A stretch of 64,000 bases of DNA from Amphiscolops sp. MND2022. Lineage: Eukaryota. Positions within the stretch are counted from its first letter, which is position 1. Every line of letters starts with the position of its first letter. The stretch lies in the NCBI GenBank assembly GCA_964187785.1, contig OZ076411.1, positions 73,346,001 through 73,410,000 of the forward strand. Direction: 5' to 3'. This document shows positions 1 to 64,000 of the stretch, piece after piece. The notes below the pieces were generated by a model. That model made no database searches, had not been told where the DNA came from, and worked only from the letters and a program-made list of their open reading frames with translations. Both the position numbers and the translations under genes were made by a program.

Positions 1-499
1 CACCGAGGTATAGTGTTCACTAAAAAGCTTCTACAATATTTGAAGTCGGCAAAGCTCCAGGCCTGCATTCTTGATAAATTGGTGCATTCTATCTGAACCC
101 ATCCGCTGCAAAGCTTACAATTTACCCAGTCTATCAACCCTAAAAGCTTCCGACACTTCAGAGCCGTTAATAGTTCCGTTGTGGTTCATCGAATTTCAAC
201 CTCAAAACCTAGCCAATTGCAGGAATACCACATTTGGATGTTTGCCAATCTTCCCCCCCCCCAAAAAAAACAACCACCGCAGCGAAGCAATCAGTATAAG
301 ACACAATACCTTGAATTGATAGAATGAAAAATAAATAGAATTCTTTCACCGGGTTCTGATGGTTCTTTCAGCCCAAGTGCAGTGACAAACTAACAAAACA
401 GCGTGAGAGATGTTTTCCAGTTCTCAAACCCAAATCACTGCCATCTCAGAAGCTATTCAACAAGCCTATCACAAAACTTAGGCTAGAAGCGTAAAGCTT

Positions 500-1870
500 A
501 GAATTTGAAAACCTAAATGGATATAACTATTACAGTATAGATATTTTCACGTATCCCCAATTTGTGGGTGTTTCGAGTATAAATAAGGGAAGCAAGCATT
601 GATAATTGGATAAAGTTATGTTAGGCTGTAAGGTTGAGGGTTTTACTACTTCCAAAAACGACTTGTTGTCGTTATGTTTCCTTATAAGGATCCACAGATG
701 GTAAATGAAAAGGCTAGTATCTTGCTGTTTGCATCTCGTCCGATTGTGATTTCTCAAGACCTTTTCGACGTGAATCTCGAGGAAGGTAGCAAAACTGTCC
801 GGTAAAAAAGAAGATTCAACTTGTGTCCAATGTAGTAAAATGTCTCCTACTTTGAGCTTTAAAACAAAGTTGACATTGATGACTGTACTCAGAAGATAAA
901 GAAGCGGCGTGCCCAGAACGTGACAAGAGTCAATATTCGGCAAAAATCCATGTCCAAAGATTGCCGTTGTGCAATTAGTTTGTACTGCTGGGCATTTTCG
1001 AGGTTTCTTTCAAGCTATATCGGTGCTGCATTAACAAGTGAGGTGCTTTCTCGATTTTTCTAACTAAATGATCACGGTAGTTGAGCTTTTTATCGATAAC
1101 TACTCCAAAAGAACTTGTTGTTTTTTGAACTTGGCTCTTATCACTTATCACCATTTAGGAACGGTAGCTCGAAGTCAATATCTTGGCAGTTGAAAGAAAT
1201 TAAGTCTGTTTTTCCTCTGTTCTTTAACAGCACACCACTTCTCGTTGTCGGAAAAGTTGTTCGAAGGACGGCAGATGAATGTGATGAATCTTTGTCAGTG
1301 ACAGTAATTGAGATTGACTGCAGAACTATCGTCAGCAAACTTGATTGTCTGTGCATGATTACAGCAAAAGTCGCCCAGGTAGATGACGAAGAGCAAGGGC
1401 GACACCACACTTCCCTGTGAAACGCCAATGTTATCCAGGAACTTTGAAGATTGCTATCCATTCTTTTCAATAGAAGCGTCTCTGGGTTTTAGAAACGATT
1501 TACTTATCCGATACAATTTGACAGAAACTTTGTGTTCTTACAGTTTAAAATGATGAACGTCCACCCACAGTTTATCAAAAGCCTTTTTGTGAGAGGGCTC
1601 AAACAAAAACAAGAGCAACATAAAAACTTTAATTAAAAACCGACATACTGAGCGATTGACAAACCTGGTCGATATAAGTCGTACGATTGTTGTTTTTGAC
1701 ATTTTTTGTATTTGGTGAACAAGCACCAGCAACATCATAGACCTCTTTGTGATGGGTCGAATCTTTTCGCCATATGGTCTTCTCAGTATTAGAGCATTGC
1801 TTTGTCTTTTGCTTCTCGAAAAAGAAATAGAACATTCTACATTCTGAAGTTATTCGCTCGCTTTGTGACA
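500..1870 (-). pseudogene. Degenerate LINE reverse transcriptase fragment, approximate bounds (copy at ~9878-11248)
   Basis: Minus-strand translation gives KAFDKLW (~1570) and IGVSQGSVVSPLLFVIYLGD...IKFADD (~1430-1325), matching non-LTR RT motifs. Stops and frameshifts present. Confidence 0.85.
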
Positions 1871-1879
1871 ATCTTATAA

Positions 1880-4790
1880 TATGGCGCTGCGTGGTGAACC
1901 CACGGGAATCGCACAAACAGCAATTGCATGATAACCCGACGCTTCCAAAACACGAGAACTAGAGTGGGAGGAATTGACTGACCTTTTTGAGGTCGCATTA
2001 ACGGCGACAAACAACATTTTATTCACAGAATTGACGGAAAGTAAAAAGCCTGGTGGGTGAATGGAACAGGCCACCGCTACAAAAAGGCAAATAGCGTACT
2101 ATACATTGCCGCAGATATGTTTCCCACCACAAACATCGCCAAAATAGCTTTAACTGATTTGCTGAAGAATTGTTAAGAAAGCTTTGGAAAACCAAAATAT
2201 TAAAAGTTAGATAGATTCAAGTTTTGAGCCGTAAACAACACGAAGGAGAAACTCTGCGTCAATTTTCGAACGAATTGAACAGACAAGCTGCCCAATGTAA
2301 AATGGGAAGAATTACGGAAGGTCTGGTGAACGATGTCTTCATTGTGAACAAGGTGAACAAAGATGTTCAACAAAATCTGTGTACTGAGCTCAAAGCAACA
2401 AGACAAGAAACCATCCAGTTTGCGTTCGTACAAGAAGAAGGTGCCACAAGACAACAGTCATTCACAGAACATCCCATTGATAAACTGGAAAAGCCAAACG
2501 TTAAGACGGGGACAAACAAAACAAATAAAATCAACTAAATTGTGGAAACAAGATATAACCCGGCAAGAAATGCTTCAGATGTGAAGCAAAATTCACACAA
2601 CAGCTTCTGAAAGAGTGCAATGCGATGGAAATAACTTTAATGAAATGTGAAGAAAAGCGCAAATTGCTGCGAGACCAAAGGGGTGGGGAACTTTGTAATG
2701 AGTCGAAAAAAAATTAGTACGCCCCACCAACAAATAAAGAATTCATGAATGGGATGAGAGCAGCAACGGTTCGACAACAGACCGTAAAACAGTATTAACT
2801 ATTGAAGGTGATGATAATGGAAAGTTCACAATGTCGTGCAAAAGAAATTTCAACATATTCAAAACAATGGTAGATTCAGGCTCACACGTCACAATCTTCG
2901 AATTAGATGAATACAAGAACATAATGAAAAAAAAAACACTTCTCATCCGCGAACTGCCGAAAGGCGTGAAAAAGGTCGAAATCATCAGAAGAGAATTAAA
3001 TTTACTGGGATATGTGTTTTGTCAACTTGAAGTAGGGTACAGCAAGCTGCAGAAGGCGAGAATTTTTATTGCAGAGAAAGGAGCAAAATCACTGATAGGA
3101 GGGGATTGGATGAATGCGTTCAGCTACTAAACTGTCTCGCACAATCAGAAAGAAGGTTACAACGCAATCTTTACTCTATTTACAAAAGTCTCACTACCAA
3201 ATAAAATCGAAACACCAAATGAAGAGGGTAGACAAACTAATGTACCTAATCACAAAAGCGAGCAAATACAATTAATGAAACAGCCTAAGAATTTATTCGA
3301 GCGTCCAGGAAAGCAATGTAAAATTTGAATTCAAACAAAACGCAAAAGCAACATATTTAAACGGTAGAAGACTACTTATAAAGCTACAAAAAGCTGTTGA
3401 AAAAGAAGTTTAAAAAGTTTCAGAAGGAGTACACGTTCACGAGTTACAGAAGTATCTGATAAATAGTACATACAACCCTTGGTAATGACGGTGAAAAAAG
3501 ACAAAAGCGTAAAAATAGCTTTTGTCGCAAGAGCCTTAAACAAAGAATTAATCCATATTTGAACCCTTAGTTGATAGGGTAGCCGAACAACTAGGTAACA
3601 TAGAGGATGGACCAGTTTTTTACAGTTCTCTCGATTAACATATCTAATACGTATGTATTTCTGGATAACAACAATGTAAATGTAACAGAAGGTAACCACG
3701 AAACTCACTACAATGCAGTGAGATAAGGACTCAATAAGTTGAATAGAGCAAATACAAGGTTGAAATGGGAAAAATGCAAAAATCCACAACCCAAAATTGA
3801 GTGGCTCGGCTACTAATCAACGCAAACTGGAATTCAACAAATAAATACCAAAATACAAGCCACAATTGAAACCTGAAACCGAAAAATTTAAAAGACCTTA
3901 GGTTTTACATAGGCGCAGTAAGCCATTTGAATCGGTTCATCCCCAATCTCGCCAAACAGTGCCACACAATACGACCATTGTTGAAAGAAGACCAACAATG
4001 GGAATGGGATGAAACTCATGATAAATCCTATCAAGAAATAGATGAACAAGTTCAAAAGATCGCAGAAGTAGTCCCCTTTAAAAAAGCTGCACAATCCGAA
4101 TTTAATGTGATGCAAGTAACGCCGAATTAGGAGCTGTATTAGAACAGCAAGACAAAATCGGATGGATGCCAAGTTCCCTTTGACTCAAGGTTTTTAACAC
4201 CGTTAGAGAATAAATACTCAAAAAGTGAACTCGATTTATTGGCAGTAGTTTGGGCGGTGGAACAGTTCAAAAACTACTAGTACCGTATAAAATTTCAAAT
4301 AGTATCTCATGACAAGCATCTATCTACAGTACTAAAGAGAAACAAGAACAAAAAGACATATTTAGGTAGAATGATCCGTTGGGTAGACCGACTGCTCTCT
4401 TTTGATTATGATGATTTCCACGCACCCTGCAGAACAATTGTGATCGTCGATTGTTTGTCACGACATCCCTCAAAAATAAGGTGTATAAATCAGCCGTACT
4501 GTAGAATACCTGGTTCACAATGAGCTATCTAAAGAATGTATATAGCGTTTTATTGAAAGAATTCAACGGACCAATCAGAGACCGACAATGGAGGAAACTT
4601 CAACACGACCATGAAAGAAGTAAAAGCCCACAGCTACCAATTTTGTGTGAACAAATAGAATTTAGGAAATCTGCCACGATGGGATAAAGCAATTCAACAA
4701 ACTCCTTAACAGGTACAAAGCATTCGAAGAAGTTTGAACCAAATTTGAAATTAGCGAGGTCAATGTTCAGCCGAGCCGCTTGCAAGCGTG
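1880..4790 (+). mobile_element. Degenerate Gypsy (Ty3) gag-pol remnant, RT partly deleted, no LTRs found (copy at ~11258-14167)
   Basis: Gag-like ORF 2224-2538; protease MVDSGSHVTIF (~2866); RT start VMTVKKDKSVKIA (~3480); RNase H-like ELDLLAVVWAVEQFKNY (~4225). Confidence 0.88.
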
Positions 4791-5900
4791 AACATTTGAC
4801 TTTTTCGAGCATAAGATGGAGACTGTAAAGTGATTGAGTTTTGTTGCTTGTCGATCTGAAGAACTCTTGTACATCCCCAGCAGTCCATTCACTTCGAGAA
4901 GTAATTTAATTCTAGTTGCCAGTATTCTTTTGAGCAGTTTACCGGAATGACTGGAGGTTGAGACTGGTCGATATGAAGAGCATTAATCATATCTCACTTT
5001 GTTGGGTTTGCGAATGAAGTCGACTGGCGAATCCGCCGATGACCACACTTGATCTTTCCAGCAATCAGTAAGCAGGAAAAATAGTGCTTTATAAACTATT
5101 TGTATCCGGTTGTTATATGTTGGGCGGTCAAGTGAATCCGAGTACTTTTTTCCGCTGCAATTGGCACACCTGACAGGTTGATTGCCTTTGCAGCTGTCCA
5201 GATTGCCCGTCACTTTCGGAGCGATAGTTGCCCGTCACTTTCGAATGGCAAATGGAACGGATATGTCCGCACTTCTGACAATGGTAGCAGCGTATTATTC
5301 GTATTCCTTGCAGGATTAATTCTACATGTTGATAGGGGAAATGGAAAAAAAACGGTCAGTTGTTGTCTTCTCAAACTGAGCTTTTACGGAAAAGGTCTGT
5401 TTGACAGTTTACACTGTTTTTCTATCGTTTTTGACAAATCTTTTGACTCTGACGCTTGGGAAAACATACGGTGGGGATGAAGCTGATGCCATTTTCGACA
5501 AATCTAACGGAAACCCTCTTATGACGGTGCTGTGGTCATTTTTAGCACTCGTTTTTTGATCGAACGAGGAGTCACCCTCAAAAAATTCAGCCTTCCATCC
5601 TTTCAAAACCTAGTCAGCCTCCTCTGATGATGTGAACATAAGATGTACACTACGCGATGCGGTAATAAATGCGTAAACTAACTTCTTGTTTGAAAGTATG
5701 GAAGCAAACGCTCTTTTGATTTCGATACTTTCTCTGAACTTTCGATTTGTCTTGATCTGCAATATTTTGCGAGGATCACGGGTTTGTCTTGTTCCACTCT
5801 TGTTGTCAGTCGTACGTATCGTTTGAGTTACGTTTCATTGGTTTCACTTTATCCCCATAGTACTCGAGAGGTTGGAATGGTGCCGGGTGGTCAAGCATAA
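4790..5900 (-). pseudogene. LINE remnant: ORF1 CCHC knuckles joined by deletion to the start of RT, approximate bounds (copies ~14167-15277 and ORF1 part ~30533-31294)
   Basis: IRCYHCQKCGHIRSIC...VRCANCSG (ORF 30526-30768 and ~5130-5300). SYRPVSTSSHSGKLLKRILATR at ~4975-4910. Confidence 0.8.
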
Positions 5901-6619
5901 ATTTGATGGTAAGTAGGTGCTTTTTCATGGATTCCAAAATTTGTCATCAGTAGTCCTAACTTCAGACTCTTTGTTATTGTTGACTTATCGCCTTTAAGGT
6001 TTCCCAGACGTTAAAAGCACGACCCTGAAGTTGCTTATCTTCGCATTTGGAGGAAAACCAATGAACAAAGGCAAACATTGAATGTATTGGTGGGTACTTT
6101 AGGTCAAAGCGGCCACAAAATCCATACCACCACGATACACATCCGTACAACATATTGACCTTTTTCCGTTTTTTGAACAATATTTTTTTCTATGGTGTGA
6201 AAATGAAGCATTTTTTACGTTGTATCAAATGATAGACCTAACTTTACTGAGAGATCCTCGAGTAAGTATTTTTCGAAAAATTGTTCAACCGTTGATGATT
6301 TTATCGTTGAAACTAAGCACAGGGAACGAAAAAAGCTGCGAACAAACTACTTTTCAGTTTTGTAAGCGATGGAGTCACGCGTTCTGTACATTGAACTAGC
6401 GCCAACAAAGAATACAATGTAATTAGTAAGAGAAATGAGTGTGTGTACCAAATAATATAAAATTGAGAAAGAAAAGCAAGAAAAAACAGTTCTGATGGAG
6501 GCCAATTGGCAGAAGACAGACCCACAGAACAGTCCCATAGACCAAAGTGTCACGGTTGTCAAAAGATTTCCCGATTCCAGCTAGAAGTGAACAATCATTT
6601 TAATCAAAAATTTCTCTTT

Positions 6620-7110
6620 TTAAATGATTTATGACATCAAAGGACAGAAACCGATCGAACATTTTGAACGCTTATCAAGTGTAAGCTTAAGTGCTAGTGG
6701 TTGAACGTCAATCCCCGTTGAAATGTGAATCTGAAGCTTGATGATCAGCAGCTACGGAATTGTGTAGCGCATACATGCCATTGTGGGGAAGAGGTTGACG
6801 GGGACGATTCACACGGTCTTTCTTGCAACAAAAGTGCGGATTGCATCAGCTAATCCTAACTCACTCATGAAGCAGAAGTTGGGACTTCTCGATTTACCTT
6901 TATTGCTGGAACCCCGTGGACTGTACTTGTCAGACAGCAAACGGTACAGATGGTGTTACCATGATTCCGTGGTGAACGGATGAGCAGTTGGTTTGGGATG
7001 TCACAATTGTCGATGCCATTGCATCCAGCCGCTTGAATCAAGGCTCCCTGGGCTACCCTGGAACTATCGCCACCAATGCAGAATCACGGAAGCTCGAGAG
7101 CTAGCATGGA
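6620..7110 (+). pseudogene. 3' fragment of an RLE-type non-LTR retrotransposon, CRE-clade-like (copies ~15997-16487 and ~32014-32497)
   Basis: Across frameshifts: LKLDDQQLRI, CHCGEEVDGDDSHGLSC (zinc finger), LEPRGLYLSDSKR.DGVTMIPW...LVWDVTIVD (restriction-like endonuclease PD..D region). Confidence 0.75.
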
Positions 7111-8272
7111 CTGAGGATTGATCATCCGCTGGAAACAGGTCTATTGAAGGAGCTCTAATTTAAGGTGGTAACACAGAGATCTAACACAAATGATCTAAAT
7201 ATTCAGATCTAAATTTTTGTTTTGATACTGAACAGATCTAATCTGAGCTAAAGAAGCGTGTCAGAGTTAGGCTAAAAACTTATTATAACGTAGTCTGTTT
7301 TGTTTACTCATCCCTAGTACCCTAAATACAGAAGCGAAGCCAAGCAGAGCGACGCGTCATACGACCAAGCCTCAATGTCACAACTTGGCGAATGGACCAG
7401 AGCGACCGAGCCGTACAACAAATATGATAATTGTTTCACACAAATCAAGTTACATAATTATTGGCTGTAGCAGCACTAAAAGCTGGTAAAAAAACACAAA
7501 TTAGACCATGAAGATATTAGACCTCAACATTCTAGATCAATGTAGATCTAAAAGTTAGATAAAAAACAACTTCCTTCAAACCTAATAAATTATATCAAAG
7601 GGTTGTGATCTCAATGGCTCTACAAATCGGCAATGCTGCAAGTGTTGAGCACCAGTGAGAAACAGTTATGCCTTCGGAGAATTGTATTTGAGTTTTTACT
7701 TTTTGTTGGATAGCAGAGTTCATCTAAAGACTGAATCTACATAGTGTACTTTTGATCTGTGGACTTGTTCAGTTTGTTTGTTGTTTCTGACATGCGTATT
7801 GTACTTTTGTGTTTATTTTGTTTATCTTGAATTTTGTTTCAAGTTTTTGCTTGTCTGACTAGTACCTGTATTCTTCAATATAGTTGGGGATGGGGTTAGA
7901 TCCAAGGTTGTATTTCCCTCCTCTAGGGATAGATGCTTCGTCAGTTTTACTCATTTCCCGATTTTCTGGGCACTGTAATATCTACACCTTTTTTCGAAGC
8001 AGTTTCAGCATCCCCCAAGTTACGGCAGTCCGTGACATCATTTGAAAACTCTGCAGAGTTAGGCGTCTCGCCTTGTGATGTCGGCGTGTGTAGCGGCTAG
8101 TGGCCGGTCTCGGCTTTTTTTCATTCTCTTCATTGCTGTCGCGTTCATTCTTATCGGTAACGTCACTGTCGGCTAGACTGCTTGGTCATTACTCGCTACT
8201 CGCGTGGCCGTATCCGGCATATTTTTTTGTCTCAGCTCAAACAGCTCGTAATCGAAGTCGACTTCAACAAAT

Positions 8273-9600
8273 TGTTTTTTCCGCTTCAACAAATTTTGAG
8301 ATCTTTCAGAACGGTTCTGTATTCATCACGTAAGTTTCCATCGTCGAGGTACCATACGTCTTTTGAACTCCAGATCATGAATGGAATCCGGAAATGAAGC
8401 TGGAGACTCACGATCTTGTTGCTTTGTCCCTTCGCAAAATTTGAACACTTAATCACCTTAAAAAGGAAACTTGGTTGACTGTGGGCCGAGCGTGAGTACC
8501 TATAAACTGCAGGGTGTATTTCAAAAGTTTTCGCGAGCATGAGTAGTGGGTTTATTGAACTGGAAACGTTTTCAAAGTCAATTTTCAAGATTACTTTTTT
8601 GGGTTGAGGGCTTTCTATCAGACAACGAATCACTGGTGAAGCCAATTCTGCGCCCCTTTTGGTGCCTAGGCCAACTTGTTGACTTCCGTATCTTGATTGA
8701 CGTGATTCAAAGACATGGTATCTGGCACAATTTGCGGACACCTGGCGGAAAGTATTACCTACAGCGATAGGGCGAATTCCTTGATTGGCCTTTTTAGCGC
8801 AATTATTTTTTTGGACAAAATGCCATCCAAACTTGCACTAGAGCCCTTGGGGAACGACGTGAAAGCATTGTGGACAAAGAACTTTGAGGTTGAAAAACAA
8901 TCAATATCTGTGGGGTCCGGAACAGAGCAAATTTCTCTCTGCTGATATTTTATCTTGGGGGCCGCGTAATTGTAGACCGTGAAATCTGCAGTCTCTTTGT
9001 CGCCTAAGTTATTCTAATTCCGACCTTAACGTTACCTTCGTCTAATTTTGTTTACAAGTGGGCCACAGTCGTTGATCTAACTCGCTTTTATGTTGCAATT
9101 TTCTGTCGTGTTTCGGTTTTTTTTCTCAAAAACACCATCTCGGAGACGCTTGTTGATAATTGAATTGAGTGATGATGACCTGTTGCCGTTTGCCTTTAAA
9201 AAACATCTTAGAGAGGAGAGCAATTAGCGCCACTAAGCAACATTTGACGGGGTTTCACAAACAAAATTATTTTGGTTTCAAGGTTTCAGCTGAAGAGATC
9301 CGTGGATTTTTAGGAACTCTTTTCAAGCGAAAAACGCCTGAATGAAAGAGGGTTTCCGGTCTAAAGTTATCATCATGACACCGAGGTATAGTGTTCACTA
9401 AAAAGCTTCTACAATATTTGAAGTCGGCAAAGCTCCAGGCCTGCATTCTTGATAAATTGGTGCATTCTATCTGAACCCATCCGCTGCAAAGCTTACAATT
9501 TATCCAGTCTATCAACCCTAAAAGCTTCCGACACTTCAGAGCCGTTAATAGTTCCGTTGTGGTTCATCGAATTTCAACCTCAAAACCTAGCCAATTGCAG
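8273..9600 (-). pseudogene. 5' and RT fragment of a CRE-like non-LTR retrotransposon (PHD-like piece also at 1-140)
   Basis: ORF 9267-9515 has WINCKLCSGWVQIEC and LKRVPKNPRISSAE. ORF 8286-8741 has QQVGLGTKRGAE, VILKIDFEN and WYLDDGNL. Confidence 0.78.
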
Positions 9601-12600
9601 GAATACCACATTTGGATGTTTGCCAATCTTCCCCCCCCCCAAAAAAAACAACCACCGCAGTGAAGCAATCAGTATAAGACACAATACCTTGAATTGATAG
9701 AATGAAAAATAAATAGAATTCTTTCACCGGGTTCTGATGGTTCTTTCAGCCCAAGTGCAGTGACAAACTAACAAAACAGCGTGAGAGATGTTTTCCAGTT
9801 CTCAAACCCAAATCACTGCCATCTCAGAAGCTATTCAACAAGCCTATCACAAAACTTAGGCTAGAAGCGTAAAGCTTAGAATTTGAAAACCTAAATGGAT
9901 ATAACTATTACAGTATAGATATTTTCACGTATCCCCAATTTGTGGGTGTTTCGAGTATAAATAAGGGAAGCAAGCATTGATAATTGGATAAAGTTATGTT
10001 AGGCTGTAAGGTTGAGGGTTTTACTACTTCCAAAAACGACTTGTTGTCGTTATGTTTCCTTATAAGGATCCACAGATGGTAAATGAAAAGGCTAGTATCT
10101 TGCTGTTTGCATCTCGTCCGATTGTGATTTCTCAAGACCTTTTCGACGTGAATCTCGGGGAAGGTAGCAAAACTGTCCGGTAAAAAAGAAGATTCAACTT
10201 GTGTCCAATGTAGTAAAATGTCTCCTACTTTGAGCTTTAAAACAAAGTTGACATTGATGACTGTACTCAGAAGATAAAGAAGCGGCGTGCCCAGAACGTG
10301 ACAAGAGTCAATATTCGGCAAAAATCCATGTCCAAAGATTGCCGTTGTGCAATTAGTTTGTACTGCTGGGCATTTTCGAGGTTTCTTTCAAGCTATATCG
10401 GTGCTGCATTAACAAGTGAGGTGCTTTCTCGATTTTTCTAACTAAATGATCACGGTAGTTGAGCTTTTTATCGATAACTACTCCAAAAGAACTTGTTGTT
10501 TTTTGAACTTGGCTCTTATCACTTATCACCATTTAGGAACGGTAGCTCGAAGTCAATATCTTGGCAGTTGAAAGAAATTAAGTCTGTTTTTCCTCTGTTC
10601 TTTAACAGCACACCACTTCTCGTTGTCGGAAAAGTTGTTCGAAGGACGGCAGATGAATGTGATGAATCTTTGTCAGTGACAGTAATTGAGATTGACTGCA
10701 GAACTATCGTCAGCAAACTTGATTGTCTGTGCATGATTACAGCAAAAGTCGCCCAGGTAGATGACGAAGAGCAAGGGCGACACCACACTTCCCTGTGAAA
10801 CGCCAATGTTATCCAGGAACTTTGAAGATTGCTATCCATTCTTTTCAATAGAAGCGTCTCTGGGTTTTAGAAACGATTTACTTATCCGATACAATTTGAC
10901 AGAAACTTTGTGTTCTTACAGTTTAAAATGATGAACGTCCACCCACAGTTTATCAAAAGCCTTTTTGTGAGAGGGCTCAAACAAAAACAAGAGCAACATA
11001 AAAACTTTAATTAAAAACCGACATACTGAGCGATTGACAAACCTGGTCGATATAAGTCGTACGATTGTTGTTTTTGACATTTTTTGTATTTGGTGAACAA
11101 GCACCAGCAACATCATAGACCTCTTTGTGATGGGTCGAATCTTTTCGCCATATGGTCTTCTCAGTATTAGAGCATTGCTTTGTCTTTTGCTTCTCGAAAA
11201 AGAAATAGAACATTCTACATTCTGAAGTTATTCGCTCGCTTTGTGACAATCTTATAATATGGCGCTGCGTGGTGAACCCACGGGAATCGCACAAACAGCA
11301 ATTGCATGATAACCCGACGCTTCCAAAACACGAGAACTAGAGTGGGAGGAATTGACTGACCTTTTTGAGGTCGCATTAACGGCGACAAACAACATTTTAT
11401 TCACAGAATTGACGGAAAGTAAAAAGCCTGGTGGGTGAATGGAACAGGCCACCGCTACAAAAAGGCAAATAGCGTACTATACATTGCCGCAGATATGTTT
11501 CCCACCACAAACATCGCCAAAATAGCTTTAACTGATTTGCTGAAGAATTGTTAAGAAAGCTTTGGAAAACCAAAATATTAAAAGTTAGATAGATTCAAGT
11601 TTTGAGCCGTAAACAACACGAAGGAGAAACTCTGCGTCAATTTTCGAACGAATTGAACAGACAAGCTGCCCAATGTAAAATGGGAAGAATTACGGAAGGT
11701 CTGGTGAACGATGTCTTCATTGTGAACAAGGTGAACAAAGATGTTCAACAAAATCTGTGTACTGAGCTCAAAGCAACAAGACAAGAAACCATCCAGTTTG
11801 CGTTCGTACAAGAAGAAGGTGCCACAAGACAACAGTCATTCACAGAACATCCCATTGATAAACTGGAAAAGCCAAACGTTAAGACGGGGACAAACAAAAC
11901 AAATAAAATCAACTAAATTGTGGAAACAAGATATAACCCGGCAAGAAATGCTTCAGATGTGAAGCAAAATTCACACAACAGCTTCTGAAAGAGTGCAATG
12001 CGATGGAAATAACTTTAATGAAATGTGAAGAAAAGCGCAAATTGCTGCGAGACCAAAGGGGTGGGGAACTTTGTAATGAGTCGAAAAAAAATGAGTACGC
12101 CCCACCAACAAATAAAGAATTCATGAATGGGATGAGAGCAGCAACGGTTCGACAACAGACCGTAAAACAGTATTAACTATTGAAGGTGATGATAATGGAA
12201 AGTTCACAATGTCGTGCAAAAGAAATTTCAACATATTCAAAACAATGGTAGATTCAGGCTCACACGTCACAATCTTCGAATTAGATGAATACAAGAACAT
12301 AATGAAAAAAAACACTCCTCATCCGCGAACTGCCGAAAGGCGTGAAAAAGGTCGAAATCATCAGAAGAGAATTAAATTTACTGGGATATGTGTTTTGTCA
12401 ACTTGAAGTAGGGTACAGCAAGCTGCAGAAGGCGAGAATTTTTATTGCAGAGAAAGGAGCAAAATCACTGATAGGAGGGGATTGGATGAATGCGTTCAGC
12501 TACTAAACTGTCTCGCACAATCAGAAAGAAGGTTACAACGCAATCTTTACTCTATTTACAAAAGTCTCACTAACAAATAAAATCGAAACACCAAATGAAG

Positions 12601-15600
12601 AGGGTAGACAAACTAATGTACCTAATCACAAAAGCGAGCAAATACAATTAATGAAACAGCCTAAGAATTTATTCGAGCGTCCAGGAAAGCAATGTAAAAT
12701 TTGAATTCAAACAAAACGCAAAAGCAACATATTTAAACGGTAGAAGACTACTTATAAAGCTACAAAAAGCTGTTGAAAAAGAAGTTTAAAAAGTTTCAGA
12801 AGGAGTACACGTTCACGAGTTACAGAAGTATCTGATAAATAGTACATACAACCCTTGGTAATGACGGTGAAAAAAGACAAAAGCGTAAAAATAGCTTTTG
12901 TCGCAAGAGCCTTAAACAAAGAATTAATCCATATTTGAACCCTTAGTTGATAGGGTAGCCGAACAACTAGGTAACATAGAGGATGGACCAGTTTTTTACA
13001 GTTCTCTCGATTAACATATCTAATACGTATGTATTTCTGGATAACAACAATGTAAATGTAACAGAAGGTAACCACGAAACTCACTACAATGCAGTGAGAT
13101 AAGGACTCAATAAGTTGAATAGAGCAAATACAAGGTTGAAATGGGAAAAATGCAAAAATCCACAACCCAAAATTGAGTGGCTCGGCTACTAATCAACGCA
13201 AACTGGAATTCAACAAATAAATACCAAAATACAAGCCACAATTGAAACCTGAAACCGAAAAATTTAAAAGACCTTAGGTTTTACATAGGCGCAGTAAGCC
13301 ATTTGAATCGGTTCATCCCCAATCTCGCCAAACAGTGCCACACAATACGACCATTGTTGAAAGAAGACCAACAATGGGAATGGGATGAAACTCATGATAA
13401 ATCCTATCAAGAAATAGATGAACAAGTTCAAAAGATCGCAGAAGTAGTCCCCTTTAAAAAAAGCTGCACAATTCGAATTTAATGTGATGCAAGTAACGCC
13501 GAATTAGGAGCTGTATTAGAACAGCAAGACAAAATCGGATGGATGCCAAGTTCCCTTTGACTCAAGGTTTTTAACACCGTTAGAGAATAAATACTCAAAA
13601 AGTGAACTCGATTTATTGGCAGTAGTTTGGGCGGTGGAACAGTTCAAAAACTACTAGTACCGTATAAAATTTCAAATAGTATCTCATGACAAGCATCTAT
13701 CTACAGTACTAAAGAGAAACAAGAACAAAAAGACATATTTAGGTAGAATGATCCGTTGGGTAGACCGACTGCTCTCTTTTGATTATGATGATTTCCACGC
13801 ACCCTGCAGAACAATTGTGATCGTCGATTGTTTGTCACGACATCCCTCAAAAATAAGGTGTATAAATCAGCCGTACTGTAGAATACCTGGTTCACAATGA
13901 GCTATCTAAAGAATGTATATAGCGTTTTATTGAAAGAATTCAACGGACCAATCAGAGACCGACAATGGAGGAAACTTCAACACGACCATGAAAGAAGTAA
14001 AAGCCCACAGCTACCAATTTTGTGTGAACAAATAGAATTTAGGAAATCTGCCACGATGGGATAAAGCAATTCAACAAACTCCTTAACAGGTACAAAGCAT
14101 TCGAAGAAGTTTGAACCAAATTTGAAATTAGCGAGGTCAATGTTCAGCCGAGCCGCTTGCAAGCGTGAACATTTGACTTTTTCGAGCATAAGATGGAGAC
14201 TGTAAAGTGATTGAGTTTTGTTGCTTGTCGATCTGAAGAACTCTTGTACATCCCCAGCAGTCCATTCACTTCGAGAAGTAATTTAATTCTAGTTGCCAGT
14301 ATTCTTTTGAGCAGTTTACCGGAATGACTGGAGGTTGAGACTGGTCGATATGAAGAGCATTAATCATATCTCACTTTGTTGGGTTTGCGAATGAAGTCGA
14401 CTGGCGAATCCGCCGATGACCACACTTGATCTTTCCAGCAATCAGTAAGCAGGAAAAATAGTGCTTTATAAACTATTTGTATCCGGTTGTTATATGTTGG
14501 GCGGTCAAGTGAATCCGAGTACTTTTTTCCGCTGCAATTGGCACACCTGACAGGTTGATTGCCTTTGCAGCTGTCCAGATTGCCCGTCACTTTCGGAGCG
14601 ATAGTTGCCCGTCACTTTCGAATGGCAAATGGAACGGATATGTCCGCACTTCTGACAATGGTAGCAGCGTATTATTCGTATTCCTTGCAGGATTAATTCT
14701 ACATGTTGATAGGGGAAATGGAAAAAAAACGGTCAGTTGTTGTCTTCTCAAACTGAGCTTTTACGGAAAAGGTCAGTTTGACAGTTTACACTGTTTTTCT
14801 ATCGTTTTTGACAAATCTTTTGACTCTGACGCTTGGGAAAACATACGGTGGGGATGAAGCTGATGCCATTTTCGACAAATCTAACGGAAACCCTCTTATG
14901 ACGGTGCTGTGGTCATTTTTAGCACTCGTTTTTTGATCGAACGAGGAGTCACCCTCAAAAAATTCAGCCTTCCATCCTTTCAAAACCTAGTCAGCCTCCT
15001 CTGATGATGTGAACATAAGATGTACACTACGCGATGCGGTAATAAATGCGTAAACTAACTTCTTGTTTGAAAGTATGGAAGCAAACGCTCTTTTGATTTC
15101 GATACTTTCTCTGAACTTTCGATTTGTCTTGATCTGCAATATTTTGCGAGGATCACGGGTTTGTCTTGTTCCACTCTTGTTGTCAGTCGTACGTATCGTT
15201 TGAGTTACGTTTCATTGGTTTCACTTTATCCCCATAGTACTCGAGAGGTTGGAATGGTGCCGGGTGGTCAAGCATAAATTTGATGGTAAGTAGGTGCTTT
15301 TTCATGGATTCCAAAATTTGTCATCAGTAGTCCTAACTTCAGACTCTTTGTTATTGTTGACTTATCGCCTTTAAGGTTTCCCAGACGTTAAAAGCACGAC
15401 CCTGAAGTTGCTTATCTTCGCATTTGGAGGAAAACCAATGAACAAAGGCAAACATTGAATGTATTGGTGGGTACTTTAGGTCAAAGCGGCCACAAAATCC
15501 ATACCACCACGATACACATCCGTACAACATATTGACCTTTTTCCGTTTCTTGAACAATATTTTTTTCTATGGTGTGAAAATGAAGCATTTATTACGTTGT

Positions 15601-17269
15601 ATCAAATGATAGACCTAACTTTACTGAGAGATCCTCGAGTAAATAATTTTCGAAAAATTGTTCAACCGTTGATGATTTTATCGTTGAAACTAAGCACAGG
15701 GAACGAAAAAAGCTGCGAACAAACTACTTTTCAGTTTTGTAAGCGATGGAGTCACGCGTTCTGTACATTGAACTAGCGCCAACAAAGAATACAATGTAAT
15801 TAGTAAGAGAAATGAGTGTGTGTACCAAATAATATAAAATTGAGAAAGAAAAGCAAGAAAAAACAGTTCTGATGGAGGCCAATTGGCAGAAGACAGACCC
15901 ACAGAACAGTCCCATAGACCAAAGTGTCACGGTTGTCAAAAGATTTCCCGATTCCAGCTAGAAGTGAACAATCATTTTAATCAATAATTTCTCTTTTTAA
16001 ATGATTTATGACATCAAAGGACAGAAACCGATCGAACATTTTGAACGCTTATCAAGTGTAAGCTTAAGTGCTAGTGGTTGAACGTCAATCCCCGTTGAAA
16101 TGTGAATCTGAAGCTTGATGATCAGCAGCTACGGAATTGTGTAGCGCATACATGCCATTGTGGGGAAGAGGTTGACGGGGACGATTCACACGGTCTTTCT
16201 TGCAACAAAAGTGCGGATTGCATCAGCTAATCCTAACTCACTCATGAAGCAGAAGTTGGGACTTCTCGATTTACCTTTAATGCTGGAACCCCGTGGACTG
16301 TACTTGTCAGACAGCAAACGGTACAGATGGTGTTACCATGATTCCGTGGTGAACGGATGAGCAGTTGGTTTGGGATGTCACAATTGTCGATGCCATTGCA
16401 TCCAGCCGCTTGAATCAAGGCTCCCTGGGCTACCCTGGAACTATCGCCACCAATGCAGAATCACGGAAGCTCGAGAGCTAGCATGGACTGAGGATTGATC
16501 ATCCGCTGGAAACAGGTCTATTGAAGTAGCTCTAATTTAAGGTGGTAACACAGAGATCTAACACAAATGATCCAAATATTCAGATCTAAATTTTTGTTTT
16601 GATACTGAACAGATCTAATCTGAGCTAAAGAAGCGTGTCAGAGTTAGGCTAAAAACTTATTATAACGTAGTCTGTTTTGTTTACTCATCTCTAGTACCCT
16701 AAATACAGAAGCGAAGCCAAGCAGAGCGACGCGTCATACGACCAAGCCTCAATGTCACAACTTGGCGAATGGACCAGAGCGACCGAGCCGTACAACAAAT
16801 ATGATAATTGTTTCACACAAATCAAGTTACATAATTATTGGCTGTAGCAGCACTAAAAGCTGGTAAAAAAACACAAATTAGACCATGAAGACATTAGACC
16901 TCAACATTCTAGATCAATGTAGATCTAAAAGTTAGATAAAAAACAACTTCCTTCAAACCTAATAAATTATATCAAAGGGTTGTGATCTCAATGGCTCTAC
17001 AAATCGGCAATGCTGCAAGTGTTGAGCACCAGTGAGAAACAGTTATGCCTTCGGAGAATTGTATTTGAGTTTTTACTTTTTGTTGGATAGCAGAGTTCAT
17101 CTAAAGACTGAATCTACATAGTGTACTTTTGATCTGTGGACTTGTTCAGTTTGTTTGTTGTTTCTGACATGCGTATTGTACTTTTGTGTTTATTTTGTTT
17201 ATCTTGAATTTTGTTTCAAGTTTTTGCTTATCTGACTAGTACCTGTATTCTTCAATATAGTTGGGGATG

Positions 17270-20200
17270 GGGTTAGATCCAAGGTTGTATTTCCCTCCTC
17301 TAGGGATAGATGCTTCGTCAGTTTTACTCATTTCCCGATTTTCTGGGCACTGTAATATCTACACCTTTTTTCGAAGCAGTTTCAGCATCCCCCAAGTTAC
17401 GGCAGTCCGTGACATCATTTGAAAACTCTGCAGAGTTAGGCGTCTCGCCTTGTGATGACGGCGTGTGTAGCGGCTAGTGGCGGTCTCGGCTTTTTTTCAT
17501 TCTCTTCATTGCTGTCGCGTTCATTCTTATCGGTAACGTCACTGTCGGCTAGACTGCTTGGTCATTACTCGCTACTCGCGTGGCCGTATCCGGCATATTT
17601 TTTTGTCTCAGCTCAAACAGCTCGTAATCGAAGTCGACTTCCCATGAGATAGTGTACAATTTGCCTTGCAGGATTATTATCTCTTGGTCTCGCTGTAATG
17701 TCTCCTTACGATATTTCCTCTAAAGGTGTCTTTGGGGGACAAATGTTTTGAGCCTTATGCGATGTAAAATTTGCGTTTTATTGGAGATTATGCGACAAAC
17801 TACACAGCTATCATTGAGCAAATCTTTTTCGATAACATAAGGACCGATCCTTTTGTGGACCCTAGGATATCTGCTTTTCCTGTAAAAACAAAGCAAATTT
17901 CTTTCAGCATATTATTGTTGGGCTTCCTGTCGTATTATTCTTTGTACTTCAGGTAGGGTTGCATTATACTTTTTTTGGTCTTGTGGATAAGTACTCGTGT
18001 CCTTTGCTGTAAGTCCTTCGCAAATTCGGTCGTTCGTAGAAAACTTTTGTTAGGGTTAATCCCGAGTTTATGATCTACGACATTGTAGGGAATGCGTTCA
18101 TGGAAGACCTTGCTTATCTCACATCCAATACTAGAGTGGTATGTAGTTTTGTAATTAAGCACTGGTCATGGCACTTATTTGTGCTTGTGACGTCGGTGTT
18201 TGCACGGAGCCATATTCAAGCTCGACGTGAGAGATGCGTGCGTCCTTTCAAGCTTTTCAATGCTTTGTGGGTGATTGGTGGTAACACATTTGACTGTTAT
18301 TCTCAAATTTCAAGTTTTTTCCGCTATCATTGTCGACGTAAATGCCGACCCTTCGTCGGTGCTAAGTGTTGTTAGCAAATATGAGTGTGTTGTCATTTTG
18401 TCGATTGTCACGTCGGCTGCATTTGAGAAACTGTGTCCTCAATTAGCGGGTAGGCAAACAAGTATCTCGAAAACACGTCAATTACCGTCATCACTATCAC
18501 TGGGTGGTATCCGCCGCTGGTCGGTAGATTTGCACGGTGTCTTCTGGGCCTAAAACCCCCTCCGACAATTTCTACCCTTTTTTTTGACGTGTTTTCAATT
18601 CTTGGGTAGTAGTACAAATTTTCTGTAGAGTTTTGGATATGCCGGACTTTTGTTGGCCGTCCGATGTAGGACCTGGAAAAGTTTTTCAACAGGTGTTTTG
18701 GTAGTAAAACTTGATGATATTTGATTTGTCCTGTTTCGTCGTAAAACTGCTTCGTCAATAGGTCGTCCTTGAGGACTAAATGGTCAAAGTTGTTAAATGA
18801 TTGCTTGTACCGAAATTCTTGCTGCAGAATTTTTGTTCTGAGTTTTTGCTTTCAATTGTAGCAAGATTGGGCCTTTAGATTATTCCAAGAGTATTTGGTT
18901 TGTTTGGCGTACTCCCTGAGTGAAATTAGTAATTTCATTAACGATAATATCCGATATGGCGTCAAATGGAAATACAGTTTCATCGACCGCCGAGCAGTTC
19001 TTGGACATTTTTTTTGTTCTCACACTTGATGTTCTGTTTCAGTGTCGCCCTCCGTGAAAATCACTTGCTCCTCTTAAGAAACAGACTGATTGGACACTTA
19101 TCTCAATAGGCCTGGTCTCGACATCTTCACAAGATTTCGATACCAGTTTTTCTTTTGGGTCCTTTTCATACGTGACATGTAGTCAGCTGCGGCATTGTTC
19201 TTGCCTGGAATGTAGGCTTTGATGAAGTTATATTGGACCGTAATTGGATGCGTTCCAGACCGGCAGTCGTACTGTTTTAGTCTGGAGGAACGTCGTTACC
19301 AATTTGTTATCTGTGAGGATAAAGATCGGTTCAAATGTACCCCAAAATATATGTCCAAACTGTTTGAAGGCGTAGTTTACGGCAAAGAATTCCTTTGCAT
19401 ATTTTGACATTTTGACCTGAGATGGAGTAAATGCCTTCGATCCATAAACAATAGTCGCATAGTACTTCTTGACAAAAGTGTTTTTCTGATTTGGGTAGTC
19501 TTCGGTCAAGATAGCATAATCTGTTGCCGTGAAACTCGCATCAGTCATTAGGGCTGGTTGGCAGAGGTTGCATCAAGGCCAAAATACTGCACTTGAAAAG
19601 GTTTTTGTTGATTTCATGGAATTGTTGTATCAACTCCGTAGTCACCAGGACTTTTGTTCCTTTTTGAGAGGTTGAAAAAATGGCGCTTATAATCTTGGAG
19701 TATAATTCCTGTAGTATTAATGGAACCCGAGATATCTTTATGATGCCTTTTTAGATTCGGCAATTTTGTCGTTTCCAAGAAGGTTGTTTCTTTCCTTCTG
19801 AGGCTTCCGTCCCTTTGGGTTATTGTTTTTCCCAGGATGTCAATATCGGTTGCGCCAGGGTATCATATATGCATTGTCAGTTCCTATCCGCATTCAAAAA
19901 CTTCTCCCAGGTTTTTCATGAGGTAGTCGGCGTCGTTGGCTGCTATGCCGATGTCGTCCAAGTATTGGGCAAAAAAGACCGCTTTTGAATATCTGTCTAG
20001 AATTTCTGCATGAACCTTGAACAGAATGACCGAGCCCGGATAAGGCCTTACGCCAATCTCCTGTATGCAAACGTCCTACTAACGACACTGAAAGCAATCA
20101 TTTCAATCGACCGTTGGTCCCCCATTTAGAGGCAGTGGTAAGATTGTGAACAGTCAAGTTTGCAAAGGAGTTTCTTTCCGGCCATTTGTTGCACAGCGCC

Positions 20201-22200
20201 TGTGGGGGTACTCACCGGGTGATTATTGTTTATGCAATCATCTGAGATAACGTTATTTATTTTAGGTCAACTAGCAGTCTCAGTTTCCAATTCGGTTTTT
20301 TCTGCGCAATGTTTGGACTTGCATATTTTGAAAATACCAGTGTGGTGATTAATCCATTTTGGTGGAGGAACGCCAAATGGACTAGTATGCCCTCCTTTAG
20401 ATTGACTGGAGTTGGAAGATTCTGGCTATAAGCAGGTGAATCGTCCTTGGGGTCAGTTGGACTGGGATTTCTTCATTCATTCCAATGTCAAACATCTGTC
20501 CTGCAAAAATGTAATGAATTTCGACGTGGAGTCCTTTCAGTCAAAGTTATATAGCAATATGCGACGTGATTCTTCGTCGACCTGCTCATCCAGTTTTTTT
20601 CGGCTTCTTGCAAGTACAGTAGACCTTGTGGGATTCGCTTTGGTTTTCGCCCTTGTCGGACTATTCTTCCTCTGGGTTTTCAGGTGTCGGAAAGCAATTT
20701 TGTTCGTGTTAGTCGTTGTTTAGGTTTGGTTTACAGAAGCTGCTGATATAGTAGGCCGCGTTGTCTTCGTTTTCGTTCAGTAGATGCCAATTGGACACTG
20801 GGTCCAGGGATTTGGCATGCTTCATCTGTTCCGGTGTCATGACTCAAAAATTAGTTCTATGGAGGCCCTTTTAGTGTTTTTATGGTTGATCAGTGAAGTT
20901 AATAATATGAACCTTCGCTGTCCTTTCTGACAGTCAGAAGATTGCGGCCAAAACGTTACATCACTTTCCTCATGCAGAAGGTCACTGGGCTGTAGGATTC
21001 TTGTGACTACATATTCGCAGTAACTCTGGGACTGAATGATAACGACTGTGGGTTAGTTCGGTGAAATCTTTACGTCTTCCGGTTCAAAACGTCAACTTCG
21101 AATTTCAATTTGACGGTGCTTTGGCGTTTCTAGTTGACCATTTGCAACCATAATGTGTAAAGATGATGCAGGACCATCCTTGGGTTTTGTTTGTGGGGCT
21201 AAGAGGCGAATTTTACTGAGATCAGCCTGGGGATTGCGCTAGATAAGGCCCCAGTGTCTATCAGTATTCTCTAAAGTTCATTGGGAAACATAGCTTCCGC
21301 CGTTTGTTTTTAAGTCCGAAGTTCGTTGAGAGGGATATATATGCTGGTTCCCCTTAAATAGCGAACAATTCATGTAGGAAGGCCTACTCGTCGAGTAAGC
21401 TGACTGTAATTTGAAGCTCTTCCTCCTCATGTTGGTAAGCCTCTATTTCACTTGTAGTATTGGTTTTAGCATTTGGCTGCCAAAATTCAAGGGCCCGAGA
21501 TAATATGTTGTCCGCTATCTTCTGATCGTCCTCGTTGCCAGTTGGAGGAAGTCTTTGCATTCAAAATGCAATTTCTGCTGTTAACTATGAGGAATCGTCC
21601 CAGTACAGAAACAGATCAGTAGCATAGTATGGGTCGTAATAATTAGAACTGTAGTCTTCGATCGTTTGTAGCTGAAAAATTAAGCCTCGATACCTGCAGT
21701 GTAGTCTATTGGTAAGGATTTCGGCGAATATTGTGAAGAATTTTAAAACTTTCGATTTTGGCTTTGTCCATCTGTTGCTGAAAACTAGAGAGGGTGTCCC
21801 AACTGTTCCTTTGATGAATTGACTAGTTCAATGATTGGAGGGTAAGAGATGACGTATTGTCGTACCGACATGTAGTCATGTATTTGGAGTCGTGGCAAAT
21901 TTGGTTTTTTGACACAGGATTCTTGGATGTCGATTGGTCTGATGTAGACACATTATGGTCATGCACCTTTTTGGAATTTCCCTAGTCTCCAGAAGCATAA
22001 GTTGCTCTGTCGTCAGATCCAGTCCTTTTTGGACGTAGATGCACCCCAGCAATTTTTCAGGATGTCTCTGTGGGATGATTAGCTTCACCGCAACGTGGGC
22101 TTTCGGTTTATTTAGGATGCTGGAACTTTTTGCCTTTTTTGTCATCTTTTTCCCGCTTCTTTTTTTCACTTTTAGACATTTTTTCTAAAAACGGTCATTC
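17270..22200 (-). mobile_element. Degenerate Gypsy element (gag, protease, RT, RNase H, integrase), approximate bounds
   Basis: Protease region IMVANGQLETPK (~21160-21125); RT FAYRRLA...AQYLDDIGIAAN (~20075-19940); RNase H LMTDASFTATDYAIL (ORF 19228-19548); integrase VMTVIDVFSRYLFAYPL (ORF 18408-18758). Confidence 0.92.
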
Positions 22201-25200
22201 ACCTTGCAGTAGGTACATTGAGCGTTTTTGTTTGTGCCAGTGTCATTTGACAATATATTTTTGTTGTTGCTGGATGTTGATGTTATCGTGGCTATTGGGA
22301 AATTGACTCCTCTAGTGCGTTGAAATTTAGTTCTCTTTCGAGATGTTCCACAAAACTCTCGCTTCCACTCGCTTCACGCTAATACAAATGGTCGGTTTAG
22401 GTTGCGACGAGATTGTATAAGTACTTGCATTCTTTTCATCATAAAATAAAAATGAGGCCTTGAACGTGGTTGAAGTAAAAGACAGATGACATACTGGTTA
22501 AAACAATTTTGTGAGTGGTGTCAAAATGAGGAGGGTTTCTTTCTTTAACAAAAAGAGAAATCTGATTAATAAGGCTATTTGTTAGGCAATTTGCTTCAGA
22601 TTAAGAATAGCAACGAGTTTGTGCAAACTTTGGAGAAGGCCACAACTGCCAACCATCTTAAATGTGCGTTTCCATGCGACACTTGGCCTTTAATTGGAAG
22701 CACAGTAAATTGACGCAACGTATTGTTAAATAAACGCCTTTTGATTGGCAACTGCAATTTTGGATGACTTGTCCGCTACGCCAGGCGAGAAGGCATTTAA
22801 CACGTTTCCTTCTCGCTTGTAGGTTTGGTGTCCAATAATAGCGCTGTATAATGGTGCTGGTGGCAACTCAAACAATTAACTAGATGTAGAGTTGTATGAA
22901 AAACAACTAAACGTCTAGTTTTGATGGAGAAGAAGTTTACAGATGTCTTTATGGTGTTCCTGTCAGTTAGTCCAGGGGGATGGTCCCCAGAAAGGCCCTG
23001 TGGTAGTTGTAGATTTAAATGTTGGTTAAAGAAAAAATCTCCGAAATAGTTCTAAGAGTTTTTCAGAAGGGCCGAAACAAGAGTTGCTTGTTATAACAGA
23101 ACAACCAGGCAAGGCTGATATGGATCGCTGAGAAGCTGCTTGCAGTTCATGCACGTTTTAGCAGCTCAGTGTGGTAGTCAAGGCGAATTTCTCGGTTCAT
23201 TCCTGCTACTCCAGCCGTAACGGTGCAGAGACCAATGACACTGCCTCCTTCTTCTATCGATTTGAAGGTGTTTTGACCATTCAAGACATTCACGTTTTCC
23301 TCTGTTACAAGGTCTCCAAACTTTTCGCCATAAAGTTCATTAGATGGTCTCCCCAGTGGGAATCAACCATAGTGACATTAGTAATTTCATTAACGATAAT
23401 ATCCGATATGGCGTCAAATGGAAATACAGTTTCATCGACCACCGAGCAGTTCTTGGACATTTTTTTCGTTCTCACACTTGATGTTCTGTTTCAGTGTCGC
23501 CCTCCGTGAAAATCACTTGCTCCTCTTAAGAAACAGACTGATTGGACACTTATCTCAATAGGCCTGGTCTCGACATCTTCACAAGATTTCGATACCAGTT
23601 TTTCTTTTGGGTCCTTTTCATACGTGACATGTAGTCAGCTGCGGCATTGTTCTTGCCTGGAATGTAGGCTTTGATGAAGTTATATTGGACCGTAATTGGA
23701 TGCGTTCCAGACCGGCAGTCGTACTGTTTTAGTCTGGAGGAACGTCGTTACCAATTTGTTATCTGTGAGGATAAAGATCGGTTCAAATGTACCCCAAAAT
23801 ATATGTCCAAACTGTTTGAAGGCGTAGTTTACGGCAAAGAATTCCTTTGCATATTTTGACATTTTGACCTGAGATGGAGTAAATGCCTTCGATCCATAAA
23901 CAATAGTCGCATAGTACTTCTTGACAAAAGTGTTTTTCTGATTTGGGTAGTCTTCGGTCAAGATAGCATAATCTGTTGCCGTGAAACTCGCATCAGTCAT
24001 TAGGGCTGGTTGGCAGAGGTTGCATCAAGGCCAAAATACTGCACTTGAAAAGGTTTTTGTTGATTTCATGGAATTGTTGTATCAACTCCGTAGTCACCAG
24101 GACTTTTGTTCCTTTTTGAGAGGTTGAAAAAATGGCGCTTATAATCTTGGAGTATAATTCCTGTAGTATTAATGGAACCCGAGATATCTTTATGATGCCT
24201 TTTTAGATTCGGCAATTTTGTCCTTTCCAAGAAGGTTGTTTCTTTCCTTCTGAGGCTTCCGTCCCTTTGGGTTATTGTTTTTCCCAGGATGTCAATATCG
24301 GTTGCGCCAGGGTATCATATATGCATTGTCAGTTCCTATCCGCATTCAAAAACTTCTCCCAGGTTTTTCATGAGGTAGTCGGCGTCGTTGGCTGCTATGC
24401 CGATGTCGTCCAAGTATTGGGCAAAAAAGACCGCTTTTGAATATCTGTCTAGAATTTCTTGCATGAACCTTGAACAGAATGACCGAGCCCGGATAAGGCC
24501 TTACGCCAATCTCCTGTATGCAAACGTCCTACTAACGACACTGAAAGCAATCATTTCAATCGACCGTTGGTCCCCCATTTAGAGGCAGTGGTAAGATTAT
24601 GAACAGTCAAGTTTGCAAAGGAGTTTCTTTCCGGCCATTTGTTGCACAGCGCCTGTGGGGGTACTCACCGGGTGATTATTGTTTATGCAATCATCTGAGA
24701 TAACGTTATTTATTTTAGGTCAACTAGCAGTCTCAGTTTCCAATTCGGTTTTTTCTGCGCAATGTTTGGACTTGCATATTTTGAAAATACCAGTGTGGTG
24801 ATTAATCCATTTTGGTGGAGGAACGCCAAATGGACTAGTATGCCCTCCTTTAGATTGACTGGAGTTGGAAGATTCTGGCTATAAGCAGGTGAATCGTCCT
24901 TGGGGTCAGTTGGACTGGGATTTCTTCATTCATTCCAATGTCAAACATCTGTCCTGCAAAAATGTAATGAATTTCGACGTGGAGTCCTTTCAGTCAAAGT
25001 TATATAGCAATATGCGACGTGATTCTTCGTCGACCTGCTCATCCAGTTTTTTTCGGCTTCTTGCAAGTACAGTAGACCTTGTGGGATTCGCTTTGGTTTT
25101 CGCCCTTGTCGGACTATTCTTCCTCTGGGTTTTCAGGTGTCGGAAAGCAATTTTGTTCGTGTTAGTCGTTGTTTAGGTTTGGTTTACAGAAGCTGCTGAT

Positions 25201-27827
25201 ATAGTAGGCCGCGTTGTCTTCGTTTTCGTTCAGTAGATGCCAATTGGACACTGGGTCCAGGGATTTGGCATGCTTCATCTGTTCCGGTGTCATGACTCAA
25301 AAATTAGTTCTATGGAGGCCCTTTTAGTGTTTTTATGGTTGATCAGTGAAGTTAATAATATGAACCTTCGCTGTCCTTTCTGACAGTCAGAAGATTGCGG
25401 CCAAAACGTTACATCACTTTCCTCATGCAGAAGGTCACTGGGCTGTAGGATTCTTGTGACTACATATTCGCAGTAACTCTGGGACTGAATGATAACGACT
25501 GTGGGTTAGTTCGGTGAAATCTTTACGTCTTCCGGTTCAAAACGTCAACTTCGAATTTCAATTTGACGGTGCTTTGGCGTTTCTAGTTGACCATTTGCAA
25601 CCATAATGTGTAAAGATGATGCAGGACCATCCTTGGGTTTTGTTTGTGGGGCTAAGAGGCGAATTTTACTGAGATCAGCCTGGGGATTGCGCTAGATAAG
25701 GCCCCAGTGTCTATCAGTATTCTCTAAAGTTCATTGGGAAACATAGCTTCCGCCGTTTGTTTTTAAGTCCGAAGTTCGTTGAGAGGGATATATATGCTGG
25801 TTCCCCTTAAATAGCGAACAATTCATGTAGGAAGGCCTACTCGTCGAGTAAGCTGACTGTAATTTGAAGCTCTTCCTCCTCATGTTGGTAAGCCTCTATT
25901 TCACTTGTAGTATTGGTTTTAGCATTTGGCTGCCAAAATTCAAGGGCCCGAGATAATATGTTGTCCGCTATCTTCTGATCGTCCTCGTTGCCAGTTGGAG
26001 GAAGTCTTTGCATTCAAAATGCAATTTCTGCTGTTAACTATGAGGAATCGTCCCAGTACAGAAACAGATCAGTAGCATAGTATGGGTCGTAATAATTAGA
26101 ACTGTAGTCTTCGATCGTTTGTAGCTGAAAAATTAAGCCTCGATACCTGCAGTGTAGTCTATTGGTAAGGATTTCGGCGAATATTGTGAAGAATTTTAAA
26201 ACTTTCGATTTTGGCTTTGTCCATCTGTTGCTGAAAACTAGAGAGGGTGTCCCAACTGTTCCTTTGATGAATTGACTAGTTCAATGATTGGAGGGTAAGA
26301 GATGACGTATTGTCGTACCGACATGTAGTCATGTATTTGGAGTCGTGGCAAATTTGGTTTTTTGACACAGGATTCTTGGATGTCGATTGGTCTGATGTAG
26401 ACACATTATGGTCATGCACCTTTTTGGAATTTCCCTAGTCTCCAGAAGCATAAGTTGCTCTGTCGTCAGATCCAGTCCTTTTTGGACGTAGATGCACCCC
26501 AGCAATTTTTCAGGATGTCTCTGTGGGATGATTAGCTTCACCGCAACGTGGGCTTTCGGTTTATTTAGGATGCTGGAACTTTTTGCCTTTTTTGTCATCT
26601 TTTTCCCGCTTCTTTTTTTCACTTTTAGACATTTTTTCTAAAAACGGTCATTCACCTTGCAGTAGGTACATTGAGCGTTTTTGTTTGTGCCAGTGTCATT
26701 TGACAATATATTTTTGTTGTTGCTGGATGTTGATGTTATCGTGGCTATTGGGAAATTGACTCCTCTAGTGCGTTGAAATTTAGTTCTCTTTCGAGATGTT
26801 CCACAAAACTCTCGCTTCCACTCGCTTCACGCTAATACAAATGGTCGGTTTAGGTTGCGACGAGATTGTATAAGCACTTGCATTCTTTTCATCATAAAAT
26901 AAAAATGAGGCCTTGAACGTGGTTGAAGTAAAAGACAGATGACATACTGGTTAAAACAATTTTGTGAGTGGTGTCAAAATGAGGAGGGTTTCTTTCTTTA
27001 ACAAAAAGAGAAATCTGATTAATAAGGCTATTTGTTAGGCAATTTGCTTCAGATTAAGAATAGCAACGAGTTTGTGCAAACTTTGGAGAAGGCCACAACT
27101 GCCAACCATCTTAAATGTGCGTTTCCATGCGACACTTGGCCTTTAATTGGAAGCACAGTAAATTGACGCAACGTATTGTTAAATAAACGCCTTTTGATTG
27201 GCAACTGCAATTTTGGATGACTTGTCCGCTACGCCAGGCGAGAAGGCATTTAACACGTTTCCTTCTCGCTTGTAGGTTTGGTGTCCAATAATAGCGCTGT
27301 ATAATGGTGCTGGTGGCAACTCAAACAATTAACTAGATGTAGAGTTGTATGAAAAACAACTAAACGTCTAGTTTTGATGGAGAAGAAGTTTACAGATGTC
27401 TTTATGGTGTTCCTGTCAGTTAGTCCAGGGGGATGGTCCCCAGAAAGGCCCTGTGGTAGTTGTAGATTTAAATGTTGGTTAAAGAAAAAATCTCCGAAAT
27501 AGTTCTAAGAGTTTTTCAGAAGGGCCGAAACAAGAGTTGCTTGTTATAACAGAACAACCAGGCAAGGCTGATATGGATCGCTGAGAAGCTGCTTGCAGTT
27601 CATGCACGTTTTAGCAGCTCAGTGTGGTAGTCAAGGCGAATTTCTCGGTTCATTCCTGCTACTCCAGCCGTAACGGTGCAGAGACCAATGACACTGCCTC
27701 CTTCTTCTATCGATTTGAAGGTGTTTTGACCATTCAAGACATTCACGTTTTCCTCTGTTACAAGGTCTCCAAACTTTTCGCCATAAAGTTCATTAGATGG
27801 TCTCCCCAGTGGGAATCAACCATAGTG
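18925..27827. repeat. Tandem duplication, period 4452-4453 bp (18925-23376 and 23377-27827)
   Basis: ORF pairs 19219/23671, 20412/24865, 21876/26329, 23171/27624. Fewer than ~10 differences seen. Confidence 0.97.
23377..26650 (-). mobile_element. Partial second copy of the minus-strand Gypsy element (from the 4.45-kb duplication)
   Basis: Same RNase H ORF (23680-24000) and gag-region ORF (26329-26622). Confidence 0.9.
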
Positions 27828-28060
27828 ATCATATCATCGCAAGAATACCTTTCGTTAAAGAGTTTTGCTTTCGCTCTGCATTGAAAAAGGCAGCTTCGTC
27901 GACACAATAGTTGAACTGCAACCCATGTTTTTTCTTTACTTCGCTTCCTGACTCAGACGTTTTGCTCTTTTGACACACAGAAATGTTTTGTCTTAGTTTG
28001 TTTTTGTGATTTGTTGAACTACTTCCCTGATTTTTCGAGAAATGTGGACAACCGAAGACA
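27010..28060 (-). pseudogene. LINE ORF2 endonuclease/linker fragment, approximate bounds (copies ~22560-23375 truncated, and ~38595-39640)
   Basis: Minus frame GEKFGDLVTEENVNVLNGQNTF...GGSVIGL resembles the late APE motifs. It reads continuously across 27827. Confidence 0.6.
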
Positions 28061-28320
28061 AAACCATGTATTTCGTCACAAGCATTATAGAACCAACGAA
28101 ATTGGTAACTTTACCAATGGCAGTTTTTTGCAGTTATTGTGCAATTATACGCCTCTTGTGCTGCGATTCTAGTGAATTTTAGTCGGCTGATTTTAGAAAA
28201 AAAATGCGCCTAAAATTTGCAGTCCACTTTTACAATCTTCACCCACCACAAGCCTGCGGCCGCTATGGCCCAACACGATATATCTGAATTTTTGTATCCA
28301 GAGTAAACTGTGTTTTACTA

Positions 28321-29574
28321 CAATGATGAACTTTTCATTACGAACACTACCCTTTTATGACAATTTAAACACAAAAAAAAACAATTTTGGACAATAGGAT
28401 GAAAATATATACAAAAGAACGTTCGAGAATCTCAATTTTTAGTGGGACCTCCTCCGTTTTTGATTAATTCTGCTATTCTGTCTGGCATTGACATAGCTAA
28501 TTTGTCGCAATGCTTCGGGTGTTATAACACTTTCCCATGGTAATGCACATTTTCTTACGAAATCGTCTTGTCCCTTGGGGAGCATTTGCCTGACTTTCCG
28601 TTTCAGAATAAATCAAGCATTTTCAATGAGGTTGACATCTGGACTGTTTCCTGACCAGCTGATCGAATACTTGAATATTTTCCTCCAGGAAAAATCTGGA
28701 AACTCTATTAGCTCTATGACAAGGAGCATTGTCATGCATAAATATATCAGCCTGATGTTGTAACATTTCGCTTTGAAGCATCTCACCTAATGAACGCTCA
28801 TATTTTTCTCCATTTACATTTCCCTAGTTTCGTAAACTTTCAATTCACTCTACAGCTGCCTTATCGTAATGGAAATTGGCGGTTGTAGGTACCTTGTACA
28901 TGGCGCTCTCAGAACAATTACCGTTGGTGAAACTGACGTATCACGGTTTCATCGGAGGAGAGAACTTTTGCCTAATCTTCCAAGGAAAACGCATCGTAAC
29001 GTTTTGCAAGTTGCAGCTCCTGCGACGCATAGGCTTGGTTGAAAGTGGTTTTCTGGCTGCTCGATAACCATTTAGGTTGAATTTCTTACGTAGGATTCGT
29101 CGAATAAACAAGCGGAATAAGTTATCCCATATGGTTTTAGGTTCTTTTCAAGGTCACTGGAAGTTGCAAATTGATTACGTTAAACTTTTTGAAACAAAGT
29201 GCGCAAAGTTCGTTCAGAATACCTCGATTTCTTTTGGAATGTTGCTCTGGGTTTTTTGAGACCCGATGATGCATTTTTTTCCGTATTTTGCAACAAGAAG
29301 TGGCTGAAGTGTTCAATACTTGGGCAGTTTTTCGGTATGATAAAACAAGTTTGATAAGCATCATTACTCTCTCTTTCACCTCTAAAGAATGGTCTTTTCT
29401 GCGCCCATTTAGTAAATGTATGTTGGAACGTAAATGTATGTTGAATTCTAAATGATATAATAACGTTTTCAATGTTTTTAAAAACCGAATGTGACGTGTG
29501 AAAGCAAAATGTGTGAATAAACTTTTCCTATAACATGAAAATTGTTAATGTTCATAATGATACGTTCATCACTG
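28321..29574 (-). mobile_element. Full-length defective Tc1-like DNA transposon (1254 bp)
   Basis: TA on both flanks (28319-20, 29575-76). 26-bp TIRs CAATGATGAACTTTTCATTACGAACA / CAGTGATGAACGTATCATTATGAACA (4 mismatches). Transposase motifs GRRKDHSLEVKERV, GYRAARKP, SDET, HDNAPCH and NSPDVNLIE across frameshifts. Confidence 0.93.
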
Positions 29575-32500
29575 TAGATAGGAAGCTAATGTCCAAGATT
29601 TGGTCGCTATATCCGACATTTGGACGTTTGATTGGAAGTAAATTGCGTTTTACTAAGGAGGAGCGTGATGTTCAAGTTCACCCTCCATTGGTTCCAGTAC
29701 GCTATATCGGAACGTTTGACGTTATATCCGAATATATCCGAAATTAATTAAAGTTTTGCGCTTTTTGAGCCTTAAGCGGGGATGCCGACTTGAGACGTTG
29801 GCCTTTTATTACTTTCAGAAAATGAAACAATTTGATTATTTAAGTTTTTAAAAACGTGGACAATGGGAACTTTAGACAACTAGTTATCTTTTTTCCACTG
29901 GTTATGTTCTTCCTTTGGAACTTTGGCACAGCCTACCTTCCAGTAGTTTTACTGTATTGCTGAGAACCTCGGAAAAGAATGTCATTCTCTTTGGAAAAAC
30001 CGATACACGAGATCATTGGTCCAATAGGCTGAAATGGGTTGCTGAAAAGTTGCTTCTATGAGCAGCAAGATTTCCTTGAGTTCAAATCGTTGAAGTTACC
30101 GCCTTGTAATTTCAGCTATTCAGCGCGTCCTTTTTTTTATTCACCCCAGAGTTTGTCTTTGGCTGTTTTTAAAGCTACCTTACTGATGATATCAGAGCAT
30201 ATTTTACACGGCTTTTGTCGTTGCTCCCAGATATCCGATAGCTTTCCTGGAGGAATCGAGCTCAAACCCAGAGAATACTCAGAATTTTTATTCGAATCAA
30301 AGCAAAAAATGATTTATATCGTAAAATAAAAATTATTGATTATTTTTCTTGTTCAACCTATGCATTATCGTTTTTCTTTGCGATACTATTGGTCAAACTC
30401 AAAATGATATTTGGACGAAATATGATCTCCAACAAATTAGTTGACTTTGCTCTGAGCTTGATTGAAGGTACACCGAATTCGGCTGGATTAGAACGTCTGT
30501 TTCTACCGCTGGACTTACTCATGGATTACTCATTATATGTTGGGCGGTCAAGTGAATCCGAGTCCTTTTTTCCGCTGCAATTGGCACACCTGACAGGTTG
30601 ATTGCCTTTGCAGCTGTCCAGATTGCCCGTCACTTTCGAATGGCAAATGGAACGGATATGTCCGCACTTCTGACAATGGTAGCAGCGTATTATTCGTATT
30701 CCTTGCAGGATTAATTCTACATGTTGATAGGGGAAATGGAAAAAAACGGTCAGTTGTTGTCTTCTCAAACTGAGCTTTTACGGAAAAGGTCAGTTTGACA
30801 GTTTACACTGTTTTCCTATCGTTTTTGACAAATCTTTTGACTCTGACGCTTGGGAAAACATACGGTGGGGATGAAGCTGATGCCATTTTCGACAAATCTA
30901 ACGGAAACCCTCTTATGACGGTGCTGTGGTCATTTTTAGCACTCGTTTTTTGATCGAACGAGGAGTCACTCTCAAAAAATTCAGCCTTCCATCCTTTCAA
31001 AACCTAGTCAGCCTCCTCTGATGATGTGAACATAAGATGTACACTACGCGATGCGGTAATAAATGCGTAAACTAACTTCTTGTTTGAAAGTATGGAAGCA
31101 AACGCTCTTTTGATTTCGATACTTTCTCTGAACTTTCGATTTGTCTTGATCTGCAATATTTTGCGAGGATCACGGGTTTGTCTTGTTCCACTCTTGTTGT
31201 CAGTCGTACGTATCGTTTGAGTTACGTTTCATTGGTTTCACTTTATCCCCATAGTACTCGAGAGGTTGGAATGGTGCCGGGTGGTCAAGCATAAATTTGA
31301 TGGTAAGTAGGTGCTTTTTCATGGATTCCAAAATTTGTCATCAGTATTCCTAACTTCAGACTCTTTGTTAGTGTTGACTTATCGCCTTTAAGGTTTCCCA
31401 GACGTTAAAAGCACGACCCTGAAGTTGCTTATCTTCGCATTTGGAGGAAAACCAATGAACAAAGGCAAACATTGAATGTATTGGTGGGTACTTTAGGTCA
31501 AAGCGGCCACAAAATCCATACCACCACGATACACATCCGTACAACATATTGACCTTTTTCCGTTTCTTGAACAATATTTTTTTCTATGGTGTGAAAATGA
31601 AGCATTTATTACGTTGTATCAAATGATAGACCTAACTTTACTGAGAGATCCTCGAGTAAGTATTTTTCGAAAAATTGTTCAACGGTTGATGATTTTATCG
31701 TTGAAACTAAACACAGGGAACGAAAAAAGCTGCGAACAAACTACTTTTCAGTTTTGTAAGCGATGGAGTCACGCGTTCTGTACATTGAACTAGCGCCAAC
31801 AAAGAATACAATGTAATTAGTAAGAGAAATGAGTGTGTGTACCAAATAATATAAAATTGAGAAAGAAAAGCAAGAAAAAACAGTTCTGATGGAGGCCAAT
31901 TGGCAGAAGACAGACCCACAGAACAGTCCCATAGACCAAAGTGTCACGGTTGTCAAAAGATTTCCCGATTCCAGCTAGAAGTGAACAATCATTTTAATCA
32001 ATAATTTCTCTTTTTAAATGATTTATGACATCAAAGGACAGAAACCGATCGAACATTTTGAACGCTTATCAAGTGTAAGCTTAAGTGCTAGTGGTTGAAC
32101 GCCGTTGAAATGTGAATCTGAAGCTTGATGATCAGCAGCTACGGAATTGTGTAGCGCAAAGATGCCATTGTGGGGAAGAGGTTGACGGGGACGATTCACA
32201 CGGTCTTTCTTGCAACAAAAGTGCGGATTGCATCAGCTAATCCTAACTCACTCATGAAGCAGAAGTTGGGACTTCTCGATTTACATTTAATGCTGGAACC
32301 CCGTGGACTGTACTTGTCAGACAGCAAACGGTACAGATGGTGTTACCATGATTCCGTGGTGAACGGATGAGCAGTTGGTTTGGGATGTCACAATTGTCGA
32401 TGCCATTGCATCCAGCCGCTTGAATCAAGGCTTCCTGGGCTACCCTGGAACTATCGCCACCAATGCAGAATCACGGAAGCTCGAGAGCTAGCATGGACTG

Positions 32501-33279
32501 AGGATTGATCATCCGCTGGAAACAGGTCTATTGAAGTAGCTCTAATTTAAGGTGGTAACACAGAGATCTAACACAAATGATCTGAACATTCAGATCTAAA
32601 CTTTTGTTTTGATACTGAACAGATCTAATCTGAGCTAAAGAAGCGTGTCAGAGTTAGGCTAAAAACTTATTATAACGTAGTCTGTTTTGTTAACTCATCC
32701 CTAGTACCCTAAATACAGAAGCGAAGCCAAGCAGAGCGACGCGTCATACGACCAAGCCTCAATGTCACAACTTGGCGAATGGACCAGAGCGACCGAGCCG
32801 TACAACAAATATGATAATTGTTTCACACAAATCAAGTTACATAAATATTGGCTGTAGCAGCACTAAAAGCTGGTAAAAAAAACACAAATTAGACCATGAA
32901 GATATTAGACCTCAACTTTCTAGATCAATGTAGATCTAAAAGTTAGATAAAAAACAACTTCCTTCAAACCTAATAAATTATATCAAAGGGTTGTGATCTC
33001 AATGGCTCTACAAATCGGCAATGCTGCAAGTGTTAAGCACCAGTGAGAAACAGTTTTGCCTTCGGAGAATTGTATTTGAGTTTTTACTTTTTGTTGGATA
33101 GCAGAGTTCATCTAAAGACTGAATCTACATAGTGTACATTTGATCTGTGGACTTGTTCAGTTTGTTTGTTGTTTCTGACATGCGTATAGTACTTTTGTGT
33201 TTATTTTGTTTATCTTGAATTTTGTTTCAAGTTTTTGCTTGTCTGACTAGTACCTGTATTCTTCAATATAGTTGGGGAT

Positions 33280-36200
33280 GGGGTTAGATCCAAGGTTGTA
33301 TTTCCCTCCTCTAGGGATAGATGCTTCGTCAGTTTTACTCATTTCCCGATTTTCTGGGCACTGTAATATCTACACCTTTTTTCGAAGCAGTTTCAGTATC
33401 CCCCAAATTACGGCAGTCCGTGACATCATTTGAAAACTCTGCAGAGTTAGGCGTCTCGCCTTGTGATGTCGGCGTGTGTAGCGGCTAGTGGCCGGTCTCG
33501 GCTTTTTTTCATTCTCTTCATTGCTGTCGCGTTCATTCTTATCGGTAACGTCACTGTCGGCTAGACTGCTTGGTCATTACTCGCTACTCGCGTGGCCGTA
33601 TCCGGCATATTTTTTTGTCTCAGCTCAAACAGCTCGTAATAGAAGTCGACTTCCCATGAGATAGTGTACAATTTGCCTTGCAGGATTATTATCTCTTGGT
33701 CTCGCTGTAATGTCTCCTTACGATATTTCCTCTAAAGGTGTCTTTGGGGGACAAATGTTTTGAGCCTTATGCGATGTAAAACTTGCGTTTTATTGGAGAT
33801 GATGCGACAAACTACACAGCTATCATTGAGCAAATCTTTTTCGATAACATAAGGACCGATCCTTTTGTGGACCCTAGGATATCTGCTTTTCCTGTAAAAA
33901 CAAAGCAAATTTCTTTCAGCATATTATTGTTGGGCTTCCTGTCGTGTTATTCTTTGTACTTCAGGTAGGATTGCATTATACTTTTTTTGGTCTTGTGGAT
34001 AAGTACTCGTGTCCTTTGCTGTAAGTCCTTCGCAAATTCGGTCGTTCGTAGAAAACTTTTGTTAGGGTTAATCCCGAGTTTATGATCTACGACATTGTAG
34101 GGAATGCGTTCATGGAAGACCTTGCTTATCTCACATCCAATACTAGAGTGGTATGTAGTTTTGTAATTAAGCACTGGTCATGGCAATTATTTGTGCTTGT
34201 GACGTCGGTGTTTGCACGGAGCCATATTCAAGCTCGACGTGAGAGATGCGTGCGTCCTTTCAAGCTTTTCAATGCTTTGTGGGTGATTGGTGGTAACACA
34301 TTTGACTGTTATTCTCAAATTTCAAGTTTTTTCCGCTATCATTGTCGACGTAAATGCCGACCCTTCGTCGGTGATAAGTGTTGTTAGCAAATATGAGTGT
34401 GTTGTCATTTTGTCGATTGTCACGTCGGCTGCATTTGAGAAACTGTGTCCTCAATTAGCGGGTAGGCAAACAAGTATCTCGAAAACACGTCAATTACCGT
34501 CATCACTATCACTGGGTGGTATCCGCCGCTGGTCGGTAGATTTGCACGGTGTCTTCTGGGCCTAAAACCCCCTCCGACAATTTCTACCCTTTTTTTGACG
34601 TGTTTTCAATTCTTGGGTAGTAGTACAAATTTTCTGTAGAGTTTTGGATATGCCGGACTTTTGTTGGCCGTCCGATGTAGGACCTGGAAAAGTTTTTCAA
34701 CAGGTGTTTTGGTAGTAAAACTTGATGATATTTGATTTGTCCTGTTTCGTCGTAAAACTGCTTTGTCAATAGGTCGTCCTTGAGGACTAAATGGTCAAAG
34801 TTGTTAAATTATTGCTTGTACCGAAATTCTTGCTGCAGAATTTTTGTTCTGAGTTTTTGCTTTCAATTGTAGCAAGATTGGGCCTTTAGATTATTCCAAG
34901 AGTATTTGGTTTGTTTGGCGTACTCCCTGAGTGAAATTAGTAATTTCATTAACGATAATATCCGATATGGCGTCAAATGGAAATACAGTTTCATCGACCA
35001 CCGAGCAGTTCTTGGACATTTTTTTCGTTCTCACACTTGATGTTCTGTTTCAGTGTCGCCCTCCGTGAAAATCACTTGCTCCTCTTAAGAAACAGACTGA
35101 TTGGACACTTATCTCAATAGGCCTGGTCTCGACATCTTCACAAGATTTCGATACCAGTTTTTCTTTTGGGTCCTTTTCATACGTGACATGTAGTCAGCTG
35201 CGGCATTGTTCTTGCCTGGAATGTAGGCTTTGATGAAGTTATATTGGACCGTAATTGGATGCGTTCCAGACCGGCAGTCGTACTGTTTTAGTCTGGAGGA
35301 ACGTCGTTACCAATTTGTTATCTGTGAGGATAAAGATCGGTTCAAATGTACCCCAAAATATATGTCCAAACTGTTTGAAGGCGTAGTTTACGGCAAAGAA
35401 TTCCTTTGCATATTTTGACATTTTGACCTGAGATGGAGTAAATGCCTTCGATCCATAAACAATAGTCGCATAGTACTTCTTGACAAAAGTGTTTTTCTGA
35501 TTTGGGTAGTCTTCGTTCAAGATAGCATAATCTGTTGCCGTGAAACTCGCATCAGTCATTAGGGCTGGTTGGCAGAGGTTGCATCAAGGCCAAAATACTG
35601 CACTTGAAAAGGTTTTGGTTGATTTCATGGAATTGTTGTATCAACTCCGTAGTCACCAGGACTTTTGTTCCTTTTTGAGAGGTTGAAAAAATGGCGCTTA
35701 TAATCTTGGAGTATAATTCCTGTAGTATTAATGGAACCCGAGATATCTTTATGATGCCTTTTTAGATTCGGCAATTTTGTCGTTTCCAAGAAGGTTGTTT
35801 CTTTCCTTCTGAGACTTCCGTCCCTTTGGGTTATTGTTTTTCCCAGGATGTCAATATCGGTTGCGCTAGGGTATCATATATGCATTGTCAGTTCCTATCC
35901 GCATTCAAAAACTTCTCCCAGGTTTTTCATGAGGTAGTCGGCGTCGTTGGCTGCTATGCCGATGTCGTCCAAGTATTGGGCAAAAAAGACCGCTTTTGAA
36001 TATCTGTCTAGAATTTCTTGCATGAACCTTGAAGAGAATGACCGAGCCCGGATAAGGCCTTACGCCAATCTCCTGTATGCAAACGTCCTACTGACGACAC
36101 TGAAAGCAATCATTTCAATCGACCGTTGGTCCCCCATTTAGAGGCAGTGGTAAGCTTATGAACAGTCAAGTTTGCAAAGGAGTTTCTTTCCGGCCATTTG

Positions 36201-38240
36201 TTGCACAGCGCCTGTGGGGGTACTCACCGGGTGATTATTGTTTATGCAATCATCTGAGATAACGTTATTTATTTTAGGTCAACTAGCAGTCTCAGTTTCC
36301 AATTCGGTTTATTCTGCGCAATGTTTGGACTTGCATATTTTGAAAATACCAGTGTGGTGATTAATCCATTTTGGTGGAGGAACGCCAAATGGACTAGTAT
36401 GCCCTCCTTTAGATTGACTGGAGTTGGAAGATTCTGGCTATAAGCAGGTGAATCGTCCTTGGGGTCAGTTGGACTGGGATTTCTTCATTCATTCCAATGT
36501 CAAACATCTGTCCTGCAAAAATGTAATGAATTTCGACGTGGAGCATTTCAATTCTTTCGATTTCATGGTGTTTGAGCATTGAGTCCTTTCAGTCAAAGTT
36601 ATATAGCAATATGCGACGTCGACCTGCTCATCCAGTTTTTTTGGCTTCTTGCAAGTACAGTAGACCTTGTAGGATTCGCTTTGGTTTTCGCCCTTGTCGG
36701 ACTATTCTTCCTCTGGGTTTTCAGGTGTCGGAAAGCAATTTTGTTCGTGTTAGTCGTTGTTTAGGTTTGGTTTACAGAAGCTGCTGATATAGTAGGCCGC
36801 GTTGTCTTCGTTTTCGTTCAGTAGATTCCAATTGGACACTGGGTCCAGGGATTTGGCATGCTTCATCTGTTCCGGTGTCATGACTCAAAAATTAGTTCTA
36901 TGGAGGCCCTTTTAGTGTTTTTATGGTTGATCAGTGAAGTTAATAACATGAACCTTCGCTGTCCTTTCTGACTGTCAGAAGATTGCGGCCAAAACGTTAC
37001 ATCACTTTCCTCATGCAGAATGTCACTGGGCTGTAGGATTCTTGTGACTACATATTCGCAGTAACTCTGGGACTGAATGATAACGACTGTGGGTTAGTTC
37101 GGTGAAATCTTTACGTCTTCCGGTTCAAAACGTCAACTTCGAATTTCAATTTGACGGTGCTTTGGCGTTTCTAGTTGACCATTTGCAACCATAATGTGTA
37201 AAGATGATGCATAACCATCCTTGGGTTTTGTTTGTGGGGCTAAGAGGCGAATTTTACTGAGATCAGCCTGGGGATTGCGCTAGATAAGGCCCCAGTGTCT
37301 ATCAGTATTCTCTAAAGTTCATTGGGAAACATAGCTTCCGCCGTTTGTTTTTAAGTCCGAAGTTCGTTGAGAGGGATATATATGCTGGTTCCCCTTAAAT
37401 AGCGAACAATTCATGTAGGAAGGCCTACTCGTCGAGTAAGCTGACTGTATTTTGAAGCTCTTCCTCCTCATGTTGGTAAGCCTCTATTTCACTTGTAGTA
37501 TTGGTTTTAGCATTTGGCTGCCAAAATTCAAGGGCCCGAGATAATATGTTGTCCGCTATCTTCTGATCGTCCTCGTTGCCAGTTGGAGGAAGTCTTTGCA
37601 TTCAAAATGCAATTTCTGCTGTTAACTATGAGGAATCGTCCCAGTACAGAAACAGATCAGTAGCATAGTATGGGTCGTAATAATTAGAACTGTAGTCTTC
37701 GATCGTTTGTAGCTGAAAAATTAAGCCTCGATACCTGCAGTGTAGTCTATTGGTAAGGATTTCGGCGAATATTGTGAAGAATTTTAAAACTTTCGATTTT
37801 GGCTTTGTCCATCTGTTGCTGAAAACTAGAGAGGGTGTCCCAACTGTTCCTTTGATGAATTGACTAGTTCAATGATTGGAGGGTAAGAGATGACGTATTG
37901 TCGTACCGACATGTAGTCATGTATTTGGAGTCGTGGCAAATTTGGTTTTTTGACACAGGATTCTTGGATGTCGATTGGTCTGATGTAGACACATTATGGT
38001 CATGCACCTTTTTGGAATTTCCCTAGTCTCCAGAAGCATAAGTTGCTCTGTCGTCAGATCCAGTCCTTTTTGGACGTAGATGCACCCCAGCAATTTTTCA
38101 GGATGTCTCTGTGGGATGATTAGCTTCACCACAACGTGGGCTTTCGGTTTATTTAGGATGCTGGAACTTTTTGCCTTTTTTGTCATCTTTTTCCCGCTTC
38201 TTTTTTTCACTTTTAGACATTTTTTCTAAAAACGGTCATT
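33280..38240 (-). mobile_element. Third copy of the minus-strand Gypsy element (from the 11.6-kb duplication)
   Basis: RNase H ORF 35239-35559; integrase pieces 34269-34769; gag-region ORF 37917-38210. Confidence 0.9.
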
Positions 38241-39902
38241 CACCTTGCAGTAGGTACATTGAGCGTTTTTGTTTGTGCCAGTGTCATTTGACAATATATT
38301 TTTGTTGTTGCTGGATGTTGATGTTATCGTGGCTATTGGGAAATTGACTCCTCTAGTGCGTTGAAATTTAGTTCTCTTTCGAGATGTTCCACAAAACTCT
38401 CGCTTCCACTCGCTTCACGCTAATACAAATGGTCGGTTTAGGTTGCGACGAGATTGTATAAGTACTTGCATTCTTTTCATCATAAAATAAAAATGAGGCC
38501 TTGAACGTGGTTGAAGTAAAAGACAGATGACATACTGGTTAAAACAATTTTGTGAGTGGTGTCAAAATGAGGAGGGTTTCTTTCTTTAACAAAAAGAGAA
38601 ATCTGATTAATAAGGCTATTTGTTAAGCAATTTGCTTCAGATTAAGAATAGCAACGAGTTTGTGCAAACTTTGGAGAAGGCCACAACGGCCAACCATCTT
38701 GTGTGTTTCCATGCGACACTTGGCCTTTAATTGGAAGCACAGTAAATTGACGCAACGTATTGTTAAATAAACGCCTTTTGATTGGCAACTGCAATTTTGG
38801 ATGACTTGTCCGCTACGCCAGGCGAGAAGGCATTTAACACGTTTCCTTCTCGCTTGTAGGTTTGGTGTCCAATAATAGCGCTGTATAATGGTGCTGGTGG
38901 CAACTCAAACAATTAACTAGATGTAGAGTTGTATGAAAAACAACTAAACGTCTAGTTTTGATGGAGAAGAAGTTTACAGATGTCTTTATGGTGTTCCTGT
39001 CAGTTAGTCCAGGGGATGGTCCCCAGAAAGGCCCTGTGGTAGTTGTAGATTTAAATGTTGGTTAAAGAAAAAATCTCCGAAATAGTTCTAAGAGTCTTTC
39101 AGAAGGGCCGAAACAAGAGTTGCTTGTTATAACAGAACAACCAGGCAAGGCTGATATGGATCGCTGAGAAGCTGCTTGCAGTTCATGCACGTTTTAGCAG
39201 CTCAGTGTGGTAGTCAAGGCGAATTTCTCGGTTCATTCCTGCTACTCCAGCCGTAACGGTGCAGAGACCAATGACACTGCCTCCTTCTTCTATCGATTTG
39301 AAGGTGTTTTGACCATTCAAGACATTCACGTTTTCCTCTGTTACAAGGTCTCCAAACTTTTCGCCATAAAATTCATTAGATGGTCTCCCCAGTGGGAATC
39401 AACCATAGTGATCATATCATCGCAAGAATACCTTTCGTTAAAGAGTTTTGCTTTCGCTTTGCATTGAAAAAGGCAGCTTCGTCGACACAATAGTTGAACT
39501 GCAACCCATGTTTTTTCTTTACTTCGCTTCCTGACTCAGAAGTTTTGCTCTTTTGACACACAGAAATGTTTTGTCTTAGTTTGTTTTTGTGATTTGTTGA
39601 ACTACTTCCCTGATTTTCGAGAAATGTGGACAACCGAAGACAAAACCATGTATTTCGTCACAAGCATTATAGAACCAACGAAATTGGTAACTTTACCAAT
39701 GGCAGTTTTTTGCAGTTATTGTGCAATTATACGCCTCTTGTGCTGCGATTCTAGTGAATTTTAGTCGGCTGATTTTAGAAAAAAAATGCGCCTAAAATTT
39801 GCAGTCCACTTTTACAATCTTCACCCACCACAAGCCCGCGGCCGCTATGGCCCAACACGATATATCTGAATTTTTGTATCCAGAGTAAACTGTGTTTTAC
39901 TA

Positions 39903-41155
39903 CAATGATGAACTTTTCATTACAAACACTACCCTTTTATGACAATTTAAACACAAAAAAAACAATTTTGAACAATAGGATGAAAATATATACAAAAGAA
40001 CGTTCGAGAATCTCAATTTTTAGTGGGACCTCCTCTGTTTTTGATTAATTCTGCTATTTTGTCTGGCATTGACATAGCTAATTTGTCGCAATGCTTCGGG
40101 TGTTATAACATTTTCCCATGGTAATGCAAATTTTCTTACGAAATCGTCTTGTCCCTTGGGGAGCATTTGCCTGACTTTCCGTTTCAGAATAAATCAAGCA
40201 TTTTCAATGAGGTTGACATCTGGACTGTTTCCTGACCAGCTGATCGAATACTTGAATATTTTCCTCCAGGAAAAATCTGGAAACTCTATTAGCTCTATGA
40301 CAAGGAGCATTGTCATGCATGAATATATCAGCCTGATGTTGTAACATTTCGCGTTGAAGCATCTCACCTAATAAACGCTCATATTTTTCTCCATTTACAT
40401 TTCCCTAGTTTCGTAAACTTTCAATTCACTCTACAGCTGCCTTATCGTAATGGAAATTGGCGGTTGTAGGTACCTTGTACATGGCGCTCTCCGAACAATT
40501 ACCGTTGGTGAAACTGACGTATCACGGTTTCATCGGAGGAGAGAACTTTTGCCTAATCTTCCAAGGAAAACGCATCGTAACGTTTTGCAAGTTGCAGCTC
40601 CTGCGACGCATAGGCTTGGTTGAAAGTGGTTTTCTGGCTGCTCGATAACCATTTAGGTTGAATTTCTTACGTAGGATTCGTCGAATAAACAAGCGGAATA
40701 AGTTATCCCATATGGTTTAAGGTTCTTTTCAAGGTCACTGGAAGTTGCAAATTGATTACGTTAAACTTTTTGAAACAAAGTGCGCAAAGTTCGTTCAGAA
40801 TACCTCGATTTCTTTTGGAATGTTGCTCTGGGTTTTTTGAGACCCGATGATGCATTTTTTTCCGTATTTTGCAACAAGAAGTGGCTGAAGTGTTCAATAC
40901 TTGGGCAGTTTTTCGGTATGATAAAACAAGTTTGATAAGCATTATTACTCTCTCTTTCACCTCTAAAGAATGGTCTTTTCTGCGCCCATTTAGTAAATGT
41001 ATGTTGGAACGTAAATGTATGTTGAATTCTAAATGATATAATAACGTTTTCAATGTTTTTAAAAACCGGATGTGACGTGTGAAAGCAAAATGTGTGAATA
41101 AACTTTTCCTATAACATGAAAATTGTTAATGTTCGTAATGATACGTTCATCACTG
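39903..41155 (-). mobile_element. Duplicate of the Tc1-like element
   Basis: Same TA-flanked TIRs (3 mismatches in this copy) and N-terminal ORF 40703-41053. Confidence 0.93.
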
Positions 41156-41529
41156 TAGATAGGAAGCTAATATCCAAGATTTGGTCGCTATATCCGACAT
41201 TTGGACGTTTGATTGGAAGTAAATTGCGTTTTACTAAGGAGGAGCGTGATGTTCAAGTTCACCCTCCATTGGTTCCAGTACGCTATATCGGAACGTTTGA
41301 CGTTATATCCGAATATATCCGAAATTAATTAAAGTTTTGCGCTTTTTGAGCCTTAAGCGGGGATGCCGACTTGAGACGTTGGCCTTTTTTTACTTTCAGA
41401 AAATGAAACAATTTGATTATTTAAGTTTTAAAAAACGTGGACAATGGGAACTTTAGACAACTAGTTATCTTTTTTCCACTGGTTATGTTCTTCCTTTGGA
41501 ACTTTGGCACAGCCTACCTTCCAGTAGTT

Positions 41530-42170
41530 TTACTGTATTGCTGAGAACCTCGGAAAAGAATGTCATTCTCTTTGGAAAAACCGATACACGAGATCATTGG
41601 TCCAATAGGCTGAAATGGGTTGCTGAAAAGTTGCTTCTATGAGCAGCAAGATTTCCTTGAGTTCAAATCGTTGAAGTTACCGCCTTGTAATTTCAGCTAT
41701 TCAGCGCGTCCTTTTTTTTATTCACCCCAGAGTTTGTCTTTGGCTGTTTTTAAAGCTACCTTACTGATGATATCAGAGCATATTTTACACGGCTTTTGTC
41801 GTTGCTCCCAGATATCCGATAGCTTTCCTGGAGGAATCGAGCTCAAACCCAGAGAATACTCAGAATTTTTATTCGAATCAAAGCAAAAAATGATTTATAT
41901 CGTAAAATAAAAATTATTGATTATTTTTCTTGTTCAACCTATGCATTATCGTTTTTCTTTGCGATACTATTGGTCAAACTCAAAATGATATTTGGACGAA
42001 ATATGATCTCCAACAAATTAGTTGACTTTGCTCTGAGCTTGATTGAAGGTACACCGAATTCGGCTGGATTAGAACGTCTGTTTCTACCGCTGGACTTACT
42101 CATGGAAGTCTTCGATCTCGTTTCGAAGTGGAAAAATGCGAAAAACTGGTTTTTCTGTACCGAGTACTAA
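41530..42170 (+). pseudogene. hAT transposase C-terminal remnant, approximate start (truncated copy ~29950-30525)
   Basis: With one frameshift: TPNSAGLERLFSTAGLTHGSLRSRFEVEKCEKLVFLY, the hAT dimerisation-domain ERxFS motif. Confidence 0.7.
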
Positions 42171-42999
42171 AATATTCATTCAGATCAAATATTCAAATTT
42201 TTTGAATAAAAGTCGATTTTTTAACATTGAATGGGGCCCTTAGTTGCAAAAAATGACATCTTTTGAAAGCATTTTAGACTTCAAAGGCTGACTTCTGTTC
42301 TTTTTTTTATTATTCTTGATCCTCGCTTTCAAAACAAAAAAAAACATGATTTTTCAAAATATTTACCCTAAACGTCGAGAGTGCTCCGCGAAATTAGAGT
42401 CATTTTCCACTTTTTACAACTACAATTTTCTATCAAGTCTTGCAATAGTTTGCGTGGTTCAAGGTTACGTAAACTTGAACAAAACAAATGCCTGTACACG
42501 AAGTGGGCTCTGGATTGTTCTTCTATCATACCTGTGCACTCTGGGCGGAAACATTTTTATTTTCGTTCAGATCTTGTCTTGACGTAGAGATGATTCTACA
42601 AACTTTTGATCAGACTCCCAGGATCTCCAACAACGTTTCTTCATGAGTTCTTCACAGTACGAAACAAATTAACGTAAAGTATGTACAATTTATGAACAAA
42701 GTATACTTTTTTCAGTTATATATCAGCGACCTGATTTTTTTAAAAAAATTCAGAGTTAGGCGCCAATACTTCACAAGAATTACTTTGTTTGAGAGAGTCC
42801 AAGTCACTTGGTCCTTTAGCTTCTTGCAGGAGTCCATAAGTGGTAAATCGATAGCGTTCACACATTGCAGATCTCCATCAAAGTGGCAAAAAGATTAACA
42901 GGTTGTGTACTAACACAGATGAGCTCAATCTAGAAAAACAGAAATTCATTACCATATGGTCTACTCGTGAAACACAGTTACTGCAATCTGAATTTTAAA

Positions 43000-45900
43000 A
43001 ATTGTCCAAAAATTGGACAAAAATGTCCAAGAGCTAATAAATTGGCCCACAGGTTGCTTTGCAATTTGCGGTAGCCTACGAAGAAGGAATAAATCAGCGT
43101 CGAACACACGAAGGGACAGGTCCAGAAGAGAACCTCAACAAGAGAACTCAAACACGAACCAGTGTTTGTGGTAAATGAGAGACGAAATCAATGCACTTGA
43201 TGCGGATAGGAATTTACACAGTCATCTGGTAAGTTTTAGGCAAAGAATGAGCAATGCAGAAACTCCTGCATAACTGGACAATTTGCATGAATGTGCAGAA
43301 AGGCATGATCTGGCACTTGCAGAGGAAGATGCAGAAATAACAACAGTGCCTCATTGCGACATGTCAGACAGAAGCAAGCGATGAGACGGAAAATGACCTT
43401 GTGGTATTTCATTTAAATGACAACGATAATCAACCTTTTGTAATGAAAGGTAAATGAACAAAGAACCTTTCACAGCAATAATAGACTCAGGTTCATCAAT
43501 CACTATCTTCGCAAAAGCGGATCAACGAAATGTACTCAAAGTAGATGTACTCTTGGCCCCATTGACGCCCCAGATTTAGACATATGTGGTTTATAACAGC
43601 CAACCGTTGAGTACATTAGGATATATAAACGCTGATATACAAGTGGGGAAAAACAATTAGAGAATGCCCTCATCGTCCTAACGCGGAATGGAACCAAATC
43701 TCGGATCCGAAGAGACTGGTTTGCAAAACTGAACTTCCGAGTAGGAACCGCTAGAAAAACGGCGAGTACAACAACATTGTTAGTAACATTAACGAAGTAG
43801 ATAGTGGAAACTGTGAATAACAATTTCTAATACTATTTACTCGGATTTCAAAAATGGACACCAAATAAATATTGGGTTCAAGCAAGAAAAATATCCAAAT
43901 AACTCAACAGAAGGTACGAAGTGTGCCTTCATAACTGCAAGAAAGTGTGGATAAAAAAACCGGTAAGGTGTTGAAATTCGGACACATAATACGAGTAGAA
44001 AAGTTGATAAACGAAGTCGTTATACAGCCAGTGGTGATCACGGTAAAGAAAGGCAAAAGTGTCAAAATAGCTTCAGATTCCAAATCACTCAACAAAGCCA
44101 ACTTCCAGATCATCGGAGGTAGAGCCAGGGTGATCTACGCTTTCAAATCGGGGTCTTACGGATTGACAAAAATGCTGCCAGAGTTCCAAAAGATCCTGGA
44201 CATAATCCTACAGAATATATCAAACACCTTCGCAATCATTGACAAATTGTTGATTATGACAAAGGGCAGAAAGGATAAGCACATGAAGAAGGTCGAGGAG
44301 GTGTTCAGAACAATGGACGAAGCAGGGATCCCATTAAAATTAAGGAAACGTCGGTTTGCACAAACTGAAACCAAATGGCTGGGATTAAATGTATCAGAAA
44401 AAGGAATCAAACAAGAGACGTAAAAGAACTGAGGTCAAAAAAGGGCGCTATAAATCAAATGAATAGTTCATTTCGAACTTAGCACAACTATGCGCACCCT
44501 CACGACCTTTATTGAGCAAAGAAAAATTGTGGGAATGGACGGAGGAACAAAACGAGGCCTCCCAAAAAACTTAAAAAACAACACAAGAACTACCAACGAA
44601 ACAACATATCAAAAAAACTAACCCATGAGACTTGTTTGCGATGCCAGTAGAGACGGACTCGGAGCAGCACTGCAGCAGAAGAGAGAGCAAGGTTAGAGAG
44701 CAGTCCAATTTGCATCACAATTTCTGACAACATTTGAACAAAAATATTGATTATATTAAGTAGAACTTCCAGCAGTAGCCTGGGCAGTGGAAAATTTTGA
44801 ACACCACGTATACGATACAAAATCCAAAGTACTTTCTCAACACAACGCCTTGACAATAATACCAAAAGGAAACAGAGCTAATAATACATTTTCCATCACA
44901 TTTAGCAAGTGGTTAGGTAGGTTACTACCATTCCGCTTCACAGTAAAACACGAGCCAGGGAGAACGCTGAGAATGGATAATTATTTAGCAAGGCGTCCTT
45001 GACAGAGTAATAAAAACAATCAGCTAAAAGCGGAGGGACTTTGGAAAAGCTGCTTTATGGTTTAAAAAAAAACTAAAAATCCTGTTTTAGATGAAGCGGA
45101 TAGAAGTTGTGTGGAGAATCAGCCACTCAGAGGCAAACAGGCCAGTCCAAGCGAACTGATGGGCTAGAGTGAAGTGGCAAGTGCGATCATAGAAAACAAA
45201 AAAGCGTGCCAATGAAGAGTAAAATTGCCTCAATTAATTCAAACGACAGCAACCTTAATTGTAAAAAAGTGGGTCGACTCGGAAAGCAATAACAGCACTA
45301 TTGAACTCGCACCGTTAAAATTTCACATTTTCACTCAATCAATCAAGTAGAGATCCTCCAGAAATTAGGAAAATATACGTTCGCAGCGCTTTTCGAGGGA
45401 TGAATTTATCCAGAAAGTCATAAATCTCATGGAAAAGCCAGATTCTACCTAGATTAGTCTCATTCCGGCATCATGGCGAGTGAAATTTAGATGTTTTAGC
45501 CTGGATAGTAACAATGATTTATACATGAACAATTGATTAGTAGTTCCAAAAGCGCTGCGGCCAATGATATTACGTAGTCTCCACAATAAACACCCGGGCA
45601 GAGACAGAACTCTTGCAACGATCTCAAATGTCTGGTGGCCGCGACTACATCGCGAAGTCGTAGGAATTATTAATAACTGCTCTCAATGCCCGTCAGCTGG
45701 TATCAGCGTGAAACTACTACTAAGACAAAATCAAATAGGGAAAGTTCCTCAATGCGTCGAGAACAATCAGGAAGTGGCCATCGATTTTGCAGGCCAATTT
45801 CAAAATTCTGCTGAAACTAAGAATTGCCTGTTGGTTTTGATAGATAGTTTAACGGATGGCCAGAGGCAAGTTTTTAAGGAAATCAAACAATCAAAAAAGT

Positions 45901-46200
45901 AACTGAGTGTTTGAAGGAATATATAGCTAGACATAGTATTCCCCGTACCATAAGAACGGACCCAGTCACTATTTTAGAACAGCATGAATTTCAAAGAATT
46001 TTGTAAGAAGAGACTCAAAAAACACGTAGAATGTCCTATTAGGGACCAAAAAGAAAGCCGTGAAATAGAAAGGTTAATCCGGACAATCGATGAAGGGATT
46101 GAGAGCCAATGAGAAAATGGTAATCTAAAAAGATACTTCAGGGCTATCACAATTACTATTTGCGCTCTGAATGAACCCGGAAGGCTGACAAAAAAACAAT
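43000..46200 (+). mobile_element. Degenerate Gypsy gag-pol remnant, related to but distinct from the 1880-4790 element, approximate bounds
   Basis: Protease IIDSGSSITIF (~43478); RT QPVVITVKKGKSVKIA (ORF 43947-44423); integrase zinc finger and core LHNKHPGRD...WWPRLHREV...CSQC...VAIDFAG (ORF 45564-45902). Confidence 0.9.
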
Positions 46201-47340
46201 CTTGTGCTCAATCTAGAAAAACAGAAACTCGATCCCATATGGTGTATTTGTGAAATACAGTTACTTCAAACGGAACTGTTTTCATCAGAGTTCACACAGT
46301 TACACTACAACTATAACACTATAGAAAGTACATGTTACATTATACAGAAAGTGGTCACAGGACTCCCTCTTCCAGAACAATTTTTCACGCATCTCCTCGT
46401 GAAATTCCAGGTGGCGAAAAGTCACAACGACCTGGATTAAACATCTCAGAAATACAAATGTTGATCTTGTATATCCCGGTGGAATTGCTCATTCAATGTA
46501 TTTCTTCATATATTACTCTACCGTACAAATATTTATTCTTTTAGGTAGGACGCCAATATTTGTTGGCGATGATTTGGACTAAACGAATTAAATAACACAT
46601 TATACATACAATCTATTAGTTAATTTTTTTACGTAAACACCGAGTTTCTTCCTCCTGTTCCACAGCTTCTTATGGGTCTCAAGTTCACACCACAGTCCGG
46701 TAATGCTCAGTCCACTCCTTGCATAATAAGCTGGGGTCTTTAGATAAAAAGTGGCAGATAACACAATTCGAGCGGACATTTTTACATTCTGAGGTGAACT
46801 TGTTTTTACTTGTTGATTTTGCACGTCACATCATCATAACAAACGTCGTGATCATCATCTTCTTCAATCAGCCTTCATCACTTGTAGAGTCGTCGCGATG
46901 ATTCCTAAGAACTTTAGAATGGTCCCAGATTTTCCGACAGCCTTTCATCAGTTCTTCAGTCAGTTTGGGTTGAGTATCTTTACGTTAATTCGAAGCTACG
47001 CCTGTTAAAAAAGTGAGACGTAGATTCTTCTTCATACATGCATGCACACACCGGAATAAAACATCTGCCGATTTGCTACTGAAAATTGCCAAGTCTATAT
47101 TGGGTATAAATTGCTCACCAAGACGAGTGTTTACTTTGTTCAGATGTTTGCCGAATTCATTGGCGTCCATCTAAAAAAAGGTAGAAAAAAGTCAAGTTAT
47201 TAAATCTATCCTTCCGTCTCCGGTATATTAATCCTTTCTAGGAGTCCTGGAAGTATGTTAGAGAATTGAACACTGTTAGATCTGCTGCCAATCTTCGAAC
47301 AACCGATTTGCTGTTCACTAAAGATTTCAAACTTGGTCAT

Positions 47341-47464
47341 TGTAAAAGAAAATTGGAAATTTCTTACTTCAAATGGGGTTCGAAACTCTTGACGTTGATG
47401 AATCACATTATTCAAACTTTGACAATAATGACACGAGACAAATTATACACAGATTTCGATTACA
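47341..47464 (-). repeat. BEL/Pao 3' LTR (124 bp)
   Basis: Begins TGTAA and ends TTACA. Aligns with 52935-53064 at roughly 80-85% by eye. Confidence 0.8.
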
Positions 47465-50400
47465 CTCCAGAGGACATAACTGGTGGAAACTCTTAACACT
47501 TTCGCCAGACTTGGTTTTGACTTTGCGTTTTCAAACAATGTTGTCCGACCCTGGATAAACTTCTGTCACAAGACCCAAAGGCCATAGTCCTCTAGGCGAG
47601 TTGTTCTCAAAAATCAACACCACTTGACCACACTTAATTGCATCTTTGGTGGTATGCCACTTTGATTGGGACCTCAGTGTCGGCAAATACTCTTTCAAGA
47701 GTCTTGTCAAGAATTGAGTGGCAATAGACTTGCACTGTCTATTCAGTTGAATGAGTCTATCGGTGTGTTTGTTCGCGTAGAATGTTGTCGTTGCCAAGTT
47801 GCTGCGTTGTGGGATGATGGAATTGTTGGGTGTGAAACATTCAATGTCGTTGCTATCTGCTGAAGTTTTTTGTCAGGGGTCGGCTATTCATAACCCCTTC
47901 CACTTGACAAATGAACGTATTGAATGACTGTTGGGTCCAATTGTGGGTTCCAGACCTTGAGTAGAGGATTTTCTTTGCTATTCTGATTAGTCGTTTCGAA
48001 GTTCCTCCTTGATGTGGAGTTCCAGGTGGTATAAACTTCCAATCAGTTTGCTGGGATCCTAGTTGTTCTTCTATCTTTCGAAGATCCAAAGTTTTGGCTG
48101 CTGCGTGGAATCTACTTGCGTTGTCACATGTTATACTCGTTGGTTTTCCTCGTCTGTTCGTGAATCTACTGATTGACAGTAAGCATGAGTCCACTGTGAG
48201 GTCTTCCACAGCTTCGAAGTCTACTGCTCTTGTTTTCAAAAAGGTGAAAATGCAGACTTATTGGTTGTTGCGTTGAATTTTTTGATATACAGGCAAAGGT
48301 CAAAGATAGTCGATTCCAATGTCTTCGAAAGCTGCTGGCGTTTTCGCGAATATAAATTCTGGCAGGATACTCATTTTGGGTTGACTAGGTAGTTGGCGGT
48401 TGTAGATGAAACAATTGTAGATTATTTGTGTCAGTGTGGTTGTCAAATGCGTTATCCAGTGTTCTTGTTGCATTGTTACTTTCATGTGTTCTAGTCCACC
48501 GTGTCCTTCATCTTCGTGTAGGTGCTGTATGTAGAGTCGTATGATGTAGTGCTTGGCATCCATGACTTGAGGGTTTTTATTCGAACGTTGATTGGGTCTT
48601 TTTGATGCCGGCTGAGTTATCGAAGTGTTCTTTGCTGATCAAAATATTGGTTTAAGTTGACAAGTTTGCTGCCTGCTTCAATGGCTGGCTTGTGTTCTTT
48701 AGATGTCCTTGATGTCTTCCGGAAAGAGTTCGTTTTGTGTGACTCCAAAAAGATTGTCTTTACTCCGTTGATAGCGTTCTTTCACTGTGTATAGTCGTCG
48801 TTTGGCAAGATTCAGTGTCTTCAGAATGTAGAAGTGGTTCGAAACAGTCTTTTCCACGATGAGAACCGTTTGTAGTCCACGAAGGTGTGCGGTGTATTGC
48901 AGATTAGGCAGTAGGTTTGTATGTCTTCTGTTTCTGTTGTCGGCATATTCTCTACGGTGTTGGGTGTGGTTTCTGCGATAACTCGCGGCCAAAAATGTGA
49001 AGGCAACTTGGGAAAAGCTGGTACAATCAACCATTGCAAGTGTTTGAGTTCTGTTGTCTTGATTCCTCAGGGTTCTTCGTCGGCTGGATTGTGTTTCGTA
49101 GGTACGTATTTCCAGTCATCTACAGCTGTAGCGTGTCGTGTTTCGTGTAGTCGGTTGGCAATAAACGTTTTTTGTCGGTTTTTAGTGTTGTATATCCAAT
49201 GTAGCTCAGTGTTTGATCTTTGAGGTCGGCAGGGTTGCGTTTTCAATGAATGCTCTTTGTTGTCGGCTTGCGTGTAATGCTGCTTGCAGTTCCACTTTCG
49301 GGATGGTCCGAGGTTTCAATGGGGCGACTCCGGTTTTTCCCATGACGAGTTTCGTACGGTAGGCTGTTTTGTCTGCGAAATGGATGAAAATGACTGTGGC
49401 GAGAACTTGAGTTGAGGCATTCATCGCAGAAGACATGGAGACATGTAATTCTATTGACTGAGCGGTTGGCAAATTGTAATATTGAGGAGTTTGTATTTCA
49501 TCATTCGAATTTGATGAATTAGTGGTCCAATCCTTGACGAATTGTTGAAGGTCTTCGGGTAGATCTTCGTCCCATTGTTGTCTATTTTGCCATTTCTCTT
49601 GTAATTTTATCTTCATGACAATTGTGACAGGTGCTGTTATTCTCAGTGTGTCAAAAAGTCGTTAAAAAAGTCCTAAAAGTTTGCGTTGAGTCAATCTCTG
49701 GAGGATGTCAGGGTTGTGTTTTTTTATCTGAGCTGCAAACATGTCGGTGAGTTGGAACAAAGAAACTCCCAGTACCTTATGTCTGTTGTTTTTTTGTGAA
49801 GATTTCGTCTTTCGCGTTCGTTACAAGTCTTTCATCTAGTTCATTGCAGATTGTTCGGGAAATGCTAATCAACTTGATGAGGTTGAAGGAGTGATTTCCT
49901 AAACTTTGTCATAGTTATTGATGTAGTTGTAGTGTTTCTTCACTCGATCCAACGGATTTTACAACGTCGATCATCGAGAGTCGGTTGTGACTATTTCGAG
50001 AATATCTGGGTAGTTCTCAGCGTTGCCTCTGGCTGCTTGTTGTAAAGCGTAGATTGCTCAAGCGGTTGAATCTCTTGGACGAAATAGGTGTCTTTGGTAC
50101 CCGAATTCGTTTGGTGGTTTGTTGAAGTCTTCGTTCCACAAAAATCGCAAAAACTTGCGATCTTTTTTTTGGACTCCAACTTGCATAAAAAACCTTCTAT
50201 GTCGGCGGTGATGAAGATTGGTTGCTTGGGACTCCGTAGTATGATTCCTACTAGGTTTTTCAGTAGGACAGTTCCAGGTAGTAGATGATCGTTGAGGCAA
50301 TCTGCATTGAAGAAAGCTGCGTCGTTGGCGATGCGGCGAATCTTTCCCGGTTTCGTTGGGCTGACTATTCTTTAGTGTTATAGAAACCACTTGGTGTTGT

Positions 50401-52934
50401 CTTCTCCTCGTTTTTTGTTCATTTCCTTGATGTATCTTTTGTCCAAATTTTTCTATAATTTTTTTCCGTAGAGATGTGCTAGATCGTAACCTTCTTTGAT
50501 TTTCCTCTGTTAAGTCACCAACTGGTTTTCGGCGTAGATGCGATTGTTTGGCAGTTCTACTGTTTATTTCCAAAGAAGTCCTGTTTCGTATCGTCCGTCA
50601 ACTGTTTTCCAGCAATTGTCCACCAGTTTTCTGAGTGCATTCTCGTGGTCGTTATTCGTTGGGTCTTCGGTTGGTGCTCTGGCACCAAATGTTTCCACGT
50701 TTCCCCACGTTATGACGTCTTCAAAAAGTTGTTGGTCATGACTTTCTCACTGGTTTGGCAAAAGTAGACATCGTTCGTTGGTGTAGAATTCTGATTCTGT
50801 ACTGCGACTGTCCATCCAAGGCAATGGGTTGGTCAGGGTTTCCTTCTCGAATTTCTCTAGCAATGATGAGAGCATACATGTCACAAATAAGTAGTGCTCC
50901 TACGTTCAGGTTGTTGAGCTGTGGAATTTGGATGTCTTTGAGATGTCTATATTTGTCGGTTATCTGTTTGGGATGTCCTTTAGCTGTTGGCACTTGATCG
51001 TTGTCGACTATGTAGACGTTTCTCGTTTTATGTTTTTCTGTTTTGATATCAGATAGTTGTAGATCAACTACGCTACTGTTGATTGTCTCTGTTGCGTTGA
51101 ATCCTTGAATCTTCAGTGTCGTTGTTGTCTTCATGGTGATTTTCAGGTTCTCGGCTATGTTTTTGTGAGAAAACTTGACGTACGTCCACTGTCAAGTAGT
51201 GCATTTACGGCTGTAAAGCAAGGTTGATTGTGCAGGTTGACTGGTAGAGTCTACAAAGTGGCTGCTGGTTGATATGTTTGTATTCTGCTGTTTTCGGCAT
51301 CTGTGTCCTTTTGAAGACGGCAGTTGTTGGTCGTTTCCTTCTGTGTCAGGTGAACTGATTCGCTGTTTTCGCTGTGGCTCGGGCTTTTGTTATTAGATGC
51401 TTCCGGTGGCTGGTTTCTGTTGACTGTTTTGAATCCTTGACTCCCGGTGAGACGTGATGAGTTCCCGGCTATTTGGAAATCTCAATGAAGTGTTGTGTTG
51501 TTTATTGCAGCTGCAATAGTGGCAATTCTTCTTTGAGGGGCAGTTGGCGATGCGGTGGTCTTTGTTCGGGCAGTTAGAACAGGGACCACCGTTTCTTGTA
51601 GTCATCTGTGTTTCTTCAGGGCTATGTGCGATGAAATATGGGCACTTGAAAAATTGGTGTCGTCCATCTCCTAGAAGGCAAGTTGCGGAATGATTTGTTG
51701 ATCCTTTGCTCTTCGCTGTTGCATGTCTGTGTTGTGAATGACTGTAGTGTATGTAGTTGTTGATTATCACCGTCTTCTATTACCTCGTATGCTTCTGCTA
51801 TCCGTTTCAACCAGTTGCAGAAGGTAATCAGATTTGATCGGTTGATGTGGCGGTTGACGATGTGTTGTTGCCATCGTATAAGAACTGTGGTGGGTATTTT
51901 CTTTATGGCATGTCGAAAGTTGGTTGTTGATTCCAGGTCAGCAGTGTGTCCTAAGTGTTGCAGGTTTCGGATAATTCCTTTGATGAATGTTGTGTAGTTG
52001 ATGTACAAATCAGGGTGACCAGTGATTGGTGGTTGGTGGTCCAAGAATTGTTGTACGTACGCAATAACAATTGTTGTTGATTTTCCAAACTTTCTTTCGA
52101 GTTCTTGCGGGGCATCAATGAAGAATTGTCCGTTGCCGTGGAAATGATGAATGGCATCTTTTGTTTTTCCTGTTTCTAATCCGTGTATATACGCGATCTT
52201 CCGGTTGTTGCTGATTGGCGTGTTGCCTATCATGAAGTCGAAGTGAGGGTACCCAGTGTAGGGTTCAATGTTCGTGTTTTGCAATGTGTTCAAGTAGGGT
52301 CCAAATGTCAAGTCATATGGTATTCCATAGTGATCTGCTGTGGCAGTTGTAGCTGTATGGACTGCAAATGCAGCTGGCTGTGACCCTTATCAATCCTCTT
52401 GGTTGTCTGCTGCATTTGCTTGATGCTTCTCGATGCTTTCTGGGGTTGAGCTGATGTTGTCCAGTTGGGTCTTTTGACGTCTGCGATCTTCTTCATCCTT
52501 TGTTGCGTCCAAACTGACATTGGCTGCACGTCCTGTTTGAGTGTTAGCTACGTCGAGTTGTGGGTTAGCTGTCATGGTTTGAGAAATGGACGCTGGCGTT
52601 ATGTTTACCTGTGTTTCGCTGATATGCATACTTTTCTGGGAGAGCTCATCAACTTGTAGATGAAACTTGTCGATGAGTTCGGTTTGTTCTTCTCCAGAGG
52701 TTTCGTCAGTTGCTTCATAAGTTCTCTCTTCTATGTCTTCAAGTCTTTGTTGTACAGTGTTTGTGTAATGGTTAATGGCAATAAAGTTAGGGTATTCTGA
52801 CTCTATTTCTTGGGGAAAACTGGTTAACGCTGACGTCATTTCATTTTTTGCAATCTGAAGTTTTGCCTTTATTGTGGCGATTGACTTTTTCGGGTGCATG
52901 TTCATTGAAAATCGTCAGAAGGGTTACCAAAAAT

Positions 52935-53064
52935 TGTAGAAGAAAATTGTAATTGTCTTACTTTAAATGGGGTCGAAACTCTCGATGTTGATGAATCATT
53001 TTATTCAAACTTTGACAATAACTAATAATCGCACGTGACAAATCATTCACAGATTTCCATCACA
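52935..53064 (-). repeat. BEL/Pao 5' LTR (130 bp)
   Basis: Homologous to 47341-47464 and adjacent to the PBS-like sequence at ~52921-52929. Confidence 0.8.
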
Positions 53065-53629
53065 GTTATTGGGGTTGCTGTCGTTAGTTGCTGTAAAATT
53101 TGGCTCGATCTGACTTTATTTGAATGTCAATGGGTGCAGCAGTTAAAATACCTTTCAGTAGTTCTTTTTTGAATTTTTGAATGTCGACAGTGTAACTGTT
53201 TCTGACCACTGATTCGGATATTTGAACTTAACACGATCATTCCAAATAAATGCTAAATACGTCCTTTCCGAGATCACTGTGTTCGGGTTTTGGGTAATTT
53301 ATCAGGAAAATCCGTTTGATGCTTTCAAAAATTTGCAACGCTTTGTTGGTTGCAAAAGAAAACTGCCTTCAAAAAGTCAATTTGTCATTTAATGATCTCC
53401 TAGAACATTGGCCGACGCCTCAAAGTCCACCTCATCTCCAAATTTCGAAATACGGTGGAATTATATATATAGTGCAGAGCAGACTTGAGTTTTTCTGCTT
53501 CAGAACTTTCGTCTTCCCTTTACAGCACAGTAGGGAATGATAAAGACTTTCAAACCAACCATTTGCCTTTTCATGCCAAAAACAGGTACAAAAATGTTCT
53601 TCACTACTCTATTTAACTTCGTCCAGGCG

Positions 53630-54110
53630 TTGCGAAAGCTCCACGAAACATAGAGTGGATTTCCTATTCTCCCAATTACAGCTTTCCAATAATTCCTCCA
53701 ATTTCTTGGGTGGTTAACGGCGGCGTAGATTTGAATAAAAAGGACATCGGAAAAAGAAATAAGCCGTTGTTTTTCTCTTCAATCAGACATGTGCACACTG
53801 GTGAGAAACATCTTCCTATTAGAAATTCGAAATAACCTAGATTGCTATGCTCTGTGAATAGTTGCACCATTCGTCTAGTTTGAGCTTTACTGAAATGCTT
53901 GGGTTACACTCCTTCAATTTTGGCTTTTAATCCAGTATTTCCAGACAAATTTAAGTTTTTAATTCGGTCATTCCATCTTCTGTTCTAGTCACGATAGAAT
54001 TTCAGAATCGTTGGATTTTGTCATGAGGTCCATGAGAGGTCTTTTTTCGTAGTGCTATCATAAACAATTTGTGGGACCTCCGTATCTGTGAGATTCTTTA
54101 TTAGGACAAA
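53630..54110 (-). pseudogene. 3' end fragment of another LINE (C-terminal zinc-knuckle region)
   Basis: VQLFTEHSNLGYFEFLIGRCFSPVCTC, then after a frameshift FFFRCPFYSNLR. Resembles the C-terminal CCHC region of I/Jockey-group ORF2. Confidence 0.6.
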
Positions 54111-54124
54111 ACAAAAATTCTAAT

Positions 54125-56890
54125 TCACTATGAAAAGCAACTTCGTAGCTACATGTTCGAAATCCCCTTGAACGATTATGACGTCCTGTTTTTATGTGAA
54201 ACTTTTGCAACAGCTGGATTCGAAATCGATAATTTTACATGTATACATACCCAAGCACGCAAACTACCAAGAGGCCGACCAATGGGTGGTCTAACAATAG
54301 CTATCAACAAACGATTACGGCAATCCGGGAAAACACTGATGTGCAGTGAACACTCGCTAGCTGTATCATTGTCTGACACCAGCATAAAACTAATAGTCAC
54401 TTATTTTCCCCCCAACACAGTTATGGACATAATTTTTGCTGAAATTGAACAAGTCCTAGACTCCTTCGATGATAGCGATTCGGCAATATACTGTGGTGAC
54501 TTTAACTGCCGGACCGAAAATAACCTCCCAAGAGGAAAGGACCTCATGGATTTCTTCTACAGCAAAAATTTCATATGTCTGAATGATCCTGAAACTCCCA
54601 CATATGTCGCTCACAATGGCCAGAGCACTATAGATTTAATATTTTATCGCCAAAATCAACACAGAAGCCATGCAACAATTGATATTGTGCCGTCCCACAT
54701 CACTAAGCATCATCTAGCAGTCGCATATTTCGACCTGAACCCAGACTACAACTCACCAAAACAACCACGAATCAAGAATGTTAATTTGGAAGCTCTAACA
54801 GAGTACATGAAGCTATTGGAGAAACCACATGACGACAATATTGATGAGTCATATGATGGAATGGTATCAGCTATACAGAAGTCAGCAATATGTCGAAGTG
54901 CCCGTGTGTCAAAACCTTGGTTTGATAAAGAACTTTACAGTCTCAATGAAAATCTCAAACAAATCTATCGCAAACAACCTTTTGACCCAATCAATTATAC
55001 GATGTCCAAAAAAACCTACAAAAAGAAGATCAAATTTAAGAAGAAACAATATTTCCTGAATAAGGAAATGGAAATCATAACTGCAGCTCAGACCAACAGA
55101 AAACAATTTTGGAATATTCTGAAATCAAGAAATAGCATTGAGACACCCACTCAAATTCACCTATCGGATTGGGAATCTCATTTTGAGAAGCTGTACTATA
55201 ACCCTGACCCCAATATTATGAGGATCACCCAAAACACCAACCTGGGTAATCATGATTATTGCTTTTCAAATTGGAACTGCCCCGGACATCTTAATGACGA
55301 CATTTCCGATGTTGAAATTTTACTAGAAATATATCATGCTCCCAACAACAAAGCATGTGGACCCGATGGCATATCCTACGAGACTCTGAAATTGGCTTTT
55401 GGAATTATATTTTCTCATTTGATAGACATTTTCCAAACATGCTTCAGTAATGGCAAGTTACCAATTAGCTGGAAATATTCATATGTGAAACCCCTTTATA
55501 AAGGAAAGGGATCGAAAACAGCTCCTGGAAACTATCGGGGTATCAGCCTGCTGGTGTGCCTCTACAAAATTTTTACTGGAATCATTTATAAAAGATTAGA
55601 GTCATGGGCCGAAAAAATTCTACCCCCTTCACAATACGGATTTCGAAAAGGAAAATCAACTATCGATGCTATCACTCAACTGAAAACCCAAATCGATTAT
55701 AATGTTGGCCTATCTGGCAAGTATTACGCATGTTTCATTGATTTTGAAAAGGCTTTCGACACTGTCGATAGAGATCTCCTAATTGAAAAACTCATTTGTT
55801 TTGGACTCAATGGCCGGATACTTAAAACCATCAAAAGCATATGTGATACGAACTACCAATACATAATTGATGGTGGACATAGATCTCGACAAATTGCACA
55901 ATCGAGAGGTGTAGCTCAAGGAGACAAACTATCCCCTCTCCTTTTTAGTCTATACATTGCAGATATGAATTATTTTTTACAAGATCTTGGGTGTGACATA
56001 ATTTTCTACGCAGACGACATGGTAATAGGTAGCAGTGATCTGTCAGATGTTCAAAAGTGCTTAGACGATTTGGCAATTTATTGCCAAAATAACGGCATCA
56101 GAGTGAATTGTGGAAAAACTCAAGCAATTAAGTTCAGAGGAGGAGGCCAAATCTCCAGATGCGATAAACTATTCATAAAGGGCGAGCAAATTGAGTTTGT
56201 CAACACTTTTGAATATTTGGGAGTGATTCTTTCTACCAAACTTGCCTGCACTCATCATCTGAAACACCTGAAAAATTGTGCATCGAAAGCAAGTGGATCT
56301 CTGGCGCAAAAATTAGATCTGAAGAAAGTCAATTTTCAAAGTGCATCTACTCTCATGGAATCAGTTATTTATCCCTCCGGCAGCTATGGCATGGAAATTT
56401 TCCAAGACTCGCTTGACTATCCCCAACAAGCATCTCAACATATTGATAAAATTTATGGATTATTCTGGAAAAAATGGTGTGGTGCCCCCAAATGGATCAG
56501 CAACAGACGACTATTAACAGAACTGTATGGCCAAGACCCCCTTAATTTACGAGAAGCACCTTTTTGGGCTAGAAGAGTGTACGCTACATTCTATAGTAAC
56601 GGCCTTCACCATAAATTATGCCACAATTCTTGCTACTATCGAAACATTACCTGTAGATGTCTATGTAGACATTGCTCATTTCTGATAGCTGATGAAAATC
56701 ACATCTTTTCATGCAGTTCTTTTATGTTCTTAGCAAACCCTATCGACAAAATAAAATTTGTCTTTTACCAATGTTAAATGTTAAATGAGTTTTTATCCTG
56801 CACGTTTTTCTCTATTTATTTTTGCACGTGCATATTTTTGATAATCTACATTTGTCACACGTTTGATGTTTAATTCAACTCTTCTTCTTC
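54125..56890 (+). mobile_element. Young APE-type non-LTR retrotransposon, probably 5'-truncated; clade not assigned
   Basis: Candidate 7-bp TSD TTCTAAT (54118-54124 and 56891-56897), a short (TTC)n tail at ~56881-56893, and one intact ORF. Confidence 0.85.
54153..56777 (+). CDS. LINE ORF2-like protein, 874 aa: AP endonuclease + reverse transcriptase + Cys/His-rich C-terminus
   Basis: Endonuclease motifs FLCET, YFPP, GDFN, STIDL. RT motifs YRGISLL, QYGFR, FIDFEKAFD, GVAQGDKLSPLLF, FYADD, FEYLG. No stops in the ORF track. Confidence 0.95.
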   Translation: MFEIPLNDYDVLFLCETFATAGFEIDNFTCIHTQARKLPRGRPMGGLTIAINKRLRQSGKTLMCSEHSLAVSLSDTSIKLIVTYFPPNTVMDIIFAEIEQVLDSFDDSDSAIYCGDFNCRTENNLPRGKDLMDFFYSKNFICLNDPETPTYVAHNGQSTIDLIFYRQNQHRSHATIDIVPSHITKHHLAVAYFDLNPDYNSPKQPRIKNVNLEALTEYMKLLEKPHDDNIDESYDGMVSAIQKSAICRSARVSKPWFDKELYSLNENLKQIYRKQPFDPINYTMSKKTYKKKIKFKKKQYFLNKEMEIITAAQTNRKQFWNILKSRNSIETPTQIHLSDWESHFEKLYYNPDPNIMRITQNTNLGNHDYCFSNWNCPGHLNDDISDVEILLEIYHAPNNKACGPDGISYETLKLAFGIIFSHLIDIFQTCFSNGKLPISWKYSYVKPLYKGKGSKTAPGNYRGISLLVCLYKIFTGIIYKRLESWAEKILPPSQYGFRKGKSTIDAITQLKTQIDYNVGLSGKYYACFIDFEKAFDTVDRDLLIEKLICFGLNGRILKTIKSICDTNYQYIIDGGHRSRQIAQSRGVAQGDKLSPLLFSLYIADMNYFLQDLGCDIIFYADDMVIGSSDLSDVQKCLDDLAIYCQNNGIRVNCGKTQAIKFRGGGQISRCDKLFIKGEQIEFVNTFEYLGVILSTKLACTHHLKHLKNCASKASGSLAQKLDLKKVNFQSASTLMESVIYPSGSYGMEIFQDSLDYPQQASQHIDKIYGLFWKKWCGAPKWISNRRLLTELYGQDPLNLREAPFWARRVYATFYSNGLHHKLCHNSCYYRNITCRCLCRHCSFLIADENHIFSCSSFMFLANPIDKIKFVFYQC

Positions 56891-56923
56891 TTCTAATGGC
56901 GAACTGGAGGTGTGGGCACAAAC

Positions 56924-57676
56924 GGGAGACAGGAATAAGATCGAAAGAATAAGATCGAATGGAATAAGATCGAATGAAATTGACATGCTCAAAATTTTCA
57001 CTTGAATAAGATCGAATCCTGACTTGAATAAGATCGAATTTTCACTTGAATAAGATCGAATCCTGACTTGAATAAGATCGAATGTTGGATTGAATAAGAT
57101 CGAATTTTGACTATTTTTTTAAGGATATCGATATGAATTTTCAAAAAATTGAAGGTTTGAGAAAGGGCTCAGTAAATTATGTCTATGAAGGCTATCTCTT
57201 TATCAAAAACAAAGCGGATAAAGAAACTACATATCTACGCTGTTATCAAAACAAACGCTTTATCAAAACAAACAAAAAGGTAAATTCAATCCATATGGAC
57301 TTTCTGAAAGCGAAAATATCAATGTGGGGCATATGCGATGTATGCACGCTCGCCCTCACCGTCGCAAAGACCAGCTCCCACTACGATCGCTTCGCGATCT
57401 CCGTTCCCGCTAGGTCTTTGCTCCTGTTCGACCTCGCTTAGCAAGATGGGAACATAAGCGGCCCCAAGGGGCCGCGGGGCACTAGACGAAATGGGGACAT
57501 ATCCGAGGCACGATATATGTAATATATTTTTTTTCCGTAATTTTTCGATCTTATTCCATTCGATCTTATTCCATTCGATCTTAGGCGATGAACGATTTCA
57601 TTCGATCTTATTCCGTTCGATCTTATTCCATTTTCGTATTTTCGATCTTATTCTTTCGATCTTATTCCGTTCTCCT
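56924..57676 (+). mobile_element. Mutator/Phantom-like element A (753 bp), nested in the left end of X, carrying a FLYWCH-like fragment
   Basis: 9-bp TSD GGCACAAAC (56915-56923, 57677-57685). TIR GGAGACAGGAATAAGATCG / GGAGAACGGAATAAGATCG. AATAAGATCGA arrays at both ends. ORF 57133 begins MNFQKIEGLRKGSVNYVYEGYLFIKNK...YLRC. Confidence 0.9.
57321..57512 (+). repeat. ~190-bp GC-rich module shared by several elements (reverse copies 57898-58090, 58463-58655, 59082-59274; partial copies ~62901-62975 and ~63280-63355)
   Basis: Directly alignable core gcgatctccgttcccgctaggtctttgctcctgttcgacctcgcttagcaagat in all copies. Confidence 0.95.
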
Positions 57677-58238
57677 GGCACAAACTACGATCTAAGGAAT
57701 AAGATCGAAACGCACTTCTGTAACTAAGATCTAAAGAACTAAGATCTAAATGTCATTTTTCGTAACTAAGATCTAGAGAATGCCAGCTCCCGAATCGTAC
57801 CGAAAGTCTAAATTTCAGACGTTATTCCCGTTTTAATTTCCGTTATTCCCATTTTTTAGATGTTACGGTAAAGTATAAAATGCTTTAAAGTATAAAACGT
57901 GCCTCAGATATGTCCCAATTTCCTCTAGTGCCCTGCGGCCCCTTGGGGCCGCTTATGTTCCCATCTTGCTAAGCGAGGTCGAACAGGAGCAAAGACCTAG
58001 CGGGAACGGAGATCGCGAAGCGATCGTAGTGGGAGCTGGTCTTTGCGACGGTGAGGGCGAGCGTGCATACACCGTATATGACCCCACATTATTCCTTAGA
58101 CGTTATTTTAATTCAATTTAGACCTTAGTTACGGTGCATGCTTTTTAGATCTTAGTTCTTTAGATCTTAGTTACGAAATTTCTTTAGATCTTATTCCTTA
58201 GACCTTAGTTGCGGTCCCCACTGGAGGTAGGGGCGGGA

Positions 58239-58784
58239 GTGGGCACAAACTACGATCTAAGGAATAAGATCGAAACGCACTTCTGTAACTAAGATCTAAA
58301 GAACTAAGATCTAAATGTCATTTTTCGTAACTAAGATCTAGAGAATGCCAGCTCCCGAATCGTACCGAAAGTCTAAATTTCAGACGTTATTCCCGTTTTA
58401 ATTTCCGTTATTCCCATTTTTTAGATGTTACGGTAAAGTATAAAATGCTTTAAAGTATAAAACGTGCCTCAGATATGTCCCAATTTCCTCTAGTGCCCTG
58501 CGGCCCCTTGGGGCCGCTTATGTTCCCATCTTGCTAAGCGAGGTCGAACAGGAGCAAAGACCTAGCGGGAACGGAGATCGCGAAGCGATCGTAGTGGGAG
58601 CTGGTCTTTGCGACGGTGAGGGCGAGCGTGCATACACCGTATATGACCCCACATTATTCCTTAGACGTTTTTTTAATTCAATTTAGACCTTAGTTACGGT
58701 GCATGCTTTTTAGATCTTAGTTCTTTAGATCTTAGTTACGAAATTTCTTTAGATCTTATTCCTTAGACCTTAGTTGCGGTCCCC
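58239..58784. mobile_element. Element X' (546 bp), near-identical copy of X
   Basis: 9-bp TSD GGGGCGGGA (58230-58238, 58785-58793). I found only one substitution relative to X. Confidence 0.92.
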
Positions 58785-58793
58785 GGGGCGGGA

Positions 58794-59690
58794 GGGGAAA
58801 CGGAAATCGGACTAAAGAAATAGAACTAATGGAATTAGGACTAACATGCTCAAAATTTCTGAAACGTTCATGTGAAATGGAACTAATTTCGCATTTTCTC
58901 AAACAGGAATTAGAACTAATTTGTTACAGGAATTGGAACTAAAAACAGGAATTAGAACTAATTCGTTACGGGAATTGAAACTAAAAACGTGGGAATAAGA
59001 CCTTAAATGCGAAATGAGACCCAAAGGGAGAACGGAATAGTATCTAAAGGAATAATATATAAAGTTTTACAAAGTATAAAACGTGCCTCTGATATTTCCT
59101 CATTTCCTCTAGTGCCCCGCGGCCCCTTGGGGCCGCTTATGTTCCCATCTTGCTAAGCGAGGTCGAACAGGAGCAAAGACCTAGCGGGAACGGAGATCGC
59201 GAAGCGATCGTAGTGGGAGCTGGTCTTAGCGACGATGAGGGCGAGCGTGCATACACCGAATATGCCCCCACATTAGAAGGGGAAAATACTGAAAATTTTA
59301 TTCTTGAATAAAATGATTTGAAATCTGACTGTTTTATAAAATCAATGGAAGGAGAAAAATAATGATTGTATCAATTTTTTGTTGATCAACTGTATTACGT
59401 TACTTTTGTACTACTTTCATGTTCCACGTTTCCAATTTGCATTTTGTACCATGTTTTTATCCGCTTCTGGTTTTTTTTTGTTGTACTACTTTTATGTCGA
59501 TGTTTACAATTGAACATGTCGTGATTTTGTCAATTTGATCTACGTATTTGCAAATTTTGCGTGCCAAAAGTTTTAGTCCTATTTCAATTAGTACTATTTC
59601 CATTGATTCTAAGGCGGCACTAAAAAGAATTAGTCCTATTTCCATTAGTCCTATTTCAGTTTTGATCATTAGTCCGAATTCCTGTCTCCC
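58794..59690. mobile_element. Mutator-like element B (~897 bp) with AATTAG(G/A)ACTA subterminal repeats
   Basis: Ends GGGGAAACGGAAATCGGACTAA and TTAGTCCGAATTCCTGTCTCCC form an imperfect inverted pair. No TSD identified. Confidence 0.75.
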
Positions 59691-61064
59691 AAAACGGAAG
59701 GGAGGGGGGAATAAGATCTAAGGCATAAGATCTAAAATATTAAGATCTAAAATTGTGACATGCTCAACTTCGAAAACGGGAATAAGATCTAGAAGTTTAG
59801 ATCTTATTCCCTTCAGATCTTATTCTTTCGAGAAAATGCGTTGATTTTAAATCTTATTCCCGTCTGAAATTTTAGATCTTATTCCCTTTAGATCTTATTA
59901 CCTTTTTTGATTTAAGATCTTATTCTTTAGATCTTATTCCCTCTAGAAACGGAAATCGGACTAAAGAAATAGAACTAATGGTATTAAGACTATCATGCTC
60001 AAAATTTCTGAAACGTTCAAGTGAAATAGAACTAATTTCGTATTTTCTCGAACAGGAGTTAGAATTAATTTGTAACGGGAATTGGAACTGAAATTTTTGA
60101 GTAACCTAAGAGAATGCTATCAATTAGCAACAAATTGAAACAAAAATGAAAGATATGGCTGGAAAAACGTTTGCCCCTTGAGACAAATATTTGATGGAAA
60201 TCTGGACGCGTCTACACCAGCAGTGTCGCCTTTCAGTAAGATATCATCGACTCGTTCAAAAAGACGTAGAATTATTCTGCCAAAATTACCTAAGACAATA
60301 AATGAATTTGACGAAGCCGTGAAAACCGACGAAAGGAATGTAAACGATAAAAGCTATCGAGGTTCCGTAACGGCAGGCCAAGAATTTGCTTTAATTTTCT
60401 CCCTAGACACTGAATCTGACGTTATCAAATAAAATACAACATGGTCATATAGATGGCACATTCAAGGTTGTGCCTGAACTGTTCTTTCTGCTCGTTACTT
60501 TCCATGTTGTTATAATGGATACTGTCATTCCATTTTTCTATACATTGATGATCTCGAAAAGTCGGGCCCTCTATGAATTGAAACTGAATCAGAAGAAAAT
60601 TTTTGTTGCGGTTGTGAGGAAAAAGATATTCCCTATTTGTTACGACCATGTGGTCATAAGGTATGCGAAATTGCTTCCTCAACCGTTGCTGCAAATGCTG
60701 TGGAGTATTCATAGCAGACTATGACAATTTCCAATAATTTCAATTGTATTACGTTACTTTTGTACTACTTTCGTGTTCTATGTTTCTAATTTGGATTTTA
60801 TACCATGTTTTTACCCGCTTCTGCGTTGTTTTTTGTTGTACTACTTTTATGTTCCATGTTTACAATTGAACATGTCATGATTTCGTCAATTTGATCTACG
60901 TAATTGCAAATTTTGCGTGCCAAAAGTTGTTTTGGTCCTATTTCAATTAATCCTATTTCCATTAGTTCCAAGGCGGCACTAATAAAGAATTAGTCCTATT
61001 TCCACTAGTCCTATTTCAGTTTTGATCATTAGTCCTATTTCATTAGTCCGAATTCCTGTCTACC
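59691..61064 (+). mobile_element. Mutator-like element D (B family) with MULE transposase and RING-finger remnants
   Basis: Both ends are homologous to B. HIDGTFKVVPELF...IPFFYTLMISKSRALY at ~60446-60575 (MULE first catalytic Asp). CCGCEEKDIPYLLRPCGHKVC at ~60604-60666. Confidence 0.82.
59700..59945. mobile_element. Small foldback/MITE-like element C (246 bp), nested in the left end of D
   Basis: Inverted AATAAGATCTA arrays. TSD AAAACGGAA/GAAACGGAA (59691-59699, 59946-59954; 1 mismatch). Confidence 0.8.
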
Positions 61065-61073
61065 GGTACAAAC

Positions 61074-63146
61074 AAGAGGAGGGAATAAGATCTAAAGTAA
61101 TAAGATCTAAAATTTTGACATGCTAAACTTCTTATTCCCTTTCGATCTCTTTCTTTAGATCTTATTCCCTCCTAAGGTTGGAAGTTAGATCTTATTCCCT
61201 CTTACCTTCATGATTGAAAGTGAGAATTCTCAAAACTTATTGTGATTTTAAATTGAGGGTTATATTGTCTTTTACTTTTAAGTTGAGATGAATAACTATA
61301 AAATTGAGGGCAAACGGAAAAGATCTGCGAACTACGTCAGTGAGGGTTCTATTTTTGTCAAGAATTTGACCATCGAAGACAAAATTTGTCTGCGATGCCA
61401 TAGATGGCGCGATCAATCCAAAGGTACAGCAGAGTTACACACTGGTTTTTGAGTATCGTTAAAAAGTGTTATCTTCCACCAGAGCATAAAGCGGTGAAGC
61501 GCCGTAAAACAGGGTCAGCGATAGAAGACACAGCTGAAGCAACATGTATTTCATTAAGGCTTGTTTTTGGCTCCAACAGCTAATGTCTTTGCTCCTTCTA
61601 CCTGCTGAGAAAATCCCTGAAAGTTTTCAATATTTGTCACCTTTAAAGTCGCAGAATACAGATGAAAACGTTTTCAGATTTTATAATTATATTGAATCGT
61701 GTTGGATGGGGAAGATTCCCCATCAACTCCTTTCTATACATGGCTGTGTCCGAAGAACGAACTCTGAGATTGAATTTTTTCATTGAGGATTGTTGCGAAA
61801 AAATACAAGTTCGCCATACGAATTTCTGGGTCTTTTTACGAAGAATTAAAGTAATTGCTAAAAGCTACATTGAGATGAACGAACTGGCAACTGGTTCTGA
61901 AGCACGAAAGCGCCGCTCAAATTTCTCAAAGACGCATACGCATAAAAGAAGCATAGGAACGCCTCATGGTCGGTCGTTTGATCTTTCCCGAGTTGTTGAA
62001 GCGTGGTAGCAGAGCCAACAAAAAATCGTTTCATAAACTTGAGAATCTTGGTGACGAGGACCAAGATGAGAATGAAGACCCGACTGAATCCGGAGATGAT
62101 AAACTTGAATGCTCCGAGCATGATGAAAAAAATTATGACAAGTGATCCGGATGCGAACAAAATAACATTTCTTTCCTTGTTCAGCCCTGTGGGCATATGC
62201 TATGTTTTTATTGCGAGAAGCTCTCTTGCCATGAAATGTGTGGGCGCGAAACAAATAGAAGTAGTTTTGTCGTTTTCGATGAATCAGATAGTTCGTGAGT
62301 ATTTCACTCTTCCAACAGTTCACAATTTCGCTGGTTCTTTTTTAATTTTCAAATTTCAAATTAAAGTATATCCTGAATCAGGAAAATTTTCCAGATTTTT
62401 TTCCGAATAATTTACTAGGTAATTAGCTGAAGTTATTTAAGTGCTAGAAAACTATGCATTTGCTGGATATTATGATATGGTAACAGCACTTTATGGTAAT
62501 TTGCATTGCCTTGGAAAATCCTATGATTATCACACCTTGAAAATGAAGCTGATTCGAACGCATGAAACGTGAGATTTTTCCGGAAAACTTCGAGGAAACG
62601 CAAACATTTCATCACAAAGGAGGATTCATAATGAAATTCATAACGAGTGTGAAGAAACTTTGCGGATTAAAAACATGATAAACAAAATATTAAAACTTTC
62701 GATTAGACCTGATGGTTCATAATTAACGCTTTCTTCGTCTCACATTTTCTAGTTGCACAATTAACTTATGGCGAATCCACTATATTCAACTATTTGGGCT
62801 GGAAAAAAAATCAAAACTTCATTGTTAACAAGACAAAATTAAGGTCTGAAATAAGGAATAACATACTCCCGATCCCCCCTCATGATCGCATAAAATCAGC
62901 TTTCACTACGATTGCTTTGCGATCTCCGTTGCCGCTAGGTCTTTGCTCCTGTTCGACCTTGCTTAGCAAGATAACGATCGCTTACGATTCGGGAGCAGGC
63001 ATTCTCTAGATCTTAGTTTCGAAAAATGTCATTTAGATCTTAGTTCTTTAGATGTTAGTTACAAAAGTGCGTTTCGATCCATTTCCTTTAGATCTTATTC
63101 GCTTTTTTGATTTTAGATCTTGTTTTTCAGATATTTTTTCCCCTTC
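61074..63146 (+). mobile_element. Mutator/Phantom-like element E (C-type ends) with FLYWCH, DDE C-terminal half and RING remnants
   Basis: TSD GGTACAAAC/GGCACAAAC (61065-61073, 63147-63155; 1 mismatch). MNNYKIEGKRKRSANYVSEG...LRC at ~61289. FYNYIESCW...RRTNSEIEFFH in ORF 61544-61786. SGCEQNNISFLVQPCGHMLCFYC at ~62146-62214. The right end is homologous to the right end of C. Confidence 0.8.
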
Positions 63147-63887
63147 GGCACAAACTGCGATCTAAGGAAATAGATCGAAACGCACTTTTGTAACTAGCAT
63201 CTAAAAAACTAAGATCTAAATGACATTTTTCGTAACTAAGATCTAGAGAATGCCAGCTCCCGAATCGTAAGCGATCGTTATCTTGCTAAGCGAGGTCGAA
63301 CAGGAGCAAAGACCTAGCGGCAACGGAGATCGCGAAGCCATCGTCGTGAAAGCTGATTTTATGCGATCATGAGGGGGGATCGGGAGTATGTTATTCCTTA
63401 TTTTAGGCGTTAATTCTGTCTTGTTAACAATGAAGTTTTGATTTTTTTCCAGCCCAAATAGTTGAATATCGAGTGTATTCGCCATAAGTTAATTGTGCAA
63501 CTAGAAAATGTGAGAGGAAGAAAGCGTTAGTTATGAACCATCAGGTCTCATCGAAAGTTTCAATATTTTGTTTATCATGTTTTTTAATCCGCAAAGTTTC
63601 TTCACACTCGTTATGAATTTCATTATGAATCCTCTTTTGTGATGAAATGTTTTATTTTCTCGAAGTTTCTCAGAAAAATCTCACGTTTCATGCGTTCGAA
63701 TCAGCTTCACTTTCAAGGTGTGATAATCATATGATTTTCCAAGGCAATGCTAATTACCATAAAGTGCTGTTACCATATCATAATTTCTAACAAATGCATA
63801 GTTTTCTAGCACTTAAATAACTTCAGCTAATTACTTAGTAAATTATTCGGAATAAATTCTATAAAACTTCCCTGATTCAGGATATAC
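62366..63887. repeat. ~1.5-kb imperfect palindrome (arms 62366-63094 and 63159-63887, 64-bp spacer)
   Basis: gtatatcctgaatcagg (62366) is the reverse complement of cctgattcaggatatac (63871-63887). ORFs 62794(+) and 63243-63485(-) encode near-identical peptides. Arms ~90-95% identical in the part I checked. Confidence 0.93.
63147..63887. mobile_element. Element G (X-family left end); right end not seen in the window
   Basis: GGCACAAACTGCGATCTAAGG...GAGAATGCCAGCTCCCGAATCGTA matches the first ~130 bp of X, then joins part of the shared module and unique sequence. Confidence 0.7.
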
Positions 63888-63910
63888 GTTTCTGATACGA
63901 GTTTTAATCA

Positions 63911-63982
63911 ATATGAGTTGTCGCTTTATATGAGTTGTCGCTTTTTGAATTTGATACGAATTGTCGCTTGATATGAGTTGCA
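63911..63982. repeat. Short GAGTTGTCGCTT repeat cluster, possibly the subterminal array of a further TIR element
   Basis: Four imperfect copies at the window edge. The partner end is not visible. Confidence 0.4.
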
Positions 63983-64000
63983 GCAAGTTTTTTCTCAATC

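What the first reader, a model, noticed from the sequence alone, without database searches (positions are those of the whole stretch)
56912..63155. Mutator elements repeatedly inserted at nucleotides 4-12 of another element's left terminus
Seen: three insertions each duplicate nt 4-12 of a host left end. A sits in X (GTG|GGCACAAAC), C sits in D (B/D consensus GGG|GAAACGGAA), and E sits in G (GGTACAAAC/GGCACAAAC). Two further right ends also abut nt 4 of a neighbour's terminus (B|D at 59690/59691, D|G at 61064/61065), although no left TSD is visible for these. The target 9-mers differ between host families while the offset is the same. Established: Mutator transposases make 9-bp TSDs and are related to IS256, and some bacterial IS (IS911, IS30) insert preferentially next to their own inverted repeats. 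Inference: a position-specific, TIR-guided targeting mode in which transposase bound to a resident end captures the incoming element. This would inactivate the host end and build end-to-end transposon chains. I do not recall this being described for animal MULEs, but I cannot search the literature.
Basis: partly seen in the sequence, partly recalled or inferred. Interest (0 to 1): 0.78.

Follow-up and report, generated by a model that had tools for sequence, protein, structure and literature searches.

The report
Jumping genes that target each other's ends
In this animal genome, cut-and-paste Mutator-type transposons repeatedly land, always in the same orientation, within the first dozen bases of the left end of a resident relative, which builds head-to-tail chains; this end-targeting is known for a few bacterial insertion sequences but I found no report of it for animal or plant Mutator elements.

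Summary
Window 56903-63890 holds eight same-orientation Mutator-like elements (MULEs). Three insertions (A in X1, C in D, E in G) duplicate nt 4-12 of a host left end. B and D right ends abut nt 4 of D and G.

These are not copies of one event. Other contigs of the same assembly show independent cases.
- L009: A and X both sit at nt 4-12 of a B-like element that keeps its own duplication.
- L028: B-like in B-like at nt 5-13.
- L007: X in X at -1..+8.
- L003 and L012: left halves only.
- L005 and L012: three copies of one 9-mer around two elements.

Left ends of X and B-like were hit 9 times in 28, right ends 0 in 23 (p=0.0025). All 20 MULE-MULE pairs share orientation.

The offset is a narrow peak, not a constant. 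The same families, including an apparently intact FLYWCH-MULE-RING element, also share an oriented hot spot in a retroelement LTR. That LTR carries two MULE-type subterminal repeats about 300 nt downstream.

I favour guidance by recognition of the resident left end, as in IS30. That step is inferred. An oriented purine-rich target preference is not excluded. I rate it a new variant of a known kind.

The parts
56903..56911 (+). Left TSD of X1 (ACTGGAGGT); right copy at 58220-58228
56912..58219 (+). X1, a non-autonomous MULE (546 bp without A). 99.8% identical to X2. Its left end is broken by A
56915..56923 (+). X1 nt 4-12 (GGCACAAAC), the left TSD copy of A; right copy at 57677-57685
56924..57676 (+). 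A, a 753-bp non-autonomous MULE with a FLYWCH-like ORF remnant. The family is young: 12 copies seen at 99.6-100% identity
58230..58238 (+). Left TSD of X2 (GGGGCGGGA). The right copy, 58785-58793, directly abuts the left terminus of B
58239..58784 (+). X2, an intact X-family MULE
58794..59690 (+). B, a B/D-family MULE with both ends intact. Its right end abuts D nt 4
59691..59699 (+). Left TSD copy of C (AAAACGGAA), a copy of D nt 4-12
59700..59945 (+). C, a 246-bp miniature derivative of the autonomous-type element M
59946..61064 (+). D from its nt 4 (GAAACGGAA is also the right TSD copy of C). B/D family with a DGTFK-type transposase remnant. Nt 1-3 are missing
61065..61073 (+). Left TSD copy of E (GGTACAAAC), a copy of G nt 4-12
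61074..63146 (+). E, a deleted derivative of M. It holds FLYWCH, transposase C-terminal and RING remnants, plus an inverted G-like arm at 62363-63097
63147..63890 (+). G from its nt 4 (GGCACAAAC is also the right TSD copy of E). It has an X-like left end. No right end was found within 8 kb beyond the window
58457..58655 (+). Shared internal module of about 199 bp. Also at 57321-57518 (inverted, in A), 57892-58090 and 59076-59274; partial copies in E and G. It is a very high-copy repeat in its own right

Best explanation
These are Mutator-superfamily elements moved by a FLYWCH-MULE-RING transposase. An apparently intact copy, element M, lies on another contig.

Shown:
- New copies integrate with a normal 9-bp staggered cut.
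- The cut very often falls within or just outside the first 12-14 nt of the left terminus of a resident relative, most often duplicating nt 4-12.
- The incoming element always has the orientation of the resident. Its right end therefore faces the resident left end.
- Repeated hits on the same 9-mer give chains of the form host nt 1-3, T, element 1, T, element 2, T, host nt 13 onward.

Inferred: the site is chosen because the transposition complex recognises the resident left end, either through its terminal motif and subterminal repeats or through transposase already bound there. That places the two strand-transfer sites about 3 and 12 nt inside the terminus. This would be a dual, oriented target specificity like that of IS30 and IS911 (own ends plus a hot spot). 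The shared LTR hot spot would be the second class of site, perhaps guided by the two MULE-type repeats in that LTR.

Also inferred: half junctions (B|D, D|G, X nt 1-12 followed by B-like) arise from one-ended joining or from later recombination between chained elements.
For: Independent complete cases at other loci:
- L009: TGGCAGAAT, GGG, GAAACGGAA, [A], GAAACGGAA, [X], GAAACGGAA, ATCGG...CTCCC, TGGCAGAAT.
- L028: B-like in B-like at nt 5-13, and the host keeps its own TSD GGTGAACGG.
- L007: X in X at -1..+8.

Half cases: L003, L012, L007.

Counts:
- Left ends hit 9 of 28 against right ends 0 of 23, using probes that tolerate a terminal hit.
- Same orientation in 20 of 20 pairs.
- Of 8 B-like copies sampled through an ORF, without regard to A, 2 sit in a left terminus and 1 sits about 70 nt upstream of one.

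Young A and X copies also lie just outside left ends, in unrelated flank sequence: -9..-1 in L005 and at X2/B, and about -18 to -20 in L003, at X1 and in L007. None lies beside a right end.

The host 9-mers differ between families (GGCACAAAC against GAAACGGAA).

The second hot spot, in the LTR of retroelement R, is used by A (5 times), B-like and M in one orientation. Every R copy carries two TAGATCTTATTC repeats about 300 nt downstream.

IS30 shows the same pair of properties (PMC9333248).
Against: - No experiment or binding data exist. Guidance by the resident end is inference.
- TSDs away from termini are purine-rich on the element's top strand (G 54 to C 19, p=5e-5). The hit 9-mers are purine-rich too, so an oriented sequence preference could explain part of the pattern.
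- The LTR hot spot shows no significant similarity to MULE ends. Its repeats are 300 nt away, too far for a simple fixed-distance model.
- Left ends of A were never hit (0 of 12), though that family is very young.
- The sample is small, comes from one assembly, and was partly chosen through A, which itself favours nests.
- B|D and D|G lack the predicted left halves.
Confidence: 0.5

Rival explanations
1. Intrinsic oriented target preference. The integration complex prefers purine- and G-rich 9-mers read in one direction, and the left termini of X and B-like happen to be near-optimal sites. No recognition of the resident element as such is needed. Chains are double insertions at a favoured site, as described for P and hobo.
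For: - Purine skew of TSDs outside termini.
- Recurrent TGG/GGNAGG-like 9-mers: ACTGGAGGT, ACTGGGAGG, TTGGCAGGT, TGGCAGAAT.
- An oriented hot spot in an LTR with no similarity to MULE ends.
- Double insertion at strongly preferred sites is documented (PMC5932611).
Against: - Right ends read on the other strand are just as purine-rich (B: AGACAGGAA) but were never hit (0 of 23).
- Two host families with different 9-mers share the offset.
- Young elements also cluster just outside left ends, in unrelated sequence, and never beside right ends.
- Muta1, the tested relative, showed no target sequence preference (PMC5225508).
Confidence: 0.3
2. Regional effect. The cause would be local hopping plus open or transcribed chromatin at the promoter-bearing 5' ends of mobile elements. 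Nests grow because elements re-insert nearby, and left ends are merely accessible.
For: - MULEs in plants and Aedes favour 5' and genic regions.
- Five of 6 insertions into LTR element R lie in the 5' LTR.
- No other copies of these families occur in the other 57 kb of the window or in the extended 20-kb flanks, so copies are tightly clustered.
Against: - Accessibility does not explain single-base precision or 20 of 20 orientation.
- One B-like copy sits at the same hot-spot 9-mer in a 3' LTR.
- A copies at 99.9% identity are spread over many contigs, so they do not simply hop locally.
Confidence: 0.1
3. These are not transposition events. They would be products of recombination, template switching during gap repair, or mis-assembly of repeats.
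For: - Chimeras joined at the shared module exist (L012).
- Half junctions exist.
- One A copy has no TSD (L024).
- Only one assembly was available.
Against: - Perfect 9-bp duplications appear in two or three copies at exactly the element termini, in many loci.
- Hosts keep their own outer TSDs (L009, L028).
- Recombination or mis-assembly would not create these.
Confidence: 0.05

Closest known systems
IR-targeting of bacterial IS30 (and IS911)
   Same: Dual target choice: a sequence hot spot, or the element's own inverted repeats. Strict orientation that gives only left-right end junctions. Head-to-tail dimers and chains that drive further rearrangement (PMC9333248). MULE transposases are related to IS256-family enzymes (established knowledge).
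   Different: IS30 joins next to the repeat, forming an IR-IR junction with 2 bp. It works through circle or dimer intermediates and single-strand transfer. Here integration is inside the end (nt 4-12), carries a full 9-bp duplication, is restricted to left ends, and occurs in a eukaryotic cut-and-paste family.
Double insertion of P and hobo at one target site in Drosophila (McGurk and Barbash 2018)
   Same: Head-to-tail tandems with one copy of the target duplication in the junction. This is exactly what is seen in L005, L012, at X2/B, and in the repeated hits at nt 4-12 (PMC5932611).
   Different: There the site is an ordinary strongly preferred genomic target. Here the re-used 9-mer is itself part of a resident element's terminus, and different families share it.
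Plant MULEs with tandem or multiple TIRs (Ferguson and Jiang 2012)
   Same: Extra Mutator ends stacked in tandem at one side of an element. Their origin is unexplained (PMC3310237).
   Different: The plant cases show no duplication around the internal end, and the authors favoured duplication or recombination. Here the duplications are intact and date each insertion.
Muta-type FLYWCH MULEs of Aedes aegypti (Muta1)
   Same: 8-9-bp duplications, long ends with 12-15-bp subterminal tandem repeats, an N-terminal FLYWCH finger, and many non-autonomous derivatives (PMC5225508).
   Different: Muta1 showed no target preference in yeast or in the genome. The transposase here carries a C-terminal RING finger.

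Membership tests
Mutator superfamily (MULE) | Target-site duplication of 8-11 bp (typically 9) | tested here: met
   More than 25 insertions have 9-bp duplications, most of them perfect; one has 8 bp.
Mutator superfamily (MULE) | Long imperfect terminal inverted repeats with subterminal repeats | tested here: met
   Arrays of GGAATAAGATC[G/T]AA or AGAACTAAT units lie within about 150 nt of both ends.
Mutator superfamily (MULE) | Transposase with the MULE DDE domain (PF10551) | tested here: inconclusive
   The intact 546-aa ORF of M (P0073) scores 26.2 bits against a 27.6 cut-off. Homologues of E's 80-aa piece score 31-52 bits, with the piece aligning just after the domain. The copies in the window are broken.
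Mutator superfamily (MULE) | N-terminal FLYWCH DNA-binding finger (animal Muta/Phantom-type) | tested here: met
   P0073 scores 23.7 bits against a 23.6 cut-off. The remnants in A and E score 21.2 and 14.5 bits.
IS30/IS911-type end targeting | Preferential insertion at the element's own ends as well as at a separate hot spot | tested here: met
   Left termini were hit 9 times in 28. A separate LTR hot spot is used by A, B-like and M.
IS30/IS911-type end targeting | Strict orientation, with only left-right end junctions | tested here: met
   20 of 20 pairs share orientation; right ends 0 of 23.
IS30/IS911-type end targeting | Joining next to the repeat, without a normal target duplication, through circular or dimer intermediates | tested here: not met
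   The insertions lie inside the end and carry full 9-bp duplications. Intermediates cannot be seen in sequence.
Double insertion at one target (P, hobo) | One target-duplication copy between two head-to-tail elements and the same 9-mer outside | tested here: met
   L005 (GGAAGAGAA three times), L012 (GCTTGGGAC three times), L009 (GAAACGGAA three times).

The most novel reading that the evidence does not exclude
A eukaryotic Mutator transposase has an IS30-like dual, oriented target specificity. It reads the left end of resident relatives and integrates 3-12 nt inside it. This disables that end, stacks ends head-to-tail, and supplies raw material for chimeric elements with new end combinations. 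It may also explain the unexplained tandem-end MULEs of plants.
Probability: 0.45. Interest if true: 0.78.

Novelty: new variant of a known kind. Interest (0 to 1): 0.68.

Why it matters
- Target choice of eukaryotic cut-and-paste transposons is mostly described as weak sequence or chromatin preference. A base-precise, oriented preference for a relative's own terminus would be a new behaviour for the Mutator superfamily.
- It would link the superfamily mechanistically to the end-targeting of bacterial insertion sequences.
- It offers a concrete origin for stacked-end and chimeric MULEs and for dense transposon nests.
- It suggests a built-in brake, because each hit breaks a functional end.
- The system looks testable: an apparently intact transposase gene and very young non-autonomous partners exist in the same genome.
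- If end guidance is confirmed, the guiding part could be of interest for directed integration.

Tried and rejected
- **Read laying.** Contigs of four public runs were laid on 58100-63200 to count loose ends at the termini. The output was dominated by the very high-copy 199-bp module and truncated, so it gave no junction evidence.
- **X copies by ORF.** Not on record. X copies were seen only as neighbours of other elements.
- **B, D and E ORFs.** Each occurs on one contig only. They served only to read beyond the window, where no right end of G and no third GGGGCGGGA was found.
- **Pfam on broken ORFs in the window.** Only weak FLYWCH hits.
- **Rfam and tRNA scans.** Only sub-threshold microRNA-like hairpins at the inverted ends, and no tRNA.
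- **LTR hot spot against MULE ends.** Local alignment was not significant.
- **Composite-copy idea.** Rejected. The B-right/C-left and D-right/E-left junctions align at 85%, but their 9-mers are unrelated, and no nested pair recurred.
- **Sequence left of B.** GGGGCGGGA could be a decayed D nt 1-12 (three A lost, one change). I do not rely on this.
- **Literature searches**. No report of Mutator elements targeting Mutator ends, within an open-access library only.
Full report
**1. What is in the window**

Reading 56000-64000, a self-comparison and exact motif positions give one nest of eight elements, all in the same orientation.
- X1 spans 56912-58219 with TSD ACTGGAGGT and is interrupted by A.
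- X2 spans 58239-58784 with TSD GGGGCGGGA. Its right TSD copy touches the left end of B.
- B spans 58794-59690.
- C spans 59700-59945.
- D runs from its nt 4 at 59946 to 61064.
- E spans 61074-63146.
- G starts at its nt 4 at 63147.

A (56924-57676) is flanked by GGCACAAAC on both sides. The left copy is preceded by GTG, so A sits at nt 4-12 of X1. C is flanked by AAAACGGAA and GAAACGGAA, which is D nt 4-12. E is flanked by GGTACAAAC and GGCACAAAC, which is G nt 4-12. The right ends of B and D touch those left copies directly, and nt 1-3 of D and G are absent.

**2. The elements are Mutator-type**

- They make 9-bp duplications.
- They have long imperfect inverted ends with arrays of 12-15-nt subterminal repeats.
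- A and E open with weak FLYWCH matches.
- An 80-aa piece of E finds 35 relatives among 1.8 billion proteins. The longer relatives carry PF10551 (MULE) above threshold, FLYWCH, and often a C-terminal RING finger, and the piece aligns just after the MULE domain.
- One close relative, P0073 (546 aa), is an uninterrupted FLYWCH-MULE-RING ORF.
- P0073 lies in a 1.97-kb element M (L031:3823-5790) with C/E-type ends and TSD GTTTCTACG.
- C is a miniature derivative of M, and E is a deleted one.
- The architecture matches the Aedes Muta families (PMC5225508).

**3. Independent loci**

The exact 102-aa ORF of A occurs on 23 contigs of ENA assembly ERZ25074608. Twelve places were read; L010, L011 and L023 are the window itself. 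The copies are 99.6-100% identical.

Where the 12 A copies sit:
- Two at nt 4-12 of a left end: the window and L009.
- One in the 9 bp just outside a B-like left end (L005).
- One 9 nt further out, beside a left-end remnant (L003).
- Two inside MULE bodies (L007, L025).
- Five in one 20-nt stretch of the LTR of a gypsy-like retroelement R.
- One without a duplication (L024).

L009 is the cleanest proof. It reads TGGCAGAAT, GGG, GAAACGGAA, [A], GAAACGGAA, [X], GAAACGGAA, ATCGG...CTGTCTCCC, TGGCAGAAT. The host keeps its own duplication, and two different elements used the same internal 9-mer.

**4. A sample not chosen through A**

Eight B-like copies were fetched through a B-like ORF cluster.
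- Four are ordinary by sequence: L014, L015, L026, L027. L014 lies about 70 nt upstream of a C-like left end.
- One follows X nt 1-12 directly (L003).
- One sits at nt 5-13 of another B-like element that keeps its own TSD GGTGAACGG (L028).
- One sits in the R LTR hot spot with TSD ATTGGCAGG, the very 9-mer used by A in L006. This one is in a 3' LTR (L030).
- One sits beside a short motif resembling that LTR (L029).

Other cases:
- X in X at -1..+8, with TSD GGTGGGCAC (L007).
- X nt 1-12 or 1-14 followed by B-like (L012).
- A B-like nt 1-13 remnant followed by B-like (L007).
- Three copies of one 9-mer around two elements in L005 and L012.

**5. Census and statistics**

I used probes that begin at nt 13, so that a terminal hit does not hide the end.

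| Measure | Result |
|---|---|
| Left ends of X and B-like hit within -1..+14 | 9 of 28 |
| Right ends hit | 0 of 23 |
| Fisher test, left against right | p=0.0025 |
| MULE-MULE pairs in the same orientation | 20 of 20 |
| Hot-spot insertions in one orientation (7 in R itself, plus L029 counted on a short motif match) | 8 of 8 |
| Nested insertions within -9..+14 of a left end | 11 of 14 |

**6. Why not copies, recombination or artefact**

The host/guest pairs differ between loci, and the flanks and outer duplications differ too. The ORFs of B, D and E are unique to this contig. The two B/D-right-to-C/E-left junctions share 85% identity, but their 9-mers are unrelated.

Recombination does occur. 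L012 holds chimeras joined at the shared 199-bp module, and one A copy lacks a duplication. This can account for the half junctions (B|D, D|G, X nt 1-12 followed by B-like). It cannot create perfect two- and three-fold 9-bp duplications at exact termini.

The weakness is that all of this rests on one assembly. The read-laying run (28) was uninformative on junctions.

**7. Mechanism**

The phenomenon is shown: oriented, left-end-specific, near base-precise integration, with re-use of the same 9-mer. Its cause is inferred.

For guidance by the resident end:
- Two host families with different 9-mers share the offset.
- Right ends, equally purine-rich on the other strand, are never hit.
- Young A and X copies also sit just outside left ends, in unrelated sequence.
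- The only non-MULE hot spot lies in an LTR in which all seven copies carry two M-type subterminal repeats (TAGATCTTATTC) about 300 nt downstream.
- IS30 combines exactly these traits: hot spots plus own ends, and strict left-right orientation (PMC9333248).

For a plain oriented target preference:
- Duplications away from termini are strongly purine-rich on the element's top strand (G 54 to C 19).
- The LTR hot spot does not resemble MULE ends.
- Double insertion at favoured sites is known for P and hobo (PMC5932611).

I put end guidance at about 0.5, sequence preference at about 0.3, a regional or chromatin effect at about 0.1, and non-transposition origins at about 0.05.

**8. Comparison with what is known**

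Plant MULEs with tandem ends are described, but they lack internal duplications and have no accepted origin (PMC3310237). Muta1 showed no target preference. Searches of the held literature found no report of Mutator elements targeting Mutator ends. That library covers open-access papers only. I therefore rate this a new variant of a known kind, not categorically new.

**9. Organism**

I did not identify it. Runs holding the stretch are coded. An earlier unchecked note of this scan (s1-151677) calls the genome an acoel worm. The nearest named protein relatives are from a beetle and a crab.

Noticed in passing
window 57321-57518 (inverted), 57892-58090, 58457-58655, 59076-59274; partial at 62877-62972 and 63280-63375: A module of about 199 bp is shared at 94-95% identity by A, X and B. 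It is itself an extremely abundant repeat: summed contig depth is about 1e6, against about 50 for unique sequence. Its boundaries are sharp, near ...CGTGCCTC and CCCCACATT. It gave no tRNA or Rfam match. Elements recombine at it (chimeras in L012).
   Followed up: partly
L016-L019 and L021 near 9780-10560; L030:2365-3357; L031:3814-5799: A second, oriented insertion hot spot lies about 130-160 nt into the 774-bp LTR of a gypsy-like retroelement R. It is used independently by A (5 times), B-like (once, in a 3' LTR) and the autonomous-type M. One 9-mer (ATTGGCAGG) was used by two different families.
   Followed up: partly
R LTR, about 295-340 nt downstream of the hot spot (e.g. L021 about 10848-10880): Every R copy examined carries two tandem MULE-type subterminal repeats (TAGATCTTATTC) inside its LTR. 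They could be a transposase docking site, or the relic of an old insertion.
   Followed up: partly
L031:3823-5790: An apparently intact autonomous MULE of 1.97 kb with a single 546-aa FLYWCH-MULE-RING ORF. One distant relative (P0049, 975 aa) has a HECT ubiquitin-ligase domain instead of RING, so ubiquitin-ligase-type tails recur on these transposases.
   Followed up: partly
window 62363-63890: A 1.5-kb palindrome with arms about 94% alike. The right arm of E is an inverted copy of the left arm of G, and the two face each other across E's last 49 nt plus the 9-mer. G has no right end within 8 kb. Its origin is unexplained; fold-back repair or an aberrant event are possibilities.
   Followed up: partly
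L024:9791-10544: One A copy, otherwise 99.9% identical to the rest, has unrelated 9-mers on its two sides (AATGGGAGA and ATTTTTGAA). This suggests an adjacent deletion or a recombination after insertion.
   Followed up: no
all loci (TSD list): Target duplications away from MULE ends are strongly purine-rich on the strand that matches the element's orientation (G 54 to C 19; A 40 to T 22). Orientation is therefore coupled to target strand composition.
   Followed up: partly
window 58230-58238: The 9-mer left of B (GGGGCGGGA) equals D nt 1-12 after loss of AAA and one A-to-G change. It may be the decayed missing left half of the B-in-D event. This is weak.
   Followed up: no
window about 54150-56780 (L011:2492-5116): An 874-aa ORF of a non-LTR retrotransposon (endonuclease plus reverse transcriptase) ends just upstream of the nest.
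   Followed up: no
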